NCBI GenBank assembly: GCA_038496445.1
Contig: JALMLS010000354.1
Coordinates: 372,001 to 436,000 of the forward strand
Source of the DNA: Trichosphaerium sp. ATCC 40318
Lineage: Eukaryota; Protista; Tubulinea
Direction: 5' to 3'
Length of the DNA: 64,000 nucleotides
Positions 1-64,000 of the stretch are shown here, in pieces. Both the position numbers and the translations under genes were made by a program. The notes under the pieces were generated by a model, which saw nothing but the letters and a program-made list of their open reading frames with translations, was not told where the DNA came from and did not search any database. Position 1 is the stretch's first letter, and each line of letters opens with the position of its first letter.

Positions 1-1700
1 TTGGAAGTATTGCATGCAAGTCAGCTCGCTTGGGTATTTGATAGAATGCAACAGGTTGTATTTATTTGTGTCATATATTTTTACTACTTTGTCTTCGCCT
101 GTAGGTAAGCAGTGAGTGAAAAGAAGTCTTTTTCGAAAGTAATATAATTTGGTTTATCAAGCACGTACCAGCAATGAAGAGTCGACCACGTGAATCATCA
201 TGAGATAAACATGTGACAGCACGAGGTAAATTTGTAATTTCGGTAAGCATCTTTCCACCTACTACGTCCCATCCACGAACAGTTCTTCCACCTTTTTTTC
301 ATTAATTAGTCACAAACGTAAAATACTTAAGCATTTCTTAATTAAATAAAAAAGCGAACCTCCAGAGTAAATCAATTGGCCACCAGGTGTAAATTGAACA
401 CTTGTGACAGGTTCTCCGTGTTGCCATGTTTGTACACATTTGCCTGCACGAATATCCCATAAACTATAGAAGAGTAAGATTAATGTTAAATACTCTTTTT
501 TTGGGATAATTGTTTTCTCATCAATTACATACCGAAGGGATTTATCATAAGAACCAGTTGCCCACATATTCATACTCGAGCTATTGATGTCACCTGCACG
601 CACATAATCCTTTTTTAAAAAATGAGCAAACGACCATTTAACACACAAAATCATTGTAAGAATATCAAATAAACGCACTGTATGGCCTTCCATTTTAAAT
701 TGTTCAAAGTCACGTGATTCAGTAATATCCCAACCGCGTACAGTCCGGTCATCACCAGCTGTCATTAGCATAGGCATTTCACCAAATTTACAATACCTCA
801 CAGCGCTAATACCAACAATTAAGAATATACTCGAACAAGGAGATAAAAAGAAATTGCACTTTCTCAGCTAACTTGCAACTACTTCTTTTGATGATGATTC
901 AAAAAATAAACTTCTTCGTACCCTTTATGTCTCTTTTTAAGCATAATAATACGCTTAAGTTCTATACTATCCCATACATGTATAATACCTTCTTGAGAGC
1001 CTGCAGATCGTTAGTAAAAAGCACCAATTCGGGAAGGTAAAAAAGGGAAATAAATCATTGCAATAAATTACCAGCAGCGATGAGTTTGCCGTCCCCTGGC
1101 CTGTATGTAACGCCATAAAGTGGCGATTTAGCGTAAGTGCGCTTGGAATGGAATGATTTTGATGTCTCGTAAATGTATATCTAGGTAGACTGTGAGCTGT
1201 TGCAACGCTCCATGAGGCTACTGATTCGAACACCAAATTAAAACAACGTTAAGTATTCCTTTACGCGTAGAAATGCTTTGTACGTGCGCGCAAACGTTAT
1301 CTTTATGCGTACGTCAGTGTGTGATGTAACAGCGTAGCGTTTTCCTGATGGATGAAAATCAACGCTTGTTACGCCTGCTCCTTTGGCTGTGTTGGTTATA
1401 CGTGTGAGAATTGGCCACTATTGGGCCATTAGCCAAAAAGTAACAAATTGTTTTTCTTACTCTAAAATCTTGCCAAAACAACGATTCTGTTGTTTTACTG
1501 CCCTTTCCAACTGGTATTTGCTTGATATCAATATTTACATCTGGTACATATCTCTGAGCAACATTTGAGCGCAGTGTAGGCACATCTTGTTTATTTGGTG
1601 GCGGTCCACGCTTTTTGTTCTTGTTAGGCCTTTTCCTCCTTTGATCACTACGTCTACGTCCTGGAGACTTTCTATTATCACCACGAGCACGGAATGCCAT
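1..1700 (-). CDS. UTP15: U3 snoRNA-associated WD40 protein UTP15 (multi-exon; 3' end runs off window)
   Basis: Spliced exons give a basic N-terminus, then ESLFWQDF and WD40 motifs AGDDRTVRGWDI, DYVRAG, ATGSYDKSLRLWDIRAG, HGEPVTSVQFTPGGQLIYSGG, typical of Utp15. Confidence 0.8.
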
Positions 1701-1814
1701 GTTACAATGAAGGAAATAGCAAAGAAAATCAAGTAAATTTCTGACAAGGCTTTCATTTGGTCGTTTTTTTTGTTTTTAATGTCCTATTTTATTGTTACAA
1801 TTGCCGTAGGCATT

Positions 1815-3399
1815 TTAAGATACTTCACTTCCTTCTTGGTTTGGCATTGCGTATCCCAAAGGAAGCTTTAGAATACCGTTTGTCATAAAGTCCTCAATAA
1901 CTGCAGCTAGCTCTTGGGGAACTTCACGTGCTATACTGTGTCCTATTGCATGTATCAGTGTATGTTTACAAGAAAGGAAAACAATGATAACTGCAATTTA
2001 AAGAATTTTCTCACCTGTTCTTGAAAACACATGCAAGGTAGCGTTAGGCAATCTTTTATACTCTGCAATCTCTCCCATTAACAGCATATCATTACTAGCT
2101 CCACAAAGTAACTAGGTTTAGTGTTAATAACGAAAGTTTTAACGTCATATTAGGGTTCTTTGGAATAATTTTAAATGATGACACGTGCAGTTGGCTGTTT
2201 GATTTTTGTTAGATCAAGATTAGCATTTTTAAGCGCTTGCCAGGATCCCAAAACATGAGCAGAGTTACACCTCATAGATAACTGTACAGCATAACGAACA
2301 CCGTCATCTGTGTACGCCTCAGGTCGCGGTGTAGTTTCCTTTGATTGCTTCACTGCAAAAAGTTAGACAAATACAATGAACTGATAGTTTTCGCGCCGTT
2401 TTCCACGTACCTAGCCTATCCTCTGTTCCTGCGTTAACGTGTAGATACTGCGCAAGCATTGCCGCTTCATTTTGAGGGTCAAGCTTTAATCCCTTGGCAA
2501 ATGAAGGCGCAACAAGGATTAACCTATATTTGTATTAACAAAGGACGAATAAAAAGTACAGGAAACCAAAAAAGGAGTTCATTTTACGACATTTCGTTTG
2601 TTATTTTTTTTTTTTCGTTGCCGCTTCGTACACTTGTACCACAAGTTTTTACGCGTTTTTACGCATAAATTACCAAATACGACACGTGTTTTTAAAAAAA
2701 ACGAATAATAAAACAGCGTTTTGTACCTGTCAATAAATTCAGGGTGGTTTATGGCAAGATACATGCCAACAAGTCCTCCAAGTGAGTGACCGATAAAAGT
2801 ACATGATTTAACGCCAAACACTTGTAAAAGAGCTGTAACATCTTGTGCATACTTAGCAAGCGTATAATCTTCTTCTTGTTCCGGCTTTTAAAAGAAATTA
2901 GCGTTCTAAGCACCAAATACATAAAAGAAGCGCCTAAATTGGTTTGAAATCATATTTTTTCACTGGCAGGCGTCAGGGTAAACGTTGTTGGAAAAACCGA
3001 TAAATTGTCGTCTGTTTTATGTAATACCTTACTACTGTTATTGCATCCTCTCAAGTCTATCACTATGACGCGATATTTAGTGCATAGATGAGGTACAAGC
3101 TTCCACCAAGCATTTGAACTCGATCTTTGAATTGTTATTTAATATAAGGTATTATATTGTACTACGTACCGCCATCCATGGTGTAGGAACATTACAGGCG
3201 CTGTTTGAAGAATAAACGAAAATATACTACTAATGTGCGAAAAAGGTAACGTACCAGTGCTGCTTCCGTACAATTCGTAGTATATCTGCACATCATTAAC
3301 CTTCTTGTGGCCAGTATCGGTGGGTAAGTGTGCTGTTACTTTTATCTTCTTTTTTGGAGGTCCTGCTTCTGCTCCTGCATCTGGTACAAAGCGTTTCAT
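1815..3399 (-). CDS. Alpha/beta-fold hydrolase (multi-exon)
   Basis: VQIYYELYGS, VMFLHHGW oxyanion motif, nucleophile elbow GHSLGG, C-terminal GH motif. Confidence 0.85.
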
Positions 3400-3715
3400 A
3401 TTTGGTGAGTTGTTTTACTCAATCAATTCAGTATAAAACGAAAAAAACGAATCAAAAAGAAAAAGTGAGACTTGTTTAAATTTCGTTGTTTCGGGCCTTA
3501 CACCAAACACTTGTCTAAAGATATAGAATACTGGATAGAGTACAAGTTATTTTCGGTGACTATTTCGGAATTGGAAACGCAGTATGAAGTATTTACTTTA
3601 TATATACTATAAAAGGCATGCGCGCGTGTATACAACAAACGACGCCGTACACGCACTTGTTGCACAACGTTTTAAGTTTCATAAACTTAAAATTTTTACG
3701 TATTTTGCCGTTAAG

Positions 3716-4470
3716 ATGTCAGCAACAGAAATACGTCAGCGAATAGCAACCGAATTCGACGGTAATAACCTATGGACGAAGTCTTATGTTCTAGAGAAAC
3801 CTCAGGTGGCACCTGAGCTCGACATACTTCAAACAAACCGCGAAAAGGTCAAAGTATTCACAAGAGATAAATCTGTGTACAAGGTTCTAGAAGCGAGGGA
3901 TGCTAAAGATAAAAAGGGTAAAAAAGACCAAAAATCCAGTCAACCATCCTACAAGTTCGTTATTGGCATTTTTGTGGTGCTTTTAACCGTAGTACTACTC
4001 AGATTTTTCGAGAGTGCGTAAACTACAATAATATTTATCTCTAACGCTCTAATAGCTACATACGACCCAGAGACAGACAAATTTATGCATTTCTATTCTG
4101 TACTAGGCGTCAAACCGGGAGCAGAGCAAAAAGTCATCCGAAAGGCGTTCAAGAAGCTCGCTATGAAATAGTACGTACATAGCGATGATATTGGCGCTTT
4201 TTTTTTACACGTAATATCAACCTTTCAGTCCTTTCAAAACAACCCACACGCATTAGTTTAACCTTGAAATTTTGTATTTAACGATTATTTAGTCATCCTG
4301 ATAAATGTAAACAAGATCACTGTGCAACAAAATACGAACAAGTCCAAGAGGCCTACAACATGATAAAAAAGTATGGAGACTTTTTTCAAAAGCGTTATTT
4401 GCGTGAAAAGGCATCAAACCGTCCAGACTATGTAAAAGACGCACAGCCGTGGAGAAAAAGACAAAATTAA
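3716..4470 (+). CDS. Membrane-anchored DnaJ (J-domain) protein
   Basis: TM helix FVIGIFVVLLTVVLL, then HFYSVLGVKPGAEQKVIRKAFKKLAMK-Y/HPDK (intron just before HPD) and YEQVQEAY. Confidence 0.85.
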
Positions 4471-4913
4471 AGGTGATCAGAGGGTTAGGTTGCTGTCATT
4501 TACAAAAAATCGTTGAGCAAGTTTACAACGCACAATTACACCCTTTCTCCATCACGTGCTACGAATAAATGTACAATAGAATTTAATAAAGTATCGAGCA
4601 CAATTTCATGCACCAAGTCTATAATCGAGTAGTACACAATTCGAAGTTATTGCACGTTTCGTAGGTTAAAGATATAAGAGGCTGGATGGCTGTAAACAGG
4701 TTATGTATAAAGGTTTGCTTATACAATTATCTTAGCTGGTTTAATTTATCACTGTAATGCTCAATCAAAGCAAAAAATAACGTGAAAGGTGACACATTTT
4801 AATAGTGTTGGATATGCATGTCAATGTACTACAAGTAATAGATTTATGTAATGTTTATGCTACAAATAAAAAGATGTTTTGTGCCATAGGTTTTAATTGC
4901 TAAAAAAAGTAAT

Positions 4914-7235
4914 CTAAAACTCTTTCTCCAAGTCATACAAAGGAATACACTTATAGTTATCAATTGTCTTTACTCCGAAAAAGTCTACTAGCGCATACCT
5001 AAGGCGTTATGTCAATACTAAGTAAATATAAGTGAATAGCAGGACTTGCCATATATCATTTACTTCAGCTGTTTCATTTCTGTACCTCGCAGCAAAATAA
5101 TACGGGTACCTACATTAAAAAAACTTAAGAAACTGTTTTTGATTATTGAGTTGCTTCCTTACCGTCCTTGTTGCCCTTGAGCCCATCCTCCATACCACCA
5201 ACTCTTAAAGTTTTGTGTCTTTCCATAACATATTTCAATAAAACACGTGCCCTAAGTGATTGCTTTTAGAAGGTAAAGAGCAAGCAGTTTTGACATTACC
5301 GGTTTTGCTAGTGATAGAGCATATCCCCATGCGGCTTTCAAGTATAAGAAAGAAAAGAGTACATGTCTGAAAAAGAATTCAATATGTGGTACCTCCGTGA
5401 GGGCCTATAACAACAGATGCTCGTCTAAAAATATCATAAAGTTTGTCACCATCTTTGGCATCTCGTTCTCCAATGAAATCGAAGATTTCTAGATCCATAT
5501 TGTACGTATCAATAAACCGATTGATGGTATCCTTGATGAATTTGTAAATAATCTCAAAGCATTGACATATACATACCAGTATTTCTCCTTCATTTGTGAC
5601 GTTTCTCGATGTTGCTGTGCGTCTTGACATCCAAACAATTATCTTTTTCAAAACTGGTTTTGGTTTAGGACGATTATTGTCAATAGCGTCAGCAAAGGCT
5701 TGGTATTCAATAGGATGCCAAGGTCTCTGTGGTGTTATTGTTAACATAAAAGCTTCTTTATAACAAGATGGTAGTGGATTCCAGTCGATTCTAGTACAGC
5801 AATTAGTTAATACATCAACTGACAAAAAATAAACATGTGGAAAGAAAATTACAACCTAAATTGAAGTATGGCTTGTATTCATCGTATAAACGTTTTGCGA
5901 CTTTGTTTGGCAAAAATAGATTTTCGTACGTATTGGGTTTGAATCCAATAGATTTTTCCCAAAATTGTAGCCCAGGATTTCCGTGAAAGTCAATAAGCAA
6001 GTATGTAAGATTGGTCATTTTGAAGAAATCATGAACCATACACATTCCGCCAGCAACCTCAAGAGGAAAGTGTTGCCATATATGAGGTAAGTTTGTTTTA
6101 TGTGTTAGAAACGCTGACACATCAAATTTTGGTTGGAACTCTGGACTAGTATTTCAATTAAAAAAACTGAAACACGTGATTTGTTATTGCTTCAGTTCGT
6201 TACACGTTTTCAAACAAAACTTACTTTGAAGGGCTAGGCGCACAAAATCCATTGCCAAGAAGAACTTGTTTGTCATTATACAATGCATTACATCCGAACA
6301 TATACGTGTATAATCTTCCTCGCCAGCCTAAAGGCGTATCGCTTTTATCTAAAATTGAATTAAAGCGAGTGGTACTAAGGGTGCATAAATAATTCTTGAG
6401 TGTCAGTTACATACCTGGTGCGCTATAGCAATAATTCGGGAGTCTGTGCAAGTATGCAGTCTTTTTATAGAATGACTGATTGAATGGTACTCTTAAGAAT
6501 GTTCTGTTTTTTTGTTGGAAAATGTTAGTACTAGATTTACCGCATATCGTGTCCTTTACCTTTCAACTTCCCACTCTGCAAGTTCCCTTGAGTCGTGTTT
6601 TACATTACACCACTTTGGTACATATTCTTGCCCAGCACGTTTATCAGTGATCTTAAACAAAAAACATTAAAACCAAAAACAAAAAAGTTGATCGTTGTAC
6701 GGATGGTGGGAATTCCATCGCCATTGTAAGGAATTGACACGTATCAAGATCAAGCGATTCTGGGTCTGGGCATTTATATACATCACAGCTAGGCTCTTCA
6801 TTCAATATACGTTGCTCAAAATCGTATGTCTTGTGAAAGGGATGATTATCAAAATGTTTAGTCTTTTGAATTGACTTCCAGAGCTTACATCCATACTTTC
6901 CGTCCTCTGACTGTAAGAAATGTATCACGTTATAAAGTAGTCATTGTACGAACGTAGTTTATCATATTTGTATGTTAATATAGCGCAGAAACACTTTGTA
7001 TGACGTTTTGGTGTTCTTCCAACGTCTAACTCTATCTTTTTACTTATCTCGACTCTATCACGTGGTATCTCACTATCTATACTCTGTACCTCACGTGATT
7101 GAAGATGCATAATACTAATAGCAACACACCACACTGTTAAAGTAACTGCGCCGCATATACCAAGGTAAAACGAAGGGTTTCTCTACAGTAAGTCAGATTT
7201 TGGTTTGAAGGATATAGATGATTTATAAATACCAT
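4914..7235 (-). CDS. Type II membrane glycosyltransferase, GT61 (DUF563)-like
   Basis: N-terminal signal-anchor, Cys-rich stem, WMSRR...RNVTNEGEI and FRRASVVIGPHGG motifs of GT61. Confidence 0.75.
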
Positions 7236-7389
7236 TAGAACTGTACTATTGAGTATGCTTTACGTGCTACACCATTTATCTCTATTGTACGCGGTCAAAT
7301 AAGTGAACTAGTTTAAGTTTGCAGTTGAGTTGAACACATTGATGATACCATATTAAAGGCGCAACTGAGAGTGTCTCACGATAGGCCAT

Positions 7390-10300
7390 ATGCTTCGCTT
7401 CCAAACGTGGTCTAGTCGCGCTACATGTCATTGTAAGCGCTCTATGCGTAGAGAACGGCCTAGGCGTATATCACTCTTCCCTGAAGTGAGTTAACAAGGT
7501 TTGTAACACAGCACCTACTAAAACGAACAATAGCCCACCCGTGATGAAGTCAACCTAAAGGAGCAGAGCAAACAACGCTACGACAAATATTTTGACGCAG
7601 TGTTTCGCGATTTTGATCCAAAGGACAAGTATGAGGCTAAGCATGGATTGCGTGGCACTGAGTCGTATAAAGTGCAGCAACAAATGATAAAAAGTTTGAG
7701 GCTTAAAAACCATATGGGCGTAATCAACACGTTTAATTACACATTCGAGGTACATACATGATAAATACAATGATAATTGGAACGAAATAATAAGATTGCC
7801 TTAAAAAGCTCATAAATTCTTTCAAATACTGTTTCAATGCACTAAACGCGCTTGTTTATTGCGTAAAACGAATAGTTTCTACGTGTCTGGAATGACCTCA
7901 CAAACAATTTAGAATCGTATAATGAGGACTCCACGAATGTATTTATGGGCTCTTGTATCTAATGAAGCATTGGGGATGCCTATAAGACATATTCTGGTTT
8001 ATTTGTCAAGAGAAACTACATCAGAATTTAAGCCTGCTCAAGAAACTCTAAAGTACTGCTTGGATACTCTTCTAAGGACAGCTTGTAAGTTTGGAAATGA
8101 AGGATATGGAGACGAAGATAGTGTCTCGCAATCACGTACGTACAAACCGAATACAATCGCAACGAACATTTTGACACGTCAAAATGTCAAAAATCCGCCA
8201 ACTTTTTTACAGAAAAAAAACCGATTTTTGTTTTTGACATTATCTGTTCCCTTTTATCTAATATGGATCTCTACCAAAGAAACCTAACTTACTTTATACT
8301 AGTGAATAAGGTTTTACTTTATTTTCAGCAAAATCAACGCGTAGAGCCTTCACTGTCAAATTGGGATCGTGTTATTAGAATATATACTGCCTGTGGTGAT
8401 CACCGCCTTGCTATCGATGTTATAAAGAACCTTGGCAAACAAAAGATGCAAATTGGCGTTTATACCTTTAATGCGTTTCTTGATGGTGCTAGAATTGCTG
8501 GAAACTTTGACGTGGCAAGGGTTGTTGCCGACGAGATGATTTCGCGAGAAATACCTTTTAATAAGCTTTCTATTGCTCTATTGTACAAGACAGTTACAAA
8601 ATACGACGAGTACTGTCTCGTACTCGAAAAATTCGAGCCGCTGGCTGTATGGGAGAACAGTACGTGTTTTTCTTTTTTGACGAATTGTCATACCATTTCC
8701 ATGTGTAAACTACGCGCAGGTTGCTAACTACTTGCTTTTTTTTTTGTAGGTATTTACATGCATCGTGTTTATGCTCTTTGTAGACTAGGAAAACTCTTGG
8801 ACGCTTGGAAAGTACGTTAATAAGACTACTAGTTTTTGTAAAGAAAAAGAAAAAATAGTTTCCCTTGTTGACATTCTTTGTAGGCGTATGAGTTCGCACT
8901 CAATTCATATGCTGTACCTGATGCTGATACACTAAATATCATGCTTGAAAAAGCAATAGAAAAAAGTTATGTTGTAGACGCACTTACACTGTTCTTTGAG
9001 ACACTAGATCGTGGTATTATGGTAGACGTGTACGCTTCATGTTGACTTTAAAAAACCCCGTCTTTCTTTATTGTAGACTGGTTGCATAATGAAACTCACA
9101 ATTTGTCTTAGTACGCATGTTCAAATGCTAATGGAGTTGTATTTTGTACATAAAACACAACAAAACGAAACGATTTTGAGACGAATTTTGGCTTATCAGC
9201 CAGAGCCTTTACTTTATGCATATGCTATAAGACGATATGCAGAGATAGGTAATAATCAAATATTTTAGAGGAAGAAAAAAGACATTGCAATTTTGACATG
9301 TGTCAAAGAAACCATTTTTGTTTTTAGTTTTTTTTTTTTTTTTCAAAACTCTTGTTTGTATTGAACTTAACTTCTTTTCTAGAGAGATATGATGAATCTA
9401 AGAGGCTTTATGATCTATTCAATAAGAATGTTGAGATTGCAGATAGTGATCTCAAAGCTGCAAGTCGGATTACAACTGATGAGAACCAAGGTAATAGACA
9501 ACCCTTCATTTTTAATTTTTATTTTCTTTTTTGAATACAATCTCTTCAGAAAATTTTGGGTAAATGTACTCACAAATACTAGTTGTTGCACAAGCTATCA
9601 TATATGCTTCATCAAAAAATAATGACTTTGAGTTTGCCCGTGAAGTATTTGAGAACGCGCGATCTCGCCTTGTTATGGTATGGTTTTAGTTTTTTTTCAT
9701 TATCTATTTTTCCAATACATCTTCGTTAACAGTAAATTGACAACTTGACGTCATTTCAGAGACTTTAGATATTTATGTTACTTTGTTAGGACACTGTAAG
9801 AGAGATAATAGAAGCAGCAAGAACAAAAGAAGACTATAATTATGTTAAAGCATTGTTTGAAGAGTTATATGAGAGTAAAAGAAGCAGACTTTGGCGTGAG
9901 ATGCTTGTATCTTCTCTAACTGTATCAGCTGTTAATGGTATGGGTTTTTTTTTAAAACTCAAGACAGTTTTTAGAGAGGGCTTCTTACACTGTTTTCTAA
10001 CTTGTTACCCCTAGTTGGTGATATTGACGCCGCCATGGAAATACTAACTAATATTGTTAAAAATGACGAAGATTTGGATCAATTTAACGTTGCTCCATTC
10101 ATGCCAATCTTACAGTGTACGCGCCAAGTTTTTTGAGTTTTTTTTTTTGGCGTGACTTATCAAAAGAATTGGTTGGACTTTTATTTAACCCTTTTATATT
10201 GTTTTCTTTACTACTACTTGCTTGCTGGTGTACTCACTAATTTTTTTTGTTAAGTTTTCATTACGAACCGTCAATTCGATAATGCTTTTGATATTCTCAA

Positions 10301-11208
10301 GTTGGCTACGGATATGGCTCAAGGGAGCACTATTAAGAGACATGCTGTACATAACCATTACTTTTACACAGAATTAATGTCTTACTACTTGGACGAAGGC
10401 CAACAACCAGAGCGTGGTATGTAGAGCGATTGTTCTTTGCGTCTTAGTTTGCAACTTTCTGCCTTTTTTTTTACTGTGTTATTAACCATTATGCTAGTAC
10501 TGGAAATTGAAGCCATGAGAATACGAGCAAAGGCCAAGAGTACAGAGAGAATTCACGCGTGCGTAGTAACTTGTTATTTACGCGTTTTCGGCTAACTTTC
10601 TATCTTGCTTAGGTTGCTCTTTGAAGCTACTTTGAGGCTTCGTGACCCTACTAATGCATTGAAACATCTTCGTTTGAAGATGTTAAAAGCTCCAGACGGA
10701 AAGAAGATCTCACCTGTTAGTATTCAGAAGCTATTGTCCGTTACAGATACTTTTGCAGATATTCGTGAAGTTTTACATTTTATGCGTCGGTTTGGCGGCT
10801 TATTCACGGTTCAATCGCTTAACAGGGTTATAAAGAAGATACAAAAGGTGAGAGCTTTGCGTATGAAGGATTTAGGGATCCTACCAAGAGAGGAAGCGTG
10901 CGTACTTTTTGACATCTTGAGATAAAAACAAAAAAATATTTGAAATGTTTTTGATGGCCAAAATCCGAATTGAGTTGACTTTTTTTTTTAGTACGCTTTC
11001 GAGCCAGCCTAGACATGTTATAACTGGTCAGTTACATGGTAAAATTTTACCAAAACTACAATTGGTAGTAGACCAGATTATTGAAAATCAAAAAGCAACA
11101 AATATTGACTTTAGAAGCTTGTTTTCTCCTTTAGAGGGTGAAGAACGTGTTAAAGAGACATTAAAGTTGAAACAAAGATGTGACATGATTCATGCTGCAA
11201 CCATGTAA
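7390..11208 (+). CDS. Pentatricopeptide-repeat (PPR)-like protein, probably mitochondrial
   Basis: Arg-rich N-terminus MLRFQTWSSRATCHCKRSMRR; PPR-like motifs WDRVIRIYTACGDHRLAIDVIKNL and VYTFNAFLDGARIAGNFDVARVVADEMISREI; many exons. Confidence 0.7.
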
Positions 11209-11580
11209 AAAAAAAAATAACAAAAGAGAAATAAATATCTGTGAATAAACAAAAAAACTCAAAACAAAAACAAGTGTAATTTCTATTACTTCTGACAATA
11301 ACAAGTAGAATTGATGTTTATTATAGCTTGTAATGGTTACGCTATGTACTAGGTGGTTAATAGAAAACTTAGAAGAACTAGTAAACGGTTAAATAGAAAA
11401 AAAGTGTCAATGTTTGCAAGTATTTCATCAACGGTTTTGTTGCAACTCCGTACTTGCCTTGGTAGAATCTAGAACAGCTGAGTGCTACTGCCCTTGGTTG
11501 TAATTAAAGTCACGTGTTAAACTTAGGTTGACGAGCAACTGACTTTTGACGAGCGAAGCAAACCAAAATATAACGAAATT

Positions 11581-12442
11581 ATGCACGTTTCAACTGCTGC
11601 CGCTCTTATTATATTATTGGCATGTTTTCTTCATGCAAACGCGTATTCAGAAGCTCTGCTAGCGTCGGAGGTACGTTTATAAAATCTAGACCCAAAATGT
11701 ACTCCAGTTTTTGTACCGTACTGTTTGTCGTCTACTATCCGCAAATACCGCAGTGGTAGGCGTTAGTACGTTTTTGAGAAGAAATGTTACTGCAAACTAC
11801 TGGCTTTTAACAGTCGTGCCACATTGCCTATCATTCTCTATGTAGTACACCTGTACACTAATTGTTTATTTGTAAAAATCTCTGATGACATTTCGCTAAA
11901 ATCAGCTTAGCCAACGTCTGCACCATCAAATAATACAACGGCACCAACCGCAAAATCAATTAGACCACTTATTGTAGTTTCTGCTACATTTGGCGCATTT
12001 ATTCTTGTAGTCGCTCTAGTTGCTTGTTATAGCGCTTATACATGCTGGGCACGCGGACCAGACCCGGCAGGTACGATTTAATCAATCAAAGAGGAAAAAA
12101 ACACGTAAACTGACATTTTGGTTTTCAGACTTGTCGAGTTTCACGAATTTCCCTCCCTACGATGATAAAGAAGATGTCGGATTCTTAGAAGACGCCGAAC
12201 CAATAGGACGCGATTCTGAAAATGACCCTATGCTAACAACTAATGATGATATAGCTGGTACAATACTCATTTCTTGATTTTTTTTTTTTGACATTTCTCA
12301 TTTATTTTTATTTCAAAGTTATTCTCACTTTTTTCCTTCTTTAGCTACAGAACTTCTTACTGGTCTTGAAGACGTCGATGTTGAGGATCCAAACGAAAAT
12401 GAAGACTATGACTCTGAACCAGAGATACGATTTGTTTCATAA
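11581..12442 (+). CDS. Small type I membrane protein with acidic cytoplasmic tail
   Basis: Signal peptide MHVSTAAALIILLACFLHANA, TM segment near 11970-12030, acidic C-terminal exons, canonical introns. Confidence 0.65.
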
Positions 12443-12622
12443 AAGCAAAAAAAAAAAAGATTTTACATTTAACAACAAAAAATAACCTGTACAAAAACTA
12501 CCTTACCTTACCCCATACTCACTGTGTCCGCTTTTTTTAAAACTCTCAATCAACTATATTATCAGTCACCTTTTTAATTAAATTGACTACATTTTATTCA
12601 AGACAATACTTTGTATAAGGTG

Positions 12623-15600
12623 TTATTGTGAAAAAGCAAAACAAAACTCATTTTTCCTTTTCATGATTGTTGTAAGTTTTTTTTTTCTTGTTTCATACAT
12701 TCTTTGTGTCTCAAGGCGAAATATTAATCTGAGGTCCAATTGAAAAAGTGAAAAAGCTAGCCACAGTATGGGTGCTTCCTTGTAAATCAAATAATATAGT
12801 ATACCTACAGATCCATTAACAAAAAAAGCCAAACTCAATGAAGCAAGAAAACACAAAGCGGTTGCCACTTACTGTGTCCTTGAATAATCAATAGCCAGGC
12901 TTGTTCCAATAGATGTTATTGACCATTGTTGTCTCAAAAGACTACCCTCATCTATAACACCTGTAGCAGCAACCTAAACATTTATCAAACATGAAGTCCA
13001 AAATGACTTTAAATTCAGGATTGTTTTTTCAAGAAATGTCATTCAAGTCTCACCTCAACTTGTGGGCCACTATTAGCTACAATAGTAGGGTTCAATAATA
13101 CTTGACCCAAATCTATTTCAGTCTCAAAAAAGGCTTGAACGCGACCTAACAAAGTTAATTCAAAAAACTTGCAGAAATTTTTTTTTTTGACTCATAATTG
13201 TTAAAATGATTTAAAACTTACCATCTTCAAGTCGTGTCTCATTTAGAATATTCAAAGCAGCTGAATTAAGAGTCAACTGACCAAAAGCATTCATTGATGT
13301 AGGGAAAACAAGACTAAATGGATATTCATGTGTTATTACACCCTCTCCACGTGTTATATCAGTAATATCAATAGGTTGAACCAAGTTAACATAAAGAACA
13401 CCTGTAACTTCAATATTCGTTGATGTGAACTGAGTGACCTTTAAAAACTGTGTTAACACACAAACACAAAGTAATTCAAAAAACCCCAGCTGTACAACAT
13501 CCAGCCAAGGTCAAAAAAAGCCGCCGAAAGCAAGTACTTCGTTGAAAAATAAAAAACTTTTCTCACAATTTTCTTGCTTGGAATCTCCACTAACTATCTA
13601 TTTTTTGTGGAGTTTGATACTCAAGCTTGAGTATAATTTTATGTTAGACGTACTTGAAGAGTATTTCCGTCAGCTGTACATCCAGACAAGTCAAAAAGAC
13701 CAGCTGTCCATTTGTACTCTACTTCAGCGCAATCTGATGAAGAAAGAGACCAAACTCCTCCAGGACCATAAGCAGGGTTTATAGTTGTACCCAAAGCACC
13801 ATCTACTATAGCTGAAGGTTCAGCCTTCCACCTATAAAAATAGAAAAAATGAGCACGAAAAAACTCGATACGCTTCACAAAAAAAAAAGGAATACCAGTC
13901 TTCGAATGCTAGACCATCAAATGTCGAAGCTTCTCTATTCTCACAAGATAAAGGAGTATTGATACTACGTGTGGAAGGATCGAAAGGACTGAATCCAATG
14001 ACATAAGTACCTCCTACCCAGTAAGTACCAACAACAGAGATTTCTATCAAAGAAATAGAAGAACTCTTTGTTATAGAAACTGTAGGTCTTGAAGGAAAGA
14101 CTTGTGGTTGGAATAATAGAGGTGCCAATGCATCTAAAACTCGTCAGATAACTAAAACAAGGCATAAACGAATAAAACGTACCAGGACAAACATCACCAC
14201 AAAAAGGATCCGGATTTCTTGGACAAGCGTCATTTTGGTTTGGTCTTGAGTCTCCATCTATTCAAGAGGAGTTAGAGATGAAGTATACTCGTTATAATAA
14301 GTATAAGTACCTATATCAGGATCACAAACATCACCTATGCCATCACCATCAAGGTCTGCATCGAAAGGATCAAAATTATCAGGACAGCTATCCATGTCAT
14401 TTGGAATGCCTTTCAAAAAAAGTTAAGAAACTTTTTGATCAAAATAAGTCTTTACCATCTCCGTCGCGGTCTAAATCACATACATCACCAACACCGTTTC
14501 TAAATAATTAGTAAATATCAATATTGATACCAAAGTAGCATATTTTTTTGTTAACTTACTGGTCGAGGTCGTTCTGGTTAGCATTCGGAATGGCAACACA
14601 GTTATCCTAAAAACTAAATTAACAATTCCTTATTCCGTTCTCCGCTCGTGTACCATATCGTTTGTTATCCCATCACCATCAATATCGTTGAATATGAAGG
14701 TATCCAATGTAATTGCAAGGTTACTTACAGGTGTGCGTGGCGCAGCTCCAAACAAGGTCTAAAACAAGGATTAACAAAAAACCCTTTTGAACGTATCTCT
14801 TTTGAACTTAATAACGCACAAGAGATCCTTGATACAAACTTGATAACACAGCTGTAGTAGGTGCATTCACATCACCAGCAAAACTGGCTGCTAAAAATGA
14901 AGTACTAGCAGCACCAATAACATCAGCGAATACAAGACTATTAGGGTTGTTTATCGAGCTCCAACTGGCCATAACCAAAGTATCTCCGATAGCCATTGGG
15001 GTTGTTGCCACAATGTCAACATTTGCCAAATTCAAATGACCTGAATTGCCAACAAGAGTACCCTACAAGGTATCATCAGAGCTTAAGTTCAATAACACTA
15101 AGGGTAGAAAAAAATACTCAAAAAGCCGGCTGGTTTTTTGCATTTAAAACTACTGTACCACAGCAAAAAGGTTATTATCACTTGTAGCTGATACTCTTTG
15201 AATATGCACATTCTCCATTGTTTCTCTCCAAAGTTCATCCAAAGTATCAGGTACGATGTTCACAATAATACTTGCTTCAGCCAATTCATTGCCTTTTGAA
15301 AAACAAAATGAGTATTTAAATTTAGGTAAAACAATATCGCACTGTTAACAAGGGCTACTACAGCATTTGACCCGCATGTAACACCAACATAACTACTTCT
15401 TGGACTAGCGAATTGTGCAGACTTTATTGTAGGCAGAGATAAAGTCTAAAGGTTCGTTTTAGATAAAGTCTTCAAATCAATAACAGAACAAGGTCAACTA
15501 TCAAAATAGAAACGTACGAAATCTGTCCTAACCAGAAATGGTTCTTGTAGTGCTGGTGGACCCAAATCACCTTCAACGCTTCCAACAGCGAATATTCTTC

Positions 15601-16737
15601 CACCTTGAATGCAAACATCGCGAAGCTAGAAGTAAATAATTTTCAAAAAATATATGTCTTTGCTTGAACCTACCTCTCTGTTTCCTGCCAACTCATTACT
15701 ATAAACATTTGAAACAGAACCATCTGCAATAGACATTGCTGTCATGAACATATCACGCCTATCACGTGTCAATTTCACGTGTAAAACAAATAATTTAAGA
15801 TTTTATGAAATTAACAAAATCACGTGTCTATCACGTGATATATTTATACTTACCCTCCTTCGCTGGTTACAGGGAATGTACCAATAGTTCCAGATTCTGT
15901 ATAGTATCCGGCTGCAAATATGTCTGTTGTAGTAAGTGCTAAAGCATTAATAGCTCCTTTAACATTAAGCAACATGGTCCATTTGATAGTAGGTGTAGTA
16001 GCTTGTAAATTAGATAATGCAACTACAAGAATACCGGCATTATTTGTAAGAGATGCTATATTCTGACCAAGAGTTTCTTCACGAATAACCTACAAAGACA
16101 ACAATTAATTCAAGAAAAAAAATGGGAGAAAAGGGAAAAATGTATGTTCGTACTGTATTCGAGTCTACTTCAGCTGCAATGAATAACTCATCATTTATCT
16201 CTCCTATGGCCAGGTTGCGCGCTGACGACATGGTAACGACCCATGATCTTTGTTGTGATGATGTTATCTGTAAAAGAGTTTGAGGAGAAGTACAATGACG
16301 CCGAACGTGTACAAAACGATGACTCCAAAGAAAAAATGGAGTTTCGTTTTATCAAACTAAAGAATTTCCAATTGTGCTTACTCTTGTTATAATACCATTG
16401 ACGTCGTTCGCTGAGTTAAATAAGAAAATAATTCGCAAATAAAAAAACGTGCTTACGTGCTGAATTGAGATTTAATGTAGATCCAATAACTACCTGTGCG
16501 GCACCTCTGAACGATCCAATGATGAATGTATCACCTAAAAAGCCATTTAGTTTTAGAATTTTTACAAAACATTTATAACGCGCCTGTTGATGTCGTTACG
16601 CTCTCACCGCCTTGAATTGAACCGTGGATTACATCTTCGCCTCGATTTGCGTGTACTAACATAATTAGCTCAAAGCTTTTACGCCAAAACGCACTGAGAA
16701 GCACTACAGTAATAAAAACGGATAAATATACGCGCAT
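12623..16737 (-). CDS. Large secreted protein with thrombospondin type-3 Ca-binding repeats (3' end uncertain)
   Basis: Signal peptide MRVYLSVFITVVLLSA; beta-rich N-terminal region; TSP3 motifs DNCVAIPNANQNDLD, DRDGDGIPNDMDSCPDNFDPFDADLDGDGIGDVCD. Confidence 0.7.
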
Positions 16738-16975
16738 ATCGACACGACGCGCTGTCAGCTGTCTAACAATTTCGCGTTTAAGATGTTTGGGAGTAGAAAA
16801 TGTGCACTGGAATCAAAAAGTGTAAAAACCATCTTTGCAAGCACTACTGACATAAAATAGTTATTGTAAAGTGAGCAGTCTAAAAAATCTATTAAGGCAG
16901 TTGACGAAACGTTGATCCGGTTTTTAAGCGTATTTTACAATATCAACAGCCGTTAGCGTTGTCTAGCAACCAATA

Positions 16976-18202
16976 ATGAGTAGACGGCGTAAGTGGAGCA
17001 TGAGCGCAAAAACTAAACGACCAAGATCACGTTCATCTGCTGCTGCATTCATGTTCTTGAAAGGTTCGGCCCATTCTTCGCGGATTGCAGTTTTTTTTAG
17101 CTTATTTGCACGCTTTGTTTGTAACAATTCGTTTTATTGCTATATTTTATGCTGTTGTATCTGTTCGACGTTATTATTGCAAAACAATCAAAAACCGACT
17201 AAAGTACGCTACAACTAACTCTTCCTAGAACCTGAACCACCACGTCGTAAATCGATAGGCGCCATCGAAGAAGAAACAAAGTGGTCTGTGCAGGTACTGT
17301 CAAAAACTACCAACTCCACTAGAACAGCCCTCAGCATTTGTAACGACACCCACCTTAACTATTTAAATAGAAGAGTTCGGGAGGAACCAAACAAGCTTGC
17401 AATATGGTCTTCGGTGATGAATCAGTGGCGTTCCTAGACTCAGAAACAGACGTACGTATTAGGAGCTATGTAGATACTAACGCATTCAAAACTTTGCAAC
17501 TACTCACCCAAATCAAGGACCTAATTGAAAAGTACACATACGAACACAGCGATAGGCCAAAATTCATGCGAGGCTTGAACATTGTCAGTTTTATGTATCA
17601 GTCGGTTGCTGACGAAAATGCTTATTGTCGCGTTGTTGTACATACACAGAGCCAACAAGACGTACGTTGTTGCATTAAACAAATTGGTCGGTTTTTTTTT
17701 TTGTTTGCAGTTGTAGACGTCGAAAAAAGATTGAAATTTGGTTACTACTGGCTATGTTGGTGCAAGCTAATGCGATGTTTAGGGAAAAAACGTATTAAAA
17801 GTTTTACAACGCAAATTGGGTTTAGAAGCCGAAGCTGACTTGTTAGATGACAAGGATGTTGAATTGATGACTAGTGCCAGTATGAGTACGTAGTGACTAG
17901 TTTGAAAAAGAACCCTCATTGCTTTGTTTAGTTGTACGCAAGAAGTCTTCTACTAAAACGTCACCACCCCAATCGCCAAAGAAGGGAAATTCTAGAACAC
18001 ATTCACCTTTGTGCAGAACTGCTGTTGAATCCAACTCTCCTTCAGCTGTAAAGTACGCAATTTATTATTGAGTTGTGCGAAAATTGCTTACTTGTTTAGG
18101 AAATCTATTAGTATTGATGACGATCGCAGAAATAGAAGTAGATCTAAGCCACCAATACAACGTAAGACGTTGATGGATGAACTAGACTCCAATAATGCAT
18201 AA
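16976..18202 (+). CDS. Hypothetical protein (basic/Ser-rich ends, helical core)
   Basis: Exons with GT-AG introns that splice in frame; no family recognised. Confidence 0.55.
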
Positions 18203-18480
18203 AAAAAAATACAACGAGTCGTACAGGCTTTCGTTTATTCCTGTTTGACCGTACATATTTCGTGTAAACGACTTGTAAATAATGTTGTAATCAATGTAAA
18301 CGATTGAGTTTATTACGCATTTTGACGGCACATGCCATGAGTTGGTTTTTTTCTTTTGTGTAAATCATTTTTTTTACTGAATTGAGCTGGTCTTCTTTCT
18401 GCGTGTTCTGGTTGGGGTTTTTTCTTATGTACAATATTTCACAGGAGGCGTTTTTTACTTTGTTTTTTTTTTGTTGTCGA

Positions 18481-19502
18481 CTATGCTTTAGATACTTTGT
18501 CTCGGCATTCTGGGCAATACCACGTGCCTTTTATCGGCTCATTTAATCCAACACAGTTAAAATGAAACCATTCAATAGGGCACTAAAGATAAAGTCAACA
18601 GAAAATAGGAAGCTCCATAGCTACGTACATCTGCATTGTCGCAGCCCACCATTCTTCCAAATGATACTTGCCCACAATAACAGTATGTAGGCTCATTAGG
18701 ATCAATTGGCATTTCTTGAGGCAAGGAAGTCAATTTTCCACTACAGACATTCCAGTTAGTACCGCAATCGCTTTGTCACTATATTTATACGTACATCTTC
18801 TGTTTGCCAGGTTTTGGTAAAATATTTTTGCGTTGTTGTCCAAATTTTCCTTTGGCGCGCATCGCCTGCTCAGTCTTTTGCGCTTGTGCCTTTCTCTCTA
18901 TTGACGTAATTTAATAAACAAAAAAAAAAAAAAAGGGCAGCATTCGTTTAGCAAAAATCAAGTAATGTCACAAGAGTATGTAATTGTACACGCGCATACC
19001 CATTGCTAGCTCTGATTCGAATCGTTGTAGGTCCTGATCTAAGCGTCTTATGTGTTTGTCAACCTAAAAGAAATATATTACGAAAAAAGTAATCTCACTA
19101 GCCAAAAAAAAAGTTAAAGTTCGTTTTACCATGTCGTATGTTTGTACAGCGATACTAATCTTTTCGTCACCATACTCCATACACGTATCAAGGTCTTTTC
19201 GGATTTGCGCCAGTGTTGTTTGTGATAAGTGATCTTCCATGTTTCTCTTATTACTTAGCTGGTAGCTTTGTGTATAGCTCTCTATTTTATCCATCAAGTC
19301 TGCGAGATAAGAGTTAATTTGAAAAAAAACCGCTGGAATTGCTATACCCTGTGAGCGATGATCTAGTTCTCCAATGAGAGCAAAATTTCGTTTCAACTCG
19401 CTTGGAAGAGACTGAATGCCTTACATTTATCGTTAATTTTTTTTTTTGTTACATTTGTACGTTAATCGTACTCTGTAAGTAATTCTCAAGGAATGTAGCC
19501 AT
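18481..19502 (-). CDS. ING: ING-family PHD-finger protein (ING4/5-like)
   Basis: [34 protein letters not shown]-domain; [41 protein letters not shown]...WYCPEC. Confidence 0.95.
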
Positions 19503-19724
19503 TATATACGAACTATTAGAGAATTTGAATTTGTGATAAGCTTTTTCGTGTTTATTACGGCCGCCAAGCTATCTGTATTATAGATTAATAGTAGATACAA
19601 CTTGTTTAATCCAACAACAGGCAAAATACAACCCATCAAGAAAGCGTGGGAAATTTTGCCATAAAATAGCCGAACTTTATATCTTGGTGTTAATAAGAAG
19701 CGTAACAAGACGCGGGAGCATCAC

Positions 19725-22700
19725 ATGTCAATGAGTGTAGAAGGAGTGAGCGTGGATGATCTACTACGTGATTTGGACAATGAAGTACCTAACAGTACTA
19801 TATCAAAACAATCTACGAGTATGGACGCCCTAACTGGTGCGTGAAAGCCATTTATGACGAAAACTACGTCTAAAAACTTGCCAAAACGTACGTACTTACT
19901 TTCTTCTTTAGATAATGAATTACTGGGCGAATTAGACTCATTGATGAACATGCAATACAAACAACCAAATTCGCGTACCGAAGGTACGTTTATGACTCAG
20001 AGAGTGGAACTACGGTAGTGGTTACGCTTGAACTACTCCGAACAACCACAAATAGTGTACCGCCATCATAACAATGTTCTTAGCTCCAACGCATGGAGAT
20101 CAGCTTGATAATATACTCGCTGAGTTAGAGACATCTGTTCCTGCTTCTGTGACACCAACAGAACAAACTGATGAAATTGCTTCTGAACTTGATAGTATAG
20201 TAGCGGATTTAAATGCTCCAAACGGAGACGCAAGCAGCTCTAGTTATGATATCTCAATCTTGGATAATCTCATTAATGAATACGACAATGATCCAAGCCA
20301 TACTAAGGTACATAAAACCGTAACTTGCAATGACTGTGCAACAGAAAAAGTTTTTACAACTTTTTTGAAAATCAAACTCTTGACTTCCAGGCGCCATCAG
20401 TCTTTTTTTTTTTTGAGCTTGAGGATGACTGAACCTTGTTATAGGAACCTATAGATGATATGGATAATTTACTAGAGGACCTGATGCTCGATGCACCAAC
20501 AACAAAGAAAACAAGAAAATCTAAAAAAAAATCACGTGATAAGCCTAAAAAACATAAGAAAAAGAGATCAAGATCACGTACTAGAAGTAGTGTTGTAGAG
20601 AAGGTAGAACGTCTTGATTTACCAAAAACAATACCTGAAAGGATGCCTGAGATCGATAATTTAACACTGGAGCAAGATGTGATTGCTGTAACAGCTGCGT
20701 TTAGCCCTAGATCCCCTCGACTGAAGATCAATTACAAGCAGCCGGAAATCAAAGCAGAAAATATAAGGGTTGTTTCTAGCAGGCAACTCAGTGTTCCGTC
20801 ACTTGATGAAGCTCTTGCTGAACCTGAAATAACAAGGTCTGCTGTTGTAACAATCCCTGCTGTTCGTCAAGAACGTCAAGTAGAACCTGCAACAGTATAC
20901 GCACCAAGCGTTACTCGTGCTTCAGTATCAGAGAAAAAGCGTGTAAAGTCTGGACTCTTTGGAGTCTCTAGGCGTGCATCTGACCCTGAACCGATGAAAA
21001 AGCCTGCAGTAGTACCAAAACCTACGGTAATACGCCGGGGAGGATATGTTGCTCCTGGAACTGGACTGGGACCTTCTCAGGTGCGTGCAGAATGCTTTTT
21101 TCAGGGTCTTTTTACCACTCCTACCTATTCACATTTTTCTCTTTTGCTCAACTCTGCATGTAGCTCAATCGTGATGAGCTATTGGGAACATTAAAGAGAG
21201 CATTAGATCGTATTGATGCACCAAGTACGTTAAAATAGTAAGGAGTTCTAGTAATGACGTCTGCTAGCTTTCAGATTATCTGAGTTTGATGATATGGCTG
21301 AATTTATGAAACTTGTTGCATCAGATGTCAAGTTTATGCTAATGTACTGCGATGAAAGGCAATACCGCAATGTTATGCTTAAAAGGGCACTTGATTTCGC
21401 ACAATTTGTTGGCTCTTTTGTCGAGATAATTGTTCGCTTTATGAATCATGTTGTTGATAACTTGTCGCTATTTTTCAATGTCAAAGCAAAGAATCGATTA
21501 TTGGATCTCTGTGGGAATGTTGTTCCTTTATTCATAAAGTACATTGAATTCATGGATCGTGTTGCAGATTTAGATACCATAGAAGAGCGTGAGACAAGGA
21601 GTACGCGTTTTTTTTATTATTTTTTTTTCACTATTTTTTGTTCTTTCCATTATGACTTTACTTGTGTTCTTACTTGTATCTTTTTAGGAGCAGAGTTTTC
21701 TTTACTAGTTTCACAGATACCACAAGGCCTTACTCAAGTTCTCAAGATGATCAAAGAATCGTTTTATGAGCAAAACGGTGTACGTCTCAAAACTCTAGGC
21801 ACTTTCACTTCTTTTTTCATCAACACAAGTTTGTTTGTGTACTTACCTTAGTGCCTAGATTCGTCGATTATGCGGCAATGCCGGTGTAAACGGTACTACG
21901 AGAGAAGTAGTATCTGCTCTTGTTGGAGGACTCATGAGTCAAATGCGTGTTGCTTTGAATGTACGTTTGAGCTAAAGAGTTGTGCTTCAAACTGATAATA
22001 ATCCCAAATAGACAACAGAAGAAGAAGAAATATCAAAGCCTTATTCACCACCTTCGAAACACAGAGAAGCAATAGTAATATACCAAGAGCGTGTTTACTC
22101 TTTAGTATCAGAGTTTAAGGTACTACTCGAGTAGTGGTTTTTTTTTTCTTTTCTGTTCTTTACTGACAAGTGTACTATAGCGCTCTCCGATGGATTATGT
22201 TAAGTTTATGCATGCTTTTATAGCTATTGTTAGATTTAGTAGAATTCTATTGAAATTTTTCCCTTCAGTTGGTGACAGCATTCATAAGCTTTGTGATGAC
22301 TTGGGTGTACATTGTATTGATGTTATTTCAAGCGCAGCAGAGGGTAATATATCTGCATTTAAGAATGCAGCTGTTGGTGTTGCCAGAGCTCTTCAGGCCC
22401 TTGATAGGTACGCATTCATTCAACTTTAGTACAGACTAGGCAGTTTTTTTTACTGATCTTTTTAGGCTTGTGAATGATGCTTATGATGCAAATGAACGTA
22501 ATAACGCTATGCTAAATGCCTCAGCAAATCAATCATGTACGTTAAGATAATCATTATACGCTATCTGACATATTGCTCTTCAAGCTGTTAATACAGATAT
22601 AATTCTAACTGCTGAGAGCCCTCATTCTTCTTGGGTTGTTCAACGAATACTCGTACGTTAAAACATGCTCTACTTTGTTTTGAAGCATGAGTCGGAATGC

Positions 22701-23283
22701 ATGTGTTTTAATAATCCTTCCTTTAGGGTAGTTGGACTGAAACAAGATGTGGTGGTTGTAGAGCTAATATTCCTACTTTTAAAGAGAACCCAGAGATACT
22801 CGTAATAAGCGAAGTATCTGTTGAAGCAAAGGTTGTCCTTATTAATAAGACAAATCAACCTGTGTTACCTGGTATAGGGTTTTATATATTTCCAGCGAGC
22901 TGTACGTATACATACAATAACACAGGCGATGTAATCATCTGACACTATTTTTGATTAGCACGTACTTTACAAAGAATTGAGTTTATGGGATTTGAGTCTA
23001 CAGAGTTTAAACCTGACACTTATGTCGGGAAAATGACTAAATTCGAGGCTAATAAGCCTTATGTCATTGTACCTTGTACATATAAAAAAGGAGTACAGGT
23101 GAGATATCCACAAATCAAACAACAAACTACTTTTTTTGATTCAGAAAAAAAAAATTCTGATCACTTTTTTTTTTGTTGTTCGATTTCACGTTGTTTATTA
23201 CTCACTTTTTTTATAATTAGGGTGATTTCGAGGTAGCCATATTTAGTAGTGGTGTCATCAAAGAAGTTAAAGCAAAGTTCTAG
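19725..23283 (+). CDS. LD-motif-rich protein with helical-bundle core and C-terminal calpain domain III (C2-like) region
   Basis: Repeated LDxLLxxL-like motifs in the N-terminus; C-terminal IGFYIF...YVIVPCTYKKGVQGDFEVAIFS resembles calpain_III. Confidence 0.6.
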
Positions 23284-23521
23284 TGATTGACTTTATGTCA
23301 CACGTTGTATTTTAACTAAATTTATTTATTTTCACCAATGTGTTCTATCACATAATCTTCGAGTTATGACTGTCCCTTAGTGCATAGCATATTTTGTCTA
23401 TCGAGCGTGATTTTGCATTATTGCTCTTCGTAAATACCGTTAAACATGAATATTGGCGTGTGCAGTTAAGTGTTGTTCTCAGAACATTTGTTTGTGAAAC
23501 TAACTGGCGAATGTGTCACGT

Positions 23522-26204
23522 ATGCGTTCTATTCGCGCTGTGACAAGTCGAAATGCGTTTAAGCGTACACATAGGCGTATTTTGAATGATATTGGAAAAA
23601 AATTACGTCTAAACCACTTGGACGATTGGTACCGCGTCACTGCTACCGATGCGATTAACCGTGGGGCTTCTTTCGTAAAGTAAGTTACAGTTTATGTAAA
23701 CATACTTTAAACTGCGCTGAGTGGCCTATAACCCTTATGCACATTATAGCACAGTGTTTAACGGATCAATTTATAAATGTTTGTCACGAACGTACCCACA
23801 ACACGCCTGGGAAGCTCAAAAATTCATGTGCGAATTGTTTTCAAGTGTTTTGAACCGCCACTTAATTCTTGTACAGCCAAGTCCCTCAAATGTATTGGCA
23901 AACAGCCAGCAACATCCGTAAAGCTGTTGATGATGTTGGTAAGGCTTTAAACGTTAAAGTACTTGATGACTGGTATAAAACAAACTATTTTAAAGTTGTT
24001 AGTGAAGGAGGCAAATCGTTAATGTATGTGTATCTTACTTGTAAGGTAGCTTGTACAAGGACTAACAGAGGCACTCTAGGAATATATATAATGGTTCTAT
24101 ATCTGCTTGTTTATTTGATGTTTACTCTTATCACGTGTGGCACGAGTGGAAGTTCGGGTATGCGTTTGTTTTCTGATTTAATTCTTGTTTTTCTTTTCTT
24201 CTTTTGTTAGTATTCTTCCTGCCTTGAGGTCCTAAGAGAAGCATTATTTGTATTACAAATCCTTGATTTATTCTCAATACTTAAGAACAATTCAACTATA
24301 GTAATGGTTTGACATCGACAAGAGAATGTGTTGTTCTCGAATTTTTTTTTTCTTCAAGTTACAGTCATTGACAGTTTGTTTCTTATAGTCACACACCACT
24401 TAATTTTTGGGATAATGAAGACAACCACAAAAGAGCTTTAGATGACCTCGGACGTATACTTAACTATAAGCAATTATCTGATTGGTACAATGTTCACATT
24501 GATGATTTCAGTAAAAATTATCTCGGTCAGTTACTTGCGTACGCTAAAAATAAGTCTTCTAACTCTGTATCATTAACGCCTTTATAGGAACGAATATAAT
24601 AGTTCTATATCTTCTTGTCTAAAGTCAGTATACCCTCACTTTGATTGGCAATTCAAGTACGTCAAGTCAGTTCCTTGGGTTGTCAATGAAGTCCAAAATT
24701 TAATTATATGTGATGATGGATCTTTACAGCGTTTTGTTTAGTAAAGGAGATGATGAATACAAGATAACACTTTTGCATTCGTATGAGAAATCACTGCAAT
24801 TAAAGACTCTAGATGATTGGAGTACCATAACTACAAAGAATCGGGAATTAATCGGTTCCAGTCTTGCACTAGGGTACTTTGCTTTTTTTTTGTAGCGGAA
24901 CTTTTACCCCACACAGTATTTTACCACACCCACCTTGAAAATATTTTGGTTGGTGCGCACTCCTCATAATATATTCTGTGTGTAAATTAATGGGACGCCA
25001 CTATGCCTTCCTCCTGGCACACATGATGCATAGTAGTACTAATCAACAATGTCTTTGAGGGTTTTTTTTGGCAATCACTTGCAATGTCAATTGTTGATTT
25101 TATTTATCTTTATCGTAGGTATGGCACTTTGAACAAAGCTCTACATAAAATATACCCCTTGTACAATTGGCCAAAAGTGGGTATAATTACGACTGGTTAT
25201 TGGGAAAGTAAGACAACACAAAAGGCTTTTCTTCAAAAAATTAAAGAGAAATTGGGAATCACACGTGCTGAACTCTGGTAAGATCCACTGATATTGTTAA
25301 CTAAGGTTGATATATATTAACTTTTTCATCGGTTAGGTATCGTGTATCTGCAACTATTCTTAGAGACAATGGAGGTACTGGATTCCATAGCTATTGGCCA
25401 CATATCTTGGAAAATTTTGAACCCAATTTTTCTTGGGACTGGTCAAAGTTTTCGTTCGTTGGTAAAGCGTCAAAGCAAAGGTACTTTTTTCATGTTTCTT
25501 ATAAAGGCCTTGGTTCTCATAGATAATTGTAATAGATTACTGGTCCAAATAGTAAAGGAGATTTTCCCAAATTGTGAAGTTTTCGAACAACACGTTGTTG
25601 GTATTCTATCTCTTTACAATGTTGATTTATCAGTTGATGTTTATGTTCCTTCATATAACATAGCAATAGAGTATCAAGGTAATACATCATTCAATCAATC
25701 ATTGTCTCTGAAAGAAACTTAAAATGAGCTTATTTTAAAGCGTATCTTTTTTGTAAGTTTTTTTTGTTAACTGTTTATTAATAGGAGAGCAACATTATTC
25801 TGATTATGTATATAGTGGCCTATTTACAGATAGTCAAAAAGCAATAGACACAGAAAAGAGGCAAAAATGTATTGAGAACAGTGCGTGTCATGAGAGAACA
25901 TCTTTCTCACTTTTTACTCTTTTTTCACATTTTAATGGCTAAAACTCTTCAGATATTTGTTTAGTGCCTATACCCTACTGGTGGAAAGGAGACATAGAAT
26001 CAGTAATTTCCACTATAAATTTCTTTAAGGGAGACCACATTATTAATCGAGATTCAAATGGTGCTTTACCTTTGCTCGAGAAAGACCAGAAAAAAAGTAT
26101 GTATCTTTTTTATTTTTTGTTGCTTGCAATGCTAATAACTATACACAGTGGATAAAACTCTAATGGGCCCTTCACACCACACGTTCCTGCAACTTGTAAA
26201 TTAG
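23522..26204 (+). CDS. Tandem Trp-rich repeat protein (5 x ~75 aa, LDDWY...YP..W) with C-terminal PD-(D/E)xK-like (RAP/Vsr-type) domain
   Basis: Manual splicing gives one continuous ORF; C-terminal SVDVYVPSYNIAIEYQGEQHY...DTEKRQKCIENNICLVPIPYWW; Arg-rich presequence-like N-terminus. Confidence 0.75.
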
Positions 26205-26659
26205 TTTGTATTATATAATGGTGCTAAGCAACTCCTTGTACTGTACCAATTTTCTTGTTATTTTCTTTACGTCATCAGTCATGCTCATGATGCGCTTTTC
26301 ACTATTCAAACCACCTTTGGGCAGTTACAAATACTGTAGTTGAAGTAATATAATTTGACTGTTCAGATAAAACCCTCTACAACACCGCATTACCTTAGCT
26401 TTTGTAAATACATATCACATAGAATCTGTAGAGAAACTCAAGTACTAGCCAAGACAGAAGACTATTAATATCTAAAGTGTTGTTCCTTCTTTAAGCTGTG
26501 GACTGACTATATCACGTGCTAACTTGAAACAGTTCACGTTTTTATTTTATTTACACCACATGTTAGTGCTCATTAGTACAAACGCACATTAAATCTGCCA
26601 TCATCAGATCTATGATGGGTGACAAGGTGTTGCCTTGGCGAGGTGGATAGTAACTTTTA

Positions 26660-27323
26660 TCAAGACGGACAGTACCGCACTACGTCACCCTGCTGCAAAG
26701 GATTTTGAGGTTCTTTACCGTTTACAGTCATGACTGTTGCTGTTTGTCTTAGTGGTGAACTTTTAATAGCTGGATCGTTTACAGCTACAAAAGAGGTGAA
26801 CGCAGAAGGCTCCATCTAAAAGAAAGTCAGAAAAACGGTTTTAAACGAAATTAAGCGTAACGTACCCCATTTGGTATTTCTACTGTAGAAACTACTGCAG
26901 GTCTACAATCAAGGGCGTTTGACTCGTATAACATACAACTTACGGTTATCTGGATGAACGTTAACGTTTAACGCATGTTTATGTCTATTAACGTACGTTT
27001 CCGTTGTATTGAGGCTCATTAAATACTGAATGCTTAGTTTTGCCAGAAGTCCTATTTAGCATACGTGAGGAGCTTCTACTCCTTGTACCTTGTTTCCCTG
27101 ATGTGTAGTGGCGCATGCGCATGTTGATTGTGTGTGACAGTAATACTCTTTGAGTTTTTCCTGAATCCTCAAGTTCTTGTTCCGTGAATTAGGCCTTGTT
27201 CTACACAAAAATTCCAAGTGATCAAAAGAAAACATAGTAGATTTATGGAGTAATCATGAGAGGTGTTTGGCATAGAAATACACGGTGTGGACTTCGAGAA
27301 TTACGCAAGCAAGAAATTGCCAT
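26660..27323 (-). CDS. Small protein with MoaD/ThiS-like beta-grasp C-terminal domain (start uncertain)
   Basis: Spliced exons ITVSCMLYES...VSTVEIPNG...TVMTVNGKEPQNPLQQGDVVRYCPS*. Confidence 0.45.
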
Positions 27324-27793
27324 CCTGAATATTTCTGACACGCTAATGCTCGTGTTACAGTTAAATCGTATTGCCCTCTGTAAGGTCAATAGATCTATAG
27401 CAAGGAAAAAAGAATGACTCAGTTTTGCAACGACGAAAAACACTTGCTGGTTTTAATGTGAGCCATGTACCACTGCATAAAAAAGAACTTGTATTCGAAA
27501 TCACAGCTGTAAGGTTTACGAACACGTGATTGTTATAATTTGTACATGTACGTGAATAAGTTATACAGCCATTTCACAATTGTATCAGCTATCGTACCTA
27601 AAACAGGTTACCTCCATTAAAAACGCAGACAATATATATCCAAAACATGTGCGCCGCATGTTGATTCTTCGTCATTTCGGGCTTTTGTGGAAAAAAAAGC
27701 ACCCGAACTTTGATTGAGTACAATCATCACTTTTCATTAAGACAAAACAACAACACATCTCCCTATTCCTCACACCCTTTAAACCATAACAAC

Positions 27794-28295
27794 ATGAATA
27801 TTTGCAACGGTAACGACCCAAACTTGAAGTACCCTTGGAATGAACAGAATTTCTTGTATGATACACCTACCCCTGAACATGCCCTAGTACTAGTAAGTCT
27901 TCTCCTCTATTCAAGATAGAGAACTAGTTTTTACAGAATTCCGATTTACTTATTTCATTCAAGGACAACTCTCAATACTATAACGACCCATACTACTACA
28001 CAAATACGTGGTCTAATCACGTGCCATTCGTAGCTGATGAAATTCCTCAAAACGTATGTAGCTAGAATGTTTTGTTCGCATACTAACTCTTCTTAGATTG
28101 AACAAAGCTTCTTTGCACCTCAACCACCATTACAAGTACCACAAGAACCATCAGTACTACCCCATCGGGTTTTTGAACATTCTACAAGCGAAGCTACAAT
28201 TCCGGGAGAAGAAAAACGTGTGCGGAAAGAGAGTACGCGGTACGCTGGGTACACTGTTTAGACTCTCAAGTAAAACTGAAAACATCTGTAATTAA
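27794..28295 (+). CDS. Hypothetical low-complexity protein
   Basis: Short exons separated by GT-AG introns; no family recognised; 3' end uncertain. Confidence 0.35.
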
Positions 28296-28493
28296 ATATT
28301 TTGTGTACAAAAAATCCATGATTGATAACTTATTAAAGAAATACATTACACCAACGTATAAAGTTTCTTAAGCTCCCCTGTATCTCAATACTATTACTTA
28401 TCACTAGTATCAGTCACGTGACTTGAGCAGAGCTTGTTAAAACTACAACCAAATCAGTCAAAACCAATATTTTGTAACAACATACTCTTATTT

Positions 28494-31400
28494 CTATTTC
28501 TTTTCTTGTGTAGCTTTAATAGCTTCTATCCACTCTTCTCGACTCTCAGGTGTATCCGCTGATAGATAAAAAGTTCGCCTAAAGTTGAAAAAAGAGAACC
28601 ATTAGCAACAACGAGGATATTTCTAGAAAAGGAAAAGTTATCAATCATAGATTTGTACCTGTTTGAGTCTGTGTGGTTTATTTGAAATCCGTTCTGAAAT
28701 CCACCTTCTGGCCATACGCTCACAGTTGTACCAAATAAAGGTATATTACCAAGAGGTTCAGAATCATGCTCTGATCTGTAGTAGAATATATTGAGGCCAA
28801 CGAGAATCATAAAACGACGTGTTGAAGACCTCATACTGAAGTTCATCCTAAGTTTATAAATCAGTTTTAAATAGACTATGCACGTGATATTGTGATATCA
28901 ATATTTACCCTTTTTTTCGTAGAAATCCACTCATCAACTGGCCGTTGTCTCCAGATAATAAAAAGTTAACAGAAGGCAGCATAATGTCTTTGGCATTTCC
29001 TAAAAAAGATAGTCATATAAGTTGAACCCTTGATTGCTGAAACATACTTGCTAAGGACGTTAAAATTGGTTGCCTGTCGAACCTCTTGGCACATGAAAAT
29101 AAAGCTCCTCTTTTTACCAATAATATCAACACTTCATCCATATTATATACTAGAGCACTCCCCTGAAAACAAAGTTAAAGACGGACAAAAGAAAAGCAAA
29201 CAAGAAAAACAATAAATCATTTCGTACAATAATGCTTCTGTTTGACTTTGTTGGTACTGTTATACATTCAGGCCATTCGTCTAAAATGTATTCTATATGT
29301 GCTATCGGCTGTGGTTGTAGAGCATTAACACCATTTACAGCCAAAGACAGTAGCTCCGCAGCAAAATCTCTGTCTTGCTTTTGTATATGTTGTAGCAAAA
29401 AATCCATAAATCTCTTGACCTTTTTTGTGAACATTAGTAGGCGTTATTGTACTTGTATTATAAAACCTTTGGTGTATGGCATTCTTGAAAGTTAGATACT
29501 GCTGTATGGAGTAACTTTATATGCGAGACTTCCTTTGGATCGACATTGTTGATAAGCAAGTTAAGCACGTTTTTATCCCATAATTTCGCAACATCTTCAA
29601 GAAGCTCCTGGTCAATTAATGGTTTCGGTAGTTGGTATTTTATAGTCTCTGTAGGATCTACGCTCTGCGGTATAACAAATTGCTGCTCGTCTGCCGCTGA
29701 TATGACCACTTTAAGCGTCTGAACATCAGACTGCCTTAACAGTATTCAATACTTGTTTTTAATTGTATCTGAACGTACTTTGCCAGAGCCATTAGTAATT
29801 CACGAGACGGTCTACCACCTTTACTTAAAAGTAAAGATACCATAGGTGTAGCACACTTATCAAAAAAGTTAGAAAGAGCCAAACATCCTGAGCAAAAAAC
29901 CAAAAAAACAAAAAACCGAGAAAAATGATTTTCTCACCTCGTTGATTATTGTAGCCTTGATCATCAACTTGTCATCAATAGGTAACATTTCTTGCTGTAA
30001 AACAGCTTTAGCACATTCAACACTTCCGTTTTCAACGGAAATATCCAATGCTCTTATAAGGTCAGGCTTGCTAACACCAACATTTAACAGCATCTCAACG
30101 TTCTTAAAAATTTTGCGATTAGAAACGCATACTTATAATAACTTCTCACCTCTCTATCTCCTGATACACAAGCATAATGTAGAGGAGTCCAATCCTTATG
30201 TGCTTTTATCGTCTGAGGTCTTCTATCCGCTAAGATTTCTAAAACAAGTCAAAACGGACAAAAGTTCTCATCAAGAATGAACGCACTCAAGAATGCTTTT
30301 GGCACGTTGGCTATAATACAAACGTTAGATGTGGTAAGATGAGGTTCAACTTACTTGATCCAGACTCACTACGAGGTGTGTACGCTGATTTACTTCCTGT
30401 ATCTCTCCTTTCAAGTGGTGGTAGAGGCCTTTGATAGCTACGAGGTAGAAACTCACTTTTGTATCCTTGACTTAACTTCGGACCAACACGTCTGACGTCA
30501 TGTGATAAACCTTCTTCTTCTTCTTTTTCTTCTCTTTGATTTGGTAGTGCACGTGACCTTTGAAGTTTCTTTATCATTATTTCTTGACTCTCTATACGTT
30601 GTTTTAAACTTGATATTTCTCTTTGTTGTTCATCTGTCCGGTGTAAAAGTCTCGAAATCATTTCTTCCATTGATGACAACCTATCTTCAACAAGCGAGCT
30701 TTTAGAATTGCTACTATCAATACTACTCGAGTTTACAATTCCAGATCTTCTCTTAGCTAACACTACAGTACTCCTACTTGATCCTTCACTACCGCTTTCA
30801 ATTTTATTCCTGAGAGACCCACTAGACCATCCTCTTATCATCGTTTTTTTAGGATACTTATGATCTGCTTCTGAAAATCGAGCATCTGCGGATTTATCGT
30901 TTACTTTACGCTTAGGTTTAGACTCTTTTGCCCTCCATGGACCTGCAACAGAAACAGGTGATGGTTTGGGGCTTTCAAGTTTGCTAGCGACTGTATCAAC
31001 CTAAAACTGTTAAAAAAAAAGATCGAAATGAGATCTTCTTGCCTTCTGATTCTTGTCTGGCGCTGACCATACCATCCCAAGGCGACTTGCAATGTCGTAG
31101 ATAACGGATCCTGTTGTAGCTGTAGTAGTACTCCCACTCTGGGAAAGAGTCTCAGCCTTCTCTGATTTGCTAGCTGCTGTTTTCTGTGAAGACCATTCTG
31201 ATCTACTATCGAAACTGCTGTCTTCCCGTGCATAATAAAACCCTGCCCACTCATCTTCTTCATCACTTGGATATTCAGGAGGTAGTGGAGGTGCCTCTGA
31301 TTCGCTTTCATCCGAGTCATAAGTAGTATCGTCCAAAATTAAAGACTTTTGACGAATAGGCGTAAATTTACCACTGTTCTAGTTATAAATAAGATGAGCA

Positions 31401-31636
31401 CGTGATTTTCTGGTACTGTTTTTGAAAAATAAAGTGTTAATTGGACTGACCATGCGTTCTACAGGATTAGGTGGTGGTTTATACGATGGTAAAGGCGCTG
31501 GAGGTGGAGCTTCTGCATTTGAAGGAGGTGGAGCTGGTGGAGCTTTTTTAGGTCTAAAACGCCTATTCTTTTTATTGCGTTAAGCTTTAGATATTTGTAG
31601 GTACCTATTTACCACATCATTTGGGTTGTTTTGCAT
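28494..31636 (-). CDS. Proline-rich, coiled-coil, ankyrin-repeat and C-terminal PH-domain signalling protein
   Basis: PPAPPP N-terminus; coiled coil; ankyrin-like ALDISVENGSVECAKAVL and LLHTAVS; PH motifs MSGFLRKK...RRFMILVGLNIFYYRSEHDSEPLGNIPL...WIEAIK. Confidence 0.8.
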
Positions 31637-32135
31637 TTTAATGTCGTTTGGGTGTCAACCAAGTCAACACGTGTCAATTCTTGAGGTATCGCTCTGTAGA
31701 GCATGCGTACGCGTACAGGATCATTATTGGATAGGAACTGGAATTTTACATAAACTTTACCCAATAAAGCCGAGGTACATTTCAGGAAACATAAACTCGC
31801 TTACGCCTTTTGGAGGCAGTTCGTTATTCTAAAATAGAAGTTTTGGTGTCTTCATTTGTTAATAAAAAGCCGCAAAGCTTAAAGCACGTGCTACTGCCAC
31901 TGAAGAACCTGAGGCTGTGGGACAAATTAGAGAAATGCAAGGATCATTTCAGTGACTATCATAGCCTTTAAACTCACTCAAAGAAGAGAACAAAATGTTG
32001 AGCTTGTTCTTTAATTGTTAGTGACAACACGTGAGCTGTAAGTCTGGTGATACAACTCAGTCAACTTCCTTTTGTGAAATGTATTTATTCTACAATAGTA
32101 GCCAAGGCTTTCTTAGGCGTATTAAACATAAACCA

Positions 32136-32837
32136 TCTACCTGGAGAGGCCGCACTTCCTGCAAGAGCGTCTACTAGCAAAGTTATGATCGCCACAACCG
32201 CTGCACATCCAATCACCTGATGACATGCTTAGAAAAGAACTCTAAAACAATAGTGAATACATACCTCTCTTGAAGGAACCCTGGCTCTTCGTCTTTTTAC
32301 CCTATACCACAAGTAAACCCAAACACCCATTCAACATTAAAAAGAAAAAAATCCACTGTCATCAACAGGCACAAATGAAAAAAGATAAAAAAAAATGCAA
32401 CACTCACTGTTTTGGATAGATTACATTTTCTGCATACAGAACGTGATCTAAAGTTTAGCTCTCCGCATCCACTGCAATACCAATCTCCAATTACGATCGT
32501 AGAGTTGGAAGGCATGGAAGACTGACCTTTTGGTAGCCTGCATTTAAAGCAGTCTGTTCGACTCTTAAAATTAAGCGTTTTGCAAGATTCTACTGCACAA
32601 ATCCAATCACCAGGCTCTGCAGTCTGCTTTGCTGCTGGTTTCTTTGTATAAGAACCTACCTTTGGTATAATGTGAGCCCGTTTATTGCTTTGATGACCAA
32701 AAAACAGTAGAGATAAAGGGTACCTGTACAGTGCGAGGTTTTTTGCATTTGAAACAAATTGTTCTCTTAGCGAAGTTATCTTTGCCACATGAATAGCACC
32801 TCCAATCACCTGGTTTTAATGAGATTGCACGAGACAT
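32136..32837 (-). CDS. RanBP2-type zinc-finger protein (4 fingers), likely RNA-binding
   Basis: Four GDWxCxxC...NFxxRxxCxKC fingers after splicing (GDWRCYSC, GDWICAVESC, GDWYCSGC, GDWMCSGC). Confidence 0.9.
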
Positions 32838-33401
32838 ATTATTACTTGATTTACTAAGTGTTGCTTGGCGTGATGCCTCTTCACAATTTTATCCAACTTT
32901 TATTTTCAGTGAAACTGTTTCTCATTGTTTAATGGCTGTGAAGTTTTCCTCTGAAATTATCCACTGTGGGACGTAGTGACGATAAAAGAATAATGTCTTT
33001 CATTGCGTATAGTCATACCAGCAAGTTTTACTTACTTTCAAGTTGCTAAAAAACTACGAACTTGTTCGTAAGCTTATAGATTAGTAGCGAACTAACACGT
33101 GGAACAAAGTAAAATCGCAAGGGTCTTGAGGATCGCGGATTCAATTGTCAACAGGCGACCAACTGGACCTAGTTCTAGCGCGTTGTAAGCTGCTACGAAT
33201 TTATTTCGTATCTAAGTACTTACAAGCTCTGGGGCTGTTTGGTACAAACAACTCTTTGAGATGACAGTACACGTTTGAACTTTGCCTGAAAGAACACCAT
33301 TTATTTCTACAATCAAACTACTGTTTGAACACCCAAAAGAGTATTCTATTGCAAAACTTAAACAACCTACCATCAAAGAAGGAAGATGAAATCTGTAGCT
33401 C

Positions 33402-33884
33402 TTGACGCTTGAATTACTGGAACTTGTGGCACAGCGTGCTGATCACAAAGATTCGAAGAGTTTTCTGGAACTAAAAAGGAAAAACCAAATACCAGTTTGC
33501 AACGGTAATAGCACTATACTTACTGGCAACACCTATCAAAAGACTCATTTAGTGAAGCAGCTTCCCCAAACCGAGATTTCACAAATAGAATACCACCGTC
33601 ACACATTTTTCAAACAACACAAGCAAAACTCTCTGGTGGAAGTAAAATCACAGCTGCCATTTTTATCAGCAAAATAAGGTCAGTACACCGGAACAAGCCT
33701 GCAAGAATAACTTAAACAGTGTCCTAAGATTTTCAAACGGAATGCTTGTACCTACTACTAGTACCAAAACAACCACAATTTCACCAAGTCTCGTTCTAGT
33801 AACGATGCGCAGCGGGTCACTAAACGTCCTCCAGAACTAAACCATGAACCCAAGCCCCACAATCACCACATCACTGATAAATAG
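33402..33884 (+). CDS. Possible hypothetical protein
   Basis: Open frames at 33402-33677 and ~33762-33884; splicing and start unresolved. Confidence 0.25.
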
Positions 33885-34329
33885 CACTCACACACATTCT
33901 GTTTGTACATTAAAACAACAAATCAATGTAAAGTACTCCCATATTTGACCTTTTTTTTTGAACGTCGAAGATATTATTCTCTTGTGTTTCCATAACGAAA
34001 TAGTTTTAATTAATATTAGCTTTAATAGACTTCTGCCTTCTTAGGGCAACCTTGAGAGCTCTCGAGCACGTCGTGGAGCATCCACGTACCAAGCCCTGCT
34101 AACAAAGTTCTTCGGAATTCAGCGCTAGTATTTAGCCAACAGCTTTACCTTTGCTTATGAGATGCGTATAAGAACTACGTTCCCGTGTATACTATATACA
34201 TGGAGTACGATGTTTGTGTTTGGTTCGTTTGAAATGGGCAATCGAATGTGTATACAATGACATTTACTTTTCGTGTGACAAGTTGACAGGTAGTGCATTC
34301 TATGACTTAGTCAATGATTGAGATTTAGC

Positions 34330-34860
34330 TCATTGCAAGTTTCTGTAGTGCGCTTTATAAATAAAAGAGCCTCCACACGCGATGAGACAAGCCTGCAGGC
34401 GGTACAAACTACTAAAACTGTATTTTTTAGTCTTCAATTTAATCTCATGCGCTATCACCCTGTACGTGCGTAAAGCATATAATACCAATGCGAGAGAAAC
34501 GTCATACAGCGGTCCGTAAGTCACAATCAGCAATACAGCGACGCCAGTCTCCATAACACTGTTCTACGCTCCACCGATCATACAGAAAAGTGACCACGTG
34601 ATTTTTAGTCTTGTTGATTTAGCTTTAAGAGTGTAGTGTCTCGTCATACCAAGAGTATCCCTCTAGATGCTATAGGAGTATATGACGTGTTTGTAGTCTC
34701 CTACAGAATTGCAGTAATGTGGTCCGCTACAAATACTGGCAAGCGCGAAACAACACCTGTACCAATATAGTCTGAAAATTACTATTGTTGTAACCGCTTC
34801 TAAAACTTGGATACTGCACTTTAGTAGCTGAAGAAAAAAGAACAAAACGACCGAAAGCAA
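34330..34860 (-). CDS. Possible small membrane protein
   Basis: Hydrophobic exon fragments (METGVAVLLIVTYGPLYDVSLALVLYAL) with GT-AG introns; ends uncertain. Confidence 0.35.
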
Positions 34861-35296
34861 ACGCTCGTACTTTTAAATATTACGCATGAAATCGCTAGTT
34901 AGTGTGATCACATTTTAACATAAACTAAGCAGCGGTTTAAACGTTTAAACACGTTAATTTACGCTACCAAACCTCTATGAAGTAATAGTCCTTTACCCGA
35001 TAATCACGTGGTAGGCGGACTAATTACATTCTCATAGGTGTAATACAACTAAGGCACGTTTCATAAAATGTACAAAAGAAACTGGTTTTGTTCTGAAGAC
35101 TTGTTCAACTTTACAAAGCAATTTTAAACAGTTTGTGCAGTTTTTTTTTTGAAAACTAGTTTTACTTCACATAACGTTTATCAAAACCGTTACAGCCCGA
35201 AGTATCATCGTACTTTACACTTAAACAAACAACAATCAAACATTCTTTACCGCAAAAAACAGTCACGTGATGCAAAAAAAAAGCCAAAACGTTTTT

Positions 35297-36068
35297 TTAT
35301 TCAGTTGTTTGTGGGGCTTGTATTTTTGTTGGTGCGCTTAATTCTCGCTCTGTAAGTTCTTGTTGACCATCCGTTTGTGTTTCATTCCATGCTTGACCTA
35401 TTTTATCCCTATTAATAAGCTTATACGTTGAGGCATCCCCATGCTCTTTGTAGGATGATAGCTGTATTAAATTGTGATCTGGATCACGTAAATAAAGCGT
35501 CCTTGTTCTTCCCTTTGCGCCTAGACCATGAATAGGCCCTTCAAAAGAAACACCACGATGCATTAATAAATCGGCAACAACCTCGACAGGTGTCACTGTA
35601 CTGAAACACAAGTCCGCTGAACCTACAGATAGACTACATAGAGCAGTTATAAACAATTGTAGAGTAGCGATTTAGAGAAAAACTGCAATAAAATCGTACT
35701 TTCTCGGCGCATTGGTGTGTGGTTTGCTCTTTTCTACTAGATTTATCTTCTCTGTCCCATACCTAAGCGCTGTGCGTGTTCCGCCGCTATACGTCTCTGC
35801 TGTCATACCCAAAACGTCACAGTAAAACTTTGCAGCTCGTTTGGCATTGCTCACAGTTAGTGATAAGTGGTCTAGCTTCTCAATAACTACGTTTGAGTTT
35901 TTTCTGTCCACAATTACGTGCTCATGACGTCTCTACGCCATAGTAAGTTAAACCAAACGTTATTATAGCGTTAGAGCGTACATTTTGTCTTGTATTGATT
36001 CTTAGCGTACTGTGCGTTATAATTTTCGGATTTACGCTATTACTACAACGTACAACACGAAGTAACAT
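35297..36068 (-). CDS. Glyoxalase/VOC-domain protein (GLOD5-like)
   Basis: LDHLSLTVSNAKRAAKFYCDVLGM, GSADLCF, EGPI...GAKG...LYLRDPDHNLIQLSSY; presequence-like MLLRVVRCS. Confidence 0.88.
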
Positions 36069-36739
36069 AGAATCGGACTATTTCGTCTCTTTCTACAAAT
36101 ACAGGTGACAATCTCACACAACCACCGCGTTTTGCGACGGTGAACAATCCAACGAGAGATGTTTAACCTTTTTTTACAAAAAGTCATAACCAATCCGAAG
36201 GTTTAAACAAAAAAAAAACTTCAATAAAGATTACTTGGTCGGGTAGGCCAAAAAATTATCACACACAAATTTTGCGCCAACATTGCGCCAACTCCTAATT
36301 TGTTTTGTTGGTAAAACAGAAAACAGCATCGACAATCACGTGATAAAAGAGCAAATGTATCTATTTTTTATGATCTTTCAAAAAAGGGCGGAGAAACTCG
36401 ATGTTTGTGTCTTTCGTCGGGTCACCTCTAGCTGTATCAGAACAACACATTTGTATATAAACAAATTAACAATCAATCATACACAGACACTTATTATTAC
36501 GAAATAGAGACAAATATATTTTGAGTGTTGGTTGTTGTAAAATTACATTAAGATTTTTATAGTACACATTTAAATTTACAAAAAAGAGTAATAGTCCGCT
36601 CGATCTGCCTTGTTTGTTTTTTGTTGATATTCTCCGTTGATTGGTTTTTGTTAGTGGCGTACTTGCGTTATTATGTCTCTCTCAGTTTTATACGTTTTGT
36701 AAGAAAGGAAACAAAAGCTACAAAAAAAGCTCCACCCAT

Positions 36740-37380
36740 TCAAATGTTCATGAGATAACCAAGGTCCATTTTGTGCTTTTTAACACCTCTAGATCTCTTA
36801 GTAACTCCGCCACCGTTTACCCAAGGTAAGGAAGGCACGTGACGTTGTGTTTGTTCTTGTAATACAGTCTCTCTGCAAGGTCCAATAGCGATGGTTTTAA
36901 ACCGAGCAGCCTCGTAATGTAACAGTAGAGACTTGTTCCTCGTTACCACAGACAAACCAAATATCATTGCCTTAAAATCAGACAATTCATCGTTGAATTG
37001 GCTATCATTCTCTGCGCTAGGCATCCGTTCTAAAAAAGGTATAAGCAACGAGATAAATGACGTAAATTTAACGGAGGTATTTTTTAGCTTTCAAAAAAAA
37101 AAAAGAAGCAAAAATAGGTTTTCTCTTACCTTTGCAAGCGTTCGATCTAAACATACAAAAGAGGGGTATGTGTTGACTAGCATGTTTCCGAAGTTTTGGA
37201 CTAAGTTTTGCTCCCTGATACTAAATCTCTATTAACACAAATCCTCTCTTTTCATACAAAGCAACTTTTGCAAAAACAGGCCAAAAAAAAAAAACAAAAA
37301 AAAAAAAAAACATAAAACACACGTGCCTTCTTGGATAGCTTAAAATGAAACATATAATCATTGACGTCATTGTTACTCAT
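36740..37380 (-). CDS. Hypothetical protein
   Basis: Likely three exons, the last a ~100-aa open frame; no family recognised. Confidence 0.45.
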
Positions 37381-37833
37381 GTTTATTATAAGGTGCGATA
37401 CGTGTTGCTGTTAAAAATTATGGGCAGATTTTAGGTTGACAAAAACCAAAACACGTAACAAATATTTATTTTTGATATTGAATCACAACTCCTAAACTGT
37501 TCCGGCGAGAAATGACTTGTGGCTCATACTACGCAACACAAATTGTAAAAATACTTATAAGAAGAAATCATAGTGGGATAGATAATTGAAAAGAAAGACA
37601 ATGTAGGGTTGAAGTTTTGAAGAACAAAAAAGTACGCCCCGTCCTCCGTTCGTTAACGAAAAGAAACGTTGAAAAAAAAATCCCCAAAGAAAACCAAGAA
37701 AGTTCAAAAAAAAAAAAAAAGTGCGAGGAAGCTATAAGTTTTATATGTACATTAGTTTTAGTCTTCGCCTCTACGTAAACCGCGACGACGCGGAGCGGTT
37801 GTGGTCTGTGCCACACGTTGTGTTTGTATAGAG

Positions 37834-39423
37834 CTAGCTATCTACGAAATGCATGAGTTCTCGAGTCAAGGCAACAAATAGTGTGGATTTTGGAAAAACA
37901 TGCAGTTTTTGAAAGAAAAGAAAAAAAAAAAGTCCGGCTAAACTGTCCCTCTCTAAACGGTTGAGGTAGTTTTGTGAGTCAAACTGCATTAGTACTAAAC
38001 ATACAATATCATTGCCCGACTTTTTAAATAGACGAAAGTCATAGAGCGTCTTAGTAATAACAGGTCGAATCATATTGATTTCCATGTGAGAAAAATTTGT
38101 GAGATCTACAGAATGTCAGATTTAAATAATGGTCAATAAATGAAATAAACACGCAAAAGCGTGTCAACCATACAACCGGAAACATGTGTATGCATCCCGG
38201 CAACATCCACATGAGCGGACTTTTTAGATAAAAGCGAATTTATGCCCATAAATTGGTATTGAAATTGAAGAGAATAGAAAAAAAAAAAACCCACGTGTAT
38301 AGAAATGCTAACGTGTTGGATCCTTAAGTTAAATGTTGTATAGTTTTCTATATGTCCGGTGCTGTTTTAAGGGCATAAAATATAAATAGATATTGAGAGA
38401 TGAAAGAAAGGCGTTGGGTAGAGATGTACCAGGTGTAACACCCTCATTCTCAGGTAGTGTGAGTTGCTTTAGATTGCGCTGAATTGTATTTAACCGTTGA
38501 CCGAAAATATCTTCTAGTCTAGCACGGATTTGTTCAGGGTTCCTTATATCCTTATAGCAACTACAATGAATAAATAAGTAACACCCATACAAAGTATTAA
38601 TAAGGGGCAAAATGACGGCTAACAAAACAACCACCAAAGAGCAAAACACCCAAAGAGGAGAACAATTTGACAAATTGCAAAAAAATCTTCAAACAAAAAA
38701 TCACGTGACGGATGATAAATTTTCAGAATAACTATTTTCTGGTTGTGAACAAAAAACAATAAAAATAAGGAAAGCGTTTAGTGGTCATCATGACCACCCT
38801 TGTAACTACATACACATCAAGTAATCTGTATGCAATTTCCAAATAATACTCAGGCATTGGTGTCACTTCCGAATTCATTTCAGCTTCTTTTTCTCTTAGG
38901 AGTGCATCATTTAGGCTGTCTATATTAATATTTAATAACAAGAAGAAAAAATGGGTAGTTTAGCTTCGACGTTTCACGTGTTCAAAAAAAACTTATCGTC
39001 TTTTTTTTTTTTCCTTTTTTCGCGTTTACTGAAGAAACAAAAAAAACTGTTTTTATTTTCTCTATGACGTACCACTGCTTAGCCAACTAGGTATATCAAT
39101 TTTACATTCATTACCTATTGGTTTAATGTCAGTAATGGGTTTTTTCGTGCAGCAGCAAAAAAGTATTTAGTGCAGTTTTGATCAGTAGAGTATTTACGTT
39201 TATATAAATATACTGCGAGCCACATCGGTACTTCTATATGGACACTAGGTTCAAACGGGCCAAATTCTCCCTTTTAGTGGGCGTTAACGATGACTTGACG
39301 CACGAAACGGCGTACACTAATAAGCGTAATGGCATCCATAGACTTTAAAGGCATAATACCAATAATTGCATCCTCTGCCAAAAAAGCTATCTGCTCAGAA
39401 GTCAAGGACTCGTTTGGTTCCAT
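37834..39423 (-). CDS. GINS2: GINS complex subunit Psf2 (3' end approximate)
   Basis: EQIAFLAEDAIIGIMP, ISGEFGPFEPSVHIEVPMWLAVYL, CKIDIPSWL, PMPEYYLEIAYRLL, IRARLEDIF, MEINMIRP. Confidence 0.92.
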
Positions 39424-39824
39424 CCACACAAGTTTTCGCAGCTTAAAATGGCACTTCCCGCCAATATTTCGATTCTACAAGCGTTGACCGCGCTTGTCTG
39501 CTGGAAGCCAAAATGTCAGTACAACTATGACTCTCAGCGCCGTACGACAAGTATGCGAATGCGTGGCCGAAGAGAGAGAAAAAAATACAAACAAAGGAAC
39601 ACTTCACCACCAATATTTTTTTTTCTTTACAAGTACTATTACGTTACATGCTGCAAAGAAGAGCTCAGTGAGTTCTTTTGAATATACGGAAAATTGAAAA
39701 AAGCGTCAAACACAAATAGTTGTTCCCCACCAAGTTGACAAAGAAGTGAGAAAGCCCTTCTTTAATAAGGACAGTTCAAAATAAATGGTAAGAGATTCTT
39801 TCGTTTTTTTTTGTTGTTGAATAT

Positions 39825-41138
39825 CTATTCTGGTGCTGCTTCGAGTACAGCAGGTATAGCCTTGAACTTTTCGACCCACTCTTTGGCATCAGCCTCTGAC
39901 ATACCAACTTGGATAACTTTTGGTAATTCTTCGCACAACTTCTTGGACTAAAGACCGGATTAATCATCACGTAGATAGGCACGTAGTTAAAAAGTTTGGG
40001 ATTGAGTTTTTTTTTCCCAATTCCCAATTTGCTGTTGAAAGTGTTTTCACGTACGTCCATGACATTCATGCCCTTCTTGACTTGTCTGACAGTCTTAATG
40101 ACAGGGAACTTAACTTTATCATCGTAGCTCTTCAATATCAACTTGTATGTAGAATTAGCGCCTCCCTTGGCCTCTTCTTTCTTACCCTAACAAAGAAATC
40201 TTAGAACAAAAAAATGATTATCAAAAAACCGTACATCTTTCTTTGCATCACCTGCAGGTGCTCCTCCTGGTGGTGGTGCTGCAGCTCCTCCTGGTGGTGG
40301 TGCTCCTCCAGTAGGCATACCTCCAGCGGCAGCCGTCATGCCCATTTGAGCAAAATTAACTTGACCATTTAATGCGTTCTCGAAAAGCTTTCCAGGGTTC
40401 TCAATACCGTATAACTTGGAGAATTCAATAACTATCATTATAATATTAGTTCAAGTGATCAAAGACAGAAAAAACGGGTTTTGAGCGTCCACACACTACA
40501 AACAGAACAAATACATTTTTTGCCTTTGTTCACGGTTCGTTGCAGCGTAGGAGGTGTTGTTATAGTGTCAAAATGCGTTAATAAGGTAGTACGCACCTAA
40601 AGCACTCATTTCGACAAAGGTACAGTCCTTCATTAGCGCCATAATCTCTTTAACGCGGGCGCTTGAAGCAGAAACAGCACTGTCATCTTCTGGTGCTGGT
40701 TCGATACCATTGTTATCAGCTTTATCCTTTCCAGCGTGCATAGCCTTGAATTTGTCTATTACGCGTGGTTTGCGGTCCTTATCACCCTTTTTTTTCTCGG
40801 TCTTATCCTCCTTCTTTTCTGCCTCAGAACAGTAGTACCTGGCGAATTGTGTGGAAGTTTGAGCGTAACTGGAGAGGGTTAGGTCGCTATAGCGCTGAGT
40901 TTACTTTTTGCACCTCAATAGGTTTGTTGGTGTTCCAGCCCATCTATAGGTGGTTTTTTGGCTATTTGGTCGCGCATTAATGCTGTAGCTCTTGTTATTA
41001 AGAGTAGGGCAAGCCAAGCTAACTATAAGTGAGTACCAATAAAGATTAGCGCTGTGCGAACTTTTTTTTTGTGGTAGTGTTTGTTGAGCGGGATTGAGCT
41101 CTGTAGGCGACAGGTCGTAATTTCGCAATTTTGTACAT
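39825..41138 (-). CDS. MRPL12: Mitochondrial ribosomal protein L7/L12 (start approximate)
   Basis: Presequence-like N-terminus, Ala/Pro/Gly hinge, C-domain YKLILKSYDDKVKFPVIKTVRQV...SKKLCEELPKVIQVGMSEADAKEWVEKFK. Confidence 0.85.
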
Positions 41139-41273
41139 AGTATTATTATCGACACAGGCCGTAGCCACTTAAAATATTTATTACAGTTGGCCTCGAAAAA
41201 AAGTGGTAGGAGAACCACGTTGACAACGCTAAAATACTGTAGAGGTTGATAACCTTCGTTCAACGTCAGCAAA

Positions 41274-42613
41274 ATGGGTATTTGTAAGAAGTGCAATAAG
41301 AAACGCACTCAATTTTTTGATTATCAACAAGAGATGTATATTTGTGAGGATTGTATGTATGAAGGCAATGAAAGGGTATGTTGGCATCTATTTACGCGAT
41401 TTGACAGACACTAGCACTTTATTCGTACTTACACAGAGTGGATTAACGACGCAGAACATAACGGTCTAGAGTGTGGTATTTGTAACGAACAGATAAAGGA
41501 TACAGAAGATTTTATTCGTTTAACATGCATGGGTACGTTATTTATTTTCCAATCCAGTGCCATTACGAAGTTCAAACCTCTGTCATTCCGTTGATGACGT
41601 CTTACAAATAAAGACTTACATTTTGTTATCAGACACTTTTCACACCAGCTGCTTGGACAAGTATGGCTCTGCTAAACCACCAACAACCGTACGAATTTAT
41701 GTGCATCATTTGAAGCAATCACCGCTGTGGTCTAGTGCTAGAAAAGCCATTCTTTAAACTAAAAATTAACTGACCTTGTTAGGCTTTGGCAGGGTTTGGC
41801 TGTCCTATCTGTAACGTACCAATAGCACCTTCAGAAAAAAAAATGACACAAAACACCAAAATGGTTCAAGACATTATTACAAAATTACGTAAAATGTCTT
41901 GGATGCGCGATTTACTCCCTCAGCAAAATAAACCAGAAACCACAAGCTCTCCTATTGTCCCACGCATTATGAAAACTCCAGAGCAAGCAATAAAAGCAGC
42001 AGTACGTAATGCTTTAATAATGCTAGCAAGTAAAACTCAGTGTACTTGGTAGATGCCAACAGTGCCTAAAATCCCAGAAAAAAAGCGCTCGCCCAGGTAC
42101 GTTCCAGACGCAACGATACTTTTCGCAAGCGCTGCTAGTGACACGTTGTAACTAAGTGTATTCTAGGGTACACCCAATGGCTAATCCGAGTGTAATGGCG
42201 TCACGTACGCGCGGATTTAAGCCTGAGGAGAATTTACTCACTGGATCCGTCGATGACGACGATAACAAATACAAACGACGTAACCTTGTGAGCCTATTGG
42301 AACTCATTGGCATAGCGTACGTTGTCTTCCTTTCTAGTACAGAAAAAAGAATTTGAAAAAAAAAAACCTCTACGTGTCAAATTACTTTTATTGCAATCAA
42401 AAGCTCACAGGGTCCTTTAGTGAGCGCAAACCGGGAGCGCCACGCTCAGAGCCTCCAAAAATTAACAGCTTCCGCATGTTCCTACTTATACTCTTTGTCG
42501 TTGTTCTTGGCATAGTTCTCGTTGGTATGTTCTTTGGACCTGACTTACCTGAACTGCCGAACGGATTAAGGACTCAAACAACAGAAGAGGATGCTGACAT
42601 TGTTCAGTATTAG
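41274..42613 (+). CDS. ZFPL1: Zinc finger protein-like 1 (B-box/RING-like, C-terminal TM)
   Basis: MGICKKC...YICEDC...FIRTYTEWIND...CGIC...FIRLTCMDTFHTSCLD...AGFGCPIC, DDDDNKYKRR, C-terminal TM. Confidence 0.9.
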
Positions 42614-43114
42614 CACAGTAACAATAGTTTTCATTCAATTCAAAAAGCAAAGAAAAGAAAAGTTGTGATTAACTTTGCGCCTTGACAAGCGCGATTTCGC
42701 TTGTAAAAAAACCAAATAAATCGACAGTTGTACAGTATTCTCTCGTTTTCGTTTGGTAACTAACTGGCAGCGTTTTTTTTTGGGGACGGCGACTTTAAAA
42801 TACCAAGCGGGGCTTAGCTTCGCCAGGCTTGAGTTGTTTGATTTGGAGGCTGTGAAACAGCGCCTCTTATTAAGGTTTCTCAATTTTGAGAGTAGATAAT
42901 TTTGAAGCGATTGTTTTGACTGCATTAGAGTAATATACGTTGTTTGTGTAGCAATAAACGCGAGTGAGTTCAAATGGTGTTAATTTACATCGATACATAG
43001 CTCAGTTGCGAATAAATGTCCTAAAAGATGCCTTGAGGACCAACAAGTGTGATCGCACAAATAATAACCTAAAAGAACGTAAGAAGCTTATTTCGCTACC
43101 ATAGCCCGTACCAT

Positions 43115-43480
43115 TTAGTAAAAGTACTTTTGTCTACCACCTGGGTCGGTACGGAAGATGTGCTCTCTGTTGCCGAATGGATAATCACCAAATGCAATGT
43201 AGTAACCAACTACCAAATAGATAGGCCAGTTACCCTGTTAAAGAGTTAATACGGTCGTATGAAGGGAAATGCTTGCTTTTGACCAGGCAGCGATTCTGTT
43301 GAACAAGTTCTTGTGAAAGCCCTTCATGATGTACTGTTGTCTAGGCGAGATAGAGTACACGATATGACCGCGAACTTTAGATGGCATCAAACGAACAATT
43401 GGCTCGTAGGCTACATTGTATGGCTTTCCAGAAGGATGGTAGTAAGGCCGGGTGTGGTCTGATGGGGAGTAGAACGACAT
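43115..43480 (-). CDS. QCR8: Cytochrome bc1 complex subunit 8
   Basis: KVRGHIVYSISPRQQ motif followed by an aromatic TM segment; one GC-AG intron (43235-43276). Confidence 0.75.
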
Positions 43481-43757
43481 GTTTTCTTCCTCGTAAACTA
43501 TGCGTTCGCGAGGCGACTTATTTATAATTTTGTTTAAGGAAGAATCTGCGTTACTCTGATGTTGTACAACTTCAGGTTACTGGTATGAGTTGCACAGAGG
43601 CGCTATGCGATCTCATACGCCAACTCTTGTTCTGCGTGTTTTGAAATTGATCACTCTCGGTGACACTGTACGCTGATCATGGTATAAGGCGCATTGATTA
43701 CAAGTCACAGTTCATTTAATAATTGTCGTTGCCTTTGTCTTCGCGAAATCGTATTCC

Positions 43758-45751
43758 ATGAGTTTCCCGTTATTTGAAAAGTACTAGAACGCAGCGAAGA
43801 CCTGTCCAATGGCCTTACTCACTTTCATTTTAAAATCACCATTGTTGTGGGTGTTTTCTTGGTACACAGCTCTCCAATTTCTTGTCTGGCATTGACTGCG
43901 CGCCATAAAACCACATATTCCTCATCATGTCACATGAAGTACCACTAATAGCGCCAGTAATAGCGTCCGCGATTGAAACATGCGTAGAAACACCAAAGAT
44001 AGACTTACGTAAAGCACAGCGAGGATCATTATACACAAGACGTATAAAGAATAGCCTAAAACAAGAGAACGCATAGGAACTAACGTGTTATTCGTAGGTA
44101 AAGAAAGAAAAGCGAAGCGTGTTCTTTCATGGTCGCCAAGTCATCCACCACGCGTAAAAGTGGATTCAGTACACCATACAGACGAAAAGTTATCAGCACG
44201 TGATTAAAAGAATAAGTTTTGAAGGAAAAAATTATTGACTTTGTAATTAGGATAAGAGACCTCATTTTGGGTTACATAGAGCATCGTCATTATTTGGAAA
44301 GGTATTAGAATGGTTTTTATAAAGTGGAGGTTTGTATTGTTGTGCTAAACAGTTTTCAATGTTAGGGCAAAAAGAAGAAGGTTGTTAGCGACAGTAGACC
44401 AATAAAGGTTCTTACAATTGATGGTGGAGGTAGTCGTGGTGTTATTGCACTAGAATGTTTGATTGCACTTGAAGTAGAGCTTAGATCAAAAGGACTTGAG
44501 GTACATTAACGTTGAGTTCGTTTCTTGCTTTTTTGAAAGAAATTTTTTTTGGGTTTTCTTTTTCGTGCTTTCATTCGCGCTTTGCTTTGTAACATTCTTA
44601 ACGCTTGATATCGCACAAAATTTTTATCTACAGAAACAGCCTTATTTTGCCCAATGTAGTATATGTTGATCACGTGATTAACTTTTTTTGTAGATTTGGC
44701 AAGCATTTGATGTTGTTGCTGGAACTAGTATTGGTGGTTGTATTGCAATGATGATAGGACTTTTACATATGAGCGCAGTTGATGCTCAAACCTTTTTATA
44801 TAAATTAATACCTGTTGCATTTCCAATGAAGAAGTATAAAGTCTACAAACAGATGTTCAAACCATCACTTTATAAAACAAAAGTTTTTACTGAGTTCATG
44901 GAGGAAGAACTGTTCTCAAAAAAAATAGAAAACTACGACCGCGATACAAGTACGTTTAACTTACAAACCTGAACTCACTTTCTATACTAACCTTGCTTAG
45001 TTACAATGAAGACTTTTGGCGATAGAGTAGCATCACCAAAGGCAAGTTGCTGAAAAAGAAATCTGTACTTACTTTTTTCTCATAGGTATTTGTAACAACT
45101 GTAAATGATAAGAACGACGAAGTCGTGCTACTTAGAAGCTATCCAGAACCAGAAGATTCCCCTTTCCCTGATGTATTAGATATACCAGTAACAACAGCGG
45201 CGCTAGCAACTTCAGCGGCTCCAACATACTTCCCAGCGGTTGAAGTCGTCGATCCTGAAACAGACGAGAAATGTATGTACTTTTCCCATTTTTTTCTGCT
45301 TTGTAATTAAACCTTTGTTGTAGATCGCTTCGTTGATGGCGCTATGCGTGCTAATAATCCTACAGACCTTGCTGTTACTGAAGCAGGTCTTTTATTCCCT
45401 TCAAGGAACGTAGGACTTGTATTATCAGTTGGTACTGGATCGTTTAAAACAGAGCCAAAGGCAAAAGTAAAAAAAGGGTGGAAATGGATTTTTAGGATGC
45501 CAGATATAATATCAGATGTTACACATACTTCAAAGTTTATGGAACTCCTTGCTACACAACTAGAATTTGACTATTTCAGATGGCAACCAGAGCTTGAAGA
45601 ACAGCTTGTTTTAGATACTAGTGATGTACCACGATTAAAGAAGGCAATGAAGAGTATCAAAGAGTGGATGAAGGAAGCTGACAAGGCAAAAACTGTAGCA
45701 GAAAAAATAGCCGAGTTGCATTTTGATGAAGAAGAAAGTGCGACAAAATAA
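43758..45751 (+). CDS. Patatin-like phospholipase (iPLA2-gamma/PNPLA8-like; start uncertain)
   Basis: LTIDGGGSRG, FDVVAGTSIGG, ATSAAPTYF, FVDGAMRANNP, LSVGTG. Confidence 0.92.
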
Positions 45752-45864
45752 ACTAAAAACAAATGATTGAATGTAAAAAAAATGTGGTAAATAATGGTTT
45801 CCAAAAAACAACTGAGGTAGTGCATAGTGTAGGTCATTAAAAAAATCTATCAACTATACGTCAA

Positions 45865-48636
45865 TCAAGTTATACGCCCTTCAAGGCCTACTAACTTGAA
45901 GGAGAAAGTCCTTATGTGGAGATCACAGTACACGTGACCCACGTGGACATAAGAATGACGTAAATAGAGTGATTAAAGACCACTGTGGTTGAAAAAAGTA
46001 CAAGGGGTGATTATTTTTTATGATACAAGTGGATTCATAAGTCCAGAACATGAGTTTTTCTTAACAAGGAAACGGGACTTTAAAGATTTAAGATAGTTTG
46101 CATCTAACTTTGATGCTCTAACATCACGCATAAGTGCGTCTATATTGATTATTCCTAACAGCAAAATAAGTACAAGTACACGATAAACAAACTCAAGTCA
46201 AAGAAGCAACATATTGCTGACCAAAAAAAAGAACGAAAAGAAAAAACCCAGCCTGGCTTTTTCTTGTTTGTCATTACTTATTTTTTGCAGGGCGCAATCA
46301 TCAATGCGATATAATTTTCCCAACGTTTCGAAAGTTTGGAGAAAAGAACCAAAATGAAACCCGAAAAAGTTGCAAAACTGAGAATTCTTTTGTTTGTTTG
46401 TTTTTTTACCGTCTTGTTTCAATTGGTTTGTAAGGAGGCTCATAATCCCATAGAAAGTCATTGATAAAATACGCGCTACAAGGGAAACAAACATAAGTAC
46501 ATTTTCAAATCACATAAACATGATATCACGTGTTTTAAAACGACGTACTTTTTAATTGTTTGAGAATGCATAAAGCAATTGTGAATAAAATATCGTATCC
46601 TTCGTATAACATTACATCCCAAATACGTATCGCCAGATTGACATTAACAACTTTAAGAAATACGCGCATATACCATTCAGTAGTATAAACAGATGCAACA
46701 ACTCTCTGATCTCGCTAAATAACAAAGGTTAACAGAGAACCAAAAAAAAGAAGGTATAAAAAAAACTTGTTATGACTGAAGCAGATGAACAGACTTTGCT
46801 GCCCTCTTGTAGTTATAGACGGTCTTTTAAACAAAAAAAAAAGACTTGAGGGCAATCATTAACGTAAATAAATAAACTGTAAATCAATAAAAAACACAAC
46901 AAAAAAGAGACAAAAGGAGAAGTGATTTGTTCTATTATTTTTGAAGTCCAAATAACCCAATAAAATAAGATAAGGCGTACCATATGGCGATGTAACATTG
47001 GTAACTTATCTTTTATTATCTCGGAGTGTACAAAGTAACATACTCTGACAGCTGCTAACTCTAATAAACGAAAAATAAGTCAATACTCTTTGATTAATCG
47101 ATATTTGTTCTTAAGTACTTACCATTACCGAAAAGCTCTCTCATACCAAACCTCGGATCATGACAGACTTGTTTAAGTAGCCAAAAGGCATCTTCTTCAT
47201 CAAGGTACATCAAAATTAGACCTGTAAAATAAAGAAAAAACAATTTTAGTACGCCGTTTTAAAATCACGTGATTATTCTCTACCTGCAATATCAGACATC
47301 CCTTGACAGTATCCTATAGTTGCATCGCAATATGAGTATGCCTTAAGAACGTTGTAAAGTGCAATTTGCCTATTGAGTACGCAGTTAATTAAATATTCGA
47401 GTTAGGTAAAAAAAAAGAACCGTCATATGAATTTTCTTTTGGCTCGTACCCAAACCCGTAGCGTTGTGAAAACATCACGTGACCTCTCCAGGTGCGATTT
47501 ATATCTGCATCTATTTGATCATCATAATCAGTGCTTGCCTTTGCTAGGTTCACATATTCCTGTAGTAATTTAAGTTTGAATCCAAAAATAATTTAGACAC
47601 TATCGGCGGACAGTTTGATCACCATTTATAGCCCGAAGTTTGCGGCCAGCGTTTTAGAAATGCGTTGCGTTTGTTTGTATAAAAAAAACTCCAAGTCTCT
47701 AGACTAGAGGATACGTACCGTATAGACGCCGTTATTCTTTATAACTTTAGCAGTGACACCTGCCATAACATACCAAACATCACCTCGTAGCTTATGTGGT
47801 AAACCGCGATATACCCTATTTGCCACTTCATTCGTTCGTACTGATTGCTCGTATCTAGTTAACACTCTCTTCCACTATTTATATTACATCAGTAACCCAA
47901 AATAATATCATCAACGTGAACCGTTTTATAACCAAAACCAAAAAATCAAACAAGAAAAAAAAAACTCTCAAAGTTACTCACACGATATATTTTTCTTTGT
48001 TCTTCTTTGTTTTCTGTCTCTATTACGCCTGTAGAAGATCCTTTCGCGAACCAATCATTAGGTGCAATTGTCTAGGGTGTTTTTTTTGAGTTTTAAAACG
48101 AACAGTCACTCACGTGTTTTGTAGGGTTTGGATACAATAACTTACCGTTCGTAGCTCATCAGTATCCAGTAGAGGCGTGAATATCGTAGTTTCTTTTTTG
48201 TTTTTTTGAATTACACCTTGATGAGCCTTGAGCTTCAAGATAAGCCTGAGAATAAGAGTATGTTAATAATGGAAAGGTGTATGCGTAAACAAAACTAATT
48301 TGGTTGCCATAAGGTTTTTACGGATGTCGCCAGGGGTAGGTTAAGATGTCTATAAAGGTTATAGAAGCGATAGAGCATAGTTTTGTGAATTTCTGACTTG
48401 AGGGACTAATTTACCTTTTATCGTAAAGTACTGATGCCGAGGGTGCGTCGATAGGTCTCAGTGCGGTAGGTCGGCGTCCATTAACGGTCATTGAGCGGTT
48501 GCGCTTTGTCTACGTTTGGTGTCATATACAGATAGTACTACAACAAGGAATAACATACTGGTGACAAAATTGCGCGATTCTCATCGGAAATGGACACAGA
48601 TCGAGTCCGTAGTGGGTTTTTAGGAGCAGCGGCCAT
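45865..48636 (-). CDS. TBC-domain Rab GTPase-activating protein
   Basis: YRGLPHKLRGDVW, IDADINRT, LYNVLKAYS...IGYCQGMSDIA, EEDAFWLL, RIWDVIM. Confidence 0.93.
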
Positions 48637-48944
48637 AGTTGGCGACCTGTTGCGTAATAGAGTAGTTCTAGTCAGCTTAAATGAGGACAGCGGAATGTAA
48701 AATGTGAGCCTTTGACACATCCGCGTTTTAGCATTGCGGAATGAACGTGTACGTAGTTAAACGTGATGGGTAACATAATAATAAAACTTTGTAGTTTGTC
48801 ACAACAGAAAACGCGGCAATCCTTTTTATATATTTGTATACAATGCACTAAGGTTGTTTTGGGCGTTGTGAAGTACTTGACAGCTTGGGTACACTTTAAG
48901 CGACGAAATTTAACGCTTAACATTTAAACACAAGGTTAAACAGG

Positions 48945-50253
48945 ATGGCTTGGTTGTGTAGAGTTTCTCCTACTATCAAACAGATTCGCTTTGTTTTAAA
49001 AGTGAGGAAAAGTATTGAAGGTCGCTATGTTCCTCATAAACGAGCACACGGATTATGGTATGGTGCAAGCGTGATAACAATAGTTATTATACTTCAAATG
49101 CGTAAAGAGACTTTTATTTATTGTAATTTGCACACAGGACGTTTGTAGATAATCACCTTGAAACAATAGAAACACTGAACCCTAACACCGCACTTTACGT
49201 TGATAGTCAAGAACATTACCCATCAATGCTTTACGCTGTCTACAGTACGTATTTACGAGCGAAATATAACGCACAAGCTTATTTTACATTAATTTACTCT
49301 CCACCTGTGTTATAATGCTTAGTGGGAACTTACTGAGTATATTAAAGCGCTTCACCAATTAAATAACGCTGAACCACGTTCATTTATTTGTTTATTCGCT
49401 TAAAACACTCCCACAACGCTAAAAAACAACTATAGATTTCGGTGGTGAAGTACAAAGAGATGTAAGCGACATGACAGTGTCTCAAGTTATGGATGTCCTT
49501 GAAGGAATGGTAGAAGATGGTTAGTACTACAACAAACGTTATAAACGAGGCTCATTGCTGCTTCATCTTTTTTTTTCAATTCCACGCACAAGTCGTCTAC
49601 GCGCAGACGTGGTATTTTACGCGTGCTACGCGAGTAGCAGTATTTTTTTTTTCAACAAAAGCGCAATGTAACAAACGTATCAGTTTGCCCTTAACTGTTT
49701 ATTCAGGTGAGAAAATACCTAGGCCAGAGAATTTGCCTTGGCAAACTGGTATTAGAGTGGCTGATGATGATGTTGTCGAAGGTTATGAAACAGAAGAAGC
49801 TTATCATATTGGTGGACGCTACGGTGAAAGATTCCCAACTGCAGATGAGTACGTTTTTTTTGAAAACAAAAAAAAAACTTCAAAATTACAAAATCAAAAA
49901 AAAAGACTCACAGAACGTGACAACCACGTATCTTCGCCTGTTTTTGATTACTTAATTTGGTGACAACACTTCTAAGTGCTATGCATGCTTCAAATTACAT
50001 TTTATCCTCTGTACACCAGTCTGCAGCCACAGGCTGTAATTTTTATTATTTTTGGAGAATTTTTTTCTTTGTTTTGTATTTCGCGGTGGTTGACTCATGT
50101 TCGTCTTTTAGTCCACTAAAAGAAAGTGCATTCCATCACAGACATCCTCTTGTCAAGAGTGGCCTTGTTGTACCAGAAGGAGAACCAACAAAAAGAAGAC
50201 CAGACCCACCACTACCAGCGCACCAAAAGCCAAAAGTTACTGTTGGTGTATAA
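48945..50253 (+). CDS. Complex I subunit NDUFA2/B8-like (L51/S25/CI-B8 domain) with C-terminal extension
   Basis: MAW...IKQIRFVL...GLWTFVDNHLETIETLNPN...LYAVYNFGGEVQRDVSDMTVSQV. Confidence 0.7.
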
Positions 50254-50777
50254 ATGTATTACACTTTGTGATTCTCCTGGACATATAGACAGAAAACAAA
50301 TGATATTGTCCAGGCTCTTATTTGGCAAAAAACACAATTTTATGTTAAAGGTGATGCAGAAAACTGTAACTGTAAAATTCTATACATCTCAGACTGGCTA
50401 TTTATGTACTCTGCAATACAAACTCGCCTTAGCAATACTCTTTCTTGTTTTTTTCTTTTTCGAAACTCTATCATGGGTACGCTCCCTACAGTTATACGAT
50501 AGCAAGACCATGTGTTTTCAAAATGCAGTAAATTCCAGTAACGTTCTACTCTGAAGATTTGCATCCATGGTGGTCTTAATACGTACCTTCGAACACGTAC
50601 AAAGGAGTCGGAGTGAACCACAGACGCTTTAGAATGACATCACACTCTTGGTACATGGGACCAATGTTTTCTTTGAACAAGACTTGGTACAATAATCCTC
50701 ACTTGATGTTGGCTTGATTAGAATGTTCACTTGACAATACAAAACAAATCAGCTGCAGGTGTATTGTTTAACAATTG

Positions 50778-50992
50778 CAAAGAAGACTTTGGTTCTTTTG
50801 GCTCTGAAAGGCCTTGTCAAGGTGTACGGGAAAACTAAATGCATTCATGTACAATAACTTGTTAAACAGACAGCACTGTCAGCCCGCTATGCTAATAGCT
50901 GGGTGTCTTGAAGAGTTATTGGAAGTACTCTAGGAAGAGTAGTGGGTGTCTTTGGAGATACTGATCGTATTTTAGGACCAATACAACCTGGG
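50778..50992 (+). repeat. Repeat copy A: inverted homolog of 56159-56369 (decayed gene fragment)
   Basis: High identity by eye to the reverse complement of 56159-56369 (e.g. ggaagtactctaggaagagtagtgggtgtctttggagatactgat). Confidence 0.9.
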
Positions 50993-51319
50993 TTTCCTTA
51001 AAGTGTTACCCGTTCTCTAGTTACATTACTACTTACTATGAAGATGTGACAAGCATTTGGTTGGACTAGAAAAGAATGATAATACAAAGTCAAGACACAA
51101 TAGATCGAACAATGGAGAGCAGCAAACAATCAAAACGCCTAAAATATTTTGTCTTTTTGTAAAACTTCTTTTTGATTTCCTTTTTCTTTCAACAAAATTG
51201 CATATCACACAAGTGTCTAAAATGTAGTAAAGTTGGCTCACGTGGCTACACCATAGCCACCAAAGACTGGGTGCCTTTCTTCACAGAGCCCTTGACTGCA
51301 TTGTCAATGTCAGTCCAAT

Positions 51320-52261
51320 CTAACGGATAATACGAGATGCTCCATCAAGTCCTCTTACTCCTTCATCTGTTACTGAAGTATGTATAAGATTTATAGTGTG
51401 AACTCCAGCGAGAGCCTTAATGCCTTCATCTGTTACTGAAGTATCCCAAAGATAAATAGTATGGACTCCAGCAAGTGTTTTAACTCCTTCGTCTGTCACT
51501 GAAGTGTAATTAAGATAAATGGCATGGACTCCAGCAAGTGCTTTGACTCCTTCGTCTGTTACTGAAGTATTATCAAGATAAATAGTATGCACTCCAGCAA
51601 GCGATTTGATCCCTTCATCTGTTACTATAGTATTACTAAGACTAATAGTATGAGCTCCAGCAAGTGCTTTGACACCTTCATCTGTCACTGAAGTATTAGC
51701 AAGATAGATAGTATGGACTCCGGCAAGTGCTTTGACACCTTCATCAGTTACTGAAGTATTAACAAGATAGATAGTATGGACTCCAGCAAGTGCTTTGACA
51801 CCTTCATCTGTTACTGAAGTATGTATAAGATTTATAGTGTGAACTCCAGCGAGAGCCTTAATGCCTTCATCTGTTACTGAAGTAGCATGAAGGAGAATAG
51901 TATGAACACCAGCAAGTGCTTTAACGCCTTCATCAGTTATTTCTGACTTGAGATTAAGGTTAATAGCATGTGCACCAGCAAATTGCTTTATAATGCTGTC
52001 ATCAACACGCCCAATTAAGACGATGTTGGTGTTTTTCAAAATACCCACGTGTTTTCTAGCTTCTTTTGCTTGAGTTAATGTGCGAATCCTAATAGTATGG
52101 TACCCAATAATATCATGAACGATAGAAGCAAGGAAATGACATGTTTGACAAGCTGCAAATCGTGATTTGGTTGTTTGGCGCAATATATGAGCTAATATCT
52201 CTGTAGGCAGTTGAAACAATGTTGTACAAGTGGTATTGTCACACTTTGAGGTAGATAGCAT
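51320..52261 (-). CDS. Intronless F-box + 21-aa leucine-rich-repeat protein
   Basis: F-box LFQLPTEILAHIL...CQTCHFL; nine near-identical GVHTIxLxxTSVTDEGVKALA units (63-nt period) plus one 22-aa unit. Confidence 0.9.
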   Translation of the reverse strand: MLSTSKCDNTTCTTLFQLPTEILAHILRQTTKSRFAACQTCHFLASIVHDIIGYHTIRIRTLTQAKEARKHVGILKNTNIVLIGRVDDSIIKQFAGAHAINLNLKSEITDEGVKALAGVHTILLHATSVTDEGIKALAGVHTINLIHTSVTDEGVKALAGVHTIYLVNTSVTDEGVKALAGVHTIYLANTSVTDEGVKALAGAHTISLSNTIVTDEGIKSLAGVHTIYLDNTSVTDEGVKALAGVHAIYLNYTSVTDEGVKTLAGVHTIYLWDTSVTDEGIKALAGVHTINLIHTSVTDEGVRGLDGASRIIR

Positions 52262-52327
52262 AATAACGTTGTATTTTAAACAAATAAATGGGAAATAATT
52301 ACCAACACGGTTCTAGAGATGTTTCAA

Positions 52328-52432
52328 TGTAAGGTTCCAAGAGATAACGTATACGAGATTATATTAAAAACTAACTACTTTATTTACATGATTCTTATAA
52401 GTCAATATGTTTCTAGAGTACGGAGCGTTACA
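52328..52432 (-). mobile_element. Candidate short (105-bp) 3' LTR
   Basis: Minus strand reads TGTAAC...CTTACA with TGTAA/TTACA inverted ends and an internal AATAAA; G-rich PPT-like tract GGTGTGGGGG (52437-52446) just upstream; lies downstream of the integrase ORF. Confidence 0.6.
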
Positions 52433-53773
52433 GATACCCCCACACCAGGACAAAGCACGCCAAAAGCTTGCGTATGTACGAAAAATAAAGGAACGCGAGA
52501 ACTCTTAAAAAAAAATTCTTACTAAAAAGAGAACTAGCTTCAGTTTAGACACGTGCTGTTTAATTTTGTTAGGCATTTCGCCTCGCTTTTAATAGAGGAC
52601 GTGATCTATTTTTCAAGAAAGCGCGGTGAGATTTAGCGGTATTATTTTACACGTATATCGGCTTACGCTTTAAACGCGCCTAGAGCGAAGATCGCCCAAC
52701 GAAAGCTAAAATTTATACTCACTCGTTCAGGCAAGTATTTTAAGGTTACTGAGAATCGTCTCCACGATGTTTTCCTCGCACCACCGAACTTTTACCTCTA
52801 GCGCCTGGTTTGGAGATTTTTGGAAAGGTTAGAAACCTTTCTGGCGCAAGCACGTTTTATGAACTACAGCATTCGAATCTATAACTGTAGCTTTGTTCAA
52901 CTCAAAAGCAAATTTTTTTCAAAGTTTTCTATCAAATCCTTCATTAAACGTACTAGCGACTTAGGGGTTTTGAATTTCTTGATCCTTTGGCGGAACTGGT
53001 CTCTACGGCGATTTGACTCGATGAAAACACTTGACAGGTCAGCTAATACATTGGTAAGTTGCTGTTTATACACTTTAATTCTCTTCGTATTTAATTTTCC
53101 GACATCTATGTAGGCTTGAATAGAGTTGTATGCAGATAATAACAAGTGTTTTAGTTCGTTGAAACCATAGATTGCATTTGCTTTGCGAATTCGTTGACTG
53201 TTGAGAGTACTGGGATTGGATGATGAGTCAGGAGTCGGAACCAGAGTTACTTCTTCCTTGTTTGATTCTTCATCAATTCTTTCATTCTTTTCTGATTTTT
53301 TCTTTTTCTTCTTTAGGTGCGATGGTCTGTCTTTGTATTTCTGAAGTCTTTCTGCATGATAAGGTATTTCAAAAGAAATACTATCTTCATCTCGGAGCCA
53401 ATATTCATTCTTGTGACAACGCACTACTGTGAAAGGTCCTTCCATTTGATGTACAAATTTCTTAGCAAATCCTTGTTCGATTGGTCTCATGCGTTGGAGA
53501 AGAACTTTATCGCCAGGTTTGAAGATAACGTTTGATCGGCATTTGTTGTATCGCTTGGCTTGATGTTGATTAGCCTTCTTTCTTGCTGTCTTGGCCAAGT
53601 TGTGAGTTGTTTTGATGGTGTTCGAAAGTTGTTTGATCCATTGGTCTATTTTTAACGCAGGACTAGGGTAAAGTCCTAAAGCTTGGTCTGAGGGTTTGAC
53701 TGCTGGTCGCCCAAAGACAAGTGAGAATGGCGTCTGGCGTAGTTCTGCGTTAGAAATATTCCGAGTAATGGTC
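52328..53773 (-). mobile_element. 5'-truncated Ty3/Gypsy-type retroelement (integrase C-terminus, 3' UTR, PPT, LTR)
   Basis: Frame continues upstream of the called ORF: QTPFSLVFGR...AKRYNK...FKPGDKVLL...KKFVHQMEGPFTVV...YHAERLQKY, the Gypsy/Ginger integrase GPY/F module; no RT or DDE core in window. Confidence 0.8.
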
Positions 53774-53950
53774 GAGATACTGATGGTATTTTAGGACCAG
53801 TACAACCTGGGCAGTATGTTTTTTATTACTGATGACTAGCACTTTAACATTTTAGAGAAACAGAACATGATAGGTTGTCACGTGCCAGTCAAAGCATTAC
53901 TTTGTGAGAAGACTCAAGACTACATTGACAATGAGTGTTTTAATCCGCAC
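53774..53950 (+). repeat. Repeat copy B: inverted homolog of ~56014-56196
   Basis: Near-identical to the reverse complement of 56014-56196; shares 38 bp with copy A. Confidence 0.9.
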
Positions 53951-54339
53951 ACTAGCCTGACAACCATTTAATCTACTTTCTAATAAACACTCTTCTAAGA
54001 ATACCTCGGCTTGCGTATGTCTACAAAACCGATCAATACACCTACTTACCACGACAGTAGCTAGGTGGGACAAAAATCATCTTTCACATCATATTCTATT
54101 TTTACTTTTCAGTTCACGTGCACTCATAGTAAAGACCTGATCCTTAGTATCCACTTGATACTTCAACCATTAATTAATCAGTTTCATGACAAAACAACAT
54201 GCTGTTGATCTATAAGGCTTTTGTTGGCAGAAGCCCACATTGGCAAAAAAAAAGAGTCTAACCGTAAATTTTGTTTATTTCAGTGACACGTGCAAATCAC
54301 GTTGTGAATTTTTTTTAACCATCTTCAGGTACAATTACT

Positions 54340-55635
54340 TTAATAAAAATCAGGCCAAAATTCTTCATCAGTATTTTTACATTGTAGATAATTAACCACC
54401 ATTCTCTTTGTTATTTGAGTGCCACGATATTCAATGCAATCAATACTTGTTAATTTAATAACACCCTCATCTGTGATTTGAAAGCAGTCTGTGAGGCGAA
54501 TTTTCTTAACACCGATAAGACTGCTCACTCCTTTGTCTGTTATCTTTTTGCAGCCACGAAGACTAATAATTTTAGCACCCCTCAAAGAGCATAAACCCTT
54601 GTCTGTCACATTTGTGTAATTAATAAAAATTGTATGTACTCCAGCAAGTGCCTTTAAAGTACTATCATCAACACAGTCAACATGAGAAATATCAATCACT
54701 TTTACACCTGCCAATTGTTTTATCACATCATTTGATATCAATTTACAAGCATGCAAATCAATATGATGTACACCTGCAAAGCATGATATAGTATCGTCTG
54801 TTAATTGTGTACACTCATAAAGCTCTATACAAGATATACCAGCCAAAAGTTTCAAGACATTGTTTGATATTTGAGTACAGTCATCAAGACCAATTTTTTT
54901 AATTTTGTGAGTTGTTTGATTTTGTGTTAACAGATACTTTACTCCTTCATCTGTAATTCTCTTACAGTTACTAAGACATATGAAACTTGCATTTGTTAGT
55001 GCTCTTACACTTTTATCCGTTATATCACATGCATCAAGCTGTATCTTGTGTACATTACCTGAAATGGCAACGACACCTTTGTCAGTGATATTGTCACAAC
55101 GAGATAAGTTGATAGTATGAACTCCAGAGAGTGCCGCAAGTCCTTTATCTGTTATGTCTGTCATTGAAATATCAATAGTATGAATAATTCCAAGCTCTTG
55201 AAGCCACTCATCTTTTACATGACTGATTGGTATGCTTAATGTATGAATACCTTGAAGTAACTTAAATCCCGATCCTGTCAAGGTGCATCCACGTTCACGT
55301 ATTTTCGTTTCCAGATGATGTACACCTGAAATATGTTCTAACATCATATCTATTAATAAAAAACTACGCCTTATTTCAAGGTGATGAACACCAGATAGAT
55401 TTTTAAAGTCATCTTCAGTCATTTTAAAATTAATAATCACTTTTGTATTTTTTAAAAGAGGACTTTCATGTAGTTTGAGTAGACTTTCTCTTGACTTTAC
55501 GTTCACTGTTAAATACCCCAAATGCTTTAAAATGATTGTAGAAAACAGTTTACAAACAAATGTTGCTGATATACGACATTTCTTGTCTAAAAACGCCAGT
55601 ATACAAAACATTATTTCTGTCGGTAGCCAAAGCAT
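54340..55635 (-). CDS. Intronless F-box + cysteine-containing LRR protein
   Basis: F-box MLWLPTEIMFCILAFLD...VCKLF; multiple GVHTINLSRCDNITDKGV-type LRRs; 1.3-kb uninterrupted ORF. Confidence 0.9.
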   Translation of the reverse strand: MLWLPTEIMFCILAFLDKKCRISATFVCKLFSTIILKHLGYLTVNVKSRESLLKLHESPLLKNTKVIINFKMTEDDFKNLSGVHHLEIRRSFLLIDMMLEHISGVHHLETKIRERGCTLTGSGFKLLQGIHTLSIPISHVKDEWLQELGIIHTIDISMTDITDKGLAALSGVHTINLSRCDNITDKGVVAISGNVHKIQLDACDITDKSVRALTNASFICLSNCKRITDEGVKYLLTQNQTTHKIKKIGLDDCTQISNNVLKLLAGISCIELYECTQLTDDTISCFAGVHHIDLHACKLISNDVIKQLAGVKVIDISHVDCVDDSTLKALAGVHTIFINYTNVTDKGLCSLRGAKIISLRGCKKITDKGVSSLIGVKKIRLTDCFQITDEGVIKLTSIDCIEYRGTQITKRMVVNYLQCKNTDEEFWPDFY

Positions 55636-55819
55636 CTCAAATGTCCTGTGAGTACGGTTAGCCAAAACAGAGTAAAAATAACAGGGGCAAAGGCGATTAT
55701 GCAGAACACATACTCTGGTGGCTCGGTTAGTGTATGAAGCATGCCTTTAGAGCAATTGTCTACTGAATTGTTGGGAAAGTAACTGTGGTACTTAAGGGAG
55801 TTGACTCCACAGAGCTATT

Positions 55820-56369
55820 TTAATTTAAGTACGAATCAGCAGTTCTCTGTTTCAATATGAAAGATGACAAGGAAACTGATCTTCGTAAGCATTGTGTTAG
55901 ATCCCACCACTACTTGTCGAAGTACTCACGCAGTAGAAAGTAGCCTGCAATTTACTGGGTGGTCCATAGACAAGACGGAACAAGGTACTCTTACAAGAGA
56001 AGTTTATTGTACAGCAGATTAAAGCAAACACTGTCAATGTAGTCTTGAGTCTTCTCACAAAGTAATGCTTGACTGGCACGTGACAACCTATCATGTTCTG
56101 TTTCTCTAAAATGGTAAAGTGCTAGTCATCATTTATTCCAGTAATAAAAAACATACTGCCCAGGTTGTACTGGTCCTAAAATACCATCAGTATCTCCAAA
56201 GACACCCACTACTCTTCCTAGAGTACTTCCAAGAAGTCGTCAAGACTCACGGCTATTAGCATACCGGGCTGACACTGCTGCCTGTTTCACAAGTTATTGT
56301 ACACGAATGCAGTTATTTCCTGTACACCTTGACAAGGCCTTCAAAGCCAAAAGAACAAAGTCGTCTTTG
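55820..56369 (-). pseudogene. Decayed intron-containing gene; most complete copy of the repeat family (left end approximate)
   Basis: Reads YKDDFVLLALKALSRCTGNNCIRVQ*LVKQ...*RLLGSTLGRVVGVFGDTDGILGPVQPG, a GTATGT...TTTAG intron, then ETEHDRLSRASQALLCEK...; in-frame stops. Confidence 0.5.
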
Positions 56370-56725
56370 TATCATGGACCGTTTCAACGTGTATATGTGA
56401 CTACAGTACAGTATTGAACTGTTGGGGTCAGCACGTGACTTATAGTAAAAGTTGATATGTAAAATTGCTCTCCGTTGGTAAACTGGCTGCCAAAAGTTTG
56501 CTGGCAATGAACATATTGTAATCAACGGAGTCAGTTTGAAATACTATCACACGTTTTGCACAATGATATTCTGGCATTATCAACAACCTGGCTAAATATG
56601 AATGCAATTTGCCAGTTTCAGCTATCTATGAAGCATAATCATGTAAAGAAAAAAGCCCAAACCGTTTGAAGTGCTGTTTGCAAAGATGAGTTTATTTGAA
56701 AAAGAAAAGCAACATAAGTATGTAA

Positions 56726-57979
56726 TTAATTGACACGTGTGAATCTCCATTGTTGGTTTGCGTTACCTCTGTTAGTAGTGTACAGGTGAACCTAAAGCCA
56801 TTAGCAAAAAAGGGTCACGTGTTACAAAAGAAAAGAAGTACATTTTGGCCGTTTGCTCCACCACTTCTACCATCAATAGAGAACCCACGTGCATTTCTCT
56901 TTTCAAGCATGAAGTTGTTTCCGACTTGGGTCTTCTTCCAATGTTGATTACGATTTCCTGATGAGCATGTAACAACACGAACGTTCTGTCTTTTGGCACC
57001 ACCATTGTTGCCATCAATACACAAGTTTGTGTTTCGTTTTTGGTATGAGAAGAAACCACTTCCTCGTGATATTTCAACCCATTGTTGATTAGGATTTCTA
57101 GATCCATAGCTGTACAAGAAAACCTAAAAAGAACGAAATGAGCTTATGAAACAAAACAACGAACGAGCTCTTTTTTAATGTAAAAATTGACTTACATTTT
57201 GTCCACTTCTTGAACCACTACTTCCATCAAGAGCAAAGTTAAGGGAGTTTGCTTTACGGAGAGTGAAAATGTTTCCTGGAATTGGTGGTGGTGGTGGAGA
57301 TGGGGTAGGAGTAGAACCTCCAGATTGACTAGACTCGCCAACATTACCGTCCTTCAATACGCTACCTCTGTTCATTGTAATTCTTCTGAGAAAGTATCCA
57401 TCTGAACGACCAGCAATCTTAAGGGTATAAGTGGTACCAGCGTCAAGGTTTGCTTTTGCAGGGCTCTTTTGATGATTCTTATCGAATGTATCACCCCATC
57501 TCAACTGGTTATCGTTGTGTCCAAAGTAGGTGAACAACTTTGTTGCCGAGACAATTGTTCTGGAGCCAGCAAAGAGAGAAAACCAAATATCGTTACCTAA
57601 ATAGACACGACAGGTGTTAGTAGATACTGAAAGCTAATTTGTGAAAGTTATTTTTACCTTCGTCTTCTCTGAAACCTCCTGGATTTGCTGCTGGAACACG
57701 TGCAGATTGTAGCCCAAAAAAGTATGAACCACTTCTATCGACTTTGAATCTATACTCAAGCGTATTCGATCCTGAAATTGCGCCGTTGTAGTTGTTGTCT
57801 GGGGCATCCCAAAGCGCACCAGCTTTACCCTGGACAGTACGTCGCTTCCAGAATCCCTTGAGTGATGTCGAAAGACCGTTGATAATGACTTTTCCACCAG
57901 AGCCTTGGAACACGCACGTGACGCACATAGAGAAGCAAGCGAGGGCGAGGAGTATAGCGAGATTATTACTCACGTGCAT
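56726..57979 (-). CDS. Secreted protein: beta-sandwich domain, Pro-rich linker, ricin-B lectin domain
   Basis: Signal peptide; YTLKIAGRSDGYFLRRI domain; PTPSPPPPP linker; three QxW repeats (NQQW, NQHW, NQQW). Confidence 0.85.
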
Positions 57980-59051
57980 TGTTGTAGTATTAAAGAGAAG
58001 GTGCTCTCTTGTTGTTGGTTTGTTTCTGTTGAGGCAGTTAAAAAAGAACGAAATTTCGTGTACATTTGCGCTAGCGTTGCAGCTCTTGTTTTTTCCTAAT
58101 CGTATCTTACAGAAAAGATGTCAAGGAGTTGCCGTAGGGTATTCTTATCAGGTTTCTCCTTTCGTTGTCTACAATAAGGCGGTATATAAAAACACCGCAT
58201 TGTGAAACATTGTTACAACTTATGTTTCTGCTCTTAGCTGTAATCTGTGGTTGTGCAGCTCACTCATTTTCTCAAACTATTAGTCACATCTCGTCGTTAC
58301 CACAACAAGCTTGCGTGTGAATTCATAGTCAAAACCAAAGAGCAAGAAAACAATGCAATGATGTATTGGTAGCATTTATGGCAATGCACAATTGAACCCT
58401 CGATAGTTAAAACGCTGATATGCTGCTCACGTTCTACACTACTTTGTACTACATCATACCCAACATTCACTAGCGCTAGCTACTTCGCTAGTGACAACAA
58501 TCGGGTTCCAAACCCGAGATTCATCATTACGTTTTTATGTTGTCACGTGTTTAAAACAACAAAACGTTATTACCACACAACGTGACCACTCAACGTTTAA
58601 AACAGGCAATGATTCTGTAACCGCATGTGCATGCTCCTTTTCACGAGGCGAAGGTATTTCTAAATCTAGCGATACTCGTAAAAAGTTGTTGTCCGCTTTT
58701 TTTTCTCGTTTGTTGGCTGCTTTTTACGAAAGTTTGCTGTGTAAATAAGTTGTCATAGCGTTAACCAAAGGTAACTTTCTAGTATGTGGTAGCAAAAAAA
58801 AAAGCGACAAGAAAGCGCAGCGTATTTTTTGCGGTAACGAGTATTCGCGATTCTTTCTAAGGTTTATACTTTGTCTGCCTTTAAAACATAGCGTATTAAA
58901 ATCATCTCATTTAGTACGTTGTTTTTAAACGTCATACAATATTGCGCCACAAACCAGGGTGTTTGTAAGACCTGGCGGCGTAGTTACAGGCGTATTGCAA
59001 GCAATAAAAGCATTGTATCTTGAGCTTATGCTACACTTTCTGCCATTATAA

Positions 59052-60778
59052 TCACTCCCATGGCTTATATCCCATTAATTTCTCTCCAAGCGGTGTCAGG
59101 TGTACGTCATCTTTCAAATCAGCCTACAACAAATGGTCTGTCACTACCTTTCTCTTGTATTTCTCTGCCTTTTAAAACGTACGCGTTTTAGAGCCATGTT
59201 GGCTCCTGTAATAGCCCTATCTGTTATAGGACCCATCTTCATATATTGTATCATCCTATATCTAGAGCTATCATTTGGATGAGTACCATGAGGAATTCTT
59301 GAGTTCCAAACAAGAATACTACCTAAACGCGAATACAATTAAAAACGAAGACATCACCATATTTGAATGGAGTTACCTTTTCTTATTGGCATTGTTTGGA
59401 TGTCAGCCCTCATAGGATCATCTTTAGGTATTTGTATACTCGTTGGATCAGGACCTATATTTGATCTTATAATCACGTGCGCAAATGTAAAAGAAAGTAC
59501 CCTGTGATGATGTTAGACAGTGTTTATGATGTTTAGCTGCCCATCCTAAACAATGCTTGTGGAATCCAGGTACAGCATGAAACCCTCCTTCCTTCTCTGA
59601 ACAATCAACTAAAGCTAGAATACCTTGAACTCGAAGTGTATCGTTATCTCCAGGAACAGTATCTACAACATATTAAACCAAAACACAAATTTGTCTAAAC
59701 ATATTGGTCAGCTCTCTTACATCTATTCATTCTTATATGCGGTCCCCAACCATAAGTTGATGTCTCTCCTATTTATCTTAGTATAAGACAATCGGTGTTA
59801 AGTATAGCTAACCTGTTAGGGGATTCATGTCTAGATGTAGCCAACCAGTCTTACTCTTCCACTCTGGTTTATCAACTGGTCCTTCTTCCTCTGAGAACAC
59901 AACATCTAATTATCGTTTAGTTGAGAGTACCTATATCCAGGCTTTAAATATCTACGACTTGTCGCTAGGACTGAGATAGTAGAATATCCAAAGAGAGAAG
60001 GTTTTATCAATTTTATGAAAGTGAAGTGTTTGAAGGTTCTTGATCCTAGAGTTATGCAAAAATGATTGAAAGTACCTTTTGTTGGTCTCATTAAACTCAC
60101 ACGATCTATACTCGTGTATAGTTTAGGTGTTTTATGTAACGTCTCAAAGACTTTATGGATTTTTGGATTTTGTCTATTATTAAATGCTTGTTTTGTTAGA
60201 ATAAACTGACTTCCTAGTATCCCTAGATGACCTCCCCAAGGCCAATTCTTTACCCATGTATTAGGATCATCTCTAGGAATAACAAATAAGAATACGAGAT
60301 AGATGATGAATATGACTGAAGTGATTCTTTCAAAGAACTTTACAATTTGCACAGCGAATTATTTTTACGGTTTTTGAAGAAACGACGCTATCTTGTCTCA
60401 GACAACTTACTTTTTGATATTATTGCCCCACTCAGTGTCTAGTAAGTTCCATACCTCCTCCTCTGTTCTTTCACATTCGTCTTGTGTTAGTACATCGCGA
60501 ACAACAACGATTCTGTACGATTCCGTTAATTTTGAAGCGTGACGTTGCCTCTAACCCGTATTTATCGAAGAATGCGCTGATTTCGTTAGTTTCGTCAACT
60601 GCAAATGAAACAACGAAACCTTCATCGTCTTTAGGTATTTTTAACGGTTTATAGTTGTATGGTGCGTTCAAATCCGCAATAACTACGAGACAAGATGTAA
60701 ATGGGTTATAGTTTTGTTGATCCTGTTAAACGTGCCTTGTGGGCCTTTATACTCGTACTTACTCTCTCCCTGGCCCAT
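59052..60778 (-). CDS. Phytanoyl-CoA dioxygenase (PhyH)-like Fe(II)/2OG oxygenase
   Basis: WLHLDMNP (HxD), VQGILALVDCSEKEGGFHAVPGFH, LVWNSRIPHGTHPNDSSRYRMIQY. Confidence 0.85.
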
Positions 60779-61266
60779 TTGATCAGCGTAATTAATTAAT
60801 TGGTGGTTAAGAGATGTTAAAATAGACTTTCCACTTAAATAAAACGCACGCTGGTACAACACGACTTGTTATTGCACAGTTCATTGTAGATAAACTTAGG
60901 AAAAATGACGGTGTTTTAACTAAATAACTAAAAACGTAAACAGAAACAAGACAATTTTCAATTCACGTCACGTGATTGTTTACAAAACTACAAAAAACTG
61001 AGCTACCCACACAGACTTCATTATTGCTAATTCCGAAATCTGATTTAAGTGTAATCAGCTACAAGGCAATATTCCAAGTTTGTTGTGCCTTAACACCACT
61101 GCTGAGTGTTTGTAATCAACTTGGTATTGAGGAAGCTAATCGAATGTTTTTATTGACAGTTTATTATTGTTACTTAGTTTAAGCGGATTGGCACTTTGTT
61201 AATGATTTCAGAATGATTCTTTTATACAAGGATATGTTATACTACGTTATTGATTCTATTTTATAT

Positions 61267-64000
61267 TCAGTCTTCAGTACTATCACTGTTTTGGAGACTT
61301 TCCAATTCAGCTTTGTATTGTTCAGCTTTTATCCTCCATTTTTCTTTTTCTCCCTTTAGAAGTTCAAGTGCTTCCTCAAGTTCTACGTTCACAGTAAGAT
61401 AATTTAACAATTGGTATTGTATAACTTACCTTGTACTTTGTCGTCATCTACTTTGCTTTCATAGTCCATAATACTAAGGAAGAAGTCAGATTGAGTTACA
61501 GTAACGTAACAACTTAAAATTCAAAGTAATATCAAGTCACTGTACCTATCTCTATTCGGTACTTCACTATTAACAGTAATAGATCCAACTCGTGTTGATT
61601 TAGTTGTACCATTACCGCTCATTGGGACTACACGTCTAGAGTCAGGTGAATGACCACCTGCTTTTCCAGAATTCACTTTTTTGATCATCACTATTTTTTG
61701 AAGGAACAAAGATAAAACAGTGAGCCCTTGACAGAAAACGTGTCAGAAATAATGAGGTGCAATGAAAATGAGCAAGCAATGTTCGTGTGTACCTCCGCCA
61801 AAGACAACTGCCATTGATCTGAATACAAACAATCCTTCACGTTGTGTTTTAGAAGTAGATGTCCCCAAAGCGTATTGAAGTGCGAACCCAAGAATGGCGA
61901 AAAAGATGACGTTGTAAACACCAAATGCAATAACTTTTGATTCATCCAATACCTTGAAAGGAATTTTTCTTACTCTGTAAGCCAGGTACATACCAGTAAC
62001 CACAAGTATTGCCTTGAATAAATGTAAGTGACTTAAAAAGAAAACACCAAAAAGAGTCATACTTTTTCTGCAAAGAAGAGCCAGATGAAGGGTGTTGAAG
62101 CATTCGATCTATCACATGATTTATATGCGACAGACAAATCAAAGGCATCTGGGTAAATGACAATACCAGTTGGTTGATTTACCAATGAGTAAATAATAAG
62201 AAGAATCTAAAAGGAATGTTAGCAAGGAACGCCTTTTTTGTAATCTTGCTTCGAAGCTAGCGTACCAAATCAGCGAGCATGAGACCACCGATGATAGCCA
62301 ATAGATATATTACCGGTATTTTCACTCTATCCAGCTTTTTGCTGGCAGATAGAATAAGGACAATACGAAGACATTTAGCGAAGAGAGGCCTAGAGATACA
62401 AATTAATCCGCATTGTGGTATTGGTAAAGTATTCTTACCCAAACAATAACATGAATCCCAAGTTCAGAAAGTAGAGAGACAAGTGACATGTCGCATCTGA
62501 CCAAAGAGAAGGCATCCAAGTAAAATTTGAAAGATACAATATGATAGAACCTACACCGACCAAACTTAAGAACAAAGGCGAAGACCAAACGATAACCTTA
62601 AACGAAACAATAAGAACAAGCGCGAACAAAGAGTGTTCGCAACAACGTACCTTATGCCTATAGTTAATCGCTATGTATACCAAAAATGCAATACTGAGTC
62701 CAATAGCTGCAAGAGTACTTATTAAGACAATGATCTCTGCAGCAGAGCCTAGAAAAATGGCTTGTTAAAATACAGTACCAACGATTTTTCTACGCAAATA
62801 GTTTTCTTACCCCAACTCATATCGAGTTCTCGATTGTTGTATGGTACAAACTCAACCAAATCGGCATTAGCCGCAGCTACTGGAGCAACTACTTTAAAAA
62901 CGGAACCACTATTTAAGTTCTCAACGGATGAATTCTGTATTTGAATAAAGTAACTACAAGCAATTTGTTAGAGAACAACTTGATATAAAAAAGGTCATAC
63001 GGCCTCTTCTTCTGTCCAAGGGCTATGTCCCATGAGAATTCTCCATTATTTGTTTTGAAAACAGACCGCGTGAGTGATTCTAAGCGTAGATTTAACCACA
63101 GTTTTGATAGTTGTAAAGGTGTACCTTTCACAAAGGCGTGATCAAAGCGTTCAACAGCTTGTTTCTGAACATTAAATTAATACGTTTTTGATACTTTAAA
63201 GCACGTGCCTGGAGGGTTCTTATAATGAACGAAGCTCCAACAAACCCAAACTCTGTTGAACCTGTGCTTAAGTACTGACCGACACTTGTATTGGGCTTAT
63301 TATTGTTGAACTCGGCAATATCTGCTGTAACTTCTTTGTATGTTCTTCCAGTGAAGTCATCCGGAGGAAAACTTGGGTCCACAACACGCTACATCTTTGT
63401 AAGACAACCGGTAAAACAGATATTAGTGTATGTTCCTTTGTAGTACCTGGACAACACCAGTTTGTAAATTTTCTGCTGGCGTATGCACTGAACAAACGTG
63501 TAAGGGTTTTATTAGAAGCTCAAATGAGGCTCACCTGCATTAGCTACCATTTCACCTCGGACAACTAGTTTAGGAGCCCAGTTTTCTCTTTCCATTGCTC
63601 TGGCAAACTCTTGTTGCTCCGCCAAGAAAGCAGTAAATACAACAACATCAACATCAGGAAACTCCTTAACAGCAATTTAAGCATCAACAGATTTACGTAT
63701 GTATGACGTACAGATGCTGCCAATTGTACTGTTTTGGTGACATTTGGAAAGCTCAATGTAGAGTTTGACGTGTTTATGATCGTGTACTCTTTGACCAACT
63801 TTGCCCCAGTCTCAGCTACTTGCGCTGACAGTGCCTATCAAAGAACAATTATTATCATTTAGAGTGTTAAATCACTTACGGTACACCTGTTTCCAATTAC
63901 ATCGTGATTAAATATGCACATTTGTATTATTGTCTTAAGTCCTTTTATCCTTATGTAAGGAAGAACAGAGTCCCAATAGCTGAAATACCAATAAGAATAC
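61267..64000 (-). CDS. Class C (GABA-B-like/Grl-type) GPCR, 5' end off window
   Basis: 7tm_3 motifs IVWSSPLFL, LGFMLLFGPLFAKCLRI, GMYLAYRVRKIP..LDESKVIAFGVYN; C-terminal coiled coil; extracellular domain upstream. Confidence 0.9.

What the first reader, a model, noticed from the sequence alone, without database searches (positions are those of the whole stretch)
23522..26204. Modular Trp-rich repeat array fused to a PD-(D/E)xK-like nuclease domain, with a mitochondrial-type presequence
Seen: hand-splicing gives five ~75-aa repeats with consensus FW....hK.hhDDhG..L....LDDWY.V....h...GG.SLh..YNGSI..CL..VYP.H.W...KF. Cores are LDDWYRVT, LDDWYKTN, LSDWYNVH, LDDWSTIT and AELWYRVS. They are followed by SVDVYVPSYNIAIEYQGEQHY...DTEKRQKC...LVPIPYWW. 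The first ~22 aa (MRSIRAVTSRNAFKRTHRRILN) are Arg-rich with no acidic residue. Established: D...ExxG..H plus a C-terminal hIPYW is the signature of RAP/DUF559/Vsr-like restriction-endonuclease folds, and helical repeats plus RAP is the design of FASTK/OPR/HPR organellar RNA factors. These repeats are about twice as long as PPR, OPR or HPR units and match none of them by eye. Inference: a distinct modular nucleic-acid-binding repeat plus nuclease family, possibly with a recognition code, acting on organellar RNA or DNA.
Basis: partly seen in the sequence, partly recalled or inferred. Interest (0 to 1): 0.8.

Follow-up and report, generated by a model that had tools for sequence, protein, structure and literature searches.

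The report
Repeat-guided Vsr-like nuclease gene
This is a real, expressed 13-exon gene for a protein with five small helical repeat modules and an apparently active DNA-repair-type nuclease domain; it belongs to a large but unstudied family shared by amoebae, giant viruses and bacteria, and it may cut mitochondrial DNA or RNA.

Summary
A 13-exon GT-AG gene (23522-26204, +) encodes 517 aa. Transcript contigs confirm 10 of 12 splice junctions and join the repeats to the C-domain in frame. One acceptor needed correcting, to 24742.

The protein has five ~75-aa repeats (E 1e-9 to 2e-24 against a family HMM) followed by a C-domain. A model of a homologue's C-domain folds like Vsr, I-Bth0305I, DUF559 and RAP nucleases (Z 9-11). 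The window's own C-domain keeps the conserved Asp, Glu, His, Asp and Lys.

Each repeat is a self-contained five-helix module, not a PPR/OPR/HPR hairpin. It has no significant match among solved structures. It is not unique, though:
- At least 3,941 protein clusters carry it, with 2-25 repeats each.
- They come from amoebozoans, heteroloboseans, giant viruses and genuine bacteria.
- It is structurally akin to the Pfam family DUF4046.
- Some relatives carry an ATP-dependent DNA ligase domain.

By sequence, the nuclease sits closest to phage homing endonucleases and DUF2726, not RAP. The N-terminus looks like a mitochondrial presequence, as in many relatives, but I could not run a targeting predictor.

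Best reading: a repeat-guided, probably mitochondrial endonuclease, with DNA somewhat more likely than RNA as target. Nucleic-acid binding, a recognition code and localisation all remain inferences. First-stage notes of this scan report paralogs elsewhere in this genome.

The parts
23522..26204 (+). Whole coding region: 13 exons, 517 aa, ATG to TAG
   Evidence: 10 of 12 junctions seen in RNA contigs
23522..23679 (+). Exon 1: basic N-terminus plus first half of repeat 1
   Evidence: donor AAA|gtaagt; this junction is not covered by RNA contigs
23750..23827 (+). Exon 2: second half of repeat 1
   Evidence: 3' junction 23827>23877 seen
23877..24023 (+). Exon 3: first half of repeat 2
   Evidence: junctions seen
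24080..24157 (+). Exon 4: second half of repeat 2
   Evidence: junctions seen
24389..24538 (+). Exon 5: first half of repeat 3
   Evidence: junctions seen
24588..24656 (+). Exon 6: second half of repeat 3
   Evidence: junctions seen
24742..24873 (+). Exon 7: first half of repeat 4; acceptor corrected from 24730
   Evidence: joint 24656>24742
25119..25277 (+). Exon 8: second half of repeat 4 plus start of repeat 5
   Evidence: junctions seen, in both runs for 24873>25119
25337..25480 (+). Exon 9: rest of repeat 5 and linker
   Evidence: junctions seen
25536..25678 (+). Exon 10: C-domain part 1, helix plus strands ending in ...SVDVYVPSYNIAIEYQ
25785..25880 (+). Exon 11: C-domain part 2, GEQHY...IDTEKRQKCIEN
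25953..26096 (+). Exon 12: C-domain part 3, ICLVPIPYWWKGD..., and tail
   Evidence: 5' junction seen; the RNA contig ends at 26074
26149..26204 (+). Exon 13: last 18 aa and the stop codon. Inferred. If the last intron is retained, the frame ends at 26155 instead
   Evidence: no RNA coverage
23522..23587 (+). aa 1-22: basic, acid-free, strongly amphipathic N-terminus, a candidate mitochondrial presequence that overlaps helix 1 of repeat 1
23552..23877 (+). Repeat 1 (aa 11-79), lacking HMM positions 1-9
   Evidence: E 1.3e-18
23878..24389 (+). Repeat 2 (aa 80-154)
   Evidence: E 2.1e-23
24390..24745 (+). Repeat 3 (aa 155-228)
   Evidence: E 2e-24
24746..25179 (+). Repeat 4 (aa 229-291), the most divergent
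   Evidence: E 1.4e-09
25186..25454 (+). Repeat 5 (aa 294-363)
   Evidence: E 8.6e-16
25458..26023 (+). C-terminal Vsr/EDxHD-like PD-(D/E)XK nuclease domain (aa 365-475)
   Evidence: 110.6 bits, E 2.9e-36 against a family HMM built without window rows; fold of a homologue's model
25636..25638 (+). Asp406, in a nearly invariant family column; by the Asp-to-His spacing I equate it with Vsr D51 and I-Bth0305I D196
   Evidence: PMC3239194, PMC11879112
25669..25671 (+). Glu417 of the E-Y-Q-G motif, nearly invariant in the family
25793..25795 (+). His423, 17 residues after Asp406, the same spacing as D196 to H213 in I-Bth0305I; by that spacing I equate it with Vsr H69
   Evidence: PMC3239194
25847..25858 (+). 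Asp441-x-x-Lys444 (IDTEK), nearly invariant D..K

Best explanation
This is an expressed nuclear gene for a repeat-guided endonuclease.

**Shown**
- It encodes five tandem ~75-aa modules. In models of homologues each module is an independent five-helix bundle held by conserved Trp, Tyr and Phe.
- A C-terminal Vsr/EDxHD-type PD-(D/E)XK domain follows. It retains the residues that are nearly invariant across the family (Asp406, Glu417, His423, Asp441, Lys444).
- By the 17-residue Asp-to-His spacing, I equate Asp406 and His423 with the catalytic Asp and His of Vsr and I-Bth0305I.

**Inferred mechanism**
- The module array binds a stretch of nucleic acid through conserved basic positions (1, 14 and 73 of the repeat) and variable surface positions.
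- This places the nuclease so that it makes a metal-dependent cut.
- I judge DNA the more likely substrate, because of the nuclease's nearest sequence kin, the ligase-bearing relatives and the bacterial homologues.
- The basic, amphipathic, acid-free N-terminus probably sends the protein into mitochondria, so the likely target is mitochondrial DNA.

The gene is one member of a large, patchily distributed family. That family most likely came from bacterial or viral mobile-element nucleases.
For: **Gene and expression:**

**Repeats and family size**
- Repeats are significant against the family HMM.
- 3,941 cluster representatives match at E<=1e-3, and the proteins examined carry 2-25 repeats.
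- 129 of 225 relatives examined end in the same C-domain.

**C-domain fold** (model of homologue P0132): Z 10.0 to Vsr, 9.8 to I-Bth0305I, 9.8 to DUF559 (3hrl), 9.3-10.9 to RAP domains.

**C-domain sequence kinship**
- Pfam DUF2726 matches 24 of 55 members, best E 5e-6.
- PHROG 'homing endonuclease' and 'intron encoded nuclease' families match at 1e-10 (P0132) to 2e-18 (bacterial homologues).
- Viral structure matches are phage homing endonucleases, Vsr and giant-virus 'restriction endonucleases'.
- The window's domain keeps the conserved D, E, H, D and K. The D-to-H spacing of 17 equals that of I-Bth0305I D196/H213 (PMC3239194).

**Pointers to DNA**
- Homologues carry an ATP-dependent DNA ligase domain with an intact KxDG motif. 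It matches the phage DNA ligase family at 1.4e-22.
- The full architecture occurs in genuine bacterial contigs: L001 has 6 repeats plus the C-domain, L002 has 3 plus the C-domain, and both have bacterial neighbour genes.

**Mitochondrial targeting**
- The window N-terminus has 7 K/R and 1 D/E in its first 25 aa. Its helical hydrophobic moment is in the top 0.2% of the protein.
- N-terminal extensions of 91 homologues are depleted in D/E (6.4% against 11.8%) and enriched in R/K and S/T. 45 of 91 have no acidic residue in the first 15 aa, against 15% expected.
Against: - No experiment or direct prediction shows that the repeats bind nucleic acid. The single-repeat model has no significant match to any solved fold: best Z 4.2, Foldseek E>4.
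- DNA versus RNA is not resolved. RAP domains of organellar RNA-binding proteins match the fold as well as Vsr does, and expanded families of presequence-bearing repeat proteins are typical of organellar RNA factors.
- The window's presequence-like stretch is short, about 10 aa before the first repeat begins. I could not run TargetP or MitoFates.
- A Vsr-like pocket can be catalytically dead, as reported for FASTKD4 (PMC11879112).
- pTM 0.54 for the whole model means the relative arrangement of the modules is uncertain.
- The structure models are of homologues about 30% identical to the window's protein, not of that protein itself.
Confidence: 0.45

Rival explanations
1. It is a mitochondrial RNA-processing or RNA-stabilising factor that works like RAP proteins (FASTK, OPR-RAP, HPR-RAP). 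The repeat array would recognise a specific transcript site, and the Vsr-like domain would cut or hold the RNA.
For: - The C-domain model's best structural match is a region of a Toxoplasma mitoribosomal protein that I take to be a RAP domain (Z 10.9). FASTKD4 RAP scores Z 9.3.
- UniProt auto-labels MMETSP homologues as 'RAP domain-containing'.
- Homologue N-termini look like presequences.
- First-stage notes report many paralogs in this genome (unchecked). That is the pattern of PPR, OPR and HPR families.
- Canonical RAP proteins were reported undetectable in Amoebozoa and Excavata (PMC8190603), which would leave that role open.
Against: - Pfam RAP matched only one C-domain at E 0.031 and one other region at E 0.00089. 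DUF2726 and phage homing-endonuclease families match far better.
- Ligase-bearing relatives match DNA ligases, not RNA ligases.
- The identical architecture exists in bacteria.
- The repeat is not a solenoid hairpin.
Confidence: 0.3
2. It is a selfish or defensive DNA nuclease that is not organellar. That is, a domesticated or still mobile homing-endonuclease-like gene, or an antiviral nuclease acting in the nucleus or cytoplasm, for example against giant viruses.
For: - The distribution is patchy across bacteria, giant viruses and protists.
- The nuclease is kin to homing endonucleases.
- Repeat number is highly variable, 2-25.
- In bacterial locus L001 the downstream gene, about 700 bp away, encodes a Schlafen/AlbA_2 protein with weak matches to pAgo-associated defence models.
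Against: - The gene has 12 spliceosomal introns, is expressed, and does not sit in an intron or intein.
- No PADLOC defence model matches the protein.
- N-termini of the window's protein and of many homologues look like mitochondrial presequences.
- No second copy and no transposon-like flanks lie next to it in the window.
Confidence: 0.15
3. It is a non-catalytic adaptor. The Vsr-like domain would serve only as a binding pocket, as proposed for FASTKD4, and the protein would scaffold other enzymes on a nucleic acid.
For: - FASTKD4 has a Vsr-like pocket but appears inactive (PMC11879112).
- 96 of 225 relatives lack the nuclease domain, though many of these are fragments.
Against: - FASTKD4 has Asn where Vsr has the catalytic His69 (PMC11879112). 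The window's protein keeps a His at the position I equate with it, together with the conserved Asp, Glu, Asp and Lys.
- These columns are 90% or more conserved across the family, which argues for selection on catalysis.
Confidence: 0.1

Closest known systems
Pfam DUF4046 (PF13255), a bacterial domain of unknown function, mostly from Bacillota
   Same: - Arrays of the same small helical module. Foldseek matches the 5-repeat model to Bacillus-group and other 'DUF4046 domain-containing' proteins at E 5e-10 to 1e-7, probability 1.0.
- The ESM Atlas gives TM 0.61 over 205 residues to a Bacillota DUF4046 cluster and 0.62 to a Discosea cluster.
- 17 of 100 relatives carry a precomputed PF13255.12 hit.
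- From memory, Pfam notes a conserved 'HPW' motif. This would correspond to E-H-P-W at repeat positions 66-69.
   Different: - With the local model PF13255.11, no single repeat matched and no whole protein reached the family's cut-off. The best was 17.7 bits against 22.8.
- The eukaryotic proteins add a Vsr-like nuclease or a ligase domain and presequence-like N-termini.
- DUF4046 itself has no known function, so membership explains nothing about mechanism.
EDxHD homing endonucleases (I-Bth0305I; PDB 3r3p)
   Same: - Layout: an N-terminal modular binding region followed by a C-terminal Vsr-like nuclease.
- Z 9.8 to 3r3p.
- PHROG 'homing endonuclease' families match the C-domain.
- Asp-to-His spacing of 17 residues, and a later conserved Asp (PMC3239194).
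   Different: - The binding modules there are NUMOD/HTH motifs, not 75-aa five-helix repeats.
- Those genes sit inside group I introns or inteins of phage and bacteria. This one is a free-standing nuclear gene with 12 spliceosomal introns.
RAP-domain organellar RNA-binding proteins (FASTK family, OPR-RAP, HPR-RAP)
   Same: - Helical repeats followed by a Vsr-like domain ending in a ...IPY.W-type strand.
- Fold match of Z 9.3-10.9.
- Probable organellar presequence.
- Multi-paralog family, according to first-stage notes I did not check.
   Different: - The Pfam RAP model does not recognise the domain.
- The repeats are autonomous 75-aa bundles, not 35-40-aa hairpins forming a solenoid.
- The candidate catalytic His is retained here, whereas FASTKD4 has Asn (PMC11879112).
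Vsr, DUF559 and DUF2726 PD-(D/E)XK nucleases
   Same: - Same core fold: Z 10.0 to 1cw0 and 9.8 to 3hrl.
- DUF2726 matches 24 of 55 family C-domains.
- These families are classed within the PD-(D/E)XK superfamily in PMC3424549.
   Different: - Matches are below or near Pfam thresholds.
- No Vsr zinc site or intercalating-Trp helix was examined.
- Those are mostly single-domain bacterial proteins without the repeat array.
Modular code proteins (TALE, PPR, PUF)
   Same: - Tandem arrays with variable repeat number, 2-25.
- A conserved scaffold with several high-entropy positions: 37, 57, 41, 46, 50 and 51.
   Different: - There is no evidence of one repeat per nucleotide, or of a two-residue code.
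- Repeats within a protein are only about 30% identical.
- Module-to-module geometry is uncertain, with pTM 0.54.

Membership tests
PD-(D/E)XK superfamily, Vsr-like branch | Core alpha-beta-beta-beta-alpha-beta fold superimposable on Vsr, DUF559 or I-Bth0305I | tested here: met
   The AF2 model of homologue P0132 has pLDDT 90. VIA Z is 10.0 (1cw0), 9.8 (3r3p) and 9.8 (3hrl) over 92-107 residues. The window's C-domain matches the same family HMM at E 2.9e-36.
PD-(D/E)XK superfamily, Vsr-like branch | Catalytic Asp, catalytic His and a downstream Asp present | tested here: met
   Asp406, His423 (+17) and Asp441 are retained, in columns at least 90% conserved. The spacing equals that of I-Bth0305I D196/H213 (PMC3239194). 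I infer the equivalence from this spacing and from conservation, not from a residue-level superposition.
PD-(D/E)XK superfamily, Vsr-like branch | Metal-dependent phosphodiester cleavage | not testable with these tools
   This needs a nuclease assay.
RAP domain (PF08373) | Match to the Pfam RAP model above its gathering score | tested here: not met
   The window's exon pieces gave no hit. One of 55 family C-domains matched at E 0.031. One other region of a relative matched at E 0.00089.
RAP domain (PF08373) | Organellar localisation and RNA binding | not testable with these tools
   Only N-terminal composition statistics are available.
DUF4046 (PF13255) | Match to the Pfam model above its gathering score | tested here: inconclusive
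   With the local PF13255.11 model the best score was 17.7 bits against a 22.8 cut-off, and none of 76 single repeats matched. Precomputed PF13255.12 hits are listed for 17 of 100 relatives.
DUF4046 (PF13255) | Same fold as DUF4046 proteins | tested here: met
   Foldseek E 5e-10 to 1e-7, probability 1.0, against AFDB DUF4046 proteins. Atlas TM 0.61-0.62. Both sides are predicted models.
EDxHD homing endonucleases | Gene embedded in a group I intron or intein, with NUMOD-type binding motifs | tested here: not met
   It is a free-standing nuclear gene with 12 spliceosomal introns. No NUMOD hit was found in Pfam scans.
PPR / OPR / HPR alpha-solenoid repeat proteins | Two-helix hairpin units of 35-40 aa recognised by the family models | tested here: not met
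   The units are 75 aa with five helices. No PPR, OPR or HPR Pfam hit was found in the protein or its relatives.
Mitochondrial presequence-bearing proteins | N-terminal basic, acid-free, amphipathic segment recognised by a targeting predictor | tested here: inconclusive
   Composition and hydrophobic moment fit, and homologue statistics fit. TargetP and MitoFates were not available, and the segment overlaps repeat 1.

The most novel reading that the evidence does not exclude
The 75-aa DUF4046-type module is a previously uncharacterised modular reader of nucleic-acid sequence. It would use a fixed number of nucleotides per module and have a decipherable residue code. Amoebozoan and heterolobosean cells would use arrays of it to aim nucleases and DNA ligases at specific sites in mitochondrial genomes or transcripts. 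This would be a third natural programmable scaffold beside TALE and PPR/PUF, with a built-in way to cut and rejoin.
Probability: 0.12. Interest if true: 0.85.

Novelty: new variant of a known kind. Interest (0 to 1): 0.55.

Why it matters
**What is already familiar.** The design of a modular binding array followed by a Vsr-like nuclease is known from phage EDxHD homing endonucleases and from organellar RAP proteins.

**What is new.** Here the array is built from a different, unstudied module, the DUF4046 type. The family has thousands of members, up to 25 modules per protein, and alternative nuclease or DNA-ligase domains. I found no paper about it in the searchable library.

**What would follow if the inferences hold**
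- If the modules read sequence, this would be a new protein scaffold for targeting nucleic acids.
- If the proteins are mitochondrial, they could account for part of organellar genome or transcript maintenance. Canonical RAP proteins were reported undetectable in amoebozoans and excavates (PMC8190603).

**Evolution.** Near-identical architectures in genuine bacteria and in giant viruses make this a clear case for studying transfer and domestication of mobile-element nucleases.

Tried and rejected
- **Pfam on single exon translations:** nothing useful, because the pieces are too short. I could not submit the spliced protein to the remote tools, since it has no reference. Family, structure and library searches therefore used homologues (P0132, P0022 and others, about 30% identical). 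The window's protein was tied to them by local HMM searches.
- **Pfam on whole relatives and on 76 single repeats:** only sub-threshold scatter (Myb_Rap1, SAM_TNK, DUF4046). I do not read these as homology.
- **PDB sequence search with repeat and C-domain profiles:** no hit.
- **Fold search with the single-repeat model:** Foldseek against PDB and Swiss-Prot gave E>4. VIA wide gave a best Z of 4.2, to TetR HTH, Slx4 CCD, LOTUS and SAM domains. That is too weak to name a fold. I considered SAM-like or helix-hairpin-helix kinship and left it open.
- **PADLOC:** no defence-system model matches the protein.
- **Literature searches** for DUF4046, Q54JM7, and RAP with amoebozoan names: no description of this family.
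- **Profile search for short bacterial DUF4046 proteins to run a profile-profile test:** returned only 15 short unnamed proteins, none carrying a DUF4046 label. The test was not done.
- **GIY-YIG in P0089:** its N-terminus looks GIY-YIG-like by eye, but neither Pfam nor PHROGs supports this.
- **Organism identity:** not established. Run labels were coded.
- **Second copy in the window:** none found.
Full report
**1.
- The region is eukaryotic DNA of about 34-36% G+C. Coding segments lie in three frames.
- Enumerating GT..AG introns that keep the frame gives one 13-exon model from the ATG at 23522 to the TAG at 26202-26204.
- Contigs of two public runs laid on 23400-26400 show 10 of the 12 junctions. 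One 1092-nt contig runs through exons 5 to 12, so it joins repeats 3-5 to the C-domain in frame.
- The contigs corrected one acceptor, from 24730 to 24742. The protein is 517 aa.
- The first and last introns have no RNA support. The last 18 aa are therefore provisional.
- The contigs differ from the window at about 1-2% of positions, so they come from another strain or a close relative.
- Every intron within the repeat region is in phase 2. In repeats 1-4 the introns fall at the same two places of the unit, after about position 49 and at the unit boundary. This fits growth of the array by duplication of a two-exon unit.

**2. The repeats are significant and define a very large family.**
- A profile made only from the first halves of the window's five repeats found 3,941 cluster representatives at E<=1e-3 among 1.84 billion proteins. 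Of these, 1,648 scored at E<=1e-10, with up to about 20 matched stretches per protein.
- I built a 75-position HMM from about 1,000 such repeats. Its consensus is KVPKGFWKSKENQREFLDWLGKKLGIKSLEDWYKVTKKDIKKNGGSGLLKKYNGSLSKLLKSIYPEHEWKEWKLG.
- Against this HMM the window's protein has five hits, at E 1e-9 to 2e-24.
- The 225 relatives I examined have 2-25 repeats.
- Trp at positions 7, 32 and 69 and Phe at 74 are 80-96% conserved. Lys/Arg dominate positions 1, 14 and 73. The most variable positions are 37, 57, 41, 46, 50 and 51.
- This pattern is compatible with a conserved scaffold and a variable surface. It does not demonstrate a recognition code.

**3. What the repeat is.**
- The five-repeat-plus-C-domain model has pLDDT 90 and pTM 0.54. 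The single-repeat model has pLDDT 91 and pTM 0.76.
- Each unit is a self-contained five-helix bundle. The array is therefore a string of small domains, not a PPR/OPR/HPR-type solenoid. The low whole-model pTM leaves the geometry between modules open.
- The single unit has no significant match in the PDB or Swiss-Prot AlphaFold models. Foldseek gives E>4, and the best VIA Z is 4.2, to TetR HTH, Slx4 CCD, LOTUS and SAM domains.
- No Pfam model reaches threshold on repeats or whole proteins.
- The array does match predicted structures of bacterial 'DUF4046 domain-containing' proteins, at Foldseek E 5e-10 to 1e-7 and Atlas TM about 0.61. A newer Pfam model version, PF13255.12, is recorded on 17 of 100 relatives.
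- I therefore treat the repeat as a divergent branch of the DUF4046 superfamily, whose function is unknown.

**4. What the C-domain is.**
- 129 of 225 relatives carry the same domain, usually at the C-terminus.
- Its conserved core is ...ELD.FIP.L.LAFEYQGEQHY...RD.EK...C...GI.LI.IPYWWD.
- The window's spliced product matches a family HMM built without window rows at 110.6 bits, E 2.9e-36. It keeps Asp406, Glu417, His423, Asp441 and Lys444.
- In the model the domain is helix, three strands, helix, strand, helix.
- It superimposes on a Toxoplasma mitoribosomal protein region (Z 10.9), which I take to be a RAP domain, and on E. coli Vsr (10.0), the homing endonuclease I-Bth0305I (9.8), a DUF559 protein (9.8) and the RAP module of FASTKD4 (9.3).
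- By sequence it is nearest to Pfam DUF2726 (24 of 55 members, best E 5e-6). It is also near phage families annotated as homing or intron-encoded nucleases (E 1e-10 for P0132, down to 2e-18 for the bacterial homologues). Viral structure matches tell the same story.
- Pfam RAP is barely detectable.
- The Asp-to-His spacing of 17 equals that of I-Bth0305I D196/H213, the counterparts of Vsr D51/H69 (PMC3239194). FASTKD4, judged inactive, has Asn at that His position (PMC11879112). The window's domain therefore looks catalytically competent.

**5. Distribution and alternative extra domains.**
- Named sources include transcriptomes of Cavostelium apophysatum, Heterolobosea sp. BB2 and Physarum polycephalum, MMETSP protists and many metagenomes.
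- AlphaFold-DB cluster hits, with organisms recalled from the accession numbers because the table masks them, include a likely giant-virus protein (E 3e-26), dictyostelid proteins, planctomycete proteins and bacterial 'DUF559 domain-containing' proteins of the same layout. The Atlas adds Nucleocytoviricota and Discosea.
- The nuclease motif occurs in hundreds of bacterial and archaeal genomes. Five loci match over repeats plus nuclease.
- I checked two of those loci. They encode 6 and 3 canonical repeats plus the C-domain, and they sit among ordinary bacterial genes, including a sigma-54 activator, a histidine kinase and a TRAP transporter.
- Three relatives carry an ATP-dependent DNA ligase domain with an intact KxDG motif. 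The Physarum one matches the phage DNA ligase family at 1.4e-22. This agrees with first-stage notes of ligase-bearing paralogs in this genome, which I did not check.

**6. Targeting.**
- The window's N-terminus is basic and acid-free for 22 residues. It contains the most amphipathic helix of the protein.
- Only about 10 residues precede the first repeat, which is truncated.
- Among 91 homologues with a real N-terminal extension, the extensions are depleted in Asp/Glu (6.4% against 11.8%) and enriched in Arg/Lys and Ser/Thr. Half have no acidic residue in the first 15 positions, against 15% expected. Many read like textbook presequences, including two of the ligase-bearing proteins.
- This supports mitochondrial import for much of the family. 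It is not a test.

**7. Mechanism and rivals.**
- *Shown:* an expressed gene, five modules, a Vsr-like fold in a homologue's model, conservation of the residues I equate with the Vsr and I-Bth0305I catalytic residues, and a wide family with nuclease or ligase domains.
- *Inferred:* the modules bind nucleic acid and position the nuclease.
- I lean to DNA, at about 45% for mitochondrial DNA. My reasons are that the nuclease's closest sequence kin are DNA enzymes of mobile elements, that relatives carry a DNA ligase domain, and that bacteria hold the same architecture.
- A RAP-like RNA role stays close behind, at about 30%. Fold similarity cannot separate the two, and the family pattern resembles organellar RNA factors. 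Canonical RAP proteins were reported undetectable in Amoebozoa and Excavata (PMC8190603).
- A non-organellar selfish or defensive role (about 15%) and a non-catalytic adaptor role (about 10%) are not excluded.

**8. Novelty.**
- The parts are catalogued, as DUF4046 and as Vsr/DUF2726/DUF559-like, with automatic 'RAP domain-containing' labels.
- The design principle is known from EDxHD homing endonucleases and RAP proteins.
- I found no paper on the repeat, on the fusion, or on its expansion in protists. The library does not cover all journals.
- I class it as a new variant of a known kind.

**9. Limits.**
- Remote searches and models used homologues about 30% identical to the window's protein.
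- No targeting predictor, electrostatics calculation or model coordinates were available.
- The DUF4046 link rests on predicted structures and precomputed annotations.
- The organism was not identified.

Noticed in passing
window 8263-8727 (+): An ORF of 154 aa with PPR motifs (Pfam PPR_2 E 8.8e-06, PPR_3, PPR_long). It probably belongs to an organellar RNA-binding protein gene about 15 kb upstream of the finding.
   Followed up: no
window 32297-32809 (-): An ORF with two RanBP2-type zinc fingers (Pfam Zn_ribbon_RanBP, E 4.1e-08).
   Followed up: no
window 51320-52261 (-) and 54340-55665 (-): Two long intronless ORFs with F-box plus LRR_6 repeats (E 1e-20 and 4e-16). This matches other first-stage notes on this window.
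   Followed up: no
window 23680-25535 (introns of the repeat region): All introns in the repeat region are in phase 2. In repeats 1-4 they sit at the same two positions of the 75-aa unit. Repeat 5 has lost the unit-boundary intron and has one after the DW-motif Trp instead. This suggests array growth by duplication of a two-exon unit.
   Followed up: partly
P0089 residues 1-135 (a relative from the protein database): The N-terminal region before four repeats reads like a GIY-YIG nuclease motif by eye (KIYKI...IFIGST...L.KRL..H). Neither Pfam nor PHROGs confirmed it.
   Followed up: partly
L001 4233-5876 (+), deltaproteobacterial MAG contig: About 700 bp downstream of the bacterial 6-repeat nuclease gene lies a Schlafen AlbA_2 / HATPase_c_4 protein with weak PADLOC matches to pAgo-associated models. 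This may be a defence or mobile-island context.
   Followed up: partly
P0194, P0190, P0074, P0017, P0109 (N-termini): A subset of relatives shares a different conserved N-terminal motif (..K/RRLQQKAWD..ARYADL..PEW..) in place of a presequence-like extension. They may form a separate, perhaps non-organellar or non-eukaryotic, subfamily.
   Followed up: no
window 24388-26074 against run X2, and 25534-25674 against run X1: Transcript contigs differ from the window at about 1-2% (X2) and about 6% (one X1 contig) of positions. They include a second X1 form around 25572-25644 and a loose end at 25960. These probably come from other strains or species, or from paralogs.
   Followed up: no
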